Positions 1-64,000 of a stretch of DNA of 64,000 bases are shown here, piece by piece. Location: the IMG/VR virus record IMGVR_UViG_3300017716_001697, positions 1-64,000 of that record. One strand, 5' to 3'. The stretch is from a virus. Taxonomy: Duplodnaviria > Caudoviricetes. The notes below the pieces were generated by a model. The model was not told the origin of the DNA. It ran no database searches and saw nothing but the letters and a program-made list of their open reading frames with translations. The translations under genes were made by a program, and so were the position numbers. How positions within the stretch are numbered: the first letter of the stretch is position 1; every line of letters starts with the position of its first letter.

Positions 1-1353
1 AACGGGGTTTCTCCGTGGATTTTAACTCGCGCTTCAGATTTTGATGGCACTCCTACTACAGAAATTCAAGCAGGCGACTCGACATATATACAAGAAGGTA
101 CACTTGTAGGTACGCAATGGGTGAAGATTGCAATAGGTACGGGCGCCCCCGATGATCATATTGTTATAGGTACCGACCCGATTGTATTCAGTCAATTTGC
201 AGGCGCCGGAACATACACTGCTGGTACAGGCATTGATATTTCGAGTAATGTTATTTCTAATACAGGTGTTCTAAGCTTGATCGCCGGTGCAAATATTTCT
301 ATATCCGGAACAACAGGTAATGTGACAATTAGTACAACAGGCACAGTACCGTCATCAACTACTTCGTCTAATCTTGCCGGTGGTGCACCTGGATCAGTTC
401 CATATCAGTCTGCGGCCAGCACCACATCGATGCTAGCAGCAGGTACAACATCAGAAGTGTTGATTAGCGGAACGACACCTAGTTGGACAAATACACCTAC
501 ATTAACTGGTACAAATTTTACTGGCATACCAAACGGTGCATTATTGAATAGTTCTGTCACTATAGGTTCGACATCCGTATCATTAGGTGCCACAACAACA
601 ACGTTGACAGGACTCACTTCTGTATCGGCTACTACGTTTATTGGCGCAATATCCGGCAATTCTACGACAGCCACCACAGCGGTTAATTTAGATGGTGGCG
701 CAGCAGGTTCAGTTCCGTATCAAAGTGCACCTGGCACCACTAGCATGTTAGCAGCTGGTACATCAACACAAGTTCTTGTCGGTGGACTTACACCACTTTG
801 GACAAATAGTCCTACGTTGACTGGTACAAATTTCACAGGCATTACAAATTTTGGATTAGTGAATAGTTCATTAAGTGTCAACGGTGTTACAATTAGCCTA
901 GGTGGTAGCGGTACAGTCGCAGCGGCAGCTGGCACATTAACTGGCACAACACTTGCGGCTAATGTTGTTTCGTCTAGTTTAACAAGCGTTGGTACGTTGG
1001 CAAGTTTAACAGTTTCGGGCACCGCAACAGCTTCGTCGTTTAATGCTACCTCTACAAAGAGAGTTAAGAAATCAGTTAAGAATTTAGGTAAAGAATATCT
1101 AAATAAGTTTAAATATTTAAAGCCACGCGAATACGATAGAAAAGACTATAATGCACACGAATTTGGATTCATTGCTGAAGAAATGGCATTAGTGTATCCT
1201 GAGATAGTGGGTAAGGATGCTACCGGCAAACCTAGCGGCATAGATTACGGAAAACTATCTACCATTCTTACTGCTAAGTTGCAAGATCAACAGATGCTTA
1301 TTGAAACATTGCAAGCACAGATGGCTGTAATTATGACAAAATTGAAAGTTTAA
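1..1353 (+). CDS. Tail fibre protein with C-terminal intramolecular chaperone (peptidase S74-like); 5' end lies outside the window
   Basis: Frame open from base 1 (NGVSPWILTRASDFDG...); Gly/Thr/Ser-rich repeats; C-terminal S-KRVKK...GFIAEEM...GIDYGKL plus coiled coil. Confidence 0.85.
   Translation, partial: NGVSPWILTRASDFDGTPTTEIQAGDSTYIQEGTLVGTQWVKIAIGTGAPDDHIVIGTDPIVFSQFAGAGTYTAGTGIDISSNVISNTGVLSLIAGANISISGTTGNVTISTTGTVPSSTTSSNLAGGAPGSVPYQSAASTTSMLAAGTTSEVLISGTTPSWTNTPTLTGTNFTGIPNGALLNSSVTIGSTSVSLGATTTTLTGLTSVSATTFIGAISGNSTTATTAVNLDGGAAGSVPYQSAPGTTSMLAAGTSTQVLVGGLTPLWTNSPTLTGTNFTGITNFGLVNSSLSVNGVTISLGGSGTVAAAAGTLTGTTLAANVVSSSLTSVGTLASLTVSGTATASSFNATSTKRVKKSVKNLGKEYLNKFKYLKPREYDRKDYNAHEFGFIAEEMALVYPEIVGKDATGKPSGIDYGKLSTILTAKLQDQQMLIETLQAQMAVIMTKLKV
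370..900 (+). repeat. Internal ~105-aa tandem repeat in tail fibre
   Basis: NLAGGAPGSVPYQSA...WTNTPTLTGTNFTGI at 370 recurs as NLDGGAAGSVPYQSA...WTNSPTLTGTNFTGI at 685. Confidence 0.85.
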
Positions 1354-1359
1354 ATATAC

Positions 1360-2151
1360 ATGACTGCTAATATATCGTCATTGGGTGTTGATCTAGATAC
1401 ATTATTTGCGCCGCACGTAACTAATAATGCCGCCAACCTAACGGGGTATAGAGTTGCGGGTGTAGACACACAAACTCGATACGATGTGTTGGCTAATCCA
1501 GCTCAGTTTAATGTAAGTTCGAGAATTCCTGCAACATTAATAACTACCAGTGCAACTGGTTGGTCGCCTAACACTGATCTTGCATCTATTTTCTGCGGTA
1601 ATGCAGGACAGTACTCGTTAACTACACCTGTTAACGGTACTAAATCTACCACAGGCTGGACATCTCCGAAAGTTTGGACACATACTATAACCATTTCGTT
1701 TGCCAGCGCCGCAGCATTAACTAGCTATTTCTTCTACGGTGGCCGTATACAAATTTCACCAACACAGGGTGCAGGTACATTAGCAGATAACACACTATCA
1801 ACAATGTTTTCTAATATGGGTGCATTGGTTATATACGACGTCGGTCATTATCGCACCGGCACAGGTGGTACAATATTGTCACCAAGTACCGGTGGATCAA
1901 CTATAGGCACGAGCCCTGTTACTATATATAGTACAACAGACGGCAGTCCTTACACTGCTACAACATACAATGTCTCTATTGTGGCTAATGCTGCAATAGG
2001 ATCTGCCACTACGCTAACAATTACTACTTTATTACAATCTGTAACATCCGGGACTATTGCTGATACATATTCGGGTACATACACATCTAATATACAACAA
2101 CGAAATTATCCGGCACAGGCTGTACCGACATTTTCTAGTACACTATCATAA
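1360..2151 (+). CDS. Putative virion structural/tail-associated protein
   Basis: 263-aa Thr/Ser/Gly-rich ORF between tail-fibre genes. Confidence 0.6.
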   Translation: MTANISSLGVDLDTLFAPHVTNNAANLTGYRVAGVDTQTRYDVLANPAQFNVSSRIPATLITTSATGWSPNTDLASIFCGNAGQYSLTTPVNGTKSTTGWTSPKVWTHTITISFASAAALTSYFFYGGRIQISPTQGAGTLADNTLSTMFSNMGALVIYDVGHYRTGTGGTILSPSTGGSTIGTSPVTIYSTTDGSPYTATTYNVSIVANAAIGSATTLTITTLLQSVTSGTIADTYSGTYTSNIQQRNYPAQAVPTFSSTLS

Positions 2152-2159
2152 GGATATAT

Positions 2160-2621
2160 ATGACACTACCAGTATCCGGCACAATCACCCTTGCCCAAGT
2201 AAATACCGAACTAGGAAATGCATCTACAGCAAATATCAATCTCAATCAGGCTTCTGTGCGAAGCTTGTTTGGCAAAGCAAGTGGCGTAATATCACTTAAC
2301 GATGGTCATGGTAAATCAAGTTATGCAATCGGGTATGTATCAAGCTATGGATTTACTAACTATGGATCATATGGGACATTTTATCTTTATGTATCCGCAG
2401 CTCAACCATATTCGGCAATAGGCATGCAATTCTATGCAAATACATCCGGTCAGCCATTGGGCGGCATGCAATTTCTGGGCTATTGTGATGGCACTGGGAA
2501 TTTTTCCTATACACCTGTTATTTCGAATACTGATCCTTACTGGTATCCGCCACCACAAACAAATTGGTTCCAAATTTACCAAGACAGTACTAATCTTGGG
2601 GCTTTTGCTGCATCGTCGTAG
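2160..2621 (+). CDS. Short tail-fibre-like virion protein
   Basis: N-terminal MTLPVSGTITLAQVNTELG motif typical of small jumbo-phage fibre proteins. Confidence 0.6.
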   Translation: MTLPVSGTITLAQVNTELGNASTANINLNQASVRSLFGKASGVISLNDGHGKSSYAIGYVSSYGFTNYGSYGTFYLYVSAAQPYSAIGMQFYANTSGQPLGGMQFLGYCDGTGNFSYTPVISNTDPYWYPPPQTNWFQIYQDSTNLGAFAASS

Positions 2622-2626
2622 AAAGA

Positions 2627-3135
2627 TTGACACTACATATAGTTGATGTTACATTAGCTGCTTGATACATTGTTTTATGGTGATGCAGATAGACTTTAAA
2701 GGCAACCCCCTGAATACATTGAAGGTTGACACCTATCTAAAACGATGTTACATTAGTAGCTTGATACAAATTATGTAGGACACTATAACAAAACATTAGC
2801 TACCGCTAATTTGCAACAGTATATTATGGTGATGCACTAAATAGACACGGTGCGTGAGACGATAAAGAAGACGGTTGACACCTATCTAACGCACTGTTAT
2901 AATGAGATTATAGATACAGAGTTTTTATGCGGAATGTATGCTACCGTGTAGAAGTAAATGAAAAGAGAGCATATCGATCATGTCTACTCTGTATCTTACT
3001 AGTTTTGGTGTGTTTGACAACGTTTTTTAATGTTGTTACAATACAAGATGATAAATAAAAGTGTAGACAAGAATATATCTGTTTCTTAGAAGATTACTTG
3101 AATAACTTGACAGATTACTATACTACTGTTAAACT
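2627..3135 (+). promoter_or_regulatory. Array of five sigma70-type promoters
   Basis: TTGACA-N17-(TACATT/TACATT/TATAAT/TACAAT/TAAACT) at 2627, 2726, 2875, 3014, 3107. Confidence 0.8.
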
Positions 3136-3301
3136 TGCTACATAGGTTAAAAGATATTGCGTTATGCAAGTTAGTTGCTACCGGTTTTTAATTAAACAGG
3201 AAGGGCTAGCCGCTTAACTACCGCATTATTTTATGCAGATGATAAATAAACTTACACAAATAGGTTTTTGTGTATTAATTTGGAATTAATTGGAAAATAA
3301 A

Positions 3302-3472
3302 ATGGTTGACTTTACATTATCGAAACAGAATGCAATTACAGGACTCTCGTCCCGCATGCATTGTGCTGGATATTGGGTCGAGACAACTACATTGGGTAAT
3401 GCGTCAGGCTTTAATAGTATTGAACAAGATCCGATGAACACGGCTTCCTTCTATAAGGGGTCTGGAAACTAA
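3302..3472 (+). CDS. Putative attenuator leader peptide (start ambiguous: 3290, 3302 or 3356)
   Basis: Short ORF whose 3' end overlaps the antiterminator strand; contains all 20 amino acids. Confidence 0.6.
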   Translation: MVDFTLSKQNAITGLSSRMHCAGYWVETTTLGNASGFNSIEQDPMNTASFYKGSGN

Positions 3473-3529
3473 CAAAAGTAACCAGATATTTTATAAAAGG
3501 AAGCCGCTAGGAAACTAAGCGGCTTTTTT
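3441..3529 (+). terminator. Terminator/antiterminator pair upstream of the tRNA array
   Basis: Hairpin AAGCCGCT(AG-GAAA-CT-A)AGCGGCTT plus T-run; 3441-3456 complementary to 3491-3506 at 15 of 16 positions. Confidence 0.8.
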
Positions 3530-3685
3530 GTTGATCGCTGTGAAGCGTGATGGTTAGTGATAGTTAGTGTGGAATAAGAGCAGTAACCCTGCCCAGGAAA
3601 CGAGGTCCTGTCCCTGCACTTTAAACATGGGGAAAACGGGCGGTGACGAGGATGGCTTATCTTCTTGTAGATAAAAAAATTCGTC

Positions 3686-3755
3686 ATATTTAAATGCACT
3701 TAGGTTCGAATCCTACAGCGCGACGGCTGAAGTGGACAGCAGTGCATTTAAATAT
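3686..3755 (+). ncRNA. Permuted tRNA-elbow mimic
   Basis: 15-bp outer stem encloses T arm (TAGGTTCGAATCCTA) followed by D-like arm (GCTGAAGTGGACAGC). Confidence 0.55.
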
Positions 3756-3809
3756 ACACACTAGGAACCAAATGGGAGTGAAACGTCCGTGGCATAGTGT
3801 GTTGAATAT

Positions 3810-3896
3810 GGTGTAGCGATGCAGTTGGAGAGGCATGAGAGGCTGTAACCCTCTTTCCGTAAGGATGAATAGGTTCGAATCCTATATGCACCACCA
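3810..3896 (+). tRNA. tRNA-Tyr(GTA)
   Basis: Cloverleaf, loop CTGTAAC, long variable arm, CCA. Confidence 0.85.
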
Positions 3897-3902
3897 TATT
3901 TA

Positions 3903-3977
3903 GGGCTGTTAGTATAGATGGGAACACGATTGCCTTGCACGCAGTAATCCCCGGTTCGATCCCGGGACGGTCCACCA
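3903..3977 (+). tRNA. tRNA-Ala(TGC)
   Basis: Loop CTTGCAC, G3-U70, CCA. Confidence 0.9.
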
Positions 3978-4027
3978 CAACATGGCGCATTCATCTAAGC
4001 GTTTATATAAATTAGATGGCAAATTTT

Positions 4028-4102
4028 GGGCTGCTAGTATAGGGGGAATTATCACTGCCTTGCACGTAGTAGATCGGGGTTCGAGTCCCCGGCGGTCCAC
4101 CA
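4028..4102 (+). tRNA. tRNA-Ala(TGC)
   Basis: Loop CTTGCAC, G3-U70, CCA. Confidence 0.9.
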
Positions 4103-4111
4103 AGTTTCTAA

Positions 4112-4167
4112 AGAATGCGTTCTGCAAATAACAAAATTCAACTTTTAATTGAAAAATAAGCATTCTG
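4112..4167 (+). ncRNA. CAGCA-motif RNA with Lys(TTT)-like anticodon loop
   Basis: AGAATGC-G-TTCTGCA...GCATTCTG; inner TTCAA-CTTTTAA-TTGAA. Confidence 0.55.
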
Positions 4168-4176
4168 ATTTATTAC

Positions 4177-4251
4177 GCCTCGTTCATATAGTGGTTATTA
4201 TGATCGGCTGTCTACCGGTACATAGGGGTTCGATTCCCCTACGAGGCGCCA
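4177..4251 (+). tRNA. tRNA-Asp(GTC)
   Basis: Loop CTGTCTA, CCA. Confidence 0.9.
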
Positions 4252-4353
4252 GGTTCTTGCAAGAAGTAAAGAGGTACGGTGGTCCAGCGATGCGGGGACT
4301 ATAAAAGCCGATTGACACCTGGGGTAAAACTCCATACGCATCCCCAATTTTAA

Positions 4354-4408
4354 AGATTACCTACAGCAATTAAAAATTCACTGTAAATGAAACCAAATGT
4401 GTAATCTG
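4354..4408 (+). ncRNA. CAGCA-motif RNA with Tyr(GTA)-like anticodon loop
   Basis: AGATTAC-C-TACAGCA...GTAATCTG; inner TTCA-CTGTAAA-TGAA. Confidence 0.55.
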
Positions 4409-4418
4409 ATTTATTTTC

Positions 4419-4494
4419 GCTCTTTTAGTATAGTGGCTGATTATGACGGTTTTGTAGTCCGTAGACGGGAGTTCGATTCTCTCAAAGAGCACCA
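4419..4494 (+). tRNA. tRNA-Thr(TGT)
   Basis: Loop TTTGTAG, acceptor GCTCTTT/AAAGAGC, CCA. Confidence 0.85.
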
Positions 4495-4499
4495 GTTTT

Positions 4500-4690
4500 G
4501 TTAAGTATAAGGATGTTTCCACCGCCCATTGAAGGCGAAGAACTACTTAACGATGTTTTTTTAACTTAGTATACGGCACATCAGGTTAAGATGAATGCTA
4601 ACTCCAGGTATCGGGGTGTAAACTACTAAGTTAGGATTTTAATAAGAAATATATCAGTCGACTCTGAATCGAAAATCACTATTTCTTTAT
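4500..4690 (+). ncRNA. Three 'stem-TA...C-stem' tRNA-core mimics (4500-4551, 4563-4632, 4642-4690)
   Basis: Long inverted repeats enclosing TA...C; two contain Gln-like loops (CATTGAA, CTCTGAA). Confidence 0.5.
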
Positions 4691-4766
4691 CTCTCTAAAG
4701 TGTTATCTGGTTGCACTCGCCATTTGGGGTGGTGGGGTTTCGGTTCGAATCCGGATAGGGAGACCA
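4691..4766 (+). tRNA. tRNA-Pro(TGG)
   Basis: Loop TTTGGGG, CCA. Confidence 0.8.
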
Positions 4767-4773
4767 AATTTAT

Positions 4774-4847
4774 TGCCTTGTAGCTCAATGGTAGAGCATT
4801 CGACTGATAATCGAACGACGACGGTCCGATTCCGTACGAGGCAACCA
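4774..4847 (+). tRNA. tRNA-Ile(GAT)
   Basis: Loop CTGATAA, CCA; T-loop variant TCCGATT. Confidence 0.85.
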
Positions 4848-4863
4848 ATATAGAAAGTAAACT

Positions 4864-5100
4864 ATGGAATTAATAGGATGGATAGGCAGCGGCCTTTTAG
4901 CTCTATGCGCAATTCCACTAGCATGGGAGTGTTTTAAACAGAAACACGCTAATGGAATTTCAAATATGTTTATTGCAATGTGGATGCTAGGTGAATTATT
5001 AACCTTTGCTTACATACTGCCTAAACAAGATTACCCACTATTGCTTAATTACAGTTTAAACATTATATGTTTATTGGTTGTGATTAGGTACAAATTTTAA
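4864..5100 (+). CDS. PQ-loop/SemiSWEET-like small membrane protein
   Basis: Three hydrophobic helices; IGWIG...IPLAW...GIS...LLLNY pattern. Confidence 0.65.
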   Translation: MELIGWIGSGLLALCAIPLAWECFKQKHANGISNMFIAMWMLGELLTFAYILPKQDYPLLLNYSLNIICLLVVIRYKF

Positions 5101-5101
5101 T

Positions 5102-5176
5102 GCCCTGTTCCACTTCGGGTGAGGTGACCAGCCCTTCAAGCTGAGGAGACGAGTTCGACTCTCGTACAGGGTACCA
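5102..5176 (+). tRNA. tRNA-Glu(TTC)
   Basis: Loop CCTTCAA, CCA. Confidence 0.8.
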
Positions 5177-5182
5177 GTTAAT

Positions 5183-5258
5183 GTCGCATTGGACTTTTGG
5201 TAAGGTCAGTAGCCTTTCACGCTACGCAAGCTCGGTTCGAATCCGGCATGCGACTCCA
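5183..5258 (+). tRNA. tRNA-Glu(TTC)
   Basis: Loop CTTTCAC, CCA. Confidence 0.85.
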
Positions 5259-5265
5259 ATTTTAT

Positions 5266-5358
5266 GGGTGCCTAAGGCAGTATACTAAGTTGTGGAGACT
5301 TGGTGAGATGCGGTCCAAACGCATTAAAATCCGGTTCGACTCCGTGATGCGCCCGCCA
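5266..5358 (+). tRNA. tRNA-Trp(CCA) with enlarged D region
   Basis: Loop GTCCAAA in ATGCG/CGCAT stem; 93 nt; CCA. Confidence 0.6.
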
Positions 5359-5363
5359 TTTAT

Positions 5364-5454
5364 GGGTCCCTAAGGTATTATATACATGCATACAGGTGCC
5401 TTTCGCGCCAATGCTAGCATGTTTGGGGTCGTTCGAATCGACTTAGGCCCACCA
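5364..5454 (+). pseudogene. tRNA-like element, atypical core
   Basis: Acceptor stem, T arm and CCA present; D and anticodon arms non-canonical. Confidence 0.5.
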
Positions 5455-5523
5455 ATTTTTAGCAGTGTCGTAGATTTTGCATTAGTAGTTTAAGCAGAGG
5501 AATACATTGCTCTTTTATTTCAT

Positions 5524-5599
5524 GGATCCATAACTCAAATGGCTAGAGTCCGGTCTCTTAAACCGTGCGATCCCGGTTCGAAGCCGGGTGGGTCCACCA
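5524..5599 (+). tRNA. tRNA-Lys(CTT)
   Basis: Loop CTCTTAA, CCA. Confidence 0.85.
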
Positions 5600-5711
5600 A
5601 TTCTCCTGTGATCGGTCACTATAATATACTGACACGGGGACCATTTATCCCCGGTCCATATGATTCCTGCATCTGTGGTGCATATTGTGTGATATGACTG
5701 GTGACCAATTT

Positions 5712-5826
5712 ATCGCTGTAGTTTAAAGGTAAAACCACTAAAAAGTTATCCTGCAAAGGATACGTACAGCATTCAATTTCCATTCTAAGGAGTTGATCCG
5801 GTGTTCGATTCCCGGCAGCGGTACCA
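5712..5826 (+). tRNA. tRNA-Arg(TCT)-like with inserted CAGCA module
   Basis: Acceptor ATCGCTG/CAGCGGT plus ACCA; D arm; ~40-nt insert; loop ATTCTAA; T arm. Confidence 0.6.
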
Positions 5827-5890
5827 TTTGACAATACATAGTTTAGCAATTAAACTAGAGGCTTAGTAACACATTTTTTGAAAGACACAC

Positions 5891-6913
5891 ATGAAAAATT
5901 ACGTAGGTATTAGCCGAGATCACAGTGGTTCCATGGGTAATATTGCATTGGCAGCTGGCCGCGATTACAATGACAACATTGCATCGCTCAAAGAAGGCGC
6001 CACCGAACACGGTATTGACACTATTGTTAGTGTTGTTAAATGTGGCGCAGGTCGCCCAGCCAAGGTTGTACGTGAGGTAGTAAATTCCAATGTACAAGTT
6101 TTGCAACCCATCAAGGATCGCGAATATATTGCAGATGGGAATTCGACTCCGTTGTTTGACAGCGTAGGCGATTTGATTGAACAGCTTCAAGCTGTGCCGG
6201 ATGCCGATGACATTAACGTGTCGTTTGTTGTTATGGTTATCACTGACGGTGAAGAAAATTCTTCGCAAAAATGGTCAGGTGCATCCATTAGTCGCAAGAT
6301 TAAGGAACTGCAAGCAACCGATCGTTGGACATTTGTTTTCCGTGTACCACGTGGTTATGCACGTAACTTGACAAACTATGGTATCCCTGCTGGCAACATT
6401 CTTGAATGGGACCAGACAGACCGTGGCGTTCAGGCTGCTACAGCAGCAACCCGTTCAGCAGTGAAGAGCTTCTATGCTGCTCGTGCAACTGGTGTCAAGA
6501 GCACAGATAAGTTCTATGCAGATTTGTCAACCGTGTCACTTAAAGAAGTTAAGAAAGAACTTGTTGATATTTCCGGTCAGGTCGACGTGTATGTCGTTGG
6601 CACTGCTAATAGCGGTGTTCAAATCCGCGATTTCGTTGAAGCACAAGGCGTTACGTTCACTAAGGGCTGTGCATTCTATCAGTTGAGCAAAACTGAAGAA
6701 GTGCAGGACTATAAACAAATTGCAATTCGCGATAAGAAGCAAGGTGCAGTTTATAGTGGATATTCTGCCAGAGATATGCTAGGATTGCCTACAAGCGGTA
6801 CATGCAAATTGGCTCCGGGGCAACACGGCCAATATGAAATCTTTATCCAGTCAACATCGGTTAACCGTAAGTTGGTTAAGGATACAAACGTTCTGGTATG
6901 GACCGGGGCGTAA
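5891..6913 (+). CDS. von Willebrand factor A domain protein
   Basis: DHSGSM MIDAS motif, TPLFD, VITDGEEN. Confidence 0.85.
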   Translation: MKNYVGISRDHSGSMGNIALAAGRDYNDNIASLKEGATEHGIDTIVSVVKCGAGRPAKVVREVVNSNVQVLQPIKDREYIADGNSTPLFDSVGDLIEQLQAVPDADDINVSFVVMVITDGEENSSQKWSGASISRKIKELQATDRWTFVFRVPRGYARNLTNYGIPAGNILEWDQTDRGVQAATAATRSAVKSFYAARATGVKSTDKFYADLSTVSLKEVKKELVDISGQVDVYVVGTANSGVQIRDFVEAQGVTFTKGCAFYQLSKTEEVQDYKQIAIRDKKQGAVYSGYSARDMLGLPTSGTCKLAPGQHGQYEIFIQSTSVNRKLVKDTNVLVWTGA

Positions 6914-7022
6914 TAAACTGCTAGGCGATTATACCTTGATCATGTAAACCCGTGCTAGCACGGGCATCGCCCCTAGGTACCGGAGGTCGGACGCCGGTAT
7001 ATAAATGCGTGGCACTGATAAT

Positions 7023-7098
7023 GCAGGTGTGGTGTCTAGTGGTAGCATCATAGTCTTCCAAACTAAAGGTGCGGGTTCGATTCCCGCCATCTGCTCCA
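7023..7098 (+). tRNA. tRNA-Gly(TCC)
   Basis: Loop CTTCCAA, U73, CCA. Confidence 0.9.
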
Positions 7099-7104
7099 GA
7101 AAGA

Positions 7105-7434
7105 ATGTTTATGTTTAATTTTAAGAGCTGGTTCTCATTTAGACGTGAAGAACGTCTAGTTAAAACGTTCAAAGAGGTACGTAAGATATATAGCGGCGAC
7201 AACACATATTTTATACATTTGTTTGAATCAAAATCTGGAAAGCGCCGAGCAGAATATATCTGCAATGGCGAGAAATATGACATAAACATGAAAAATGGTT
7301 GGCTAATACAAACCGATCTTTATCAGCTAACTGTTTATCGTTGGTTGACAGGTCGAGTAGACCCGGATATTCCCCGATATGATCAGTGTCCGGAAGAAGA
7401 CACAGCAAACATGTTACGAGGAAAAATTCCGTGA
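7105..7434 (+). CDS. Hypothetical phage protein
   Basis: ORF after tRNA; start moved out of the tRNA; stop overlaps next start. Confidence 0.65.
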   Translation: MFMFNFKSWFSFRREERLVKTFKEVRKIYSGDNTYFIHLFESKSGKRRAEYICNGEKYDINMKNGWLIQTDLYQLTVYRWLTGRVDPDIPRYDQCPEEDTANMLRGKIP

Positions 7435-7730
7435 TTGGCTATAAACTTTTTAGACAACGTAAAGACGGTACATTAGGTCCACTGTTTATTAATCGCAAAC
7501 AACGCCTGACTATCGGTGAAACATATATTGCAGAAGAACATCCTACAAAGGGTTTTGCATTTAGGCCAGGGTGGCATATATGTTCAGAAATGAATGCTCC
7601 ACATCTTAGTAAGAAAAATCGTGTGTGGGCAAAGGTTAGTTTTTCAAAGTATACAAGTCATAAACGTCCTGATTCACAAGGCGGACTTTGGTATACTGCT
7701 GATAAGATGAAAGTCTTAGAAGTGTATTAA
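7431..7730 (+). CDS. Hypothetical phage protein
   Basis: GTG start coupled to upstream stop (GTGA). Confidence 0.65.
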   Translation: MIGYKLFRQRKDGTLGPLFINRKQRLTIGETYIAEEHPTKGFAFRPGWHICSEMNAPHLSKKNRVWAKVSFSKYTSHKRPDSQGGLWYTADKMKVLEVY

Positions 7731-7734
7731 TAAT

Positions 7735-7809
7735 GGGTCCTTAATTTAATGGTAGAATGACTGCCCGATTAGCGGTTTGTGATGAGTTCGACTCTCTCAG
7801 GACCTACCA
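7735..7809 (+). tRNA. Degenerate tRNA-Ile(GAT)
   Basis: Cloverleaf and CCA, but loop CCGATTA lacks U33/R37. Confidence 0.55.
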
Positions 7810-7832
7810 AATGTAATGATAAATAAATATAT

Positions 7833-7907
7833 TCCCTAATAGCTCAGTGGTAGAGTAGCGGACTGTTAATCCGTTGGTCCGTGGTTCGAGCCCACGTTGG
7901 GGAGCCA
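7833..7907 (+). tRNA. tRNA-Asn(GTT)
   Basis: Loop CTGTTAA, G73, CCA. Confidence 0.92.
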
Positions 7908-8001
7908 ATTTTAGAATAAACGAAAAGTCCCTGGTGAGACTAGATGCTTTCTGTGAGAGCTAGGTTTATTCCGCTGATCTTGGCCAATTAGCAAATTTTA
8001 T

Positions 8002-8077
8002 TCCACAATCGTATTCTCGGTGAGTACCCCGGACTGTTAATCCGAAGAGGTAGGTTCGAATCCTACTTGTGGAGCCA
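8002..8077 (+). tRNA. tRNA-Asn(GTT)
   Basis: Loop CTGTTAA, G73, CCA. Confidence 0.85.
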
Positions 8078-8084
8078 ACAATAT

Positions 8085-8158
8085 GTATCTCTAGTGTAAT
8101 GGCAGCATCGCGGTCTCCAAAACCGTCAGTCAAGGTTCGAGTCCTTGGAGGTACGCCA
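8085..8158 (+). tRNA. tRNA-Trp(CCA)
   Basis: Loop CTCCAAA, CCA. Confidence 0.9.
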
Positions 8159-8239
8159 GTTAAATGTGTATAACTACACATTATATCAAACAATAAACAC
8201 CGAATAAAGGTGGATTTTTAAGCAATTTAAACAGGTTAC

Positions 8240-8431
8240 GTGCATACTACATTTATACAACTTTACAAATACGGTGCTCAGGTAATTTATAATGGTCGGC
8301 AGTACACAGTGGATCACGTTACCTTAAGTGGATACGATCTTTATCTACATCTAGACGGTTTACCACAGTCAGTTAAGGCGACTGCTGTGCAATGTGAATA
8401 TACAGAAATCTCTTTAGAGAGAAAAGAATAA
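8240..8431 (+). CDS. Small hypothetical protein
   Basis: GTG start after CAGG; 63 aa between tRNAs. Confidence 0.5.
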   Translation: MHTTFIQLYKYGAQVIYNGRQYTVDHVTLSGYDLYLHLDGLPQSVKATAVQCEYTEISLERKE

Positions 8432-8450
8432 AAATAATAATAAGAAATTT

Positions 8451-8526
8451 GCAACTTTAGCTAATGTGGTCATAGCGCCGGCGTGAAGTCCCGGACAAAC
8501 AGGTTCGATCCCTGTAGGTTGCACCA
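8451..8526 (+). tRNA. tRNA-Phe(GAA)
   Basis: Loop GTGAAGT, acceptor GCAACTT/AGGTTGC, CCA. Confidence 0.75.
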
Positions 8527-8532
8527 AAATAT

Positions 8533-8603
8533 TGCGGGGATTCAGGGTATCGCTCAGTCTCATAAGCTCGGGCCAGACGTTTCGAATACGTCCTCCGCAT
8601 CCA
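8533..8603 (+). tRNA. tRNA-Met(CAT), short D arm
   Basis: Loop CTCATAA, acceptor and CCA; reduced D arm. Confidence 0.55.
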
Positions 8604-8607
8604 ATAT

Positions 8608-8749
8608 TTGGGTATACTTCGGAGGTTATACAACGGAAGTAATTTCGTATAACTGTGGATGTTGTTCCTACCCAAACTATTTTATAAAGTAAGTATATGG
8701 GGCTTTCGACAGGGCTGGTTTACCTCCCTTAGATTCATACCTACTTACT
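8608..8749 (+). ncRNA. Two 'stem-TA...C-stem' elements (8608-8675, 8688-8749)
   Basis: TTGGGTA-TA...C-TACCCAA and AGTAAGTA-TA...C-TACTTACT. Confidence 0.45.
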
Positions 8750-8753
8750 ATAT

Positions 8754-8830
8754 GCCTCCGTACGCTAATTGGTAGTGCGGCCTGTTTTAGAAACATGTGG
8801 TTGGGGGTTCGAATCCGCCCGGAGGTACCA
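8754..8830 (+). tRNA. tRNA-Leu(TAG), short variable loop
   Basis: Loop TTTAGAA; 5-nt variable region; CCA. Confidence 0.75.
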
Positions 8831-8998
8831 GTTTTGATTAGCTCGAAAGAGTTGAAGGTTAGTTGTCTGAGTACAGATACATCATACCAGGGCATGACAT
8901 ATGATTCTGGGTGGTAGTATTTGGCAAGCGGGACCTATCTACAGCACTGTCATGCTTTAGGTGAAGGACAACCTAATCAAAAATTTATGGAGAACGTA

Positions 8999-9169
8999 AT
9001 GAGCAAGAACGCTAAGAAAATTTTAGTGCTAACTGAACGCATTGCTCAGTTAGAAACAGAGATGAAAGAAGCTCTGCAGAAGAAAAAGTCCGGAACTGTT
9101 GCATTTAACGTTCCGGCAACTGTGCGCAAGATTGCTGACCTTAGGGCAGATATTCAACGCTTACAGTGA
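8999..9169 (+). CDS. Small coiled-coil protein
   Basis: GGAG RBS before ATG; heptad-like sequence. Confidence 0.6.
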   Translation: MSKNAKKILVLTERIAQLETEMKEALQKKKSGTVAFNVPATVRKIADLRADIQRLQ

Positions 9170-9189
9170 TTCGTTTTATTTTATGACTT

Positions 9190-9304
9190 AGGTTTGGTTC
9201 AGCAATAATTAAATTTTTTTCAACAAAAAAGGATCTGGGTTCGAATCCCAGCGGTAGATTTAGTCACTACTGTCGTCTAATGGTAGGATTTAAAAACAAA
9301 CCTG
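9190..9304 (+). ncRNA. CAGCA-motif RNA with YrlA-like permuted tRNA domain
   Basis: AGGTTTG-G-TTCAGCA...CAAACCTG enclosing T arm, looped acceptor hairpin and D arm. Confidence 0.65.
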
Positions 9305-9425
9305 TTTTATTTTTATTAGTTGATATAGTCGCGCAGGAGTAAATAGATTATTATACTGCCTCTTTCCTTAATTGTTATTAACAATTAAACAGCATTGACG
9401 ATATATCAACTAAACTTTTCTTTAT

Positions 9426-9499
9426 GGTGTCTCTGATGTAGTGGTAGCACTTCTGTCTGTGAAACAGAAAGCCAGGGTTCGATTCCCGGATTCACCCCA
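9426..9499 (+). tRNA. tRNA-His(GTG)
   Basis: Loop CTGTGAA, G-1/C73, CCA. Confidence 0.8.
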
Positions 9500-9712
9500 T
9501 TTTTGGTTGTTTAGCTCAGATGAGAGCACGGAAGAGACCTCTCTTATGATGTTGGTCTACGGGGTCGCAGAAGTAATGCCCTGCAACAACTAACGATTTT
9601 ATGCCGTCGTCATTATCCGGAGCAAATCCTTCCGGGTTATAAATGATACAAGGTCCCTAGATGCTGGGATATATTGCGGGTTAGATTCCCGCCGGTGGGA
9701 GCCAATTTTTAT

Positions 9713-9786
9713 GTACCGTTGTCCGAGAGGTTAGGTAGCAGATTGCAAACCTGTTCAGAGTGGTTCGATTCCACTACGGTACTCCA
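9713..9786 (+). tRNA. tRNA-Cys(GCA)
   Basis: Loop TTGCAAA, U73, CCA. Confidence 0.85.
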
Positions 9787-9805
9787 TCTTTTTAGAATAA
9801 TATTT

Positions 9806-9991
9806 ATGAATCAAATTGACATAGAAAATAAAATCAATGATGCAGTTGCTATCTTAATTGCGTATAGCGGCGATGGTAGAGATACATGGGTATCTAATTA
9901 CGACACAATTTTAGATTTATACAGAAGATTAAATACATGCCCGGAGAGTGCAGCTGGTGAAGCCATCCTCCTTACAAGTGGAAACATGTAG
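9806..9991 (+). CDS. Small hypothetical protein overlapping tRNA-Val
   Basis: ATG at 9806; last codons run through the tRNA. Confidence 0.4.
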   Translation: MNQIDIENKINDAVAILIAYSGDGRDTWVSNYDTILDLYRRLNTCPESAAGEAILLTSGNM

Positions 9992-10016
9992 AGTTCGATT
10001 CTCTATCCGGGTACCA
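9939..10016 (+). tRNA. tRNA-Val(TAC)
   Basis: Loop CTTACAA, CCA. Confidence 0.8.
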
Positions 10017-10021
10017 AATTA

Positions 10022-10176
10022 CGCGAGATAAAGACCGTTTGGGACGGGGACCGGATTGTTGACCGGCGTCGGATAAAGCAACGAGCTGCGGTGACTTATA
10101 GAAGGGCCCTTTTATTTGTTGCTTAAAATTTCAGTACGCTCCGACTTCAGTGGTTCGATTCCACATCTTGCGGCCA
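10022..10176 (+). tRNA. Giant tRNA-Asn(GTT)-like with ~90-nt variable-arm insert
   Basis: Acceptor CGCGAGA/TCTTGCG plus GCCA; loop TTGTTGA; T arm; folded insert. Confidence 0.55.
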
Positions 10177-10180
10177 AATT

Positions 10181-10277
10181 TTGTTTAGTGTAATGGTAGC
10201 ACGGGGAAGTCCGAGACACGGAAGTGGAGTAGGCAATCAAATGCCCTGAGGTGGTTCGATCCCACCAGCAAATTCAA
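10181..10277 (+). pseudogene. tRNA-like element with replaced anticodon arm
   Basis: D arm AGTGTAATGGTAGCAC and T arm GGTGGTTCGATCCCACC; no CCA. Confidence 0.45.
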
Positions 10278-10278
10278 T

Positions 10279-10621
10279 TTCAACATTCGAGCTAACGCTG
10301 GCAACAGAGGAAGTTCGGGACAAGCGCCAAGGGCGTGTGGGAGAGTGGTTATTTGATGGGGCATAGTGTCGGCCGGCTCAAATCTAATACGGAGTTGTTA
10401 GAAGCCAAGCAGAGATTTATCATCAAGCTAGATCCGCAAGGATGACAAAAGGTTCCTGAGACGGGTTCAACTCCCGGATGCTCCACCAAATAACTACTTG
10501 TTACACCACCGTGATACAGCTTGCAACACAAACAGAACCTGGGAACTCTTGGCTTATAGGTTCGGGTTGTGGCAAAGATTAATGTTAGCATAGAACAGAA
10601 TCCCGGCTACGGAATGTTGAA
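10279..10621 (+). ncRNA. rnpB: RNase P RNA (type-A catalytic domain)
   Basis: P1, P2 (GCTAAC/GTTAGC), P3, CR-I GAGGAAGTTCGGG, P5 CAAGC/GCTTG, P6 GCCAAG/CTTGGC, P15-16 with GGT, CR-IV AGATTAAT, CR-V ACAGAATCCCGGCTA. Confidence 0.85.
10358..10488 (+). ncRNA. Ala-acceptor tRNA/tmRNA-like domain nested in the RNase P RNA
   Basis: GGGGCAT/ATGCTCC with G3-U70, ACCA, GAC-GGGTTCAACTCCC T arm. Confidence 0.7.
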
Positions 10622-10629
10622 AACTTATA

Positions 10630-10707
10630 TGCTCGTCTACGCTAATTGGTAGTGCGACCTGTTTCAAACACAGATGGTTCTCGGTTCGAATCCGAGGTCG
10701 AGCACCA
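10630..10707 (+). tRNA. tRNA-Leu(CAA), short variable loop
   Basis: Loop TTCAAAC; 5-nt variable region; CCA. Confidence 0.75.
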
Positions 10708-10711
10708 CATT

Positions 10712-10804
10712 TGATTTATAGACAAACGGAATTCATGTACAGATACTTGATCAGCGGGCCCTGCAACGCTGTAAGTGACAACGCTGTATCTTCTCCCTAA
10801 ATCA
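10712..10804 (+). ncRNA. 'stem-TA...C-stem' element
   Basis: TGATTTA-TA...C-TAAATCA with inner helices. Confidence 0.4.
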
Positions 10805-10813
10805 TTTTATTAC

Positions 10814-10902
10814 GGGTTGTTAATGGGACGACTTAAGTCGTGTACTATGTATGCGCCGTCAGACCGGTCTTACAGTTGGTTCAAGTCCGACGCAACTCTC
10901 CA
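10814..10902 (+). pseudogene. tRNA-like element, atypical core
   Basis: Acceptor GGGTTGT/GCAACTC, T arm, CCA; no canonical anticodon arm. Confidence 0.45.
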
Positions 10903-10981
10903 TTTAAACTGTTAATACCAATATTGAAGACATTGGTTTACTTACAACCGTGATCGACCGGTGCAGTTTCTTTTAGTTTAC

Positions 10982-11029
10982 GGGCCGCCTTAAGTTTCTA
11001 TTTGACTATATACCCAGTCCGGTCCACCA
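10982..11029 (+). ncRNA. 48-nt Ala-type minihelix RNA
   Basis: GGGCCG/CGGTCC with G3-U70 and ACCA. Confidence 0.45.
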
Positions 11030-11059
11030 ACACGATAAATACATGTTTAAGGAATTAAC

Positions 11060-11296
11060 ATGCGAGCAGAAGAATTTATAACCGAAGCACTTGATGCTAC
11101 ACCGTTTATTGAATTAGTTCATACCGCGCAGGGTTATCTTACACAGTTATTTAAGAAAGGCATTGGCGATAGATCTGCGGTATCATCTGTTATTGATATA
11201 TTGCATACACGTGGCGTAGATCATGCCAAAGCCGCTCAAGCAGCTAAAAAAGCTTTTACTAATATTAAAGGTAGTGACGTGACTACTGAAGAATAA
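11060..11296 (+). CDS. Late hypothetical protein (MRAEEFITE N-terminus)
   Basis: ATAAATA and AAGGA upstream. Confidence 0.75.
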   Translation: MRAEEFITEALDATPFIELVHTAQGYLTQLFKKGIGDRSAVSSVIDILHTRGVDHAKAAQAAKKAFTNIKGSDVTTEE

Positions 11297-11299
11297 GAC

Positions 11300-11328
11300 T
11301 TGACATTACTGTAAATTACGTATATAAT
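11300..11328 (+). promoter_or_regulatory. sigma70-type promoter
   Basis: TTGACA-N17-TATAAT. Confidence 0.8.
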
Positions 11329-11339
11329 AAATACTACAC

Positions 11340-11413
11340 GGGCTGCTTCATGCTTTCAAGTAGAGAATACTTGGGCCGTCTAACAGTCGGGTCGCGCCCG
11401 TCGCGGTCCACCA
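11340..11413 (+). ncRNA. tRNA-sized Ala-acceptor RNA with non-canonical arms
   Basis: GGGCTGC/GCGGTCC with G3-U70 and ACCA, just after a promoter. Confidence 0.55.
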
Positions 11414-11582
11414 TATAATAGTCTGTATACGAGAGAATAATTGCGCGGAACAGACTCCCTTTTTTAGTTGCAAATAGACTGTCATGCATGATACACTTCC
11501 GTAGTGCATGATCAACGTATACGACTACTTCGGGTATAGATCCAGGGAAGTGCAGCTAATTTTAATTTAACTTAAGGATAAC

Positions 11583-11801
11583 ATGGCAAGAATTACTTCG
11601 CAGAAAGCGGCAGAAGCCGTTGGTAACAGATTTGATCTAGTGTTGATTGCATCTATTCGTGCAAGGGAATTGAAACGTAACTATGCGCCTAAAATTGTTT
11701 CTACAAACGGACCAATGGTTACGGCTATTAGAGAGATTGAGCAAGGCCTCATTGGGAGAGATTATCTAAAGAAGGTCGGCATTAGATACGAAAAAGAATA
11801 A
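11583..11801 (+). CDS. rpoZ: RNA polymerase omega subunit homologue
   Basis: MARIT...GNRFDLVLIASIRAREL...VTAIREIEQG. Confidence 0.9.
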   Translation: MARITSQKAAEAVGNRFDLVLIASIRARELKRNYAPKIVSTNGPMVTAIREIEQGLIGRDYLKKVGIRYEKE

Positions 11802-11808
11802 ATATATT

Positions 11809-12099
11809 ATGACTGAAAAACTTGATACTGAAATTTTAAAAGATAGCCTATTAATGGTTCACGCCTTTTCACCGCGTGTTGGCAAGGCGTTAGATTTGTT
11901 TTGGGGACATAAAGATTTTCAGCCATACATGAACAAACTGTTGGCAGATGATATGCCAGGTGGAGTACGTAGACAGGGGTTTCCTTTGCACGTACTTAGC
12001 GCATTGATTGAGCTGCAAAGCCTCCATGATAAGATGTTTCCACAGTATATCATAGAAGATCCAGATGAATGGATGTCGTCACAGTTTGGCATAATGTAA
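11809..12099 (+). CDS. Hypothetical protein
   Basis: LFWG...KLLADD...RQGFP pattern resembling a proteobacterial hypothetical family. Confidence 0.7.
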   Translation: MTEKLDTEILKDSLLMVHAFSPRVGKALDLFWGHKDFQPYMNKLLADDMPGGVRRQGFPLHVLSALIELQSLHDKMFPQYIIEDPDEWMSSQFGIM

Positions 12100-12103
12100 T
12101 AAT

Positions 12104-12179
12104 GCATCCTTAGCTCAGTTGGTAGAGCGTCGCATTTACATTGCGAATGTCGGCGGTTCGAACCCGTCAGGATGTACCA
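12104..12179 (+). tRNA. tRNA-Val(TAC)
   Basis: Canonical; loop TTTACAT. Confidence 0.92.
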
Positions 12180-12327
12180 TAATTTGAAGACGCCACAGCT
12201 ACCGTCGCTACAATGGCAAGACGGACTTCAAATCGAATTAGCGGGAAAGAAGCGCCGTGATTGGCAGGCATTGACTCGTTAATCGTCAGAGAGGGTAACT
12301 GACGTTAAATAACTCCCTCACTAATTT

Positions 12328-12417
12328 GGGGTGTGGAGACTATGGTAGTTAAGCGGCTTTGAATACCGTTCCACTTGTGATGAGCAGGTGATGGTTCGAT
12401 TCCATCACGCCCCGCCA
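12328..12417 (+). tRNA. tRNA-Ser(TGA)
   Basis: Loop TTTGAAT, long variable arm, G73. Confidence 0.75.
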
Positions 12418-12422
12418 ATTAT

Positions 12423-12512
12423 GTCGATTAGTAAAAAGCTGGTCTTAAATGATCTTGTTGCAAGCGTGAGATATGACACCTCACTACTACTGTTCTTGGA
12501 ACATCGACGCCA
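12423..12512 (+). pseudogene. tRNA-like element
   Basis: GTCGAT/ATCGAC plus GCCA; internal arms degenerate. Confidence 0.35.
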
Positions 12513-12611
12513 AGTTTAAGCAGCGCCTGACTGAAACGGGCATCGAGTACGTGGAGCGTGGAAGAAGGTTCAATTCCTTTATACTTAATTTCAGACTGCT
12601 TAATTAAATAC

Positions 12612-12703
12612 GGATGATTTTCTAGTCAGGGATACTAGCCTACTTTGGAAAAGTAGTGGAGCGTCATAGTGCGCCGAGAGTTCGAATCTCTAGTCATCCG
12701 CCA
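12612..12703 (+). tRNA. tRNA-Ser(GGA)
   Basis: Loop TTGGAAA, long variable arm, G73. Confidence 0.85.
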
Positions 12704-12721
12704 GAGATAAATAAAATATAT

Positions 12722-12795
12722 GCGTGGTTAGTTAAATGGTAGAACCAGACGTTGCCAACGTTTAGACAGGAGTTCGATTCTCCTACTACGCTCCA
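12722..12795 (+). tRNA. tRNA-Gly(GCC)
   Basis: Loop TTGCCAA, U73. Confidence 0.9.
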
Positions 12796-12830
12796 TAAGA
12801 TAAATATTGAATACTACAGAGACTAACTAT

Positions 12831-13469
12831 ATGTTTTCATTATTTAAGAAATTTATTGCACCTGTTAAGCCACCGTTAGACGCTGGCCCTACCTATATAG
12901 ACCAGTCTAGAATGACGTTCGAAGAACGCAAGACATGGCGTCAGGGGATGATGCACAAGTCAATTAAAGAAGTATTTTCGGATTTAGAAATCATTAGTGG
13001 AATGTATCGATATCGTGCTTTGCCGATTGACGAACGTGGTCATTATTATGTTATAGTAATAGAAACAACACGGCATTTTGCCCTTAGCAAACATATATCT
13101 ACACAGAAATTATCGCAAATTGAGGTGACATTAAAGTCACAAACATTTGAAAATTATGGTCTTATAGTAGACGGCGTCTACTGGAAAGCTAACGAGACAA
13201 TTGATGTATTTGATAAGGCGCTTACACCTAAACAGTCAATTAGATCGCAAAAAACAATAGAAGATTTACATGCAAGTTTTTGTGATACTCAACCGATGAG
13301 TTATGACACATTACTGGAAACTGATCCAGAAACAGGTAAACGTGTGTTCGATCCGTTAACTGAAGATGAAGCTCGTGCATTTAAAGCTGCATTAGCTACA
13401 GGATTAGGTACATATAATTTGAAAGTTGGTGGCAAAGTGTATGACACAGATATTGCCCCGCTAAGTTAA
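12831..13469 (+). CDS. Hypothetical protein
   Basis: ~212-aa ORF after ATAAATA. Confidence 0.7.
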   Translation: MFSLFKKFIAPVKPPLDAGPTYIDQSRMTFEERKTWRQGMMHKSIKEVFSDLEIISGMYRYRALPIDERGHYYVIVIETTRHFALSKHISTQKLSQIEVTLKSQTFENYGLIVDGVYWKANETIDVFDKALTPKQSIRSQKTIEDLHASFCDTQPMSYDTLLETDPETGKRVFDPLTEDEARAFKAALATGLGTYNLKVGGKVYDTDIAPLS

Positions 13470-13472
13470 TTT

Positions 13473-13648
13473 GGGGTGTAATGGTGAGTATAGCGGGTTC
13501 GATTCCCGTGTGGTCCACCATAAATTGTGTTGTCCTAGCGGTAATAGCTAGTTAAATGATGAAAGTCGGAAGCAATGCAATTTATAATGGGCCAGGGTTG
13601 GACCGTTCCTAGGACGCTCGACGGGTTCGATTCCCGCCCACTCCACCA
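13473..13648 (+). ncRNA. Pair of cross-pairing Ala-acceptor half-tRNAs
   Basis: Two T arm plus ACCA units whose acceptor strands pair crosswise; hairpin spacer. Confidence 0.6.
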
Positions 13649-13762
13649 ATGCGTACTCTAAATCTTCTGTAATTTTACAGACGATCAGGGCTGGTACACC
13701 GTTGTATTAAATCTACATTTATTGTATAATACACAATAGACCATGGGTACTTTAGTTTCTAA

Positions 13763-13820
13763 AGACTACTTACAGCAAATTAAAATTTTAAATTGGTTTT
13801 AAAAAACAAAAAGTAGTCTG
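13763..13820 (+). ncRNA. CAGCA-motif RNA
   Basis: AGACTAC-T-TACAGCA...GTAGTCTG. Confidence 0.6.
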
Positions 13821-13950
13821 ATTTTTTTATATTGTTTCGGCAGGTTAGTCTGCGCCTCTTACGTGAGTAATGCAGGAAGGCACTGTCAGCATTATATACC
13901 TCATGGTTAGTATATAAAGTAGCTGCGATAACAAAGATGAAACAATTTTT

Positions 13951-14026
13951 CCTGCCGTGGCAGAGCGGCTAGAGCGCGATCCTCATAAGATTGAATAGGT
14001 TGGTTCGACTCCAACCGGCAGGACCA
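13951..14026 (+). tRNA. tRNA with CAT anticodon (Met or Ile2)
   Basis: Loop CTCATAA, CCA. Confidence 0.8.
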
Positions 14027-14029
14027 AGG

Positions 14030-14058
14030 TTGACACTCAGTAGAAACACTAGTATAAT
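14030..14058 (+). promoter_or_regulatory. sigma70-type promoter
   Basis: TTGACA-N17-TATAAT. Confidence 0.8.
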
Positions 14059-14094
14059 ATGATAAATACAGTTTTAAAAATATTGAGGAATAAC

Positions 14095-14295
14095 ATGATA
14101 AAGACAATTATGGATAAGTTAAGGAAGATAGCGATGCCGTCTTACCAGGGACATAGTGGATTGGAGCAATTCATTATAGAGGGTAACCCACAAAATTCAA
14201 ATGATATTGAGCGACTAGAAAAACAATATTATGATCGTCAGTCACTATTTGTTGGGGTTTATAATTACTTCCCAAATGGTGGAACACATAGGTGA
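14095..14295 (+). CDS. Small hypothetical protein
   Basis: GAGGA RBS. Confidence 0.6.
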   Translation: MIKTIMDKLRKIAMPSYQGHSGLEQFIIEGNPQNSNDIERLEKQYYDRQSLFVGVYNYFPNGGTHR

Positions 14296-14453
14296 AAAAC
14301 TTTAACAGTCCTAATGCATGGTATCCTACAGCAAAGGATCGCGAAATAGCAGCTAATTACGATGTCAAGGCAGCGTTAGAGGAAGCTTATAAGCAACGTG
14401 AAATTAGGGATACTGTTGAAGTTATGAAAGAGATAATGAAGAATAAAAGATAA
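14292..14453 (+). CDS. Small hypothetical protein (53 aa)
   Basis: GTG start overlapping upstream stop; below the ORF-track cutoff. Confidence 0.5.
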   Translation: MKNFNSPNAWYPTAKDREIAANYDVKAALEEAYKQREIRDTVEVMKEIMKNKR

Positions 14454-14459
14454 ATTTGT

Positions 14460-14533
14460 TGCCTGTTAGTTTAATGGAAGAATGTCTGACTCTGACTCAG
14501 AATACGTAGGTTCGATTCCTACACGGGCTGCCA
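14460..14533 (+). tRNA. tRNA-Gln(CTG)
   Basis: Loop CTCTGAC, 1-72 mismatch, G73. Confidence 0.85.
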
Positions 14534-14543
14534 ACAAGAATAT

Positions 14544-14634
14544 GGGTGATTGGTAGAGTGGCTTATTTCTACTGTTTGCTAAACAGTCGGGTCTGAAAAT
14601 GGCCCCACAGGTTCGAATCCTGTATCACCCGCCA
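14544..14634 (+). tRNA. tRNA-Ser(GCT)
   Basis: Loop TTGCTAA, long variable arm. Confidence 0.88.
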
Positions 14635-14743
14635 AGTTAAATAAAAAGGTAGTATATGAAACATGCAAAACGCATGTGTCAATTGTAGATCCCATGTATG
14701 ATCTGTGATTGGCACTTAAAAGACAATTAATACAGATCATAAT

Positions 14744-14817
14744 GGGATTGTAATTCAATGGCAGAATATCCGGCTTTTACCCGGTCTACGAGAGTTCGAT
14801 TCTCTCCAGTCCTACCA
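14744..14817 (+). tRNA. tRNA-Lys(TTT)
   Basis: Loop CTTTTAC, CCA. Confidence 0.88.
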
Positions 14818-14928
14818 AACAACGAGAATAATATGGAATTAATTATAACAGTGCAATTTATTGCAACCAGCTTAATATTGTTAGCCCACTTCGGCGAAGA
14901 AATAAAATCGTCATTTTCTTAAGAATTC

Positions 14929-15213
14929 ATGAGATTGAGAAATCTATTATTGGCACTCCGGGACCAAGGACCGCTTAAACGGTTTGTTCGTAACTTTATA
15001 GTTACTGGCCATGCGTGGGGTTTGTTCCATAAAAATTCTCATATTTCACAAGGCTCTGGCAAACCTAAAGTTGCATACGGTAGTAAGGCAACAGCAGAAA
15101 AAGCTGCAAAAAAGATGTCTGAAAAGAACGGTACATATTTTTCAAATTATAAATGTGTTCACTGTGACGGATATCATATAGGTAGAAACAGAGATAACAA
15201 AGTTTTGCAGTAA
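14929..15213 (+). CDS. Hypothetical protein with CxxC/H motif
   Basis: YKCVHCDGYHIG. Confidence 0.7.
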   Translation: MRLRNLLLALRDQGPLKRFVRNFIVTGHAWGLFHKNSHISQGSGKPKVAYGSKATAEKAAKKMSEKNGTYFSNYKCVHCDGYHIGRNRDNKVLQ

Positions 15214-15365
15214 TACAAGACGGCATATACCGAGGTGTATATGAACATGCAAACCGTTGCCGCGAGTTAATTTGAGATTATGTACTTGGCATAGGGACAT
15301 AATCAAACGTTTATAGAACTACCCTCCTGCCAGGGCTATAAAAATTAACCTTGTATTACAATTTT

Positions 15366-15442
15366 GCCCCTGTACGCTAATTGGTAGTGCGGACAGATTT
15401 AAAATCTTTTGGATGTCGGTTCGAATCCGACTAGGGGTACCA
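15366..15442 (+). tRNA. tRNA-Leu(TAA), short variable loop
   Basis: Loop TTTAAAA; 5-nt variable region. Confidence 0.75.
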
Positions 15443-15451
15443 AGTTTCTAA

Positions 15452-15514
15452 AGAATGCTTCCAGCAAATTCAAAAATTTCAAAACCATTATCTTTGAAAA
15501 GAAAAAGCATTCTG
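15452..15514 (+). ncRNA. CAGCA-motif RNA
   Basis: AGAATGC-T-TCCAGCA...GCATTCTG. Confidence 0.6.
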
Positions 15515-15524
15515 TTTATTTTGT

Positions 15525-15598
15525 TGGGGTGTGGTGAAGTGGTATCACATGTGACTTTGACTCACACGTTCTAGGTTCGATTCCTAGCACCCCTGCCA
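15525..15598 (+). tRNA. tRNA-Gln(TTG)
   Basis: Loop CTTTGAC, 1-72 mismatch. Confidence 0.9.
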
Positions 15599-15603
15599 GT
15601 TAT

Positions 15604-15678
15604 ATCGCCTTCGTATAGTGGAAAATGCACTGGTCTACGAAACCGGGGACACAGGTTCGATTCCTGTAGGCGGTACCA
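15604..15678 (+). tRNA. tRNA-Arg(ACG)
   Basis: Loop CTACGAA. Confidence 0.88.
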
Positions 15679-15683
15679 ATATT

Positions 15684-15717
15684 AAGCTCACTATCGCAAG
15701 GTAGTGGGCTTTTTTTA
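15684..15717 (+). terminator. Rho-independent terminator ending the tRNA array
   Basis: AAGCTCACTATC-GCAA-GGTAGTGGGCTT plus T-run. Confidence 0.8.
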
Positions 15718-15781
15718 TGGCCAATCAAAAATGCATACCTATAGAATTTCTGTGATAAATACGTATATTATAAGAGTACAA

Positions 15782-16558
15782 ATGAAATTACATAAACATA
15801 TTCTACTAGGATTAATTCCTGCACATATATTATTTGCTATACTAGCATATTCTTTACCTATAAATTTTGCTACAATTATTGTAGCAATTTTACTATGGAT
15901 TGTAATAGGCGGAATTGGACTCGATATTGGGCTTCATCGAATCTTATCACATAAACAATTTATAGTTAGTAAGCCACTTGAGCGATTAATTTCATTCTTG
16001 GGTGTACTATCTTTAAATGGCTCACCTATATCGTGGCGAGCATTACATGTAGGATATCACCATCCTTACTCGGACACGCCTAAAGATTTTCACAGTCCTG
16101 TAAACGGCGGATTCTTTAATGCATATGTATTATACATAAACCAGTTAGACAAAATGGTGTTAAGGGGGTGCAAAGAATTACTAAATGACAAGTATCAGGT
16201 ATTCTTCCATGAATATTATTTTACTATTATTTGGTTAATTGTAGCACTCGCCGGATTAATTTCTTTGCCATTGTGCCTGGCATTATTGACTGCAATGATT
16301 ATATCGTTTCATCAGACTGCGATTGTTAATGCTATGTGTCATTATGAACAGTTTGGTTATGCGACATTTGAAACAAAGGATAGATCACGTAATATAAAAT
16401 GGTTGGGATATATTACATTTGGACTGGCATTACATAATAATCATCACATGTATCCGGCCGCTGCGAATTATGCGATGTCGCCCGGTGAATACGATGTGGG
16501 ATACAGACTAGCTAAATTTATAGGGCTTACTGAGAATAAAGATGGTAAATATACTTAA
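15782..16558 (+). CDS. Membrane fatty-acid (acyl-CoA delta-9-like) desaturase
   Basis: His boxes HRILSH, HVGYHH, HNNHH; TM helices. Confidence 0.88.
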   Translation: MKLHKHILLGLIPAHILFAILAYSLPINFATIIVAILLWIVIGGIGLDIGLHRILSHKQFIVSKPLERLISFLGVLSLNGSPISWRALHVGYHHPYSDTPKDFHSPVNGGFFNAYVLYINQLDKMVLRGCKELLNDKYQVFFHEYYFTIIWLIVALAGLISLPLCLALLTAMIISFHQTAIVNAMCHYEQFGYATFETKDRSRNIKWLGYITFGLALHNNHHMYPAAANYAMSPGEYDVGYRLAKFIGLTENKDGKYT

Positions 16559-16573
16559 ACACAAAGGAGTACT

Positions 16574-16789
16574 ATGAAAGATTATACTGAATTAATGAAC
16601 GCTGATAGATATGACCTGGTATCTAATGATGACAATTCCGAGATGGAATTCGTTGTCGGTACAGCATATCAGTGGGGCGAACTAATGGATGCGCTGATTG
16701 ATTGGAATAAACTTGTTGGTAATGAAGAGCGCGCCGCTTATCTAATGATCTGCAAAGACGACAAGGCATATTATTTTTCAGATATTTAA
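16574..16789 (+). CDS. Small acidic hypothetical protein
   Basis: AAGGAG RBS. Confidence 0.7.
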   Translation: MKDYTELMNADRYDLVSNDDNSEMEFVVGTAYQWGELMDALIDWNKLVGNEERAAYLMICKDDKAYYFSDI

Positions 16790-16799
16790 GCTGTAATTA

Positions 16800-17381
16800 G
16801 TGCGAACATTAGATAATTGCAGCCCGTATTATGTGTCATTTAGTCACGAATCTCTAGACGACATAGTTCGATTAGCAACATCTCTAGAGACACGAGAATG
16901 GCACCGAAATCGAATATTTTCTAAAGAAGTATTGCCACCACATATAACTGAGCAGATATTAAACTACGTGCCGTATGCTAGGGAATTGGGCCTAACGACT
17001 ACTCGTGCAGCGATATTCATATCACAACCTGGGTTTTATTATCGCGCACATAAGGACGGCCTGCGCTGCGGTTTTGGTATAAATTATCCGTTAGTTGTGA
17101 AAGACGCACTATGTAAAACTAATTGGTACAGCGATGATGTTGCTGATAGTTACCCTCTTGATTTATGCGATGGTCGCAGTAGAGAACTATCGGGCTTTGA
17201 TAAATCTTTGCATACGCCGGTGTACACAGCGACATTGCAACCCAACACAGGGGTATTGTTTAATACAGATATATATCATGACTGGGATAATAGTGCGTCG
17301 GGCAATGTTAGGGTAATAATGTCGTTGCGCTCATCTCTTGACATATCATATGACTCTGCAAAGTCTATACTAGGCATATAG
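16800..17381 (+). CDS. 2OG-Fe(II) oxygenase/cupin-like protein
   Basis: HKD...NTDIYHDW...R pattern. Confidence 0.6.
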   Translation: MRTLDNCSPYYVSFSHESLDDIVRLATSLETREWHRNRIFSKEVLPPHITEQILNYVPYARELGLTTTRAAIFISQPGFYYRAHKDGLRCGFGINYPLVVKDALCKTNWYSDDVADSYPLDLCDGRSRELSGFDKSLHTPVYTATLQPNTGVLFNTDIYHDWDNSASGNVRVIMSLRSSLDISYDSAKSILGI

Positions 17382-17383
17382 AT

Positions 17384-19231
17384 ATGCGTAAAAAGAATGT
17401 ATATTTGCTGTCGATTCCGTCAGCCACACCGCTCTACTTGCCACTATTTTGGGCCAGTGCAAAGACATACTACGAGACTCACGGCAAATACCCAGACGAG
17501 TATAATTGGGTATTACCATATGCTGAGTTCATGGTTGGCTTGGATGCAATTAAGAAAGCAATAACGAACAATCCACCTGATATATTTGGGATCAGTCTGT
17601 ACGTCTGGAATTATACTATGAGCATGGAATTATGCAGTTGGGTTAAAGAGACTTGGCCTCATTGCATAGTTATAGTAGGTGGCCCTCATCAATACGTTAC
17701 ATTTCAGTCAGATTTCTTTCTTAGGTGCACTTTTGTAGATGCATGTTCCCCAGATACGGCGTACGGTGAATTAGTAATGACAGATTTATTAGACAATATA
17801 CAGGACGACGGTACAGTAAATTGGGGAAATGTTGAACAAATTCTTTATCCGTCAAAGCAACGTGGTATGATATTAACGGGGACCAAGAAAACTCGTGCAA
17901 GTGAATTTGACTGGTCCTTTAGCGCATATTCAGCACAATTGGCTAGTATGCATAGATACGTTGATATTAAAAAAATATGCAGGCCTAATGCCTCGTTGGG
18001 CATCAGGATAGAAACCACCCGTGGTTGCCCATATCAGTGCACATATTGCGATTGGGGCGGTACGCTAGGTTCTAAAATGGCTAAAAAAACAGATGATGCA
18101 ATTAATGGTGATCTTAGTGTGTTATCTCTTGCTGAATTTGATATCTCCATCATTCATTTCTGTGATAGTAATACAGGCATCTTTGGTAAGAGAGATGTCG
18201 ACACATTTAGACTAATGGTGGAAAAGACTAACTGCCTTGGTGATAATCGCCCCGTAGTAAATATCTCAGGATGGGCAAAATCAACTGTGCATCTTAAATA
18301 CATCAAAGAAATATTAGAGGTGACAGCATCAACGGGATTAATTGATGCACTAAAAATCTCGATACAGACATTCGATTCGTCATCGTTGGTTAATGTAAAG
18401 AGGACTGACATAGCAGCAGATGAATATTTTATGTTAGGTGATTATGCCAGATCTCTAGGATGCACCATAATAGCTGAAATGATAATGGGGTTTCCTGGAC
18501 TAACACTAGACAAGTTCTATAAAGAATTTGATCAACCGTATGAGCGCGATATTGAAGTTAGGTTCTACGAATGGCAATTGCTTCCACAATCCGAAGCATA
18601 TTCGCCGGACTATCGAAAACAATTTAAACTTGGTACAGCAGTGAATAATAACAGGACACCGGAATCTATATTCAATATAGCCAACGAAACAGTGGTAGAA
18701 TCTTATTCATATTCGAGAAATGATTATGCAGAGATGATGACTGTATATTCATTATATATTCTTATCACCATAGGGGAAATATATTCTAAATCCATACAAC
18801 AATTGCTTGACAGAAACGGCTGGCGCATAAGCGATTTCTTAAAAGAATTTCACCATACATGCTATCCGCTTCTAGAGGCAGTTAACGGTAAGAATAATGC
18901 AGCATTCAGGGAGCGTAAGATAGCCCATACCACAGTAAAGGACTCGACAAGCTCTTCACTGAGCACAATTTACTCGCTTCTGTTATTAGAAGATTTTTGG
19001 GAAGAAACAGAAACGCAGGCACCTATAATCCGAGCATGGTTGTTAGCTGAAGGCGCAGAGTCGAGTACCGTTGATTCCGAGTATCTAGAATTAACCACTC
19101 TTACAGAAGATGTTATCGTTGCACGCCGCGCGCGATTTATTGATGCTAATAAAATTCGAACCAAGAAGAAGATTGACAAATCTTTATTCACTAACAGCCT
19201 GGCCTCGACGCACGGGCTAAATGCTAGATGA
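17384..19231 (+). CDS. B12-binding-type radical SAM protein
   Basis: PDIFGISLYVWN N-terminal domain; ETTRGCPYQCTYCDW. Confidence 0.85.
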   Translation: MRKKNVYLLSIPSATPLYLPLFWASAKTYYETHGKYPDEYNWVLPYAEFMVGLDAIKKAITNNPPDIFGISLYVWNYTMSMELCSWVKETWPHCIVIVGGPHQYVTFQSDFFLRCTFVDACSPDTAYGELVMTDLLDNIQDDGTVNWGNVEQILYPSKQRGMILTGTKKTRASEFDWSFSAYSAQLASMHRYVDIKKICRPNASLGIRIETTRGCPYQCTYCDWGGTLGSKMAKKTDDAINGDLSVLSLAEFDISIIHFCDSNTGIFGKRDVDTFRLMVEKTNCLGDNRPVVNISGWAKSTVHLKYIKEILEVTASTGLIDALKISIQTFDSSSLVNVKRTDIAADEYFMLGDYARSLGCTIIAEMIMGFPGLTLDKFYKEFDQPYERDIEVRFYEWQLLPQSEAYSPDYRKQFKLGTAVNNNRTPESIFNIANETVVESYSYSRNDYAEMMTVYSLYILITIGEIYSKSIQQLLDRNGWRISDFLKEFHHTCYPLLEAVNGKNNAAFRERKIAHTTVKDSTSSSLSTIYSLLLLEDFWEETETQAPIIRAWLLAEGAESSTVDSEYLELTTLTEDVIVARRARFIDANKIRTKKKIDKSLFTNSLASTHGLNAR

Positions 19232-19771
19232 TGTATCGAATACAAGGAATGTTAAATCTTTGGTTGAGTTGTTTTTGTATGCGTGTGGCGCCCTGGCATT
19301 GAAATCTACAATACTATACCTGAACTCGTCTACTGTTTTAAATTCATCATCCATGTATATACTTGCATCACTGGGTATATCTAAGTAAAGTTGATAACGG
19401 TGTGCCACTATGTCGAAATATGGACCGGTGGAATCGGTATGTTTATCAATTGATTCGTCCGGCTGTAGCTTGTGCCAGAACACTCTTAGTACTGTTTCAT
19501 TGCCGGCAATTCTGTTGATTATGCCATTAATGACAGGAAACATATTTAATCGGTCGACTAGTATAATATGTGCACGATCAACAATCTGCAACCAACATGT
19601 CTTGCCGTGTCTTAGTGCTCCGGTTCGGTTGTAAGTATCTGCATACTCACCCCAGTGCTCTCTAAAGACATGTTGTCCCCACCAGTCGGCATCTATTGCA
19701 GACAATTCGTTGTTAATGTTATGCACATCGGATGTGCTTAGTTTTTCTATAATAGTGGATTTTACAATCAT
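19217..19771 (-). CDS. Aspartyl/asparaginyl beta-hydroxylase-like oxygenase
   Basis: IDKHTD...PHAYKN. Confidence 0.65.
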   Translation of the reverse strand: MIVKSTIIEKLSTSDVHNINNELSAIDADWWGQHVFREHWGEYADTYNRTGALRHGKTCWLQIVDRAHIILVDRLNMFPVINGIINRIAGNETVLRVFWHKLQPDESIDKHTDSTGPYFDIVAHRYQLYLDIPSDASIYMDDEFKTVDEFRYSIVDFNARAPHAYKNNSTKDLTFLVFDTSSSI

Positions 19772-19777
19772 ACTAGC

Positions 19778-19800
19778 TATTTATCATGTGGTGATAAATA
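19778..19800. promoter_or_regulatory. Back-to-back ATAAATA late-type promoters
   Basis: TATTTAT and ATAAATA between divergent genes; same arrangement at 29323-29355. Confidence 0.65.
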
Positions 19801-19811
19801 CATGATAACTG

Positions 19812-20102
19812 ATGAGGACTAACATGTATACAGTAACTAGAGTTGACACACGCCCTGATGTCAATGTGCCATTTTTCACAATAACTGCAACTCCCGATAC
19901 AACGGCGCTAATTGCCGAAGTAACTATCGAGACAACGGTATCACCTGATGGGTTAGTACAGACAAATAACTTCACCTGGCCTACGCAGGAACTATTTGTT
20001 CTGTTTATTAACAATTCATTTATTATACAAGACGTTGTGGCACCGCGCATTAACTACAATGCAGCTAACATGATAACATCGGCGTTTACTTACCCTGTCT
20101 AG
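19812..20102 (+). CDS. Hypothetical late protein
   Basis: GAGG RBS, ATAAATA upstream. Confidence 0.7.
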   Translation: MRTNMYTVTRVDTRPDVNVPFFTITATPDTTALIAEVTIETTVSPDGLVQTNNFTWPTQELFVLFINNSFIIQDVVAPRINYNAANMITSAFTYPV

Positions 20103-20108
20103 TAACTA

Positions 20109-20801
20109 ATGAAAATAGGATTCTATGGGCATAGTATAGCTAGCTGGGCGAATAGTCCGAACAATGAAAGTTTTATCGACAAGATAAGATTGAAATATTC
20201 AGCTGACATTGTTAACCTTGGCGTACCACAGGGCAGTGAGGAACGAATTCTGTTTGACCTAAAGAAGACCAAAGAGATAGATGTGGCAATTATATTCCAC
20301 AGTCTAATAAGATATATTTTTATTCCCGGTGCAGACAGAGACCTAAGCATACGTACTGTTCCAGCCAAGAAGGCTGGCGTATTGTGGACAGAAAGTAATA
20401 TGCAGGTACCCACACAAGAGCAATTTGATAAAGAATTTTTTTCGTATTCAAATCTTAAAGATGTGTTTGGAACGCCAGAAGAATTTTGTAATGCAATGAT
20501 TACATATAAGGAATATTTTCATCACCCGGATCTTTTAACTAACAGATTTCATTCTGCTGTCTTGTTGATCGACAATTACCTGTTAAATAAGAATATAACA
20601 GTATTGCACGCTATAACACCAAATCCGGCAATATTCCCGGCGTGGCTAGAAATTAAATCAGGTACAGTAGATTCCGAATTATTACCGATGTCGGGTAAAA
20701 TGTCGATAGTGGGTGAGAAATTTCCTAATAATCTTGATGCTGCCGGCAATGATTTTGTGTTTGATAGAATAGACTCCTGGTTACAACGCAGTTCGTGGTA
20801 G
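20109..20801 (+). CDS. SGNH/GDSL-like hydrolase or acyltransferase
   Basis: IGFYGHS...NLGVPQGS... Confidence 0.5.
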   Translation: MKIGFYGHSIASWANSPNNESFIDKIRLKYSADIVNLGVPQGSEERILFDLKKTKEIDVAIIFHSLIRYIFIPGADRDLSIRTVPAKKAGVLWTESNMQVPTQEQFDKEFFSYSNLKDVFGTPEEFCNAMITYKEYFHHPDLLTNRFHSAVLLIDNYLLNKNITVLHAITPNPAIFPAWLEIKSGTVDSELLPMSGKMSIVGEKFPNNLDAAGNDFVFDRIDSWLQRSSW

Positions 20802-20861
20802 AGAGGTCATACGCCGGTGTGAAATCCCGGAGACGGAGGTTCGAATCCCCCGGCTGCTCCA
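20788..20861 (+). tRNA. tRNA, probably Phe(GAA), overlapping a CDS stop
   Basis: Anticodon arm like tRNA-Phe at 8451; T arm; CCA. Confidence 0.55.
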
Positions 20862-20870
20862 TTTATACAA

Positions 20871-21323
20871 ATGATTGAACTTATTCAAATAAATTTTGAT
20901 GATATACTATCTGTGTGGTCTACTAAATTGTGGCCTACACGGACATCGACTATAGAATCACACAGTGCGATGATTTATAATTCTGATAAATTCGATACAG
21001 GTAATTTTTTATTGCCGGCCTGGTATTATGGGTTATATGAGGATAATACGCTAATAGGAGTCAACAGCGGCCACCTGTGCACCGATGGTAGTACAAGGTC
21101 GCGTGGACTTTGGGTCGATCCCGAATACCGCGGAAAAGGTTATGGAAAATTATTGTTGTGTGCTATAATACATGTTGCAATAACGGCTGACTCTAAATTC
21201 TTGTGGAGTTTTCCACGAAAGACATCATGGCATACGTACGAATCTGCGGGATTTATCTTAACCTCAGAGTGGTCCAGCAGTGAGACAAGCGATGCCAATG
21301 CTTATTGCTATCTAACATTTTAA
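20871..21323 (+). CDS. GNAT acetyltransferase
   Basis: GLWVDPEYRGKGYGKLL acetyl-CoA motif. Confidence 0.85.
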   Translation: MIELIQINFDDILSVWSTKLWPTRTSTIESHSAMIYNSDKFDTGNFLLPAWYYGLYEDNTLIGVNSGHLCTDGSTRSRGLWVDPEYRGKGYGKLLLCAIIHVAITADSKFLWSFPRKTSWHTYESAGFILTSEWSSSETSDANAYCYLTF

Positions 21324-21333
21324 CCTGAATTTT

Positions 21334-22860
21334 ATGCCTGTAAATGCACTTATTTTTACGCAAGTTATGCAGACGCAATATGCGTATAGTCGAGCCCTGG
21401 GCGCATACCGGGTTGCTACAGAAATACGCAAGGCAGGATATACATGCCAGGTTATTGATTTATTTACGAAATTTTCTGATGAAGAAATGGACAAGATTCT
21501 TCATTCGTTTATTGGTACCGAGACACTGATGGTGGGATTTTCTGCAACATTCTACGAATATGTAGACGAGAGATTAGACACAATGCAGCAAGAGATATCG
21601 GGCAAGACAACACAGGTGCCCAATGCACATACCTTTACATTGAACTATCCGTATCATCAAGAACGCATGAAAATATGGTTTTCGAAGATGCGAGCCATAA
21701 ACCCTAATATAAAGATTGTGTTGGGCGGGTCAAAAGCAGGGAATCTTACAGGCGATTGTGATGCATACGCCGTAGGATATTGCGATCAGGCTACTGTTGA
21801 ATACATGAAATACCTTGATAAGAAGAATCCGTTTTTTCAATTTGAAACTATAAATGATAAGCAAATCGCATTCTATGGCGATAAATATACATCAAAATTT
21901 GAATTCACTACTAGCACAGTAGATTGGCACGAGAGTGATTATATTATGCATAATGAGACACTGCCTATAGAATTGGCTAGGGGGTGTATATTCAGCTGTA
22001 AGTTTTGTAGTTATCCGTTAAACGGCAAGAAAAAATTAGATTTTATAAAGACAGATAATGTGCTCAGGGATGAATTCTTGAGAAATTACAACGAATTCGG
22101 CATAACGAGGTATGTATATTGCGATGATACACATAATGATTCTGTTGAAAAATTGGAACGATTACATAAGGTTGCGACCAGTTTACCATTTGAAATTGAA
22201 TATGCAGCATACCTGAGGCACGATTTGATATATGCACATAAAGAGACTGCGGTACTATTGCGGGAATCCGGTCTACGATCTGCCATATTTGGTATCGAAA
22301 CATTAAACCACGAATCGGGTAAGGCAATTGGTAAAGGTATGCATCCTGAAAAATTAAAAGAGATGTTATATTGGCTAAGAGAGGACGTATGGAAGAACGA
22401 TGTGGCAATGGGTTCGGGATTTATTGTTGGGCTCCCGCATGATACACCGGAAACAATTAATGAATGGTCAAAATGGCTGCTTGATAAATCGTGCCCAATT
22501 GACTCATTTCACTTTGAACCATTGTACATAACAAACACGAAGATACATAACAAATTATGGAAATCTGAATTTGAAAAATCGTCAGACAAGTATGGCTATA
22601 AATTAGGAAAGAATGGATTCTGGGAAAACGAACACTATACATTTCACACAGCCGCCACGCACGCAAAACAATTGTTGAAGATTGCGTTTGATAACGACAG
22701 GTTTAGGTGCGCCGGATTTCCTATAATTATGTTCGCTAATCTAGGATTGGTTCCGAAAGATCTAATCGGTGTCAGTAGAACATCTATATTTAGGCAGGTA
22801 GAACAATTAAATAAAGCGTATATCGATCAGTATAAGGTTAGGTTACTTAACAACTTATGA
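21334..22860 (+). CDS. B12-binding-type radical SAM protein
   Basis: ELARGCIFSCKFC; DDTHND; FGIETL. Confidence 0.85.
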   Translation: MPVNALIFTQVMQTQYAYSRALGAYRVATEIRKAGYTCQVIDLFTKFSDEEMDKILHSFIGTETLMVGFSATFYEYVDERLDTMQQEISGKTTQVPNAHTFTLNYPYHQERMKIWFSKMRAINPNIKIVLGGSKAGNLTGDCDAYAVGYCDQATVEYMKYLDKKNPFFQFETINDKQIAFYGDKYTSKFEFTTSTVDWHESDYIMHNETLPIELARGCIFSCKFCSYPLNGKKKLDFIKTDNVLRDEFLRNYNEFGITRYVYCDDTHNDSVEKLERLHKVATSLPFEIEYAAYLRHDLIYAHKETAVLLRESGLRSAIFGIETLNHESGKAIGKGMHPEKLKEMLYWLREDVWKNDVAMGSGFIVGLPHDTPETINEWSKWLLDKSCPIDSFHFEPLYITNTKIHNKLWKSEFEKSSDKYGYKLGKNGFWENEHYTFHTAATHAKQLLKIAFDNDRFRCAGFPIIMFANLGLVPKDLIGVSRTSIFRQVEQLNKAYIDQYKVRLLNNL

Positions 22861-23402
22861 TAGAAGCATCCAAGACAATTTATCTATCTAACATATACAT
22901 AGACCGCATGGTACGTAATATATCTAGTATATTACATGATTGCAGGTTAATGGAGATAGAACGATATTATATGTTTTCTCGTGATGTGAATGGGTGTTCT
23001 CTAGCTCAGGCAAGAAATAACTCTATCGAGTTAGATATTCAAGTGTCAAAACTCATTGCTGCATTATCTGCTGACCCACTATTATCTGGCATGACAATTG
23101 TTGAGCAGGGTATTGCGTTTAACAATCAGAACCCTGGCAGGATAATAAATGATCGCGTAGAGGCGTATCATCTTTTAGATACTACTGCCAGACAAGTAAG
23201 GGTACAGATATCCGGAACATCAATGATAGGCAGAGATATGTTGATCACTGGTAATGCATACATTGTGGATAATGTGACACATAATCAGTTCTTCGCATCG
23301 GATCAATGCATGCAATTGGTATTTAATTATCTTAGCATCACCGAGACAAGAAAACCGTGGGAATTATGGAAATCTAGTACAGGAGAGATACATGGGAGTT
23401 AA
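22857..23402 (+). CDS. Hypothetical protein (possible degenerate oxygenase fold)
   Basis: Translationally coupled ORF in island. Confidence 0.6.
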   Translation: MIEASKTIYLSNIYIDRMVRNISSILHDCRLMEIERYYMFSRDVNGCSLAQARNNSIELDIQVSKLIAALSADPLLSGMTIVEQGIAFNNQNPGRIINDRVEAYHLLDTTARQVRVQISGTSMIGRDMLITGNAYIVDNVTHNQFFASDQCMQLVFNYLSITETRKPWELWKSSTGEIHGS

Positions 23403-24939
23403 TGCGGTAATATTTACTGATTATTCGGCTCGGGGATTTATTAGATACAGCGGTGCATACACAATTGCATCTGTATTAAGAGAACACGGGTATACAGTTC
23501 AGGTCATTGATTATTTCTTGCTAGCAGGCCCTGATCGTGTAAACGCGGCTATCGACAAATATGTCGGCAGTGAAACATTATTTGTGGGATTTTCTACAAC
23601 ATTTATGAATTTGTTTTCAGACTATATAGAGGAATCGAAAGTAAATGACTCTATGTACAATTTCCACAATATTGTTAAAGTAGGATACGGGGCATCATCG
23701 GTGCCCGGATTCGCATTCGGCGTGCCATTGTCGGACATAGACATGGATGCGCTAAAACGCCGAATACAGAATTTAAATCCTAAGACTAAATTAGTAATGG
23801 GTGGCGGCAAAGCCGAATTCCATAAACAAAAGCAGATGGATGCATTTATATTAGGGTATGCAGACAATTCTATAATACAATATGTTAGATTCCTTGAAGG
23901 CAAGAATCCATTCTTCCAATATACTGACCTAGGAAACAACCAGATATCGGTTGATAAGGATATAGATGCTACAGGGTACGATTTCGTTCATGCAGCAACA
24001 AGATATCATGAGAGTGATATGATACGCCCTGGCGAATTATTGCCAATTGAAATTAGTAGGGGATGCATATTTAAGTGCAAATTTTGTGCCTTCAGGATGA
24101 TCGGTAGAAAGAAGAATGATTACACAAAAACAACTGACACCTTGTATGCAGAGATGATGTACAATTATGAAAAATTTGGGACAACTAAATATTCATTCGC
24201 TGATGACACGTACAATGAATCTGTACAAAAGATAACAGATCTTGCTGAGATGTTTCGGCGACTGCCGTTTAAGATAGAATTTGTTGCATACTTGAGACAT
24301 GATCTTATTCATCGGTATCCTGAGATGGCGGATATACTTAAAGAGAGCGGATTGAAGACCGCGGTCTTCGGTATAGAAACACTCAATCATGAATCCGGTA
24401 AAATAATTGGAAAAGGATTGCACCCCGAGAAGACACGGGAAATGCTACAATGGTTAAGAGATGATAAAAAATGGAAAAATGATATAATAACCCATTCTGG
24501 GTTTATTATAGGTCTGCCCAAAGATTCCAGGGATTCGGCAAATAAATGGATAGAAGAATTGATGGATTTTAAATATCCATTAGACACGTTTACTATAAAT
24601 TCCCTTAATTTAAGGCCTACAGCAACACGACTATCTAAATCTGAATTCGAATTAAATTATAAGGATTATGGATATTATTTCGATCCAAGTAAGTCTGCTA
24701 GCTGGATAAATGAATACTGGCAATTCGAAGATGCTCATATGCTTGCTGAATCTATGCAATCGTACGCTGATCACATGGGCAGAACAAAATTGCGGGCATG
24801 GCAACCAATGACTATGCGTAATTATGGGTACGATTGGGAGTACATAAATCATGTATCATCATCAGCATTTAACAAAGATATCTTTTACAAAACCGTCGAG
24901 TGGGCAGACGATTATTATAAGAAAATATTATCAGCATGA
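23392..24939 (+). CDS. B12-binding-type radical SAM protein (paralogue of 21334)
   Basis: EISRGCIFKCKFC; DDTYNE; FGIETL. Confidence 0.85.
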   Translation: MGVNAVIFTDYSARGFIRYSGAYTIASVLREHGYTVQVIDYFLLAGPDRVNAAIDKYVGSETLFVGFSTTFMNLFSDYIEESKVNDSMYNFHNIVKVGYGASSVPGFAFGVPLSDIDMDALKRRIQNLNPKTKLVMGGGKAEFHKQKQMDAFILGYADNSIIQYVRFLEGKNPFFQYTDLGNNQISVDKDIDATGYDFVHAATRYHESDMIRPGELLPIEISRGCIFKCKFCAFRMIGRKKNDYTKTTDTLYAEMMYNYEKFGTTKYSFADDTYNESVQKITDLAEMFRRLPFKIEFVAYLRHDLIHRYPEMADILKESGLKTAVFGIETLNHESGKIIGKGLHPEKTREMLQWLRDDKKWKNDIITHSGFIIGLPKDSRDSANKWIEELMDFKYPLDTFTINSLNLRPTATRLSKSEFELNYKDYGYYFDPSKSASWINEYWQFEDAHMLAESMQSYADHMGRTKLRAWQPMTMRNYGYDWEYINHVSSSAFNKDIFYKTVEWADDYYKKILSA

Positions 24940-25778
24940 AAATAAATTTTGATAAATTTTCTGTAGAATACCCTGTTATAGACAGCCCTATCCTGTCATT
25001 TAAAGAAGAATGTAGATTAGCTGCACATAACGCATATAGCAAGAATATAAATAATCTTCCTGTTGTTGTTCTAATGAGTGGTGGCATCGATAGCCAATTG
25101 GTTGCAGAGTCATTATTATTAGCTGGTATACAGTTTAAATGTGTAATCGGGAGATTATGCACCGTAATTGCGAATAGCAAGAAAATAATATTTAATGAAC
25201 ACGATTATTCATATGCAATGCGATGGTGCAATGATCACAACATAGATATATTATACTGTGATATAGATATTTATAAATCAGCTGAATTACTAAGCGAATA
25301 TGTCCTTTCTGCCAACGGATTTTCACCACAGTATGCATGTCATATGTTTATTATGAAGTGGTGTAACGATAACAGTTATTTTTTCATTGCCGGCAACGGC
25401 GAAATGGATATTGTACTGAAGGATGAGGAATACTATATGTTAGATGAGCAACGAGAATTTACTCTTCTTAATTTTTGCGAATCATACAATTTACAGGGCG
25501 AATTCCAGTTCTGGAAGCAAGACTCGCGAATCATATCTGCATTTATTGAATTGCCGACTGTCGAAAGGTTGATGTCGAATAGAGTATCGCGTATACTAGA
25601 CTATAAGCATGAATGTTTTTCTGATATATTTACTTTTGAATTTCGAAATAAACATACCGGGTTCGAATTCGTACAAGAGTGGGATTCGGTTATTCGCAAT
25701 CACTTAAAACAGCTTACCGGGCAATATGATTGTAAATATTATACTCACATAAATCAATTTAAATATGCATGTCCATGA
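24936..25778 (+). CDS. PP-loop adenine-nucleotide alpha-hydrolase (Asn-synthase-like)
   Basis: LMSGGIDS. Confidence 0.65.
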   Translation: MKINFDKFSVEYPVIDSPILSFKEECRLAAHNAYSKNINNLPVVVLMSGGIDSQLVAESLLLAGIQFKCVIGRLCTVIANSKKIIFNEHDYSYAMRWCNDHNIDILYCDIDIYKSAELLSEYVLSANGFSPQYACHMFIMKWCNDNSYFFIAGNGEMDIVLKDEEYYMLDEQREFTLLNFCESYNLQGEFQFWKQDSRIISAFIELPTVERLMSNRVSRILDYKHECFSDIFTFEFRNKHTGFEFVQEWDSVIRNHLKQLTGQYDCKYYTHINQFKYACP

Positions 25779-26715
25779 CAACTATTATCAATGTTGCTAT
25801 AACAACAACCTATCACATATAATTAAGACAGATTTCTACGATAAATGGGATATATCGTTTAATCAATCTGTTATTGTACCGACTAAGGTGAGATCGTTCA
25901 GGGAAGAATTGTTGTATGCCTGTGAACTAATGTATGATAATTTTAGGAAACACACGCCCACATTGAATCTATTATTTAGTGGCGGGACAGATTCGGAATG
26001 CCTGTTAAGATGTTTTGTTAACCTGGGCATTCCCGTAAATCCTATTGTTATTATTCATCATCATGTTAAAAATTCGCCGGAAACTCTGCAGGCATTGAGT
26101 GTATGTAATGAATTAAGATTAACACCTACTGTTGTGGATATAAATCTTATAGAACTGGCAACTAATGGTGTTTTTCACGAAATTGGACTAAAATATCAGA
26201 CACCCAGAATAGGTATGCATGAATTGCTGCACACATTAGAAATAATTCGCGAACCTGCAATCTTAGGCGACGAGATAAAACTTAAATTTAGGTCAGCACC
26301 CGATAAGATTCCCACAGATGTTGAGGACGATCAACAATGGTATTTTTACATAGAGGAAGACCAAGACGGTGTATTTAATCGATATCAGCATGTTTCGGGT
26401 ATACCGATGATATCGGATTCTTTTAGATATACACCTGCCTGTTGGGCAGCAATGATTCTTACGCCCGAGATGAAGGATATAGTATTCAACGATAGAAAAA
26501 AAGCATCCGGTCTGACAACAAAGAATGCTATGATGAGTAGAGAATTTGGTGTTAGATATAGGGAAAAGACGAATGTCTTTATTGAGGGCAGTTTACATCA
26601 AAATTCGAGAAATAAATTATTTACTGAGTTGTCATCGGTTTTATTCCCATTCAGTGATGTATACATTGAGTATAATAAATTGTTATCTAAATTAGGCGTA
26701 GAATATGAAGTATAG
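25765..26715 (+). CDS. PP-loop adenine-nucleotide alpha-hydrolase (Asn-synthase-like)
   Basis: LFSGGTDSE. Confidence 0.65.
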   Translation: MHVHDNYYQCCYNNNLSHIIKTDFYDKWDISFNQSVIVPTKVRSFREELLYACELMYDNFRKHTPTLNLLFSGGTDSECLLRCFVNLGIPVNPIVIIHHHVKNSPETLQALSVCNELRLTPTVVDINLIELATNGVFHEIGLKYQTPRIGMHELLHTLEIIREPAILGDEIKLKFRSAPDKIPTDVEDDQQWYFYIEEDQDGVFNRYQHVSGIPMISDSFRYTPACWAAMILTPEMKDIVFNDRKKASGLTTKNAMMSREFGVRYREKTNVFIEGSLHQNSRNKLFTELSSVLFPFSDVYIEYNKLLSKLGVEYEV

Positions 26716-27256
26716 AGTATTAACATCTGCTGATAAAAATCCATGTGTTAAAATGTTGTCAGCGAATGAATCGTTTCGCATTACACCACCACCGCGTGTA
26801 TTGTCATTATCTAATTATTACCTAAATGATGTTACTGAATTAATGTCTGTATTTGGTGAATTTTCGGACGATGGAGAATTACAGGCATGCCTTTTTGCTA
26901 GCTTTTCAACATATAATAGGTCATGGACAATTGATTATATTGTTAAATCTGACAACAAGAAATTGACATCATTGTCCGGACTTATACAATATGTAGTTGC
27001 ATACGCAGAACACAGAGAATATCATACAATGTATGCTGTATATTTTGACAAGAATGATACAAAGTGTGAACGATTTTTAGCAAGATATTGTAATTTTATG
27101 CCGAGATATACGGCGGCAACAGAAACAGTTATTTCTAATAACAAAAAATCTTCGTTTGATGGTTATTGGGAGAGATTTCAAAAATTTACCATGCACGATA
27201 GACGCATGATAATTAAGCAGTATTCGTTAAAACAGATCCACAGAACAATTATTTAG
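26705..27256 (+). CDS. Hypothetical protein, possible GNAT fold
   Basis: Coupled ORF; weak fold impression only. Confidence 0.5.
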   Translation: MKYRVLTSADKNPCVKMLSANESFRITPPPRVLSLSNYYLNDVTELMSVFGEFSDDGELQACLFASFSTYNRSWTIDYIVKSDNKKLTSLSGLIQYVVAYAEHREYHTMYAVYFDKNDTKCERFLARYCNFMPRYTAATETVISNNKKSSFDGYWERFQKFTMHDRRMIIKQYSLKQIHRTII

Positions 27257-27263
27257 GAGCATT

Positions 27264-27845
27264 ATGCTAGCAAACTTATTTTCAATCGGTGATCGAAATT
27301 ATCTCAACAACGCTGTAGTAATTTCAGATGCACTTGAGACCATCACTTCTATATTCGGTGACGTCACTGATTTTAAAATTCAATTCAAGAAACCGTTCTT
27401 GTCACAGGGTGAATTTAAGATCAGCACTGATAAATTAATTGGCAATATCGTTGGCACATTTCAGACAATGGGTGTTAATTTTTACTTTTCATACACACCC
27501 ACTGACATAGAATTAGAAAATAAGACTGCAACCGGCACCGATGTGTCGGTTACGGTGAACCCATTCAACGTGTGTTATTATATCACTGATAAGTGTCGAG
27601 GGGTTATTGAGGCGGGCTTTGAGCGTGTATATGGCCCTATGAAGCCGGCCGACAAAGTTATTTTTGTTATCTTTGAAATTCCGGATACCGGGGTTTTTAA
27701 TGAAATAATTAGGCAACAGCATATGCCGGAAATGCGAACCACTGATGCGCAGCAAACTGGCGATCGCAGATTTATGACTTCAGTTTATGTAGGGGATAAA
27801 TTGCTAGGCCACCGCCATAGTACAGTAAAGGAATTTACTGTATGA
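27264..27845 (+). CDS. Hypothetical protein
   Basis: AGGAG RBS. Confidence 0.7.
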   Translation: MLANLFSIGDRNYLNNAVVISDALETITSIFGDVTDFKIQFKKPFLSQGEFKISTDKLIGNIVGTFQTMGVNFYFSYTPTDIELENKTATGTDVSVTVNPFNVCYYITDKCRGVIEAGFERVYGPMKPADKVIFVIFEIPDTGVFNEIIRQQHMPEMRTTDAQQTGDRRFMTSVYVGDKLLGHRHSTVKEFTV

Positions 27846-28708
27846 CATATTGGAATGAAGTTAACGACTCTCATATCCCATTATGGGATGCAGAACAATA
27901 TCAGAGCTATAGTCGCATTAAACACGAAATAAATCAGCAAGGATACCGTGGGGACACCCTTGCCCCGAGTGAAGTTGTATATTTAGGTACGTGCGATGTA
28001 ATGTCCAGTATTACAGATAGCAAACAAAGATGGTGCGAATTAATACACTCGACATTGCACAATGATCAGCCATTAATTGCGCTAGGCACAGTGGGCTCGG
28101 GTGTTGCCTCGATGGTACGACGTTTATATTCATACATACAAAATTACGGTGCACCGAAATATCTGTATATGACGTTACCGAGGTTTGACAGCTATGAGTA
28201 TGTTAATAAATCCGGGGAGTGCTACAGTGTTAGCAGTAGGGTAGGCACCGCAACGTTCTGTCATAAATCCAATTTAGTAGATCAAGAAGAACTCGACGTC
28301 TGGTTAGCGCAGCTAGCAGCAAATAAGGCACTTATGAATATTCACAATATGACGTATATCCTTGAAGAAAGATTTGCATTCATTGAGACGTTGTGCAGAG
28401 CCCACAACATAGAACTAAAATGGTCATTCAATCCGTCTGATGCATCTATCTTTATTTTGAATAATAACGTCTCTGCATTTGAAAATATAAGTGATTTTAT
28501 GAAAGCTGCCTTTGTCGGGTTGCCACTAGTGAAAGACCATTTGTTTGACCGCACGATAGGCATAGAAACTCATAAAGAACTTTATTCTAAATTTCAAAAT
28601 TCTGATAAATGGGATTATACCGAATTATGTAATACCAGTGCTTCTAATTTAGCATGGTCGTTGTCAAAATACGGCGACGAACCTATTAAGATGGAGAATA
28701 GGTACTAA
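27842..28708 (+). CDS. Hypothetical protein (SGNH-like N-terminus)
   Basis: INQQGYRGD...YLGTCD pattern. Confidence 0.55.
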   Translation: MTYWNEVNDSHIPLWDAEQYQSYSRIKHEINQQGYRGDTLAPSEVVYLGTCDVMSSITDSKQRWCELIHSTLHNDQPLIALGTVGSGVASMVRRLYSYIQNYGAPKYLYMTLPRFDSYEYVNKSGECYSVSSRVGTATFCHKSNLVDQEELDVWLAQLAANKALMNIHNMTYILEERFAFIETLCRAHNIELKWSFNPSDASIFILNNNVSAFENISDFMKAAFVGLPLVKDHLFDRTIGIETHKELYSKFQNSDKWDYTELCNTSASNLAWSLSKYGDEPIKMENRY

Positions 28709-29316
28709 TTGAACACGAAGTCGTTATTATCTGTTGCAATATCTATTAACAAATGTATGCGATCCTTAGAGGAAAGATTTTTTAATCCGTGAGTCTTAAG
28801 ATTGTCTAATTGTATTAATTGCCCAGCAGGCATGAAGTATGATTCACCGACTTTCCCACATGTCCATCTTACCATGTCGTTAGTAATTAGCGGAACATGG
28901 AATCTTTTATAATATTTAAAATAATCACCTTCATCTGTATGTTCGGGTATTACGCCACCGGCTAGCAAATTTACAAGCATTATTCTTCCCATCTTCTTGC
29001 CGTCGACACGATTATATATCCAACTGACAATCTTGTCTGTTGCCATGTAGTTATATCTAATGGGTGAGTCTACACAGTTGATAATTTTAGCAGCATTAGC
29101 CATAACTCCCGGGCGATATCCGCCATCATTGTTGGCCCCAATTGAGACACCTGATGTATTGTGTGGTATTCTTAAATGTACAGCATAACTGGTTGTGAAT
29201 ATGGGGTGCAATCGCCGGGCATCGATAAAATCAGGCTTCTCCCAGTTTATTGATTGTATTTCTTTAAGTGTATCGGACATATAATCTGTCGGGACACGAT
29301 CAATAATTTTTATCAT
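28705..29316 (-). CDS. Aspartyl/asparaginyl beta-hydroxylase-like oxygenase
   Basis: IPEHTDEG...RFHVPLITN...HGLKN...RIHL. Confidence 0.8.
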   Translation of the reverse strand: MIKIIDRVPTDYMSDTLKEIQSINWEKPDFIDARRLHPIFTTSYAVHLRIPHNTSGVSIGANNDGGYRPGVMANAAKIINCVDSPIRYNYMATDKIVSWIYNRVDGKKMGRIMLVNLLAGGVIPEHTDEGDYFKYYKRFHVPLITNDMVRWTCGKVGESYFMPAGQLIQLDNLKTHGLKNLSSKDRIHLLIDIATDNNDFVFN

Positions 29317-29378
29317 ATACTATATTTATCATAGTCCATTACAGTATGATAAATACACTTATAATAACGGAGACACAC

Positions 29379-29783
29379 ATGGGTATACTTTCTTTCGTAA
29401 TGGGTAATAAGAATTTAATTATGCTGGCAATACTTGCTGCTACTTTTCTGGGCGGATTAGTTTATATTAAAGTTCTTAAGAGCGAATTGGCCACAGCAAT
29501 TGCAGAAAAAAATGTAGTAATTGCTGAGTTGCAGGTATCGCAAGCGTCTGTCAAGAGTTTAATGAATTCGTTAGATGAGCAGAACAAAGCAATAGAGAAA
29601 TTAAAGACTGCGGCCGACGCCAGGGTAGCTGCACATGCAGTCGCATTAGCTAAGGCTAAAGAAACATCAATGTTATATTCTAAACAGGCACAGTATCTAA
29701 TGAGTTTACAGCCGCCTGTCGACCGCCCACGCTGTGACGCTGCAAATGATTTATTTAATTTGGAGATTCAAAATGCAAAGTAA
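29379..29783 (+). CDS. Inner-membrane spanin (Rz-like)
   Basis: N-terminal TM helix plus long coiled coil, overlapping a lipoprotein gene. Confidence 0.7.
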   Translation: MGILSFVMGNKNLIMLAILAATFLGGLVYIKVLKSELATAIAEKNVVIAELQVSQASVKSLMNSLDEQNKAIEKLKTAADARVAAHAVALAKAKETSMLYSKQAQYLMSLQPPVDRPRCDAANDLFNLEIQNAK

Positions 29784-30045
29784 ATTAATACTCACATTGG
29801 CTACATTAAGCTTGATTGGTTGTGCAACAACAGAGCCGGTGATCAATACTGTGATTCAGCGTGTTGAAGTACCTATTGCGGTGCCGTGCAAGGCTGTAGT
29901 GCCTACCAGACCAGAATATAACTTTGATAAGATTACTGTAGATCAGGATATCTATAAGAAGACGCAAGCAATTTTAGCTGATAGAAAATTGCGTCAAGGA
30001 TATGAGGTGGAATTAGAAGCAGCATTAAACTCGTGCATTAAGTAG
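29773..30045 (+). CDS. Outer-membrane spanin lipoprotein (Rz1-like)
   Basis: Lipobox LIGC; Pro-containing linker. Confidence 0.7.
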   Translation: MQSKLILTLATLSLIGCATTEPVINTVIQRVEVPIAVPCKAVVPTRPEYNFDKITVDQDIYKKTQAILADRKLRQGYEVELEAALNSCIK

Positions 30046-30052
30046 ATGTGGC

Positions 30053-30526
30053 ATGAACAAGATATTCGCACTATCGATTGTTATAAGTTTATTGTGCCAT
30101 ATCGGTGTTGTTATATCTGCGATTACACCGCAAGAACCGATTAGTACTAGTGTTACAGCGCCAGAGAACCGAATGGCAATTAAGCTATTACCACCAGAGC
30201 AGTTAGCAACGATACGACCAGCATTTTTAAAATCTGATGAATATTATAAGCCGACGCACCATCCGTATAGCAAAGAAGGGATTTGTGAAGGCAAGGATAA
30301 GAATTACATCGGTATTGGCATGATGATTCAGCCCGGAACACGGTTGGTAATTAATGTGCCAGAGATGTATCCTGCGTATCGAGCAGGCATTCGGGTAAAT
30401 GATGTCATTGTGGACCCGTACGGTCCTGTAATTGACCGTGCCGGTTATATTGAATTCGGGGTAGAACGGGACAATGTTATATCTCGTGTACGAATCAAGG
30501 CAGAAAAGATATGTTATACTGGATAG
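30053..30526 (+). CDS. Membrane-anchored PDZ-like protein
   Basis: N-terminal hydrophobic segment; PAYRAGIRVNDVI. Confidence 0.55.
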   Translation: MNKIFALSIVISLLCHIGVVISAITPQEPISTSVTAPENRMAIKLLPPEQLATIRPAFLKSDEYYKPTHHPYSKEGICEGKDKNYIGIGMMIQPGTRLVINVPEMYPAYRAGIRVNDVIVDPYGPVIDRAGYIEFGVERDNVISRVRIKAEKICYTG

Positions 30527-30554
30527 TTGACACCTTAACGCTAAGTAGTATAAT
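30527..30554 (+). promoter_or_regulatory. sigma70 promoter of tmRNA
   Basis: TTGACA-N16-TATAAT. Confidence 0.75.
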
Positions 30555-30560
30555 AAAGGT

Positions 30561-30848
30561 ACTGTTGTAATCCCTTCGAAGCGAAGGCAGGCAAGACGCG
30601 GGTTCGAATCCCGCCAGGTCCACCAAAATCATATTCGAAAAATAAAATCCATAACACGTTATGGTGTGAGTATGATTCTGATGGGCCTGCTCCGGAAATC
30701 GATTGCGTGAGATAGTAGAGACGGCAACACGAGAGGCGATGGACGTAATCCAAGCAAAACTAGTAAATGCAAACGCAGATACATTCGCTCTTGTAGCCTA
30801 AGAAACTCAAAGCTGAGGTAGGACTTACCTTATAACCAAAACAACCAA
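30561..30848 (+). ncRNA. ssrA: Circularly permuted two-piece tmRNA
   Basis: Acceptor piece ends GACGCGGGTTCGAATCCCGCCAGGTCCACCA (30625); hairpin spacer; coding piece starts GGGCCTG (30683); tag ANADTFALVA* at 30769-30801. Confidence 0.92.
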
Positions 30849-30849
30849 T

Positions 30850-30872
30850 GGGGGCTTCGGCCCCTATTTTTA
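30850..30872 (+). terminator. Terminator after tmRNA
   Basis: GGGGC-TTCG-GCCCC plus T-run. Confidence 0.85.
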
Positions 30873-30918
30873 TGAATATAATGGTGTTTATTATATTAAA
30901 AATATAGATAAATATAGG

Positions 30919-31311
30919 ATGATACTAAAATGGTCATCGGCAATGTTAATAGGTAATGAAATACTTGACAATCAGCACAAGCTAATATTTGAGTTGGTTA
31001 ATATCGTTGCAGCCGAAGAAAATGAAGCGCATTTCAAGACAAATTTCTTAGAGTTGTTTGAGGGTATAAGCATTCATTTTCATTATGAAGAAGAGTTGAT
31101 GAAAGAAATTGACTACCCCGATTACAGAAAACATATAGAAGATCATTTTATATTGACAAATACCTTGAATGTTATACGTACAGAAATTGACAATAACATC
31201 GTCGATATTGAGCACTTTCGTGAATTTGTTAAGACCTGGGCATATGGGCATATACCGGGTGATGATGCGGACTTAGTTAACTATCTACAAAAACACAGAT
31301 CTTTAACTTAA
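30919..31311 (+). CDS. Bacteriohemerythrin
   Basis: DNQH...HFHYEE...H...H...HI..DD iron ligands. Confidence 0.88.
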   Translation: MILKWSSAMLIGNEILDNQHKLIFELVNIVAAEENEAHFKTNFLELFEGISIHFHYEEELMKEIDYPDYRKHIEDHFILTNTLNVIRTEIDNNIVDIEHFREFVKTWAYGHIPGDDADLVNYLQKHRSLT

Positions 31312-31410
31312 CTTGTGACACATATGATGTGATAAATACTTTTGTCGCATAGTGTGACTAACAGAATTAAACAACCAAGCACTTATTCTGTGTGCTGTAA
31401 AAAGGAAAAT

Positions 31411-32307
31411 ATGATGTACCAAGACAAGCTGGCCGTAGCTATCAAACACAACGGCAAAATCCTCCGCGAAACAAAAGACCTAGTTCATTTACCATTTGGT
31501 AGTGAATTCAGTGTTCTAGTTAAAAACCTCAATTCTAGGCGTGTAAAGTTTACACTTAGCATTGACGGTGCAAATGCGTTAGATGATACAGAAATCATTG
31601 TTAATGCAAATTCTGAAACAGAAATCAAACGCTTTATTCGCAATGGTAATATGGATGAAGGTAACGCATTCAAGTTCATTGAGCGTACACAGGCAATCGA
31701 GGATGGTCCACGCGGCATTAAAGTCGATGATGGTGTAGTACGTGTTGAATTTTGGTTTGAAAAGGAAAAGCCACAGATTACAGTAAAAGACATTTATTGG
31801 GAAAAGCACCATTATCGTGACTTTTATCCGCAACAAAATATTTGGACCACAACATACGGCAGTGGTCCCACTGTGTACGGGATGTCTAACATAAGCGGAG
31901 CAAGTGGTTCTATTGCTTCTGCGACATCTGCCACATTAGATAGTGGAAAAATTACAGCACAATCATTGAATAGTGTCACACGTGGGATGACAGATGAAGT
32001 ACGTAAACAGAATACTTCGGCGCCGCATACAGGTGTGAAAGAAGTTGACACTTCTGAACTGATTAATGATGTAGGCATTACCGTACCGGGTTCTAAAGTA
32101 GATCAAAAGTTTACTACTGTATACGGATTTGATTCTGAAACTCAGTCACATGTAATTGTGTTACGCTTGGTTGGTGTAAGTGGTGATAAGGTTGTAACTC
32201 AACCAATCACTGTAGCAGCAAAACCGACATGTGTGACATGTGGTAGAGTAAATAAGGCAACATCCAAATTTTGCACCGCTTGCGGAACAAGTTTGACTCT
32301 GCTATAA
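31411..32307 (+). CDS. Hypothetical protein with C-terminal zinc ribbon
   Basis: CVTCG...FCTACG. Confidence 0.75.
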   Translation: MMYQDKLAVAIKHNGKILRETKDLVHLPFGSEFSVLVKNLNSRRVKFTLSIDGANALDDTEIIVNANSETEIKRFIRNGNMDEGNAFKFIERTQAIEDGPRGIKVDDGVVRVEFWFEKEKPQITVKDIYWEKHHYRDFYPQQNIWTTTYGSGPTVYGMSNISGASGSIASATSATLDSGKITAQSLNSVTRGMTDEVRKQNTSAPHTGVKEVDTSELINDVGITVPGSKVDQKFTTVYGFDSETQSHVIVLRLVGVSGDKVVTQPITVAAKPTCVTCGRVNKATSKFCTACGTSLTLL

Positions 32308-32323
32308 TTTAAACACTAGACAC

Positions 32324-32673
32324 TACAAATAACATATACCAAAGTAGCATAAAGAATGCGCTGCGAAAGCAGAGAGCCTGGCAAGAGCATTACCGGTAAG
32401 GCAATCTATGTTATTTGTATTGGATAGTGTGTTTAAATATTGAGTTTTATCTTGACTGCATATACATACCGAATTTACTGTTATGTCGCAAACTCAATAT
32501 TTAAACACAACCAATACACATGTCTGTAGAATAAAGGTAGTTCGGTAGCTTTCAACTTCGGGTGCTGGTTCGAGTCCAGACAGGCTGCTGTGTATTAGTA
32601 TGTTTATAAATTAAGTATAAAGGTGTTATTGCATACCCGTCTTTGAAATGGGTGGATCTACTTAATTTATAAA
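32324..32673 (+). ncRNA. Cluster of three 'stem-TA...C-stem' elements plus a degenerate tRNA-Glu-like RNA
   Basis: Inverted repeats 32324-32419, 32417-32517, 32603-32673; last holds D arm plus Gln(TTG) anticodon arm. Confidence 0.55.
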
Positions 32674-32680
32674 TAGATAG

Positions 32681-32753
32681 TACCGTGCCAAGGGTGCAAC
32701 TTTACCGCTCTTAGATGTAAGGGAGGTGGGTTCAATTCCTGCAACGGTAACCA
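32681..32753 (+). tRNA. Degenerate tRNA-Lys(CTT)-like
   Basis: TACCGT/ACGGTA, T arm, CCA, loop CTCTTAG. Confidence 0.45.
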
Positions 32754-32888
32754 ACACATTGTATCTGGGAAGAATTTACTGATCTCTTATTAGGGTATCT
32801 TTAATAATATTGTTGTAATTGTAGGTTCGATTCCTATAACAGTGTAATAGACAGGCAGATAAATATAGCTTTAACAAAGGAGAATAAA

Positions 32889-32921
32889 ATGCAATAGGTT
32901 TTAAATAACGGTCCACCATAA
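32889..32921 (+). promoter_or_regulatory. Minigene MQ*(amber)VLNNGPP*
   Basis: AAGGAG RBS then ATG CAA TAG GTT TTA AAT AAC GGT CCA CCA TAA. Confidence 0.55.
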
Positions 32922-32980
32922 AATTATTGAATGAGTCAGTAAGAAACACATTTGATTAAATTTTATAAAGGACAATAATC

Positions 32981-33352
32981 ATGGAATATATTATCAGTAA
33001 AGAAGAGTATCTAAGCGCAACAACAGCTTGGACAAAGATTGCAAACCGTACAGCTACGGATCACATTTTCTACAACGCTCTTCGCGGACACGACCTTAAA
33101 CGCGGTTTTAGTCCAATCAAAGAAAACAGCCCTAAATTAGCAAACGGTGCACAGCCATGGCAAGCATTTGATCAAGCCAAGCAGGACGCACGCTGGTCTC
33201 TACGTGCAAACGAAGGTTTACGCGGTGATACACCGGAACGTACTGCAAGGCGCGAATTAGAATACAAAGATCGTATAGAATCCCTAAGTAAAAAGTTCGG
33301 GGTAACTTTTACTCCAGAGCTAATTAATACATTAAGGGAATTATTAAAATGA
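32981..33352 (+). CDS. Hypothetical phage protein
   Basis: AAGGA RBS. Confidence 0.75.
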   Translation: MEYIISKEEYLSATTAWTKIANRTATDHIFYNALRGHDLKRGFSPIKENSPKLANGAQPWQAFDQAKQDARWSLRANEGLRGDTPERTARRELEYKDRIESLSKKFGVTFTPELINTLRELLK

Positions 33353-33669
33353 ATCCATATATCTACACATTCATCCGAGACGACATTTCGCCCGAGCAAA
33401 AGATCGTTCAACTCGGCCACGCAGCGTGGGAGGCAGGTTTGCGATTTAAGAAGCCGAATAAGATTGCAAGTCTTATCCTTTTACATGCAGATGATGAGGA
33501 TGACCTAGAGTCTATAGCACGCGAGTTAGACGAGAAAGGCATTGAATTTTACATGTTTTATGAGCCTGACAACATGATGGGCCACAGTGCTATATGTACA
33601 AGACCCATCACGACAGAATCTGAACGGCAAATATTCAGTAAGTGGGAACTATACAGCCACACCTATTGA
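33349..33669 (+). CDS. Peptidyl-tRNA hydrolase 2 (Pth2)-like protein
   Basis: IRDDIS...VQLGHAA...FYEPD...SAICTRP. Confidence 0.65.
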   Translation: MNPYIYTFIRDDISPEQKIVQLGHAAWEAGLRFKKPNKIASLILLHADDEDDLESIARELDEKGIEFYMFYEPDNMMGHSAICTRPITTESERQIFSKWELYSHTY

Positions 33670-33694
33670 CAGTAAACAAATGTGCATATACAAT
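33666..33694 (+). promoter_or_regulatory. sigma70 promoter of suppressor tRNA
   Basis: TTGACA-N17-TACAAT. Confidence 0.75.
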
Positions 33695-33704
33695 ATGCAC
33701 ACAT

Positions 33705-33780
33705 GCGCCTTTAGCTCAGTTGGTAGAGCAGCGGATTCTAAATCTGTAGGTCAGGGGTTCGAGTCCCCTATCGCGCACCA
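33705..33780 (+). tRNA. Amber-suppressor tRNA (CTA)
   Basis: GCGGA-TTCTAAA-TCTGT anticodon arm; canonical D and T arms; CCA; two acceptor mismatches. Confidence 0.8.
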
Positions 33781-33789
33781 AATTTTACT

Positions 33790-34479
33790 ATGAAGAGTAT
33801 TTTTATACAGCATTTAAGGCAGGACAGATATTACGATGTAGTTTCGTGGTGTGTCATTAATATCGGTCCTTTTAATTTTTGCGCAATGCCGTATATGCTA
33901 GACGAACCGCACGAATTTATGTTTAATAATGACGAGCATGCAACAATGTTTAAATTGAAGTTTGGTTAACATGTCAACCTTTACGTTATTAGAATCAGAC
34001 CAAGATCAGGTACTGGACTGGTGCAATGATAATCTATCGCCGCTGGATGGTGTTCATAGATTTCAATGGTTTCCATTTTATAGATTGCATAATCAGCCAG
34101 CATTTAGGGTAAGCATAAAATATCCGGAAGATGCATTGGTGTTTGCATTGAGATGGACCGGAGCAGTAAAGGTATAATGTCGCACATGTATTATACACCT
34201 GAATTGAAGCAGAGCCCTGAGCACTTCCGCAATTATCCGGCAAATGTTGATGCACTTAGGGAATATTATTCAGTAAGGATAGAAGTGAGGTGCCCCTATT
34301 GGGAACCGGATGTACAAGCAGAATTTCACAACAGATTGACACAATATCTCTCTGCCCATCTCGTTGAAGGTACATGGAAAGTTCAAATTGTACAATTTAA
34401 AGCATTTAATTATTTCTGGTTTATACACAACGAAGACGCAGTAGCATTTATGTTAAAATATGATGGAAAAAGAGTATGA
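33790..34479 (+). CDS. Three small paralogous hypothetical proteins (33790-33969, 33971-34177, 34177-34479)
   Basis: Shared C-terminal F-x-F...A-x-x-F-x-L-[KR]-[FWY] pattern. Confidence 0.6.
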
Positions 34480-34658
34480 ATATAGAACAAGATTTTGCAA
34501 CAGAAGTAAATAAGTTAAATAAGATTGCATATAATCTAATTGCACCTATGCCTGACAGAATTATCTCTCTATGCAGACTGTACGAATTGTACAAGGGTGA
34601 CGTGAAACAGCAAAATACAATTGTGAAACGTATCGAATCAGTAGTAAGAGAAGTATGA
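34476..34658 (+). CDS. Small hypothetical protein
   Basis: Coupled ATGA overlaps. Confidence 0.6.
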   Translation: MNIEQDFATEVNKLNKIAYNLIAPMPDRIISLCRLYELYKGDVKQQNTIVKRIESVVREV

Positions 34659-35104
34659 CACGCATTAATTTAGTACCAGTTGATACGCTGGCAGATCAGC
34701 ATTTATTTGCAGAATGGCGCGAAATTAAAATGGTACCTGCAGCCTTGCGAAGATCGTTAAGAACTCGTGCAGTGAAAAGTATTCTAAACGGTATTCCGGA
34801 AAGATATACTCTAAATAAGGGTCACGTTACGTTCTTCTTTAACAAGATGAAGTTTTTAACTGAGAGATATGAATTACTCACAGCGGAATTACTGAAACGA
34901 GACTACAATATTGTAAGTAATCATTTTAGTTTCTTTACGTTCGATATTCCTGGCGAATTTAAGGTTGTAGAATGGTTACCGAGCAATAGTGAAATTAATG
35001 TCAATATTGCTCGTATTGTTTTGCGATTAAATGAACGGCCTACATGGTACAGACATTACGGTAAAGTAACTAATCCATCATTCTTTGAAGAGATATATTC
35101 ATGA
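34655..35104 (+). CDS. denV: Pyrimidine-dimer DNA glycosylase/endonuclease V
   Basis: MTRINL...DQHLFAEWREI...YTLNKGHVTFFFNK. Confidence 0.92.
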   Translation: MTRINLVPVDTLADQHLFAEWREIKMVPAALRRSLRTRAVKSILNGIPERYTLNKGHVTFFFNKMKFLTERYELLTAELLKRDYNIVSNHFSFFTFDIPGEFKVVEWLPSNSEINVNIARIVLRLNERPTWYRHYGKVTNPSFFEEIYS

Positions 35105-35493
35105 AAGTAGGGGTCACTGGTACACGCGAGGGCATGAGCCAACATCAAAAAGAGCAGTTTGTTGTAAAATTCTTTGAACTTAATGTTACTGAATTTCATC
35201 ACGGTGATTGTTTAGGTGCAGATGCCGAAGCACATGATATTGTTAGAGAATTTTTTCCTGCTGTGAGAATCATTGTTCACCCGCCACGTTCCTCATATAT
35301 GCGAGCATATAGGCAAGGCGATGAAACACGGCCCCCGGCTGATTATATTCCGCGTGACAAAAATATTGTTAATGAAACAGAATACTTAATTGCTGCACCA
35401 TTAACTGATGCAGAAGTCATAAGAAGCGGAACATGGACAACAATTCGTCATGCTCGCAAAACAAAGAAACCAAACACAATATTGGAGCGATGA
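35101..35493 (+). CDS. SLOG-superfamily nucleotide-binding protein
   Basis: GVTGTR...HHGDCLGAD...SGTWTT. Confidence 0.7.
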   Translation: MKVGVTGTREGMSQHQKEQFVVKFFELNVTEFHHGDCLGADAEAHDIVREFFPAVRIIVHPPRSSYMRAYRQGDETRPPADYIPRDKNIVNETEYLIAAPLTDAEVIRSGTWTTIRHARKTKKPNTILER

Positions 35494-36538
35494 TGAGAGA
35501 ACACGAAATAGAACAAATATTGAAGTGGGTAGGATTTTATCCAGGTGCATTGATAACAGAACAAATGCTCCGCGATGCGATTGACTATGCACACAGAATG
35601 GGATATACAGATGGCTCGCAGTAAGAAACCTACACGAATTGATAAACTTATTGAAAAATGCACGACAACGCATGTCGAATATTTTGATGGTCGCGGCAAT
35701 GTATCTACAACATCATTTGATAAAGAGAAATTTGCTAAGTTAATAATCAAAGAAACTTTAGAGCAAGTATCTGAGCGAACATACGGGCGCGGCGAAAATC
35801 AATGGTATTATAAAGACGACGAAAGATGGATTAAATTACATTTTGGATATGGAGAGTTGGCAAAATGAAACTTGATAAAGAATTTGTACACGAATGCGAA
35901 CGTGGCCAACTTTGGTACAAAGATGATGCGGGCAACCACAGTCTACAATATTTGTTTAGAAAACACGGAATGATGGATCTCTATATGGCAGTTATCGAGC
36001 CGTACAACATGTATAGGTGGTATCCGTCTGAAATTTTTAGAGCCATTGAACTCCACACCGGCCGCGCAACAGAATTGTTAGATGCATTCAAAGATTCGCC
36101 TGTTGATTGTTCCGGTTGCGTTACTGTAGCCAAAGTCGATGATACAGACATTGTCTACCGTTTAGAAAAACGTGCAGAAATACGCAGACAGATAGCAACA
36201 CGTAAAAGTGTTCAAGAAGGGAAACCAGATCGTATTGCAGATTTATTAGAGGATGCGGCAAAAGAAATTAAAGAATTGCGTGAAAAGATAACCGGGTTAT
36301 ACGAAGATGCGGCAGGAGCAGATTTATGAAATATCATTCGTGGGATATAGATGAGCCGATGTATGTTAGTATTAAACACACGGGTGTTGAAGTTATGAGA
36401 ATATCTATATGTGAAATCATCGAAAATTGTAAACGACAAGATGTAATGCGCCACGTAAAAGAATGTGATAGAACACCTTGGTTGACACACTGGGGTGCTG
36501 ATGATGAAATAGTGGATATATTGAAGGGCATAAAATGA
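35490..36538 (+). CDS. Four coupled hypothetical ORFs (35490-35624, 35611-35868, 35865-36329, 36326-36538)
   Basis: Overlapping start/stop codons. Confidence 0.6.
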
Positions 36539-36729
36539 ACAACACATGGACAACGACAACAGAAGAAGACGCTGATGGCAATGTAATATTGACATTACCA
36601 GAAGAAATGCTAAAACAAGCTGACTGGCGCGAAGGCGATGACTTAGATTTTCAAGTCAATGCAGATGACACATGTACCATTACCAATCTGACATGGCAAA
36701 AGAGACAAGATGAAGGTAAGGTTGCATAA
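36535..36729 (+). CDS. AbrB/MazE/SpoVT-like DNA-binding protein
   Basis: DGNVILTLPEEML...WREGDDL. Confidence 0.7.
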   Translation: MNNTWTTTTEEDADGNVILTLPEEMLKQADWREGDDLDFQVNADDTCTITNLTWQKRQDEGKVA

Positions 36730-36770
36730 ATAGTAGTCTTGCATTATAATTAATGCTTAGTAAGTAATTA

Positions 36771-36855
36771 GCCCCTTTGGCGGAATTGGTAGACGCGACG
36801 GATTTAGGTTCCGTTATCGAAAGGTGTGAGGGTTCGAGTCCCTTGGGGGGCACCA
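36771..36855 (+). tRNA. tRNA-Leu(TAG), canonical long arm
   Basis: Loop TTTAGGT, variable arm. Confidence 0.92.
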
Positions 36856-36860
36856 AGTTT

Positions 36861-37112
36861 AAGAATGGCCGGTAGGGCCCGATCGATACAGTGAATTATG
36901 TAATGTGTAAGTATCCATAAGGCATATCGGATATCCTCCGAGGGCTTGCATATTATATCAGCCATGGGGCCAAGTGGACTCTGCAAACGGTTTGCTTGGT
37001 GAGGTGGACAGTGGGAATAATTGGCCCACACTAGCATTATGCGTTCGGCCACGCATGCGCGGACATCGATGCTATAGTGTCACAACGTGAAAAAGCGATT
37101 TTAGCCATTCTT
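36861..37112 (+). ncRNA. Unassigned structured RNA
   Basis: AAGAATGGC/GCCATTCTT closing stem around several hairpins; no ORF. Confidence 0.35.
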
Positions 37113-37272
37113 ATTTTAGTTTGTTATCTGGGATCAGTATACCGCTATATTTAATTTAATGATATATGTGGAAGCGGTGAGAGTTCGCTTTGTTGTAGGG
37201 TTTTCCCTTACAGAGTTTTGCCGAAGAACACACAAGGGATCCGGAGTTCGGCCGTTTTATTAGAAAGTTTAT

Positions 37273-37714
37273 ATGGAATTTTATAGTAGCAACCTATTAA
37301 CTGCGTTATCCATTGCGATGCGTAAGGCTCGCGAAGAGGAAGCTAAGAGCGGTTATACACGCGATTCTGGATTCGTTGGTGGATTACAGGAATTGTATGA
37401 CGCCATTGAAGCAGGTGACGATATTATTATGTTGAAGAAATAGCATGGCCTGGCCTGATAATTTAAATCATGTATATTGCTCGGGGTTTGATAAGAAGCA
37501 TTTGCCTATTATTAAACAAGCAATAGAGGATAAGAATATAACATGGGGCGAAGTCAGTTTATTTGCATCAGCATGCTCGGCTAAATTTGTGTGGTCTGGC
37601 CGTACATGGCAGTTAGAAGAAAGTTTCGAAACAGTAACGAGTATAATACTTATTAGCACAAAACCAAAAATGACAGATGAAGATTTTACAGCAGCAGTGC
37701 TGAAGGGTAGATAA
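37273..37714 (+). CDS. Two small hypothetical ORFs (37273-37443, 37445-37714)
   Basis: Adjacent ORFs with protein-like composition. Confidence 0.55.
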
Positions 37715-37734
37715 ATAAGTTTTTAAGAATAATT

Positions 37735-37813
37735 CGGAGCGTAGCTTAGTTTGGCTTAAAGCGCCTGCTTTGGGAGCAGGAGATCGTGAGTTCGAATCCC
37801 ACTGTTCCGACCA
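37735..37813 (+). tRNA. tRNA-Pro(TGG)
   Basis: Loop TTTGGGA, C1-G72. Confidence 0.92.
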
Positions 37814-37974
37814 ATCTTCGTCTAGCATGTAACGTTAACATATGCCGGTGGCTATAGCACTGTTAATAATGGATAGCGCAGCTAATATCTGTGAGGAAAA
37901 CTGTTCGGCAGATGGAGCCGTCAGGCTGTATCTTAAGAAATTACAGTTATATACTAACATGAAAGAAAATAATA

Positions 37975-38247
37975 ATGAAAATTAATGTAGCACATATTTT
38001 GGTACCGACACTTAAAGAAGCATCGGATTTGTTAGTAAAATTGCAGGCAGGTGAGGATTTTGGTAACTTAGCTAGGCAATATAGTAAGTGCCCAAGCGGC
38101 GCCACCGATGCAGGTAATTTGGGATTCTTTGGCCCTGGTCAAATGGTGAAGCAGTTTGAAGATGCTGCATATGCAACATCGGTGGGTAACATTAGTTTGC
38201 CAGTGCAAACACAGTTCGGTTATCATTTGATTAAACGACTGTATTGA
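37975..38247 (+). CDS. ppiC: Parvulin-type peptidyl-prolyl isomerase
   Basis: HILV...FGNLARQYSKCPS...GNLG...MVKQFE...QTQFGYHLI. Confidence 0.92.
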   Translation: MKINVAHILVPTLKEASDLLVKLQAGEDFGNLARQYSKCPSGATDAGNLGFFGPGQMVKQFEDAAYATSVGNISLPVQTQFGYHLIKRLY

Positions 38248-38476
38248 ACTTAGGGACGGTTAGTCGAAAGACGCCCTAATCTTTATCTCTGGGGGTCAGA
38301 GACGTAGTTTGCTAACGAGAATGGCATACGAATGATAGGTCGTGAGACTATCTTGATCTCGCTTAAGATCCGAATCTTAGAGACCTGTTATAATTGGTCA
38401 TATGAACAGCTGACACGCAAGTGACGTAAGCAGTCTAAGCAATAAGGTTAACCACCTATAGCCTAATTTAAATAAT

Positions 38477-39085
38477 ATGTTTGATAAAATAATTACTGAA
38501 ATAGATAACTTATTGCTGAATTATAAGACAATAGGTATATTTGTGTCTGGTGGATTTGACAGTGCAATGCTATTATATCTCATGCACGAAGAAAGAGTAC
38601 GACTAAAGACACAAAACGTCTTTGAATTTTTTACTGTTCCACGATATGATGATTCTCGGATACATGCAGAAAGAATTATAAATTTCATTGATAAGAAATT
38701 TAATAAAGGCCATACAGCATGGTATGTATTAGGAAACCCCGATGCGCATCACACACAGCAGGTTAGCAGCGGTGTTAGAGCTGTATTAGCACGATATCCG
38801 TATATAGAGATTATAGTAACTGCTGGAAACAACACACCGGATGAAGTGCCTAATGGGCCAATTCGCCCACACCCGTCTATACATCCGAAGATGCGTAAAC
38901 CATTCTTTGACTATACTAAGGATGTTATAGTACAATTATGTATAGACAAGGGGTTGACCGAAATAATGGAATTATCTCATACTTGTACTGAGTCAACAAC
39001 ATTACGATGCAATGTGTGTTGGCAATGTAGAGAGCGAGCATGGGCATTTGAGAAATGTAAATATGTTGACCCCGGAACAATGTAA
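38477..39085 (+). CDS. QueC-like PP-loop ATPase
   Basis: VSGGFDS; SHTC...RCNVCWQCRER. Confidence 0.7.
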   Translation: MFDKIITEIDNLLLNYKTIGIFVSGGFDSAMLLYLMHEERVRLKTQNVFEFFTVPRYDDSRIHAERIINFIDKKFNKGHTAWYVLGNPDAHHTQQVSSGVRAVLARYPYIEIIVTAGNNTPDEVPNGPIRPHPSIHPKMRKPFFDYTKDVIVQLCIDKGLTEIMELSHTCTESTTLRCNVCWQCRERAWAFEKCKYVDPGTM

Positions 39086-39354
39086 AGGATTTTAGGTAAC
39101 AGGCAGCGAAGAAAGAGATACGCCGGTGAACATGTGGGCAGAAAGATAAATCTAAACCCACCCTATGTTGTCTTTCTTAGAGTATCTCCTCCTGAATGTC
39201 GGGAAAATGCGCAAAAAAGTCACACCGTGAGGATGTGGCGGGAGCGTGGCAAGGTTTGGCTAAGTAACGTAGGGATGAACTCCTACCGAAAACCGTTTGA
39301 GCCACGCCGGTAACTAGATGACCGGTTAGCAAGACATTCACCTAAATTTTTATT

Positions 39355-41175
39355 ATGCACTTCTACATAGACGAACAATATCTTACCAGTATATATGTAC
39401 GTACAGATCATCCTATACAGAAACGTAAGAACGAATCTAAAGCAAGCTTTCTTGTGCGAAAGCTAAAGGAATCTGGCCCACCTGCGTATTCTATCGGGAC
39501 AGCAGATCATCCTGAATTTGCTAAATTGAGAGAAGAGCTCGGGGCACAAGGGTATATACACATACAACGTGGTTGGTGGAATGGTGACAGCGTATTAAAA
39601 CCATTCTGGTTAAATGGCCGTTACTTTAAATTGCATGAACAATTTAGTTGTGGTGCCGCAATGCACTTCACAATAACACATCCATATGATGAAGCTACAT
39701 AGTCATTCATACCCCGGTACACCATTTAGTATCGAAGCAGAGTCGGTGGAAAATGCGCCAGGTACCTGGGCTTCCACAAAAATTTCTATATTCCGCAATG
39801 ATGTATTAATTGGTGAATATCTTAGAAATTACAGTAGTCACGGAGTCCTGACATTTCATCCGTTCGTCATTGACAATCAATGGTATGCATTATATAGTGC
39901 GAACTATACGACAACTCGTGTAATGAAATTGCACGATGATTGCATCGAGGACTGGTGTGGCCAGGATGCATTACCTAACGGGTTCTGTCCTATTGAGCTA
40001 TATGTGCCACGCTATAAACGTATTCACGACAGCATTTCTAGAGATGATGGCACTACCTATGAATACAATTATTCTTATGTAGACTGCGATTTTAAGACTG
40101 AGGCAGAATTTGAACAATCTGTTAAAGACGATGGCGAAGCAGCTGAAACACAGTATTGTAATTTTGGATTCATGTGCGGATGTATCTGGGGCGATGATTC
40201 TAGTTGGAAAATTAGATATATCGATCTATCAAGAATACCAAACAAAGAATTAATTATAACTGAAAAATTCGGTCATTGGGAAATGCCCAACAATTTAACA
40301 TTGAAAGAATGCATAGACATGTCGAACTGGGATTTAGATGAGCCCATAATCAGATTGGCAAAAGCTGAATACTTCGACCTCTCCAGATAAGTATGTTAAC
40401 AGTAATATGTGGTAATGGCGGCGATTACGAATGGGAGCGTGATAAATTTCTGTGGAGAACTTGGATCGAACAGAATGTAACATTAACGGGATTCGACATA
40501 GGAACAGATATGCTATGCGCAGCCGACCAAGCCAGTATTATATTTGACGATCCAGCGTTTGAGATAATATTTAAATTAAAAGCACCTATGTGGATAAGTT
40601 TTAGAGATGTAGATTTAACTGAGGTATCAGAGACAAAATGAATATAATTTATGAAGATGACTACGGTACAGAAATATACAGTAGAGAATTAACAGTAGCA
40701 ATAGCGCCGCAGCCCGGCGATACCGTAGTAATTGATGACGAAGATTATAGGGTAAAATCTAGAGCCTTCTATCCTTCAAACGATACACTTGTTGTCACTG
40801 TTACTCAAAATATGGTTAGGTCTGGTGTAACTGAAAATGCTGATAGCGGTAGACACAATGAGATGAAGCATGCTATACTTGCGTTAAGTAAAAGGCAAGA
40901 TGCATCTGAAAAGAAGAATCGTGCATTAAACGAACAAATTGTTACAGTCAGAAAACATGTAAACCAACAAATACGTAAGGATACCAAAGATGGCAACACC
41001 TGATAAGAATTATAGAATGTCTCGTTCCGCAAAAACAAAGATTGCATTGATGTGCAAGAATTCGCAAGAACGAAATCATTTGAAACGTATGTTGATTGAT
41101 GCAGAACTTTCTGCAGAAGCAGCACGTAGAGCTTCGTTGAAGTCTAAGGGAAATAAAACCAAAGACGGTGAGTGA
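39355..41175 (+). CDS. Five coupled hypothetical ORFs (39355-39702, 39686-40390, 40393-40641, 40638-41003, 40990-41175)
   Basis: Tightly packed same-strand ORFs. Confidence 0.65.
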
Positions 41176-41463
41176 AGATTAATGGAATAAGTATGCTAAA
41201 TGGTCTAGAACATTTAACCGCCGAATCTAAACAAATAAACACAGATTCTTACTTAATTCTATTACTTAATAACAAATGAGAACGTATACTAGATGCTGTA
41301 TATGCATGTAGTCTTATAATAATACTAAGCTGGTATATTATTCTACTAAAATTTGTTATGTGATAAATAAACTTACAGTATGCGCTACAATAACCGCCAA
41401 AGTATAATATGCAGACGGACGTAAGCCAGAGTATAAATGATATATCCTACTGTAAAAATTAAT

Positions 41464-41539
41464 GCTGATATGGCGCAGTTGGTAGCGCACATCTTTGGTA
41501 AAGATGAGGTCATCGGTTCGACTCCGATTATCAGCACCA
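41464..41539 (+). tRNA. tRNA-Thr(GGT)
   Basis: Canonical; loop TTGGTAA. Confidence 0.93.
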
Positions 41540-41697
41540 TAAATGCAATCAACAAATCAGCATTCAAAGATTTGTTTCTATGACGGTTTGTAAGTGTGTT
41601 AACGATCAGAGTTCACCGTCCTTGCTCTGATGTTGGATGAAGAGGGTGTGCTGGTACCACACGTATAAGACCTTAACACGTAACCAACAGGATTTAT

Positions 41698-41775
<78 letters not shown>

Positions 41776-41796
41776 ATAACAAAGTTAAGTAATAAT

Positions 41797-41880
41797 GCGA
41801 GCGTGGTGGAATGGGATACACGATGGTCTAAGAAGCCATTGCCGCAAGGATTGAGAGTTCGAGTCTCTCCGCTCGCACCA
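41797..41880 (+). tRNA. tRNA-Leu(AAG)
   Basis: ATGGT-CTAAGAA-GCCAT; long variable arm. Confidence 0.85.
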
Positions 41881-41885
41881 TCGAT

Positions 41886-43125
41886 ATGTCACATACAATT
41901 CAGTCAAGTCTAGATTGGTCACGAGTAGAAGCTGATCTAATGCATCAAACATACGGATTAAGATATAGAGACGATGTATGTTCCATGATACACAATATTC
42001 AGTATTCGATCACCGAATTATCTAAGGCAGAAGTGGAAGCACGCCACGGTCGCCCTCACAAAGCACGAGAATTATTAGTTAAGGTCAACCAAGACATAGA
42101 GATGGTTGAGAGTTATATTCTCGTCGCAGCCCTAATTGGCAAGGCTTGACAAAAGTATAGCGTCCGCTTATACTGAGTCACAGGCACTAACGCCTATATA
42201 TATTATGCAAAATTACAAAAGGAACGTTATGAACGCAATCAAAATGAACAGGCTTGAGCTGCTAGAAATTGTGCAAGCAAACATGCTCAAACACACAACG
42301 GAATTCACTGAATCCGTTGTTGATTACAAGGCGCTGGTGTTGCAGGTTTGCACAACTAATCTCACATTGGCCACCACAGCATCCTTGACTGAATTTGCTA
42401 AAATCAAAGCAATGCCTACTACACCAGTTTCGTATGAATCGAGCTATAAACGCGCCATTCGTATGCTGGAGTTGTCGGTAGACGAAATCATTGAAGTAGA
42501 AGAAGATGTCTTCAATCAATTGGTGTTAGACGAGTGGGATTGGAAACGTAGTTTTACCGCTAGTACAATGTCGTACAAAGTCGGTAACGCATTTTAACAT
42601 TTAAGAAAGATCATCATGGAATTTATTATTGGATTTTTGGCAGGATACATGTTGACATGGCCGGCATTTATTGTGCTATGCATTCTCGGTATCATCTTCG
42701 AAGCAAATGAGGCCCACGGCTGGGCAGTGTTTGTCGGTATGGTCACTGCCACAGTTGCATATTTCTTCTTCTCGTTATCACTTGCGGCAATTGCACTATA
42801 TGTAGCGGCATATTTTGCTGTAGGATTTATGTGGAGTTTCTGGCGATACAAACGTCATTGCGATAAGATTGTTGAAACTTACAAAGATTCTTCGAGCCAG
42901 CGCGATAAAGACGTTGCAATTGAATATATGCGCCCCACACGTATGCTGAATAAGATTACGACATGGGTTATTGTGTGGCCCTTTAGCATGATTGAAAATC
43001 TGGTTGGCGACATTATCAATGTTATTCAATCGGCAATCACTAAGTTCTTCAAGGGTGTCTATACACGTATCTTTGATAGCGCAGCAAGCAAATTGTCTGC
43101 ACCAGTTGTAACTACTGCGGAGTAA
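41886..43125 (+). CDS. Three hypothetical ORFs (41886-42149, 42229-42597, membrane protein 42616-43125)
   Basis: RBS-preceded ORFs; last has several TM helices. Confidence 0.65.
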
Positions 43126-43126
43126 T

Positions 43127-43528
43127 ATGGTAAACAGCAAACAGGTTCTTGTGATGAAGAAATTCCCTAAGGCACTAAACATGCCTGTTGGGAAGTATGT
43201 ATCCCAGGGTGCCCACGCGAGCTTGGGTGCTGTCCTTAAAATGGGTAAATTGGACGAGTACGGGGATAATCTAATTATTCCATTGTACAACGTCTTTGTA
43301 CGCGATTGGTTGTTAGGTAGTTTTACAAAGGCTACTTTGTATGTGGAAACTGATGAAGAATTAACTGCATTATACCATGCTGCAAACAGCGCAGGATTAC
43401 CTACTGCACTTATTACTGATTCGGGCCGTACCATTTTTGCCGGTGTGCCGACTATGACTGCGGTAGGCATTGGCCCAGGCAGCGTAGAAGAGATTGATAA
43501 GATTACTGGTCATCTTAAATTGTTTTAA
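43127..43528 (+). CDS. Peptidyl-tRNA hydrolase Pth2
   Basis: KQVLV...GKYVSQGAHAS...ITDSGRT...TAVGIGP. Confidence 0.88.
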   Translation: MVNSKQVLVMKKFPKALNMPVGKYVSQGAHASLGAVLKMGKLDEYGDNLIIPLYNVFVRDWLLGSFTKATLYVETDEELTALYHAANSAGLPTALITDSGRTIFAGVPTMTAVGIGPGSVEEIDKITGHLKLF

Positions 43529-43586
43529 CCATTTGCTATTTTTAGTAACACACAGTACATTTACATTGTCTCAGAAAGGACATATT

Positions 43587-44393
43587 ATGAACATTGAAGA
43601 ACTTGACGCTAAGAAGGCGAAATTGAAGAAGTGGCTAACTGTAGGCGGTATTGCGGTAGTAGGCCTAATTGTTAGTCCTATTATTTTCCTGTCAATCCAG
43701 GGACTAATCGGTCTTGCAATTGCAGGCGCAGTAGGTTTTACGGTAGTAAGTTTTGCACCTGTATTCGCAACAATGGTCACTAATGCAAAATACCGCGCAC
43801 TGGATGCAGAGAAGGTCCGTCATATCGAAAAGATTGCAGCAGCAGCTGACAAGAATCCTATCGAGACATTGCATGCATTGTTGATTGCTAAGAAGGCAGC
43901 ATTCCAAGATTTCAAGGCATCAGTTGAACAGGCAGTAACAGCTCGTGCAAACTTTAAGACCAAAGTTGCTAAGTTTAAGGAGAAGTATCCTGCTCGGGCA
44001 AACGAGTTCGAAACTCAGCTGGCACGAATGACTGATTTGGTAGAACGCAAGAAGGTGGCATTAGTAGATGCACAGAAGTCGTTAGCAGACGGCGATATGA
44101 AGCTTGAAGAAATGCAGGCATATTACGAAATGTCTAAGGACGCAATTGAGGCAAATCGTGCGGCAGGTATGGATACGGGCGACGCGTTCGAGAAGCTTAA
44201 AGCTGATACAGCATGTGATGCAGTGTTTGAATCAATGAATCTGGCATTTGCTCAACTTGAAGTAGCAGCAGCATTAGATGTAAATCCAGATGACACAGCA
44301 GTTAAACCTGCAGTACAATTAGCACATAGCGATGCAAATGTATTAGACATTAATTCGCTTACTGTTCGCAACACACAGAAAGTGAATGTATGA
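43587..44393 (+). CDS. Membrane-anchored coiled-coil protein (PspA-like architecture)
   Basis: Two N-terminal TM helices, long coiled coil. Confidence 0.65.
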   Translation: MNIEELDAKKAKLKKWLTVGGIAVVGLIVSPIIFLSIQGLIGLAIAGAVGFTVVSFAPVFATMVTNAKYRALDAEKVRHIEKIAAAADKNPIETLHALLIAKKAAFQDFKASVEQAVTARANFKTKVAKFKEKYPARANEFETQLARMTDLVERKKVALVDAQKSLADGDMKLEEMQAYYEMSKDAIEANRAAGMDTGDAFEKLKADTACDAVFESMNLAFAQLEVAAALDVNPDDTAVKPAVQLAHSDANVLDINSLTVRNTQKVNV

Positions 44394-44533
44394 AAGAACG
44401 CTTAATTGGATTTATTTTTGTAATTGCTGTATTGTCAGCATTGTTTATGTTAACCGGCGGTGACACAGACAACAAACAGACAAAACCGCTACAAACTCAA
44501 CCACAAACAAAATTTAACTTTTAAAGGACACAC

Positions 44534-45475
44534 ATGAAAAAACTTATCCTGACTTCGCTTCTTGCATTGTCGAGTCTCGCAATGGCAGCACCAGCATCAG
44601 ATGGCCCAGCCGCTGAATGTGATGGTGTTAGCGTAGCAACTGGCCCTAAAGGCAAAGGCTATTCCTTACTATTTGCAGACGTTGCTAAAGTCTGTGGCGC
44701 CAAGGTTAATCTCTGCGAAGTTAACACAGCAGGTGGCCTTGACAATTTGAACGCATTGTCTACCAAAGACGCTGATATCGGATTTGTTCAAGTTGACGCT
44801 TGGGCTGATATGAAGAACGGCGATGAAAATATCGCAGCATTGCAAGCTGTGATGCCTGTGAACAGTAATTATCTGCATGTCATTACAGCAGCTAACGGAT
44901 TCTCAGTAGTTGGCGAAAAGAAGTTTGGATTTATGAAAGGTGACTCTAAGCAGGTTGTTATTTCTAGATTTTCCGAACTGCGTGGACAGACCGTTGCATT
45001 GGTTGGATCTGCGCAATTGCTAGGCCGTAAGCTCGATAAGCAACTCGGGTATGGTATGCAATTCGTTGATGCGAAAGATGATGGCTCTGCATTTGAAATG
45101 GTGAAGCAAGGTACAGTTGCAGCGGCATTCACAGTGTCTGGATGGCCCAGCGGTACGGTGAAGGTACTTACTCAGGCAAGTGGCCTAACTATGATTCCGT
45201 TTGATGCACCAATCGGCGAACCATACAAAGTCAAACCACTGAACTACAAGAACCTGGCTGTATACAACAGCAATGCATTGGGTGCACCTAACGTATTAGT
45301 TACCCGTCCGTTTACCGGGCAACGTGCTTCTAATATTGCAACCATTCAATCATGCATTACGCAGAACCTAAGCGAGTTGAAGGAAGGTAAATTTCAGCCA
45401 GCATGGAATGAAGTATCTGCTAATAGCTCGACAGGCGGTATTACACCATTCAAAGCCCCGTCAGGTAAGAAGTAA
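44534..45475 (+). CDS. TAXI-type periplasmic solute-binding-like protein
   Basis: Signal peptide; ATGPKGKGY...GGLDNL...DIGFVQ.D. Confidence 0.7.
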   Translation: MKKLILTSLLALSSLAMAAPASDGPAAECDGVSVATGPKGKGYSLLFADVAKVCGAKVNLCEVNTAGGLDNLNALSTKDADIGFVQVDAWADMKNGDENIAALQAVMPVNSNYLHVITAANGFSVVGEKKFGFMKGDSKQVVISRFSELRGQTVALVGSAQLLGRKLDKQLGYGMQFVDAKDDGSAFEMVKQGTVAAAFTVSGWPSGTVKVLTQASGLTMIPFDAPIGEPYKVKPLNYKNLAVYNSNALGAPNVLVTRPFTGQRASNIATIQSCITQNLSELKEGKFQPAWNEVSANSSTGGITPFKAPSGKK

Positions 45476-45535
45476 TTCTTACTAACCCACAGACGCCACT
45501 TGCATGCAAGTGGCGTCGTCACGTATAATGCATGT

Positions 45536-45982
45536 ATGGGCAAATTAATTACATTTAGTGAACTTAAAGAAAACGAGGGGCATCTAGTGCCGTGGTATTT
45601 CACTGATGCATATTATTCGGGTTATTCATCTCAGGATAGAGGGTATAAATTTAAATGGCCCAGCGAAGAGTTTCCATATTGTGTAGGAATACACGAAGAT
45701 GAAATAAAAACTAATAAACCGACTATTCGTAAATGGATTGAGCAGTACATACATGGGACTGTTATATATTCGTATGTAAGTAAAAGCTATAGAGTATGGT
45801 GGAGTAGTGACAAGGATAAAAGAAGTTGGGATTACACCTCTGAGATTATCAATAATTGGGAGTTATTTAATTTCGAGGATAGTGAATCTGCATTAGCATT
45901 TTCTTTGAGATTTAGTGATCTAGTTAGGGAAGTAACTGACGATCATCCTACCAAACACTACGGAGAAAGGTATGTGCGATAA
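45536..45982 (+). CDS. Hypothetical protein (same C-terminal pattern as 33790 family)
   Basis: FNFEDSESALAFSLRF. Confidence 0.65.
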   Translation: MGKLITFSELKENEGHLVPWYFTDAYYSGYSSQDRGYKFKWPSEEFPYCVGIHEDEIKTNKPTIRKWIEQYIHGTVIYSYVSKSYRVWWSSDKDKRSWDYTSEIINNWELFNFEDSESALAFSLRFSDLVREVTDDHPTKHYGERYVR

Positions 45983-46410
45983 TGTTTATTTTTTATAAAG
46001 AATTAACTCTGGACGAAGGCTTTGCTGTATTGGCAAAAGGTCGCGATGATAGAGAAGTAGATGGTGTGAAGATTTCTGCACCTAGCGGGGTTGCATTGTG
46101 GAAGACCTGCAATGAGGCAAATGTTAAAATGAAGTGCTGGTGTTGCGGTGTTGAGGCAGATCGGTTCATAGTTAAGCATCACAAAAACGATCGCAATAAA
46201 CCACCTGTTTTAGAACTATTTGCACACACAAAACACGCATTAGTAATGATGACACGGGATCATATTGTGCCTGTTAGCTTAGGTGGACACAACGATGTTG
46301 AAAACTTGCGCCCTGCATGCGAACCATGTAATAACAAGCGCAAGAACAAAATGGACACTGTAGATCAAGAGTTTATGGATAAGAATACACATCTTTGGAG
46401 TAAGAAATAA
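45982..46410 (+). CDS. HNH endonuclease
   Basis: DHIVPVSLGG...NLRPACEPCNNKR. Confidence 0.85.
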   Translation: MFIFYKELTLDEGFAVLAKGRDDREVDGVKISAPSGVALWKTCNEANVKMKCWCCGVEADRFIVKHHKNDRNKPPVLELFAHTKHALVMMTRDHIVPVSLGGHNDVENLRPACEPCNNKRKNKMDTVDQEFMDKNTHLWSKK

Positions 46411-46664
46411 TGGGACACTACGATAGCAGCTACGAAGCTGATGACGAAAGAATCGCTAAGAATAATTTACGGGCCGAAATGACAGCCAAGCGAAAATTGA
46501 TTAACGATATACGAATATTGCAAAATCAAATTATGAAGGCGAGCCACAGTGCACCTGTCCCTGACAGATTTGTTTGGTCGTTAGAGGATTTTGAACGCTG
46601 GGCAAATGAGGGCCTTGAGGAATTTGAAGAAGAACAAGTTGTAAAGAAATTAAAAGGTAAATGA
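46410..46664 (+). CDS. Hypothetical protein
   Basis: Coupled ORF. Confidence 0.6.
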   Translation: MGHYDSSYEADDERIAKNNLRAEMTAKRKLINDIRILQNQIMKASHSAPVPDRFVWSLEDFERWANEGLEEFEEEQVVKKLKGK

Positions 46665-46665
46665 T

Positions 46666-56557: not shown

Positions 56558-56582
56558 AAAAGGGCCCGAAGGCCCTTTTATT
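56558..56582. terminator. Bidirectional terminator
   Basis: AAAAGGGCC-CGAA-GGCCCTTTT between convergent genes. Confidence 0.8.
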
Positions 56583-56596
56583 TTGACTAAAATTTA

Positions 56597-56983
56597 TTAG
56601 GCAAGGTTTAGGTCAGCCTGACCAGCAGCATCTGCAGGTTGTGTCGACCAGCTATAACTGTTTACAGTACCATTTTCGTAGATATCTACGCGATATTGTG
56701 CAATCTTCTTGCATGGTAGTGCTGCACCACCAAACGGTGTTGCAGTAATGAAACACTGTCCTGGCAATAATCCACCCAATGCTGTTGCATTAACCATGAA
56801 CACGATTTCTGGATCATGTGTCATTGCTGTATCTTGCACAACATATGCGTCTGAACCTGTTTGCTTAACAATGTATGCATTGGTGGCTGTGAATCCATCT
56901 GCAAATACAACACCATCAACCACAATTTGATTTCCTGCTGTGGAAGCAAGACCGAACCACTTTTTCTGAATTGGTTTACCCAT
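56597..56983 (-). CDS. Putative virion structural protein
   Basis: MGKPIQKKWFG...YIVKQTGS...; GGAG RBS. Confidence 0.6.
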   Translation of the reverse strand: MGKPIQKKWFGLASTAGNQIVVDGVVFADGFTATNAYIVKQTGSDAYVVQDTAMTHDPEIVFMVNATALGGLLPGQCFITATPFGGAALPCKKIAQYRVDIYENGTVNSYSWSTQPADAAGQADLNLA

Positions 56984-57135
56984 TTTAATTCTCCTTAATG
57001 AATAGTTACTCCACTTTCGTGGGATCTACGTTATCCAATAAGGAACTTTTCCTTATTGTGTTTTATTTAGCCATTTGACTCTTTATAAGGACTATAGCAT
57101 AATAGACATATTACTTACACAGAGAAAGAGAACAC

Positions 57136-59295
57136 ATGAAATTAGATGTAGCAGTAAACGAGATTGTATTGTCAAATGTTAAATCGACGGGCGAATTTAA
57201 GATCCGCAATTCGGCTAAAGCCTTTTCGATTCTTAGTTCGGGCCTGTACAGTAACAAAATTAAAGCTATCATCCGTGAATTGTCGTGCAACGCGGTAGAT
57301 TCGCATGTAGCAGCAGGTAACACATCCAAACCGTTTGATGTGCATCTCCCGTCAATGCTTGAGCCTTGGTTTAGTGTACGCGACTACGGCACTGGCCTCA
57401 ACGATGATCAGGTAACAAACATCTACACAACATATTTTGAATCTACTAAGACAGATTCGAATGACTTTATCGGTGCACTAGGATTGGGATCTAAGTCTCC
57501 GTTTAGTTATACTGAGAATTTTACAGTTACGGCCATTAAGGATGGCATGCAACGCATCTATAGTGCATTCATTAATGAAATGGGTGTACCTAGTATTGCA
57601 GAGATGAGCACCGAACTAACCGACGAACCTAATGGTGTTGAAGTCAAGTTTAGTGTAACTGAGCGATATGATTACAACAGTTTTAGACACGAAGCAGCCG
57701 AAGTATTCAAATGGTTTAAGAGTAAGCCTAATGTTACCGGCGTAAGCTTTACACACGAAAAGCCAACATACAAAGAAGAAAATATCGTACAGGGCGTGCA
57801 TTTACAATCGGACAATGTACGTAATTCTACTGCGTTGATGGGTAATATCGCATATCCACTTAGTAATATCTCTGAACCACAAAAACATTTTGGTGACCTT
57901 GCTAGTCTTCTTGATTGCGGCCTAGTTATTGAATTTAGCATCGGGGATCTGGATTTTGCCGCATCACGTGAAGTGCTTAGTTTTGTACCAATCACAATTA
58001 ATAGCATTAAACGTAAATTGGAAGAACTTAATGCTAATCTAGTAACTCATTTTGCAGCAAAGGCTAATGTGATTACCTGTGAATGGGCTCGTGCAGATTT
58101 TCTGTACACCGAAGCACAGTCTGCATTGTATAAGTCCGCAGTGAGAAAATATGTGATTGATACAAAGTTTCCACTATTTGATGCGACAGCATATTATGGA
58201 AAGAAGACATTCGAACTGCTTGGTCCAGATCTAGACGCAGTAGGATTATCAATCCAGGGTTTTCAGACGAATAATAATTCGTTCCGTGGTAAGATTGGGC
58301 AAGGGTGGGCTAAACAAGTTAACGCCACCGGCCAACATATTCCTACAGTAAATATTCCTGTCGATACATCTGTTGTATTTGTGTTGAACGATTTGAAGAC
58401 TGGCTGTACTGCTCGAGCAAGATATCATTATGTGAATTGCAATAGACAACAGGTGAGCGTCTATTGTGTATCTCATTCTAGTGACGACCTTTCTGTACGT
58501 CAAGCCGCATATGATGTGTTAATGAAGGACCTGCACAATCCACCTACTATTGTAAAAGCAAGTACATTAGAAAAGCGTGAGGTTGTAAAGCGTACACCAT
58601 TGTCTAATGTAGGTATTGCGGTGCTTGTGCCGAAGGTGGCCAGAACATCGGGCTATAGCTATAGATATCACAACGCCTCGACTGATTATAAATGGGAACC
58701 ACATCAAGACACGCTAGATGATAAGACGCTTTATTATTATGTCTGTCTAAATGGTCATCAACCAGAGCATCTTGATGGTACACATTTTAATGTCCTGGCG
58801 TTAAGATCGTTAATGGATAATTGTGGTCTTGCAAATATCAAGGATATTCAAATCTTCGGTGTACGTAAGACTCGTATCAAAGAACTTAAGGACCGTAAGA
58901 ATTGGATCTGGATTGAGGACAAGCTCAAGGAAGAAACTGCAAAGGTGTCCGACACCGACATTATTTCGTTGGTTGCATACGATGAGCTTGACCATTATAC
59001 TTATAAAGCGTATACTAGCGAATCAGTTGCAAAACTTGCAGGTAAGACATCGGATTATGCAAAGTTTGTTAAAGAATATGGCGCTGTTGCACGCTCTACA
59101 GGTAATGTTGCAGAATTAACTACATTATGTGGAAACTATGGCAAATCTGTGCAGGTTACAGACGTTAAGAAGAAAATTACTACAGCGAGAAATTTGGTAG
59201 TTGCCAAATATCCGCTAATACAGCATTGCTCGGGCGCGGGCGAGAAACTGGTGGCAGACTACGTGAAATTAATTGACATACAGGAGACAATTTAA
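57136..59295 (+). CDS. rIIA: rIIA-like protein (GHKL ATPase N-terminus)
   Basis: LYSNKIKAIIRELSCNAVDSH; RDYGTGL; GALGLGSKSPF. Confidence 0.88.
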   Translation: MKLDVAVNEIVLSNVKSTGEFKIRNSAKAFSILSSGLYSNKIKAIIRELSCNAVDSHVAAGNTSKPFDVHLPSMLEPWFSVRDYGTGLNDDQVTNIYTTYFESTKTDSNDFIGALGLGSKSPFSYTENFTVTAIKDGMQRIYSAFINEMGVPSIAEMSTELTDEPNGVEVKFSVTERYDYNSFRHEAAEVFKWFKSKPNVTGVSFTHEKPTYKEENIVQGVHLQSDNVRNSTALMGNIAYPLSNISEPQKHFGDLASLLDCGLVIEFSIGDLDFAASREVLSFVPITINSIKRKLEELNANLVTHFAAKANVITCEWARADFLYTEAQSALYKSAVRKYVIDTKFPLFDATAYYGKKTFELLGPDLDAVGLSIQGFQTNNNSFRGKIGQGWAKQVNATGQHIPTVNIPVDTSVVFVLNDLKTGCTARARYHYVNCNRQQVSVYCVSHSSDDLSVRQAAYDVLMKDLHNPPTIVKASTLEKREVVKRTPLSNVGIAVLVPKVARTSGYSYRYHNASTDYKWEPHQDTLDDKTLYYYVCLNGHQPEHLDGTHFNVLALRSLMDNCGLANIKDIQIFGVRKTRIKELKDRKNWIWIEDKLKEETAKVSDTDIISLVAYDELDHYTYKAYTSESVAKLAGKTSDYAKFVKEYGAVARSTGNVAELTTLCGNYGKSVQVTDVKKKITTARNLVVAKYPLIQHCSGAGEKLVADYVKLIDIQETI

Positions 59296-60383
59296 TGAGT
59301 AAGAGTAAAGCAGTCCCTTTCCTACTTCAGGGAAAGAACATTATTTTGGTAATTGACAGTAAGTCGCATACCATCTCGAAAGACACCCATATGAACTATG
59401 GTAAGATTGTCGACGCGCTAAAGGCAAAAGACTGGGATGCATTGCGCGACTTAGTCGAGCCAAAGAAGGCAATTATCAATTTCGGCAAGGGATATGTTAC
59501 TATCGTTGATGGTAAGGTATATTGGAAAGGCCAGCCATTTAGTAACGGCCTGTCTGATCGTATGATTTCTATGTATCAGGATGGTTTCCCGATTGACCCA
59601 ATGATCCGTTTGATGGAAAATTTAATGCAGAATCCATCTAAGCGGTCTGTGGCACAATTCTATGGTTTTGTGGAAAAGAATAGTTTGCCAATTACCGAAG
59701 ATGGTCACATTCTTGCATTCAAGAAAGTGCGTAAAGATTATATGGATATCCATAGTGGCACTATCAGCAATCGCATCGGCGAAGTGATTGAAATGGATCG
59801 CAATCTTGTGGATGACAATCCGGATTCGCATTGCTCGTCCGGCCTGCATTTCTGTAGCGAATCGTATCTGGATAACTTCGGTAATTCCACCGATCCTGTT
59901 ATGATTATGAAAATTAATCCAGCAGACGTCGTTAGTATTCCTACTGATTACAATGGTGCAAAAGGCCGTTGCTGCAAATATGAAGTGGTAGCAGAAGTTA
60001 ATGGTGATCCAAAGGCAGCATTTGCATCCATTGTTGATGACACTTATGCCGTGCCTAAGGCAAAGATGGCACCTGCTAAGTCATGGGGTGATGCACTTGT
60101 TAAGCCAAAGGCAGTTGCAGCTAAGAAAGTTGCAACACCTGCAGCACCTAAGTTGGCACCACAGTCTGTCTGGCCTTTCCCACACGCTAAGGCATCGGCT
60201 GCAACCGCTGTCTGGCCAAGTAATAATGCTGGTGCAGATTACGATGTGTTGCGTAAGTCAACTGGTGAACTGATGTTCAGTGATCTGACATTGACCGAAG
60301 CTAATGCAAAGGTTGCAGCAGCAGTTCGTCAGAAGAAGGCAGTACTGATTGTAGTGCATACAGGAACAGACGAAGAAGTCTAA
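59295..60383 (+). CDS. rIIB: rIIB-like protein
   Basis: LPITEDG.ILAFK; CSSGLH; KINPADVVSIP.DY...GRCCKYEV. Confidence 0.88.
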   Translation: MSKSKAVPFLLQGKNIILVIDSKSHTISKDTHMNYGKIVDALKAKDWDALRDLVEPKKAIINFGKGYVTIVDGKVYWKGQPFSNGLSDRMISMYQDGFPIDPMIRLMENLMQNPSKRSVAQFYGFVEKNSLPITEDGHILAFKKVRKDYMDIHSGTISNRIGEVIEMDRNLVDDNPDSHCSSGLHFCSESYLDNFGNSTDPVMIMKINPADVVSIPTDYNGAKGRCCKYEVVAEVNGDPKAAFASIVDDTYAVPKAKMAPAKSWGDALVKPKAVAAKKVATPAAPKLAPQSVWPFPHAKASAATAVWPSNNAGADYDVLRKSTGELMFSDLTLTEANAKVAAAVRQKKAVLIVVHTGTDEEV

Positions 60384-60418
60384 TAAATAAGTGGGCATAG
60401 CGCCCACTTATTTTACAC

Positions 60419-60811
60419 ATGCGTAGAATAGTACTCTTATTATTGTTAATATCTTCTTGCAACATATCTGCTAGAACCGCAGACCACGAAATTGAATACG
60501 TAATGACATCATTACAGATTCATCGGTTATTTGTTGTGGATCAGAATATCATTACAACAGGTCTGTTTGATATAGTAGATAAAGAAGCAAAGACGGAAGT
60601 ATGTATTAACGATTATGTGAAGAAGCAATCGAAATCATATCTAAGAACGGCACAGGGCAATTTATTTGATTTAATGAATAATTTCGATACTGTTGTGTCT
60701 AAATTGTATGGTAAGAAAATATTAGCCAACGATATTCCGTATGAAGAGAAGGTAGAGGCATTGGCAAGAGTACAATGTGATGCGTATTACAAGATGGGTG
60801 TTTTGAGATAG
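60419..60811 (+). CDS. Hypothetical exported protein
   Basis: Hydrophobic N-terminus. Confidence 0.55.
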   Translation: MRRIVLLLLLISSCNISARTADHEIEYVMTSLQIHRLFVVDQNIITTGLFDIVDKEAKTEVCINDYVKKQSKSYLRTAQGNLFDLMNNFDTVVSKLYGKKILANDIPYEEKVEALARVQCDAYYKMGVLR

Positions 60812-61052
60812 TTTTAATGTGTGGCGTGGTGGCGCCGGTTGTGTACCTACAGTGAGTAAGTAGAGCCTATGTATAAACTGCCGTTAACGGCAAACATGCT
60901 TCTATGATGTGCGGAGCAGCACTTTTTCCTACCAAGAAAAATGTAACTGCGGTGGATCCTAATGTAGGACGGGGAATTTAGGTGGGGAACCTGAATACAC
61001 ATATAGCAGCGGTGCAGAAATTCACCGCTGCTTTTTTACGAACAAGGAAAAC

Positions 61053-61853
61053 ATGAGTATTGATATTGGTATAATCGGGAATGGATTTGTAGGTAAGGCA
61101 ATGCACGCAGCATTCCTGCATAATTCTATTGTTATCATTGATCCAAAATACACAGATAATACAGTGCATAATTTGGCAGAAAATACTGATGTAGTCTTTA
61201 TCTGCTTACCTGCACCTACATTAGATGACGGAAGTGTGGATTCAACCCTAATTAGTAATGTATTTAATGAATTAAAGGGTATAGAATTCTCGGGATTGGT
61301 TGTACTCAAGAGTACATTACCGCCAGATGTTGTTGATGGGCTAACTGCTTACAATTTGCGATATATCTATTCACCTGAATTTTTACGTGAACAACACTGG
61401 GAATACGATGCGTTGCACCCTGAGATGATTATGATGGCAGGTTCGGTAGACGATTGTTCGGAACTTATAGGCTATTACAAAGTTGAATCGCAGATATTGG
61501 GTAAATTGAATTTTAGATTTCTAGATTATAAAGATGCTGCTCTAATGAAATATGCTATTAACACATATCTTGCATCTAAGGTCGTGTTTATGAACCAGTT
61601 AAATCAATTATATAGAGATATGCATGATGTTCCGATGTCGCCAGCGGCATGGGAGACTTTTGCTAATTGTATGTCTTCTGATCCTCGTATAGGTGAAAGT
61701 CACATGCTTGTACCTGGATTAGATAATAAGTTTGGGTACGGCGGCACATGTTTTCCTAAAGATGTGAAGGCATTGTTAGGGTTTGATAAAAACAAACGAT
61801 TATCTGTTTTAACTGAGGTTGAATTAGCTAATACTAAATTGAGGTTATTATGA
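61053..61853 (+). CDS. UDP-glucose/GDP-mannose dehydrogenase family protein
   Basis: IGNGFVG; SPEFLRE; KYAIN; GYGGTCFPKD. Confidence 0.85.
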   Translation: MSIDIGIIGNGFVGKAMHAAFLHNSIVIIDPKYTDNTVHNLAENTDVVFICLPAPTLDDGSVDSTLISNVFNELKGIEFSGLVVLKSTLPPDVVDGLTAYNLRYIYSPEFLREQHWEYDALHPEMIMMAGSVDDCSELIGYYKVESQILGKLNFRFLDYKDAALMKYAINTYLASKVVFMNQLNQLYRDMHDVPMSPAAWETFANCMSSDPRIGESHMLVPGLDNKFGYGGTCFPKDVKALLGFDKNKRLSVLTEVELANTKLRLL

Positions 61854-62254
61854 AATATTTATTTTTAGATGATGTTAGGATGCCCGGTGATGTAACATGG
61901 ATTGCTATTGGAACCGGTAAGCCATTCCACGAATCGCGTGGTGCACCGTGGGCGATTGTTAGATCATTTGACGAAGCGGTCGCATGGGTGAAAGAACATG
62001 GCTTCCCTGAAGTGATTAGTTTTGATCACGATCTTGGCTACGAAGAATATGGTTTAGTCAACGGTATCGTCAAGATAGTGTACGAGAAGGAAGAAAAAAG
62101 TGGCTACGATTTTGCCAAATGGTTGATTGAGCACGACATGGATACAAACACAATGCCGGACAATTTCTCATTTACTGTGCATAGCATGAACCCGATTGGT
62201 ACAGTAAATATTAAAACGATACTAAATAATTATATACAACACAAGAGAGGATAA
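61850..62254 (+). CDS. Cyclic-phosphate-processing receiver-like domain protein
   Basis: LFLDDVR...ISFDHDLG...SGYDFAKWL...HSMNPIG. Confidence 0.75.
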   Translation: MKYLFLDDVRMPGDVTWIAIGTGKPFHESRGAPWAIVRSFDEAVAWVKEHGFPEVISFDHDLGYEEYGLVNGIVKIVYEKEEKSGYDFAKWLIEHDMDTNTMPDNFSFTVHSMNPIGTVNIKTILNNYIQHKRG

Positions 62255-62508
62255 TATGAGCGCAGGAATTTTAAGGAATATGTACAAACAGAAGGTTCGT
62301 AAATCAAAGACTATAGTTGAATATCTACTCAACCTACATGAATTTGCATTATACGAATTTAACCTGTTTAATTATAATAGGAAAAATCTTTCCTAACTGA
62401 TAAATAACATTAACAACTACCATAGGACCGTTGTGACTACTGTCGAAACGCAGGCGTCTGGGGCAAACAATTCGCTACTGTTTGCCCCTTTATTTATTTG
62501 GAGTATAT

Positions 62509-62691
62509 ATGCGTCTTTTTGAATTATTTGAAGCTAAGGCTAAAACAAAAGTACCATCTGCGACTCCACGAAATTTTGTTGCTAAAAACGCCAAATCAAG
62601 CGGATCTGGTCAACACAAAGATAAAAAGCGCGAAGCTAAATTAGGCAAAGCAAAGCACAAGAATACAGATTTAGACGAAGAAATCGTCTAA
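62509..62691 (+). CDS. Small basic late protein
   Basis: GGAG RBS; MRLFELFE start; RNFVAK...GQHKDKK. Confidence 0.65.
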   Translation: MRLFELFEAKAKTKVPSATPRNFVAKNAKSSGSGQHKDKKREAKLGKAKHKNTDLDEEIV

Positions 62692-62794
62692 CTTCCTAAT
62701 CATTATATAAATATCCTCTGAGCAACTATCCAAAATAGTTGCTCTTCTGTTTTAGTCTCAGCTAAAATAGTGTTTACATAACAAGGATAACAAA

Positions 62795-63952
62795 ATGGCA
62801 GAAAAGAAATTGTCAGGTGTATACGTAAGCTGGCCACGCCCTGACTTTACACTAACCGTAAAAACAAATAAGCAGTTCAGAAGAAACTTCCACGCTGCCA
62901 TGCTTTATGCACATTATGAACTATCTGCGGTTGAATTAAAGCGTGAAGTGATTAAATATCTAAAGGCAAAAGATCCTAAGCATCCACTTCTTGATCGTAT
63001 AAAAGATATGCACGAAAATAGATTTACCACAGTGGGTAAATATATGTACATATTAAACCATGCTGCTGATATCCCGGATGATATCATGGCAGGTTTAATG
63101 CCAGCACTAGAGAAGGTGATTAATGAAGAAGAGAGCAGGATTGCGTCAAACGAGAAAGAACTCGCTCACAGTAAAGCTGACGCTAATACAACATCTCAGC
63201 CAGTTGTTAAAGCGGTTATCTCAATCCAGGATCGTCTCAAAGATAAGGCACGCGAGATTGCCAACGAAGTGGAAGGGTGGGTAGATGACTTAACAGTTAA
63301 TAAATCGTTGCCAGTTAAGACAGTCGATGACTTCGTTAACCTATTTAAATCTAATGATCTTAAGGCGCAACACATGCGTTACATTCAAGAAATTTTTGCT
63401 CGTCGTGCAGCAGAGGCAGCAGAGGCACTAGAAGGTAAGGATAAAGATCTTGTTGAAGCATATTCTAACTTTACAAAACCGGAATTAAAGAAGTACGATG
63501 CGTTACACAGAAACCTATTCAAAGCATGCGGAATGATGCAAGAAGTTGCCAAGGTAGAACGCGCACCACGCAAGAAGAAACCTATAGCACTCGATAAGGT
63601 AGTGTCTAAATTAAAATTCAAGAAAGAAGACTCGGCATTGGGCATTGTTAGTTTAAACCCTGTGCACATTATTGGATCTAAGGAAGTGTGGGTGTACAAC
63701 ACAAAAACACGCAAGTTGTCGCAATACAAAGCAGCAGACGGCAATAGCTTGTCTGTTAAAGGTGCTAGCTTGTTGAATTATTCACCTGATTCCGCTGAAA
63801 AAACCTTGCGCAAGCCCGCAGAGGCGTTAGCAGACTTTAAGAAGGCAAGCAAAGTTAAACTCCGCACTTTTTTAAAGGAATTAACTACAGTAGATATTCC
63901 GTGCAGTGGTAAGTTAAACGAGCATCATGTTATCTTAAGGATCGATAAGTGA
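62795..63952 (+). CDS. Conserved hypothetical jumbo-phage protein
   Basis: 385-aa ORF, AAGGA RBS. Confidence 0.75.
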   Translation: MAEKKLSGVYVSWPRPDFTLTVKTNKQFRRNFHAAMLYAHYELSAVELKREVIKYLKAKDPKHPLLDRIKDMHENRFTTVGKYMYILNHAADIPDDIMAGLMPALEKVINEEESRIASNEKELAHSKADANTTSQPVVKAVISIQDRLKDKAREIANEVEGWVDDLTVNKSLPVKTVDDFVNLFKSNDLKAQHMRYIQEIFARRAAEAAEALEGKDKDLVEAYSNFTKPELKKYDALHRNLFKACGMMQEVAKVERAPRKKKPIALDKVVSKLKFKKEDSALGIVSLNPVHIIGSKEVWVYNTKTRKLSQYKAADGNSLSVKGASLLNYSPDSAEKTLRKPAEALADFKKASKVKLRTFLKELTTVDIPCSGKLNEHHVILRIDK

Positions 63953-64000
63953 GATTATTCTTAGATACAGAATTCACTGATCTAGTTCCGCATAATAAAT
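63949..64000 (+). CDS. 3'-5' exonuclease (DEDD) N-terminus, truncated by window
   Basis: GTG start; RLFLDTEFTDL. Confidence 0.6.
   Translation, partial: MRLFLDTEFTDLVPHNK

Follow-up and report, generated by a model that had tools for sequence, protein, structure and literature searches.

To our knowledge, the aminoacyl-acceptor RNAs that have been described, i.e. tRNA, tmRNA and viral tRNA-like structures, have one acceptor end per molecule. Work from the Schimmel laboratory reportedly established G3.U70 as an identity element and the acceptor/T-arm minihelix of tRNA-Ala as a substrate of AlaRS. Split and permuted tRNAs are processed by an archaeal or eukaryotic splicing endonuclease and a ligase, which yields a one-piece decoding tRNA. 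The split tRNAs of Nanoarchaeum equitans and the permuted tRNAs of Cyanidioschyzon merolae have been reviewed (PMC4090602). Permuted two-piece tmRNA genes (RF04321, RF01850) occur in alpha- and betaproteobacteria and in cyanobacteria, and base pairing is predicted to keep their pieces together (PMC11915505). TLD-only or CDS-less tmRNA-like genes were described from mycobacteriophage DS6A and from jakobid and oomycete mitochondria, the tmRNA database holds the classes 'Standard, no CDS' and 'Permuted, no CDS', and a molecule similar to that of DS6A reportedly inhibited tmRNA strongly, perhaps by SmpB titration (PMC4131195, PMC11915505). The literature gave CDS-less, TLD-only and permuted tmRNAs and no two-acceptor or cross-completing phage tRNA-like RNA. 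Here we explore a phage element that appears to be a variant of both the tmRNA-derived tRNA-like RNAs and the permuted two-piece genes, and of which the two-headed form is apparently undescribed.

The window, i.e. the whole stretch of 64,000 nucleotides that was analysed, covers the opening 64 kb of a virus record that is 364,576 bp long, has direct terminal repeats and is rated complete (GC content 41.6%). ARAGORN identifies 46 tRNA or tmRNA genes in the whole genome, 44 of which are inside the window. The two-unit element is located within the tRNA cluster, between tRNA-Gly (12722-12795) and tRNA-Met (13951-14026), starts 3 nt past the stop codon of an ORF of no known family (12807-13469) and is single-copy in the genome. 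The ORFs adjoining the element gave no informative Pfam or PHROG family, a single weak PHROG match being of unknown function, and a search for relatives via the neighbouring ORF found none. Neither ARAGORN nor Rfam at gathering score calls anything at 13473-13648. This jumbo phage also carries a permuted tmRNA gene that scores 145 bits with the Rfam model beta_tmRNA and 120 bits with tmRNA_permuted. The features of the element, with this tmRNA gene as context, are as follows.

13473-13520, + strand: unit 1 (U1), 48 nt; 88% mean identity over 12 loci
13473-13478, + strand: 5' strand of the head A acceptor, GGGGTG, partner of 13639-13644; six of six pairs in 12/12 loci
13480-13484, + strand: AATGG, D-loop analogue of head A; invariant, like the tmRNA TLD consensus aAaUGG
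13486-13488, + strand: GAG, 5' strand of a P2-like inter-unit helix, pairs with 13617-13619
13493-13509, + strand: T arm 1, 5 bp, loop TTCGATT; 59/60 cells paired
13510-13520, + strand: head B 3' strand GTGGTCC (13511-13516 paired), A73 and CCA; predicted internal 3' end
13521-13588, + strand: intervening segment, hairpin 13521-13533/13572-13584 plus TAAT leader; excision predicted
13589-13648, + strand: unit 2 (U2), 60 nt; 88% mean identity over 12 loci
13589-13594, + strand: 5' strand of the head B acceptor, GGGCCA, partner of 13511-13516; positions 5 and 6 show double changes
13597-13602, + strand: GTTGGA, second D-loop analogue; invariant
13604-13616, + strand: hairpin CGTT/CCTAG/GACG; stem covaries, CCUAG loop invariant
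13617-13619, + strand: CTC, 3' strand of the P2-like helix, pairs with 13486-13488
13621-13637, + strand: T arm 2, 4 bp, outermost pair mismatched (pair counts on parsed strands)
13638-13648, + strand: head A 3' strand CCACTCC (13639-13644 paired), A73 and CCA; 3' end
30533-30892, + strand: permuted (two-piece) tmRNA gene of the same phage (ARAGORN, Rfam); context, not part of the element

U1 is composed of GGGGTGT, a 13-nt linker with AATGG, the T arm GCGGG/TTCGATT/CCCGT, GTGGTCC and ACCA, in other words the head A 5' strand, a D-loop analogue, T arm 1, the head B 3' strand and ACCA. U2 is composed of GGGCCAG, a 25-nt linker, the T arm ACGGG/TTCGATT/CCCGC, CCACTCC and ACCA, corresponding to the head B 5' strand, the second D-loop analogue, a hairpin, T arm 2, the head A 3' strand and ACCA. 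When the units are combined crosswise both heads form six consecutive pairs, including G3.U70, followed by a mismatch at position 7. In cis, positions 4-6 read G.G, U.G and G.U in U1 and C.C, C.A and A.C in U2. An initial annotation had proposed crosswise stems of 6 bp with G3.U70 and mismatches or wobbles in cis, and reading of the strands confirms both. D stems are absent from both units, the element has no reading frame and ARAGORN finds no tag. The hairpin of U2 has a 4-bp stem, one pair of which is U.G, and a 5-nt loop; CCUAG(G) is palindromic. All helices are nested and therefore the precursor can fold as one chain.

The 68-nt spacer (13521-13588) has a 13-bp closing stem that starts directly after ACCA and stops 4 nt before G13589. 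The intervening segment of the tmRNA of the same phage folds alike, in agreement with the closed hairpin that had been likened to that of permuted tmRNA. At permissive threshold tmRNA models match weakly on T arm and acceptor parts; the Rfam scores of 17.2 and 18.3 bits, to be compared with thresholds of 47 (RF04321) and 84 (RF01850), cover T arm 2 and a downstream GGGCTGG only. This GGGCTGG is found at 13688, preceded by a small hairpin (13664-13685). The weak tmRNA-model matches pair it with the U2 3' strand. As a third partner it was rejected, with C.C at position 4, no T arm after it and no counterpart in homologues, and since it is missing from homologues it would be either chance or the relic of a further unit.

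Homologues were collected by pattern scans of IMG/VR and JGI metagenome contigs. This resulted in 11 further distinct two-unit loci (L008, L016, L024, L027, L028, L029, L030, L032, L033, L038 and L039; L034 is identical to L016 and L037 to L030); the divergent L090 and the one-headed relative L065 were also recovered. The window and the 11 loci form the 12 parsed loci on which covariation was counted, and L090 brings the number of two-unit loci to 13. The homologues are mostly found inside tRNA clusters of large phage contigs: the L008 record is 353 kb and rated 99% complete, and the remaining virus records are 9-13% fragments of similar-sized genomes. Near-complete genomes G000 and G001 both have the element as well as a full permuted tmRNA with the same spacer design. 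The tmRNA of G001 (353 kb; L040:1501-1881) scores 106.9 bits, has an intervening segment of about 165 nt and shares its acceptor, GGGCCUG/CAGGUCC, with the tmRNA of the window. In cultured-phage records the only matches were of approximately 27-33 nt, at the T arms, and a scan of bacterial and archaeal genomes with the U2 pattern gave a single match, on an archaeal MAG contig (L041).

Pair counts were scripted on parsed strands, MAFFT having misplaced a 5' gap in A1. Positions 1-6 of head A are paired in 12/12 loci and positions 4-6 pair crosswise in all 36 cells, with double changes from G4-C69 to U-A and from U5-A68 to C-G in L030 and from G6-C67 to A-U in L024. In head B, all 12 loci pair at positions 1-5 and 9/12 at position 6, positions 4-6 are paired crosswise in 33/36 cells, and double changes are seen from C5-G68 to U-A (L008) and from A6-U67 to G-C (L032). 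This amounts to five compensatory pair types (A4, A5, A6, B5 and B6), and whenever one strand carries a substitution, its partner in the other unit carries the compensating one. The cis combinations behave otherwise: U1 pairs at positions 4-6 in 24/36 cells, by wobbles only, at positions 5-6 in the window and most loci, U2 in 4/36, and position 4 is mismatched in 11/12 loci for U1 and in 12/12 for U2. When partner strands were shuffled among the sequences, the observed cross pairing was reached in 91 of 20,000 trials, a figure that ignores relatedness; by sequence the 12 loci make up about three groups, so there are few independent evolutionary events. Crosswise completion, for which covariation of positions 4-6 in homologues had been set as the test beforehand, is thus supported by the counts. 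Both heads have G3.U70 and A73 without exception (12/12 loci), which upholds the Ala-type assignment made earlier, and CCA is present at all ends but one, L027 having ATCA. Mean identity is 88% in the units, 36% in the spacers and 40-42% in the 60-nt flanks.

The P2-like helix occurs as GAG/CUC in three loci, AAG/CUU in one and GUU/AAC in seven, with L008 as an exception, and given these three types all three pairs covary. It is paired in 34/36 cells, which was matched by shuffles in 12 of 20,000 trials. The stem of the U2 hairpin has the variants GCCU/GGGC, UGCU/GGCA and CGUU/GACG around the invariant CCUAG loop. RNAalifold, applied to the MAFFT alignment, recovers head B, the spacer stem and the U2 hairpin, each with changes on both sides; head A escapes it, as the 5' end is displaced by one column in the alignment. 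At the level of sequence comparison these counts establish the nested secondary structure and its conservation. AAUGG in U1 and GUUGGA in U2 sit where in tRNA and tmRNA the GG of the D loop docks on the T loop, and may dock in the same way here. Three further pairings were discarded. The pairing of T arm 1 with T arm 2 proposed by MFE and RNAalifold is an energy artefact of near-identical arms; in L028 and L030 the cross-pairing of T1 with T2 is broken, and a double change from C-G to G-C keeps the local T2 hairpin. The RNAalifold pairing of UGGUG (13482-13486) with the 3' CACCA probably reflects the universal GG and CCA motifs and is uninformative because both sides are invariant. GGACCGT (13600-13606), considered as a partner for the U1 3' strand, is absent from most homologues.

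The term half-tRNAs used in the initial annotation is imprecise, as the units are tmRNA-type TLD modules and, in addition, share a covarying inter-unit helix and contain the CCUAG hairpin. Likewise, its statement that an anticodon is lacking holds in that no canonical anticodon arm exists, and needs amendment for the conserved 4-bp hairpin (13604-13616) with its invariant loop. That the CCUAG loop would be an amber-reading anticodon is unlikely, since the 4-bp stem includes a U.G and position 33 would be C. Signs of TAG recoding were not found: TAG read as sense opens frames no more than TGA or TAA does.

The relative L065 (286-333) is a 48-nt cis mini-domain in which U1, from its 5' part to the end of the T arm, runs on into the U2 3' strand. 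It comes from a close relative that shares 92% identity with the window at a different RNA locus. Such a form would be the product expected from recombination between the two T arms, and it independently shows the U1 5' strand and the U2 3' strand to be the predicted partners. That the units can only complete each other, as was claimed, is therefore true for the window and does not extend to L065, where the cis form is one-headed. Head B is absent from L065 and decayed in L027, with A.G at position 6, ATCA and T.T in the T stem, and head A of L090 has an indel, so that not every member needs two heads. L072, a 345-kb IMG/VR contig, has another cross-completing pair, unrelated in sequence, on the minus strand at locus positions 448-569 and directly 3' of a tRNA-Ala: a 41-nt unit (GGGCATC...AATCTCC-ACCA), 3 nt and a 78-nt unit (GGGGGTC...GATGTCC-ACCA), with 7 and 6 pairs crosswise and 3 and 3 in cis. 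Further matches to this pair were ordinary cis forms only. The L072 pair suggests that the cross-paired design arose more than once.

Various other RNAs were noticed in the window and in relatives. At 10358-10491 (+ strand) there is an unannotated 134-nt RNA, called neither by ARAGORN nor by Rfam, with a cis 7-bp Ala-type acceptor (GGGGCAT/ATGCTCC) including G3.U70, a T arm and ACCA. It is preceded by about 75 conserved nt, and the conserved region (10283-10491) shares 92% identity with L065:334-553, the T stem and a GCAA hairpin both showing compensatory changes; the one-headed form of L065 sits just upstream of this homologue. The RNA may be another tmRNA-like RNA. Downstream of the element, a promoter-like TTGTAT-17-TATAAT (13706-13734) precedes a long hairpin, rich in A/U and with a U run (13764-13828), which has a sub-threshold chance match to Dicty_Class_I_RNA; 13706-13828 may be a short sRNA unit or the terminator of the tRNA operon. 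A tRNA with anticodon CUA at 33705-33780, labelled tRNA-Pyl by ARAGORN, is in effect an amber suppressor. Rfam adds tRNAs at 7735-7806 (39.6 bits) and 41699-41771 (55.1 bits) that are missing from the ARAGORN list, and odd tRNA-like fragments (10130-10275) as well as a T arm with GCTGCTCCA (around 20760-20861) are unannotated. Mycobacterium phage Wildcat (L026) has, at 68040-68105 of its record, an unannotated cis mini-helix with GGGGTGAATGGTT..., a T arm, CACCCC-A and G3-C70, the 5' part of which resembles U1 and which is identical in Cosmo, Azrael100, EniyanLRS and MaryV. Cis acceptor/T-arm mini-domains of 40-48 nt with G3.U70 and encoded CCA are found in scattered phage contigs (L134, L143, L172, L193 and L103), and in L211-L214 tRNA-Tyr is immediately followed by a cis tRNA-like RNA of about 90 nt. 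Probably, DS6A-type or related mini RNAs have been missed by gene finders.

As regards processing, the internal ACCA is conserved in 11/12 parsed loci, or 12/13 with L090, and is ATCA in L027. Position -1 of both 5' ends is a pyrimidine, which is U in 12/13 loci, L027 having C before unit 2. Over the 12 parsed loci the spacers vary in length from 32 to 141 nt and are unconserved in sequence, and their closing stem covaries. Closure starts 0-2 nt after ACCA and leaves a leader of 4-6 nt that ends in U (C in L027). The spacer of L027 contains a tRNA-like gene (minus strand 140-210), for which ARAGORN gives an undetermined 2-nt anticodon, and that of L028 a degenerate copy of the U2 3' part; both look like a graveyard of tRNA-like units. 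The conserved ACCA, the pyrimidine at -1, the free spacer and the nested gene would fit processing into two pieces with two chargeable ends. Among five loci tested by unconstrained cofolding, the MFE heterodimer of four has both cross stems; heterodimers are predicted to be 7-12 kcal/mol below the summed monomers, and U2:U2 homodimers to be about as stable as the heterodimer.

Compared with permuted tmRNA, the element has the same order of T arm, 3' acceptor strand, ACCA, closed hairpin, leader and 5' acceptor strand (for head B, 13493-13520, 13521-13588 and 13589-13595). It also has G3.U70, A73, a D-loop analogue with GG and a P2-type helix, whose strands follow the D-loop analogue and precede the T arm, respectively. 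By eye, both the 5' part of head A, GGGGUGAAUGGU..., and the stretch leading up to T arm 2 look like the tmRNA_permuted consensus: head A reads GGGGUG(A/U)-AAUGGU, P2 stub, AAC/CUC-GGUC or GAC, T arm and CACUCC-ACCA, and the tmRNA consensus, as given by cmscan, GGGGgUGaAaUGGuUUCGAC...GGACgcGGGUUCGAUUCCCgcCAcCUCCACCA. The GGGCC/GGUCC stem of head B matches the one in the phage's own tmRNA and tRNA-Ala genes. Unlike permuted tmRNA, the element has no tag reading frame, its linkers are just 25 nt (U2) and 13 nt (U1), which leaves no room for pseudoknots, and P2 is cut to 3 bp. In the predicted fold the mRNA-like domain that in tmRNA lies between the P2 strands is replaced by a second, permuted tRNA-like module with its own T arm and acceptor, and both pieces end in CCA. 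The element is apparently derived from tmRNA.

The likeness to TLD-only RNAs consists in the phage origin, a tmRNA-type acceptor, D-loop analogue and T arm, and the missing mRNA-like domain. However, TLD-only RNAs have one acceptor stem, in cis or between two pieces, whereas the element has two that are domain-swapped, each needing both pieces. Each head can also be compared with the minihelix of tRNA-Ala, being an acceptor/T-arm stack with G1-C72, G2-C71, G3.U70 and A73-CCA, to which head A adds G4-C69 as in E. coli tRNA-Ala. Unlike that minihelix, the heads are bimolecular, have six paired positions and a mismatch, and are both in one particle. A canonical tRNA differs in having a cloverleaf, D stems and a 5-bp/7-nt anticodon arm, none of which is present here, and neither ARAGORN nor RF00005 calls a tRNA. 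Split and permuted tRNAs likewise fold from separate or reordered halves, and the 3' half of head B is encoded before its 5' half. Yet in place of bulge-helix-bulge junctions the element has a plain closed spacer stem with ACCA and a YAAU-type leader, it is found in the context of a bacterial virus, it lacks a canonical anticodon arm and its pieces are predicted to stay separate.

Taken as a whole, we consider it fairly probable that the element encodes a tmRNA-derived, tag-less RNA, of two predicted pieces, that forms a heterodimer with two Ala-type CCA ends and acts on the machinery that recognises the tmRNA TLD. In the fold we propose, the outer acceptor stem A, made by the U1 5' end and the U2 3' end, would stack on T arm 2, and the 3-bp P2-like helix would enclose T arm 1, stem B capped by the spacer hairpin, and the CCUAG hairpin. 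Host RNase P would cut before G13473 and G13589, and 3' trimming would stop at both encoded CCA ends, as in permuted tmRNA genes. Removal of the spacer would leave pieces of 48 and 60 nt held by about 15 intermolecular base pairs (two 6-bp stems and the 3-bp helix). Both heads have G3.U70 and A73 and are thus plausible AlaRS substrates, and host AlaRS may charge both. The phage genome was searched for SmpB, AlaRS and a CCA-adding enzyme and encodes none; therefore host factors would be used. The more specific proposal of a non-covalent heterodimer with two Ala-charged, domain-swapped heads, made by RNase P and 3' trimming, is tentative and falls somewhat short of an even chance. Host SmpB, and perhaps also AlaRS or EF-Tu, might be titrated or diverted by the RNA, so that trans-translation would be modulated during infection; alternatively the RNA might be a rescue factor without tag. 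Modulation of trans-translation or tag-less rescue is the most likely role in our analysis, favoured because of the precedent of the DS6A TLD-only RNA.

The same fold could also belong to an uncut single RNA. Its spacer hairpin would do no more than cap stem B, its internal ACCA would be left over from descent from a permuted tmRNA, and the end at 13648 would be the sole site of charging. The whole nested structure would indeed fold as a single chain, and head B is decayed in L027 and lost in L065. However, the internal A73-CCA, the -1 pyrimidine and the short leader are kept beside a spacer that drifts freely between 32 and 141 nt, and the G3.U70 of head B is invariant. One spacer holds a tRNA-like gene and the L072 spacer is 3 nt, as in tandem tRNA genes, and the phage tmRNA with the same layout belongs to a gene class whose products are known to be cleaved into two (PMC11915505); a one-piece RNA is judged unlikely. 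Folding of the two units as separate cis mini-helices, or decay of functionless tandem tRNA-Ala or tmRNA fragments, would find parallels in the one-piece cis mini tRNA-like domains found in phages (L065, L134, L143, Wildcat) and in the G.U wobbles that U1 can form at positions 5-6. It is nevertheless hardly credible: cis folding of each unit was rejected on the near-universal mismatch at position 4 and on compensation that takes place across the units only, conservation is 88% in the units and about 40% in the flanks, and the cis form L065 joins exactly the cross partners, the U1 5' and U2 3' strands.

The main functional rival accepts the two heads and sees in them a bivalent sponge or decoy, drawing off proteins which bind acceptor ends or damage them, rather than a ligand of SmpB in trans-translation. 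Speculative candidates would be defence toxins directed at the CCA end or at aminoacyl-tRNA, AlaRS, EF-Tu and Ala-tRNA-dependent transferases. Phage tRNAs are thought to compensate for attack on host tRNA, and the element is located in a large phage tRNA cluster and would expose two Ala-type acceptor/T minihelices with the decoding arm absent. Moreover, the phage already has a full tmRNA, with which an SmpB decoy would compete and which it would thereby hinder. Against this, family searches of the neighbouring ORFs found no linked defence or counter-defence gene, and the tmRNA-like features of head A, AAUGG and the P2 stub, are unneeded for a generic CCA decoy. We regard a general acceptor-end decoy as rather improbable and keep to the tag-less RNA that acts on the tmRNA machinery.

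How much interest the element deserves depends on proof of processing and of double charging. If the favoured reading is true, two Ala-type ends that exist only on pairing would be a new architecture in tRNA mimicry, and, were both ends charged, one particle with two Ala-CCA ends could engage two AlaRS, EF-Tu, SmpB or ribosomal sites, with the invariant CCUAG loop as a further recognition site. As neither ARAGORN nor Rfam sees this class, phage tRNA clusters probably contain similar modules that annotation overlooks. Whether phages tune or block trans-translation of the host, or buffer attack on tRNA ends, would become directly testable with a 48-nt and a 60-nt RNA. If doubly charged, the element would define a new class of phage RNAs with ribosome rescue or tRNA surveillance as target, and the borrowing and remodelling of tmRNA/SmpB rescue by phages would extend past full tmRNAs and the one-headed DS6A-type domain.

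Follow-up and report, generated by a model that had tools for sequence, protein, structure and literature searches.

We found in the tRNA array of a jumbo phage a conserved and apparently undescribed RNA architecture, consisting of two tRNA 'top halves' of 48 and 60 nt with a hairpin spacer between them, whose predicted structure is well supported. Across 18 distinct sequences with 11 acceptor haplotypes, our comparison shows the predicted transcript to be under selection for a crosswise two-headed fold, for alanine identity in both heads and for a disposable spacer. We interpret it as a phage non-coding RNA gene made of tandem tRNA-Ala/tmRNA-like top halves with exchanged strands, and propose, at a probability of roughly 0.4, that its charged product would serve as a decoy.

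The element lies in the window, i.e., the whole stretch of 64,000 nucleotides that was analysed, which is the first 64 kb of a complete virus record of 364,576 bp with terminal repeats. The source virus is a T4-like jumbo phage of 364.6 kb that carries a T4-type major capsid gene, for which the Pseudomonas jumbo phages PA5oct and Paride provide the closest cultured relatives (77% identity). ARAGORN called 43 tRNAs within the window, Rfam models detected a permuted tmRNA of the betaproteobacterial type (score 120-145), and the double element sits inside the tRNA array, 3 bases past a 212-aa ORF that matched no Pfam family.

Crosswise pairing of the two halves

The preliminary description had read this locus as two half-tRNAs that can only complete each other, and its coordinates for the units (13473-13520 and 13589-13648), each with a T arm and an ACCA end, are all as it gave them (Table 1). 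In the window copy, pairing in cis fails at acceptor positions 4-6 just as described, with a G.G mismatch, U.G and G.U in unit 1 and three mismatches in unit 2, whereas the crosswise pairing that it proposed was borne out, giving 6 bp with G3.U70 in each head and a mismatched 7-66 in both. By arithmetic, six specified Watson-Crick pairs would arise by chance in about 1 in 4000 cases.

Table 1. Coordinates and composition of the double element (window positions) and of single-headed units in other phages
Feature	Position	Strand	Remarks
Piece A, 48 nt	13473-13520	+	Outer acceptor 5' strand, GG loop, linker, T arm 1, inner acceptor 3' strand, ACCA
Outer acceptor 5' strand	13473-13479	+	Partner 13638-13644: G1-C72, G2-C71, G3.U70, 3 covarying pairs; 7-66 unpaired
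D-loop-like GG, piece A	13483-13484	+	Invariant in alignment A2
Linker strand GAG	13486-13488	+	Pairs with CUC 13617-13619; 3-bp helix joining both pieces
T arm 1, inner head	13493-13509	+	Regular 5-bp stem, loop UUCGAUU
Inner acceptor 3' strand, U70, A73, encoded CCA	13510-13520	+	Pairs with 13589-13595
Intervening spacer, 68 nt	13521-13588	+	13-bp closing helix 13521-13533/13572-13584, UAAU leader
Piece B, 60 nt	13589-13648	+	Inner acceptor 5' strand, GG loop, hairpin, linker strand, T arm 2, outer acceptor 3' strand, ACCA
Inner acceptor 5' strand	13589-13595	+	Permuted arrangement as in two-piece tmRNA
D-loop-like GG, piece B	13600-13601	+	Conserved; presumed contact with T loop 1
Hairpin, piece B	13604-13616	+	3 covarying pairs closing UCCUAGG, or 5 bp closing CUA triloop
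T arm 2, outer head	13620-13637	+	One-nucleotide stem bulge A13621
Outer acceptor 3' strand, U70, A73, encoded CCA	13638-13648	+	Pairs with 13473-13479
Single-headed mini-tRNAs, 45-48 nt	L263:286-333, L266:4855-4900, L267:1121-1165, L305:4366-4412		Acceptor, GG loop, T arm, CCA
Cis-paired G3.U70 unit, 57 nt	L212:7308-7364; also L208, L213, L221, L223		Linker with 12-base palindrome and CCUAGG
Unannotated G3.U70 unit, ~60 nt	L395 about 571-631 (Roseobacter phage DSS3P8, KT870145.1)		Cultured phage; D-arm-like hairpin, no proper anticodon arm

Covariation of positions 4-6 in homologues, the check that had been suggested for this pairing, came out clearly on the crosswise side: over the 18 copies, 100 of 108 cells are Watson-Crick pairs crosswise versus 17 of 108 in cis. 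Two-sided, compensatory changes were present in all six acceptor columns, with G-C, U-A and C-G at outer position 4, UA or CG at position 5 and GC or AU at position 6, and, in the inner acceptor, CG or AU, CG or UA, and AU, CG, GC or UA at the same three positions. Upon counting coincident changes on both strands along a tree from the non-acceptor parts, which is rough as it was built on short sequences, we obtained 15 crosswise versus 6 in cis. The window's two genuine tandem tRNA-Ala genes, used as a control, pair better in cis. Most homologues came from unit 2 patterns demanding CCUAGG, the T-arm and TCCACCA, so that the lack of variation there partly reflects the search itself; these patterns left positions 4-6 free, and the inner head lay outside them.

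RNAalifold recovered the crosswise fold without any hint. In a model-fitted alignment, which leans towards structure, 96.4% of cells pair and two-sided changes occur in 21 of 38 pairs, with a score that exceeds 500/500 shuffles and all slid controls. When the two pieces were cofolded with the T loops and CCA ends forced to be unpaired, both crosswise acceptor helices formed wholly or largely in most of 17 copies; without constraints, single-sequence folding failed to yield the complete two-headed structure for the window copy, L205 and L254. Three further candidates were rejected: an alternative 7/7 pairing of 13600-13606 with 13510-13516, present in the window copy and not conserved; a spacer segment complementary to the hairpin, which occurs in the window copy and is likewise not conserved; and a promoter-like site in the spacer (13559-13588), whose start would fall inside unit 2 and which is within chance.

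The AlaRS identity set (G3.U70, A73, G2-C71, 3' CCA) is present in both heads, and G3.U70, A73 and G2-C71 are invariant in both heads of the 18 copies, the first CCA being UCA in L207. U(-1) precedes piece A in 17/17 aligned copies. Both heads retain their T loops and a D-loop-like GG, which in each piece follows the acceptor strand after a few bases, and of which the GG of piece A presumably contacts T loop 2 to form the elbow of the outer head, as in tRNA. T arm 1 is regular and T arm 2 carries, by our reading, a bulge in 17 of the 18 copies, and therefore the two heads are not equivalent.

Beyond what had been described, we found a covarying 3-bp linker helix, a covarying hairpin and single-headed relatives. 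The linker helix occurs as GAG/CUC, GUU/AAC, CUG/CAG and AAG/CUU; it is perfectly Watson-Crick in 15/17 copies and weak in L169, L215 and, by our own reading, L280. The earlier statement that the RNA has no anticodon needs some correction: a full anticodon arm is absent, but the conserved hairpin at 13604-13616 with its CUA-centred loop had been overlooked. This loop is UCCUAGG in 17/18 copies, with three covarying outer stem pairs, and a GACG tetraloop in L280; the CUA at 13609-13611 forms the centre of the 7 nt. C33, the short stem and the L280 tetraloop speak for a structural hairpin, and its loop is probably not a working anticodon. The loop also includes the palindrome CCUAGG, which could allow kissing between molecules. 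We found no tag-like frame in the mere 25 nt that separate the acceptor 5' strand from T arm 2, and neither head has the tmRNA-type D-loop (GG...UCGA) or the GAC connector seen in the tmRNA that the phage itself encodes.

Homologues, spacers and single-headed relatives

In public viral and metagenome data, we found 17 further distinct copies of the element, three of them (L165, L166, L169) without any RNA pattern through relatives of the upstream protein, 13 more with DNA patterns in viral and metagenome contigs, and the divergent L280 by covariance model. The 212-aa ORF had no relatives in IMG/VR, and its protein search gave Logan, ENA and JGI contigs. Requiring both units with a gap of 88-118 nt proved too strict a pattern and returned no matches, because the spacer length varies more widely. 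No double was present at 80 loci around the omega-subunit gene, and the cultured phages that were searched contained no full-length match to it. A GTDB scan with the strict unit-2 pattern gave three matches, none of them a double; as this pattern is strict, absence from cells is not thereby proven. The element was not called by ARAGORN or Rfam scans, the best Rfam scores being tmRNA-model fragments of 13-18 bits against a threshold of 47, and a literature search that covered subscription journals thinly returned no account of such an RNA or of the single-headed mini-tRNAs.

Two complete genomes carry the element and three complete close relatives are without it. No conserved protein neighbour was found across the copies, and the proteins common only to the two complete carriers are mostly short, with none recognisable as a transferase by eye (they are unannotated). 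The genome was searched for SmpB, a CCA-adding enzyme and an RF-1-domain gene, and none was found; it does carry genes for tmRNA and Pth2. The RF-1-domain gene (186 aa) adjoins the tmRNA gene in G002, G003 and G004 and is absent from G000 and G038. Its absence from both complete carriers was considered as a rule and rejected, as L165 and L166 have the double together with this gene, which is split in two there. The genetic code is standard, and stop-codon recoding was ruled out since TAG terminates 44/256 long ORFs; a tRNA with a CUA anticodon is nonetheless encoded at window 33705-33780, and in 5/5 complete genomes examined. The window further contains genes for an RNA polymerase omega-like protein (11583-11801), a hemerythrin-domain protein (30919-31311) and Pth2 (43127-43528), as well as, by eye only, a histidine-box membrane protein resembling fatty-acid desaturases (15704-16558) and a large protein with a radical-SAM cysteine motif (17384-19231).

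The spacer hairpin, noted earlier as resembling the intervening segment of the permuted tmRNA, proved real and longer than claimed, with a closing helix of 13 bp (z = -3.1) in the window copy. The tmRNA and its segment at 30626-30682 were also confirmed, and long spacers of the element share such a closing helix, which all of them retain. Spacer length varies between 4 and 141 nt, with L205 and L254 at the short end (4-5 nt); the sequences are largely unrelated, and nearly all long spacers finish with a short leader of the YRAU kind, as in permuted tmRNA spacers. From these features, the spacer presumably behaves as a removable intervening segment. One spacer contains a nested tRNA-like gene (L207:4149-4219; Rfam 42.8 bits) with a damaged anticodon loop, and a tRNA-like gene within a permuted tmRNA spacer has been reported once (PMC11915505). 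The L244 spacer holds two T-loop-like hairpins, with a GOLLD RNA 1.7 kb downstream (L244:2705-3130).

Loop-free scans revealed single-headed, cis-paired G3.U70 units of 45-107 nt without a usable anticodon arm in other phages, and hence the lower half seems to have been dispensable repeatedly; given these relatives, two heads may not be essential. L263 corresponds to the outer head as one 48-nt chain and shares its linker sequence exactly with L246; it could be ancestral or could result from a deletion between the two T arms. The L212-type unit of 57 nt could homodimerise into a two-headed form, and G003 has a 107-nt single-headed unit whose acceptor is the same as the inner head of L205.

Several other acceptors were noted alongside. 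A third G3.U70 unit at window 10358-10488, with a cis acceptor, T arm, encoded CCA and a structured insert of ~95 nt, has no tRNA call and has a homologue in L263. T-arm-plus-CCA units with non-alanine acceptors that ARAGORN did not call are located at window 5427, 5799, 10149, 10875 and 20835, and the same kind occurs at genome 218621, 219396 and 265373; these are probably more unusual tRNA-like RNAs. Odd alanine-type acceptors without a normal anticodon arm were seen on the minus strand in the related phages G002 (near 276753), G003 (near 166110 and 173935) and L202 (5096-5154). Cis-paired G3.U70 units with UCCUAGG and no encoded CCA in two MAG contigs (L272 near 3086-3127, L270 near 7655-7696) are possibly chance pattern matches. 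Xanthomonas phage XacN1 (AP018399.1; L394 about 565-870) has a permuted tmRNA-like gene that is unannotated in its record.

Among known systems, the permuted tmRNA (RF04321, RF01850) resembles the inner head in G3.U70, in the lack of a D stem and in its layout, where the T arm is followed by the acceptor 3' strand with CCA, a hairpin intervening segment and then the acceptor 5' strand; processing to an unligated two-piece product is presumably common to both. It differs in having a tag frame and mRNA-like domain as well as D-loop and connector motifs, all missing in the element, whereas the element has a second complete head with its own CCA; its scores of 17.2 and 17.7 bits fall far short of the gathering threshold of 47. 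The mitochondrial tmRNAs of jakobids and oomycetes (RF02544) likewise consist of a tRNA-like domain only, without a message, usually permuted and with alanine identity, but they are one-headed, and their covariance model had no match in the genome at E <= 1. In algae and archaea, tRNA genes that are permuted or split (PMC3978253) also have parts that are out of order or separate and that pair; their products, however, are joined by splicing and ligation into a single anticodon-bearing cloverleaf, whereas the element keeps two CCA ends, and its consensus fold of two acceptor stems and two T arms offers no cloverleaf to reassemble by ligation at bulge-helix-bulge junctions. Allo-tRNAs with G3.U70 (PMC5389517) share the odd architecture, the alanine identity and a partly phage-borne occurrence, but are single-chain cloverleaves with working anticodons, which the element is not. 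The single-headed mini-tRNAs, which have the same acceptor stem, GG loop, T arm and CCA and no usable anticodon arm, pair in cis with one head, in contrast to the crosswise pairing of the double. A canonical tRNA (RF00005) was rejected given the lack of ARAGORN and Rfam calls, the failure of cis pairing, C33 and the 3-bp stem.

Candidate processing, charging and function

By analogy with permuted tmRNA, which is processed by RNase P and 3' trimming (PMC11915505; PMC3978253), host RNase P would cut before 13473 and 13589 and trimming would halt at the encoded CCAs, leaving an unligated heterodimer of 48 + 60 nt. The bacterial alanine identity set comprises A73, G2-C71 and G3.U70 (PMC9976931), and AlaRS works independently of the anticodon (PMC3985003). 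As this set is present and AlaRS ignores the anticodon, host AlaRS is expected to charge both ends, and we consider the combination of such processing to a heterodimer with alanylation of both ends probable.

For the function, we suggest that the RNA would act as a decoy or sponge, visible only to factors that recognise tRNA by its acceptor-T half, most likely host toxins that modify tRNA 3' ends in anti-phage defence, or else EF-Tu, and that it would thereby shield or rebalance the phage's own tRNA pool. We hold this role tentatively, at somewhat less than even odds, and favour it because the top-half features are conserved while a tag frame, the tmRNA D-loop and connector, a full anticodon arm and SmpB are missing. 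Toxins acting on the CCA end of tRNA are implicated in anti-phage immunity (bioRxiv 10.1101/2024.07.05.602228), and tRNA-targeting defence can be countered by phage tRNAs (PMC11455837). toxSAS toxins act on uncharged tRNA (PMC10565793), which would not in itself call for alanine identity in a decoy; this identity may have been retained as the simplest way of charging and stabilising an anticodon-free RNA. Nor would a decoy role alone account for the T-stem bulge or for how little the UCCUAGG loop varies, and the lack of a conserved protein neighbour and of the element itself in the three complete close relatives counts against it as well.

The two-headed form probably arose via duplication and strand swapping, which would later have become obligatory. 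The existence of single heads suggests that the two-headed state may be a neutral ratchet, in which after the duplication the spacer hairpin would favour the inner crosswise pair, cis pairing would then decay, and the pieces would grow mutually dependent. That the two alanylated heads instead cooperate, for example by bridging the A and P sites of the large ribosomal subunit or by gripping a dimeric host defence enzyme, possibly with multimerisation via CCUAGG kissing, and that the element is also a living tandem-duplicate stage, we regard as unlikely.

Equally doubtful is a tmRNA without message, of which a charged head would enter a stalled ribosome with host SmpB, or a bare 50S, and take over the nascent chain untagged, the peptide being freed by Pth; in a variant, the two heads might span the A and P sites. 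Each head is indeed laid out as the tRNA-like domain of tmRNA, the inner one is permuted as in the phage's own tmRNA, T arm 1 has a regular stem, genes for tmRNA and Pth2 are present in the genome, and jakobid mitochondrial tmRNAs without a tag region are known (PMC3985003). However, the D-loop and GAC connector typical of tmRNA are missing, the phage has no SmpB, the RF02544 model found nothing even at E = 1, and the second head is bulky with a bulged T arm 2. In another reading, the RNA would be a dedicated alanyl donor for a non-ribosomal transferase acting on DNA, lipid, cell wall or peptide, which the bulged T stem would keep away from EF-Tu. T-stem bulges are known in SelC* tRNAs (PMC5389517), a weakening of EF-Tu binding here being our own suggestion, and the phage protein Mom, a dimer, modifies DNA using Gly-tRNA (PMC13219725). 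As no enzyme is conserved next to the element and none of the mostly short, unannotated proteins common only to the two complete carriers was recognised as a transferase, we rate such a donor as improbable.

The hairpin loop raises the question of an amber suppressor that inserts alanine, with UCCUAGG as a 7-nt anticodon loop reading UAG. CUA would occupy 34-36, with a pyrimidine at 32 and a purine at 37, the loop is fixed in 17/18 copies (including the three found without a loop pattern) while its stem covaries, and the CUA tRNA of the five complete genomes points in the same direction. Yet position 33 is C in place of U, the 3-bp stem without a D stem leaves the arm ~4 bp short of normal, and L280 has changed to a GACG tetraloop with the loop-closing U.G becoming C-G, which points to a paired stem; as the window already encodes a normal CUA tRNA and TAG is a real stop in this genome, suppression appears very unlikely. 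Fainter still is the prospect that the heads are punctuation for the RNase P release of a structured spacer that is itself the functional RNA: spacers are well folded and one contains the tRNA-like gene of 42.8 bits, but they are mutually unrelated and no more than 4-5 nt long in L205 and L254, and punctuation would not require G3.U70 in both heads. Finally, patchy presence among close relatives and the recombination-prone repeats of the T arms might suggest that tRNA or tmRNA genes duplicated or recombined and left a non-functional remnant, but this is hardly credible in view of the two-sided changes in 21/38 pairs, the pairing of 96% of cells and the crosswise pairing kept in 11 acceptor haplotypes.

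Implications for phage tRNA arrays

Two-piece tRNA-like RNAs known so far can be charged at a single end, whereas the RNA of this gene family appears to offer two, and the family escapes standard tRNA and Rfam scans altogether. According to one hypothesis, permuted tmRNA and tRNA genes originate from a tandem duplicate that then loses its outer ends (PMC3978253). The layout of the element matches that tandem-duplicate stage of permuted tmRNA origin, except that it is crosswise-paired and both outer ends are kept, and its single-headed counterparts in related phages make the duplication route testable. At ~108 nt, the RNA would be easy to make and assay. The element also points to a broader group of alanine acceptors without an anticodon that has been overlooked in the tRNA arrays of phages and has one member in a cultured phage; this bears on why large phages carry so many tRNA-like genes.

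Follow-up and report, generated by a model that had tools for sequence, protein, structure and literature searches.

A conserved leader with an early amber stop before a Pth2-like gene of large phages: a candidate attenuator opened by suppressor read-through

Results

The leader and its setting in the genome

The window (the whole stretch of DNA analysed, 64 kb in length) is the first part of a 364,576-bp virus record (IMG/VR record IMGVR_UViG_3300017716_001697), with a G+C content of 41.6%. ARAGORN and Rfam identified 43 tRNA genes in the window and a permuted (two-piece) tmRNA of the betaproteobacterial type. The tmRNA (30513-30870) carries the tag peptide ANADTFALVA and lies 2 kb upstream of the leader described below; a permuted tmRNA occupies the same relative position in the related loci L003, L005, L007 and L010. 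A search of a phage collection for a close or near-identical cultured phage found none.

The genome uses the standard code, and TAG terminates 53 of its 352 long open reading frames (ORFs). Reading TAG as a sense codon raised the coding coverage from 0.74 to 0.78 (TGA, 0.79; TAA, 0.85), and junctions with coding sequence on both sides numbered 2 for TAG versus 14 for TAA. A genome-wide recoding of TAG (code 15) was rejected on the small gain in coverage and the lack of an excess of in-frame TAG.

Table 1. Features of the leader region and the adjoining suppressor tRNA gene, in window coordinates.
Feature	Position	Strand	Sequence, extent or basis
ATAAATA box, candidate late-type promoter element	32859-32865	+	23 nt 5' of the leader ATG
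Shine-Dalgarno sequence (SD) of the leader ORF	32877-32882	+	AAGGAG, 6 nt 5' of the ATG; read from the sequence
Leader ORF, first part	32889-32897	+	ATG CAA TAG (M-Q-amber); ATG 32889-32891, TAG 32895-32897
Read-through extension	32898-32921	+	GTT TTA AAT AAC GGT CCA CCA TAA (V-L-N-N-G-P-P-stop), in frame
Predicted hairpin	32911-32973	+	5' arm GUCC 32911-32914, then 32918-32933 including the TAA; 3' arm 32949-32966 and GGAC 32970-32973; pairs 32911-32914:32970-32973 and 32918-32933:32949-32966
123-aa protein gene (gp123 family)	32981-33352	+	ORF; first gene after the leader
Pth2-like gene, 106 aa	33349-33669	+	ATG overlaps the stop of the 123-aa gene (ATGA)
Sigma-70-like promoter (candidate)	33666-33694	+	TTGACA-17 nt-TACAAT, directly 5' of tRNA-CUA; read from the sequence
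Amber suppressor tRNA, anticodon CUA	33705-33780	+	ARAGORN; Rfam tRNA, 63 bits

The original prediction described an AAGGAG element followed by ATG CAA TAG and an in-frame read-through to Pro-Pro-TAA, with a Pth2-like gene and an amber suppressor within 900 nt. The sequence reads exactly in this way, and both downstream genes were found at that distance (Table 1). Between the end of the leader frame and the ATG of the next gene lie 59 nt. Copies of the ATAAATA motif seen upstream of the leader number 97 on the + strand of this genome and 35 on the - strand. In 36 of 49 unique short leaders the box ends 23-32 nt (median 27) 5' of the leader ATG. We infer that the box is a promoter by its likeness to the T4 late promoter TATAAATA; its position suggests a late-type promoter that places the leader at the extreme 5' end of the message.

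Taken alone, the leader pattern is not above chance. Both strands of the genome together hold 63 mini-ORFs consisting of an SD, ATG, one to six codons and TAG, 25 of them with an in-frame extension of 4-12 codons, and comparable mini-ORFs end in TAA or TGA in 69 and 53 cases, respectively. Other amber stops of this kind before long ORFs of this genome were not found above the TAA/TGA background. An Rfam scan returned no family at the leader, its matches being the tmRNA and tRNAs only. The significance of the leader derives solely from its conservation in relatives.

Just upstream of the leader, three degenerate tRNA-like elements stand in tandem (32520-32846), flanked by long AT-rich inverted repeats. 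The element at 32520-32588 was called as tRNA-Glu, with an Rfam score of only 22.5 bits, and those at 32681-32753 and 32756-32846 were called by ARAGORN only at lowered thresholds.

Proteins encoded behind the leader

The 123-aa protein belongs to phrog_22448, and its homologues follow the leader in most relatives. The sequence matched no Pfam family, and its confident all-helical AlphaFold model (pLDDT 88) had no fold match in the PDB. Residues F43, P45, K52 and G56 are invariant in the family.

The 106-aa protein matched Pfam PF01981 with E=0.003 and 18.2 bits, below the gathering cut-off of 23 bits. Its AlphaFold model (pLDDT 91) was compared with known structures by Foldseek, and the top 12 matches were all Pth2 proteins or structural-genomics homologues of the same fold (E 3e-5 to 5e-4; TM-score by query 0.73-0.79; probability 1.00). 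The matches include 1rlk, 1q7s (Bit1), 2zv3, 1xty, 3erj and 1wn2. The motifs K-I-V-Q-x-x-H-A and E-P-D, which we take to be those of Pth2, are conserved. By its model, the 106-aa protein has the Pth2 fold and is a putative peptidyl-tRNA hydrolase. PTH2 has been noted in jumbo phages and proposed to act in ribosome rescue, with no mention of an early stop (PMC7824862).

Conservation of the early stop among relatives

To collect relatives, the 106-aa protein and its alignment were used as queries against IMG/VR and JGI metagenomes, which gave 101 loci; 83 of them, each with at least 600 nt upstream, were informative. A gate was defined as an ATG preceded by an SD, closed by a stop after 2-9 codons and continued in frame by a short extension. 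At the equivalent site, 78 of the 83 loci have such a gate, and one locus is indeterminate. The four loci without a gate are GC-rich and carry no tRNA-CUA. In relatives the leader precedes the same set of genes, namely the 123-aa protein, the Pth2-fold protein and the suppressor tRNA, and every related leader has an SD of the GGAG/AGGA type at matching spacing.

Counted once each, the gates number 65: 51 belong to short detached leaders and 7 to long ones, and the remaining 7 are fused to the Pth2-like ORF. As their first stop, 61 gates use TAG, three TGA and one TAA. This stop most often comes after two codons (47 gates; range in this set, 2-6), and in loci L087 and L089 it comes after nine. 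The second codon is not fixed, being Q, M, L, K, S, T or I. Leaders of the window's branch conform to M-x-TAG-[VI]-L-N-N-[GS]-P-P-stop, and those of the other large branch to M-M-TAG-[VI]-Y-[FL]-[ND]-S-[ST]-stop. A check for a conserved M-x-TAG...PP-stop leader thus had a mixed outcome: the amber codon is kept, whereas Pro-Pro is conserved in one branch only.

The read-through frame and its end

The extension is in frame in all relatives. Between the window and locus L011, 4 of its 21 bases differ, all of them at synonymous third positions, and the Leu codon is TTA, TTG or CTT across relatives. In the read-through frame pN/pS was 0.36 and 0.53, and the other two frames gave 0.70-1.84 (1.14 and 1.84 where the read-through frame had 0.36), a comparison that is partly circular in that the leaders were grouped by peptide. 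RNA pairing alone can explain part of this conservation. In the consensus fold the second Pro codon has no pairing partner, yet its CC is kept and its third base varies. Leaders gated by TAG terminate in TAA (46 cases) or TGA (7 cases) and never in TAG (0 of 53).

Pro-Pro-stop ends the leader of the window and 12 unique seven-codon leaders, with differing third bases, and G-P-P also occurs inside long leaders. About half of the unique leaders belong to the Pro-Pro branch. Endings in the other large branch are S-S, S-T or T-S, and three leaders end in S-P. Distant leaders that differ in their nucleotides and SDs have Pro-Pro as well, and leaders of the N-S-S branch do not. Pro-Pro probably serves as an accessory pause and is not the core of the device.

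The leader of the window contains the bases CGGTCCACCA, and a reading of their CCACCA as a tRNA-like or tmRNA acceptor end was considered. This end is not conserved, relatives having GGTCCGCCA, GGTCCTCCC or AGTCCATAA, and positions 32850-32921 gave no tRNA or tmRNA call at lowered ARAGORN thresholds and no Rfam match. The reading was rejected, bearing out an earlier suspicion that the resemblance is coincidental.

Correspondence between the stop and a suppressor tRNA

The tRNA-CUA behind the Pth2-like gene is the only suppressor tRNA in the genome. Judging by the near-consensus sigma-70 promoter sequence directly before it, this tRNA may be produced separately from the leader operon. Its acceptor stem contains the mismatches C.C and U.U at 5:68 and 6:67; 46 of 52 related suppressors have no mismatch in this stem. 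With two adjacent mismatches, read-through in the window may be weak, or the tRNA may be decaying.

Of 65 TAG-gated loci, 49 have a tRNA-CUA in the few kb of sequence analysed, as a rule 35-150 nt downstream of the Pth2-like gene. At locus L025, which is among the window's closest relatives (77% identical in Pth2), the leader stop is TGA and a tRNA-UCA follows 33 nt after the gene. The joint switch of stop and anticodon is seen at this one TGA/UCA locus, the one TGA leader with a tRNA in the sequence analysed; a pattern search for further UCA suppressors returned one unrelated contig, without a Pth2-like gene. Loci L012 and L064 have the same leader peptide with the stops swapped (TAA...TAG versus TAG...TAA). 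The TAA leader of L012 is located at the edge of a 34-kb fragment, on which 26 ordinary tRNAs and no suppressor were found. Locus L077 is an exception, with TGA serving both as gate stop and as terminal stop.

A purine after the stop is the classical context for efficient suppression. The base following the stop is a purine in all 16 gates that were not selected by that base (13 fused to Pth2 and 3 internal ambers). The residues aligned to the internal ambers vary (K/R/Q/D/E, N/F/H and Y/F).

Further tRNAs were observed at related loci. At L038 (1849-1998) an ochre-type tRNA (UUA) stands right behind the tRNA-CUA. The tRNAs of L003/L024 and L027 (L003:3455-3531 and L027:1091-1166) were called by ARAGORN as Arg(tct) and not as suppressors; that of L003/L024 has CUCUAAA in a 9-nt anticodon loop, that of L027 UUCUAAC. 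The tRNA of L011/L048 was called with a four-base anticodon (ctaa).

Pairing of the leader end with the next ribosome-binding site

The 3' arm of the hairpin predicted in the window (Table 1) holds the SD of the 123-aa gene. By itself this hairpin is not significant (z -1.12; 22 of 200 shuffles fold as well). In the consensus fold of the window's clade, 97% of the cells were paired, compared with 31-48% when the partners were slid; only one pair covaries, and GUCC:GGAC is invariant. For the N-S-S branch, RNAalifold gave no structure, the variable stem having been misaligned by MAFFT. We turned instead to opening costs and to duplexes calculated between anchored segments.

Complementarity between the end of the extension and the next ribosome-binding site (RBS) is seen in 48 of 48 leaders. 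The duplex had a mean energy of -10.0 kcal/mol, versus -4.3 kcal/mol for shuffles (mean z -3.05), and in 79% of the 48 leaders at most 5 of 200 shuffles surpassed the real duplex. When leader ends and RBSs were swapped between families, the energies were -4.6 and -5.1 kcal/mol, compared with -9.3 and -9.0 kcal/mol for own-family duplexes. The anti-SD arm is GUCC in the window's branch and UUCUUCU in the other. As computed evidence, the duplexes and swaps across families are stronger than the fold of the single clade.

With the ribosome modelled as an unpaired block, a simple thermodynamic sketch, we estimated the energy needed to open the next gene from -15 to +5. This cost was 9.4 kcal/mol in the free RNA, 9.6 kcal/mol with the ribosome at the gate stop and 3.5 kcal/mol with the ribosome at the terminal stop, where it dropped in all 48 leaders. 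The corresponding values for the window are 8.9, 8.0 and 2.5 kcal/mol. In the long leaders L019, L069 and L092 the read-through frame ends in a TGA that overlaps the ATG of the following gene; in L018, 2 nt separate the end of the frame from that ATG, and in L023 the frame continues directly into the gene. Together with the modelled opening costs, these arrangements point to a requirement of downstream translation for a ribosome that has moved past the early stop.

In the N-S-S branch, the hairpin loop (A5 columns 58-75, e.g. L006:2614-2630) contains the strongly conserved motif GCATTGCAATTTTGTT, and the stem around it covaries (GTTTGA/TCAAAC, ATTGAT/ATCAAT and ATTTAAG/CTTAAAT). The motif could serve as a binding site or take part in additional pairing.

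Early stops within genes

At seven unique metagenomic loci the Pth2-like ORF itself starts M-x(-x)-TAG, with an SD before that ATG. The same fused arrangement is found in the cultured Ralstonia phage RsoM2USA (M-L-TAG), where the Pth2-like ORF is unannotated and starts ATG-TTG-TAG, in Serratia phage BF (M-T-H-TAG), Pectobacterium phage CBB (M-A-Q-TAG), Acinetobacter phage ME3 (M-T-TAG) and Salmonella phage Arash (M-L-TAG), and in an uncultured phage of 595 kb. In these six, no Met occurs among the N-terminal residues inspected downstream of the TAG. Phages RaK2, XacN1, Xoo-sp13 and CM1 lack the gate.

Owing to the early TAG, the Pth2-like gene is omitted or shortened in the GenBank entries of L104 (RsoM2USA), L105 (Serratia BF), L108 (CBB) and L110 (Arash), and phrog_34073 (77 positions) appears to have been built on such shortened ORFs.

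In-frame TAG codons also occur in the middle of Pth2-like genes (L008:2998-3315; L014:2989-3321, for L014/15; and L033:517-834, also in L039, L040 and L043). They occupy three different positions, each time with a purine right after the stop.

Early stops were furthermore found in a second protein family (CxxxxC ... KIWxxIN..TNKLHRLTFS), with M-Q-TAG in L064:1094-1329, M-E-S-TAA in L012:3344-3690 and M-K-TAG in L096:1122-1500. Locus L012 uses TAA both in the leader and in this gated gene. A homologue of the second family was not found in the genome of the window. The sequences of these genes suggest that stop-gated genes may form a small regulon.

Discussion

Proposed mechanism

We propose that the leader is a translational attenuator opened by amber read-through, and assign this reading a probability of about 0.6. 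The original prediction of a leader that senses amber read-through is supported by the conserved stop, the link to the tRNA with its TGA/UCA switch, the fused gates and the pairing with the RBS. The transcript would probably begin just after ATAAATA, with the strong SD and ATG-CAA-UAG as its first feature. When release factor 1 reads the UAG, the ribosome would leave after two codons and the hairpin would stay closed, its last extension codons (GUCC...UAA and the 12 bases behind) pairing with the SD (GGAC) stretch of the 123-aa gene. When tRNA-CUA reads the UAG, the ribosome would pass through V-L-N-N-G-P-P to the UAA, unwind the 5' arm and free the RBS. The 123-aa protein would then be made, followed by the Pth2-like protein via the overlapping ATGA. 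The Pro-Pro before the stop may keep the ribosome in place longer. In this way the output of the operon would track the activity of the co-encoded suppressor tRNA.

This proposal builds on the sequence features, the conservation, the tRNA link, the complementarity and the Pth2 fold described above, from which we infer both that read-through occurs and that it acts in the direction of opening. As to why these proteins should be tied to a suppressor, one may speculate that Pth2 and the phage tmRNA nearby handle the consequences of read-through.

At even odds, the proposal can be widened to the orphan suppressor tRNAs of large standard-code phages in general. Such a tRNA would be a private trans-acting switch, and a stop at codons 3-10 of a leader or a gene would be matched to its anticodon (UAG with CUA, UGA with UCA and perhaps UAA with UUA). 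A small regulon (Pth2-like, gp123 and at least one further family) would then be translatable only with the tRNA present and charged. In the lineage of the window, the gate would have shifted to a detached leader acting as a riboswitch-like attenuator operated by read-through, with Pro-Pro-stop as a pause.

Alternative explanations

The leader might instead sense the activity of release factor 1 or the drop-off of two-codon peptidyl-tRNA, and so the demand for Pth, or read-through might repress the genes behind it. Drop-off of short peptidyl-tRNAs is high on two-codon ORFs (bar minigenes, Pth), a length shared by 47 of the 65 gates, and the gated gene has a predicted Pth2 fold; in addition, a TGATTA:TAATCA pairing round the next start codon could form once the hairpin of the window opens. 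We nevertheless consider such a leader unlikely. The second codon varies and leaders of 3-9 codons are possible, unlike in the tRNA-specific bar minigenes, and at L025 the type of stop follows the anticodon of the tRNA. Moreover, both the fused genes and the overlapping ATGA stops imply that downstream translation needs read-through, in line with the modelled fall in opening cost in 48 of 48 leaders with the ribosome at the terminal stop. The bar-like drop-off sensed by Pth that was part of the original prediction received no support from our tests. It is likewise conceivable, if rather more doubtful, that translation always ends at the UAG, the stop serving to keep ribosomes off an anti-SD hairpin that is controlled by a protein, temperature or RNA processing. 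Pairing can explain much, as the conserved extension codons coincide with the anti-SD arm (GUCC or UUCUUCU), and the loop motif of the N-S-S branch could be a binding site. What such control by RNA alone leaves unaccounted for is the choice of TAG in 61 of 65 gates when TAA is the commonest stop of the genome, a terminal stop that is always in frame and never TAG, the pairing of TGA with UCA at L025, and the unpaired second Pro codon, which keeps CC while its third base varies. It also does not fit the homologous gates that sit within real coding sequence.

A function of the ten-residue read-through peptide M-Q-X-V-L-N-N-G-P-P itself, unrelated to regulation, would agree with the mostly synonymous changes, with the pN/pS of 0.36 in the read-through frame and with the recurrence of [VI]-x-x-x-G-P-P in distant leaders with different nucleotides. 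We regard it as very improbable: leaders of the other large branch encode [VI]-Y-F-N-S-S instead, the long leaders run on for at least 20 more, poorly conserved residues, and the fused forms make no separate peptide. The probability that the leader is a chance mini-ORF without function is close to nil. The 63 comparable SD-ATG-TAG mini-ORFs of the genome would favour it, but it is already contradicted by the 78 of 83 informative relatives that keep the site together with its frame, stop type and pairing.

Significance and relation to known systems

Suppressor tRNAs are common in standard-code jumbo phages, and the conserved early stop would offer them a concrete natural target. If the attenuator opened by read-through is real, it would represent natural gene control by nonsense suppression and a new input for leader-peptide attenuation. 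To our knowledge, gene control by nonsense suppression has so far been mainly a matter of synthetic biology. A literature search returned no description of an amber-gated Pth2 or of a leader operated by a suppressor. The question can be tested in culturable phages (RsoM2USA, CBB, BF, ME3 and Arash). A practical consequence of the gate is that gene callers miss or shorten the Pth2-like gene in GenBank and apparently in PHROGs too.

The closest likeness is to leader-peptide attenuators (ermC, cat, cmlA and SecM-secA). Common to all is a short upstream ORF with its own SD near the regulated gene. In each case the next RBS is sequestered, here by prediction, by a hairpin with its 5' arm inside the leader or directly after it, and a ribosome at the leader end opens this hairpin, here in a model. 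In those systems a drug or an arrest peptide holds the ribosome, whereas here passage of the early stop by means of a suppressor tRNA would decide. The likeness is one of mechanism and implies no homology. Engineered amber-suppression switches (reviewed in PMC6412442) similarly set the expression of a target through suppression of an early UAG; the leader would be their natural counterpart, conserved across many large phages.

Recoded phages with code 15 (TAG = Gln; crAss-like, Lak and others) also encode a tRNA-CUA, and in-frame TAG has been proposed to tie certain of their genes to this tRNA (bioRxiv 10.1101/2021.08.26.457843, PMC9523058). The phage analysed here differs in using the standard code; the only programmed TAG found in it is a single leader codon, which would act via an RNA switch. 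The jumbo phages XacN1 and RsoM2USA likewise keep the standard code and encode many tRNAs, among them a tRNA-CUA. For XacN1 no target gene of the suppressor tRNA was identified (PMC5852040), and the paper on RsoM2USA names none (PMC8504454); in contrast, a conserved target is proposed here.

The early in-frame stop recalls prfB (release factor 2), where a UGA senses the decoding of that very stop. There a +1 frameshift reports on the gene's own release factor, whereas the leader would rely on read-through by a tRNA to regulate the Pth2-like and 123-aa genes. The bar minigenes of phage lambda (AUG-AUA-stop) share the two-codon ORF, the strong SD and the context of peptidyl-tRNA hydrolase; their toxicity depends on one tRNA species and on a deficiency of host Pth, unlike the present leaders, in which the second codon varies, 2-9 codons precede the stop and a conserved frame continues beyond it.

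In conclusion, by the defining features of each, the leader is not an erm/cat/SecM attenuator, not an instance of phage recoding and not a prfB-type device. The analysis contributes the detached form of the leader with its predicted anti-SD pairing, the opening-cost model, the long leaders with overlapping stops and the stop swaps.
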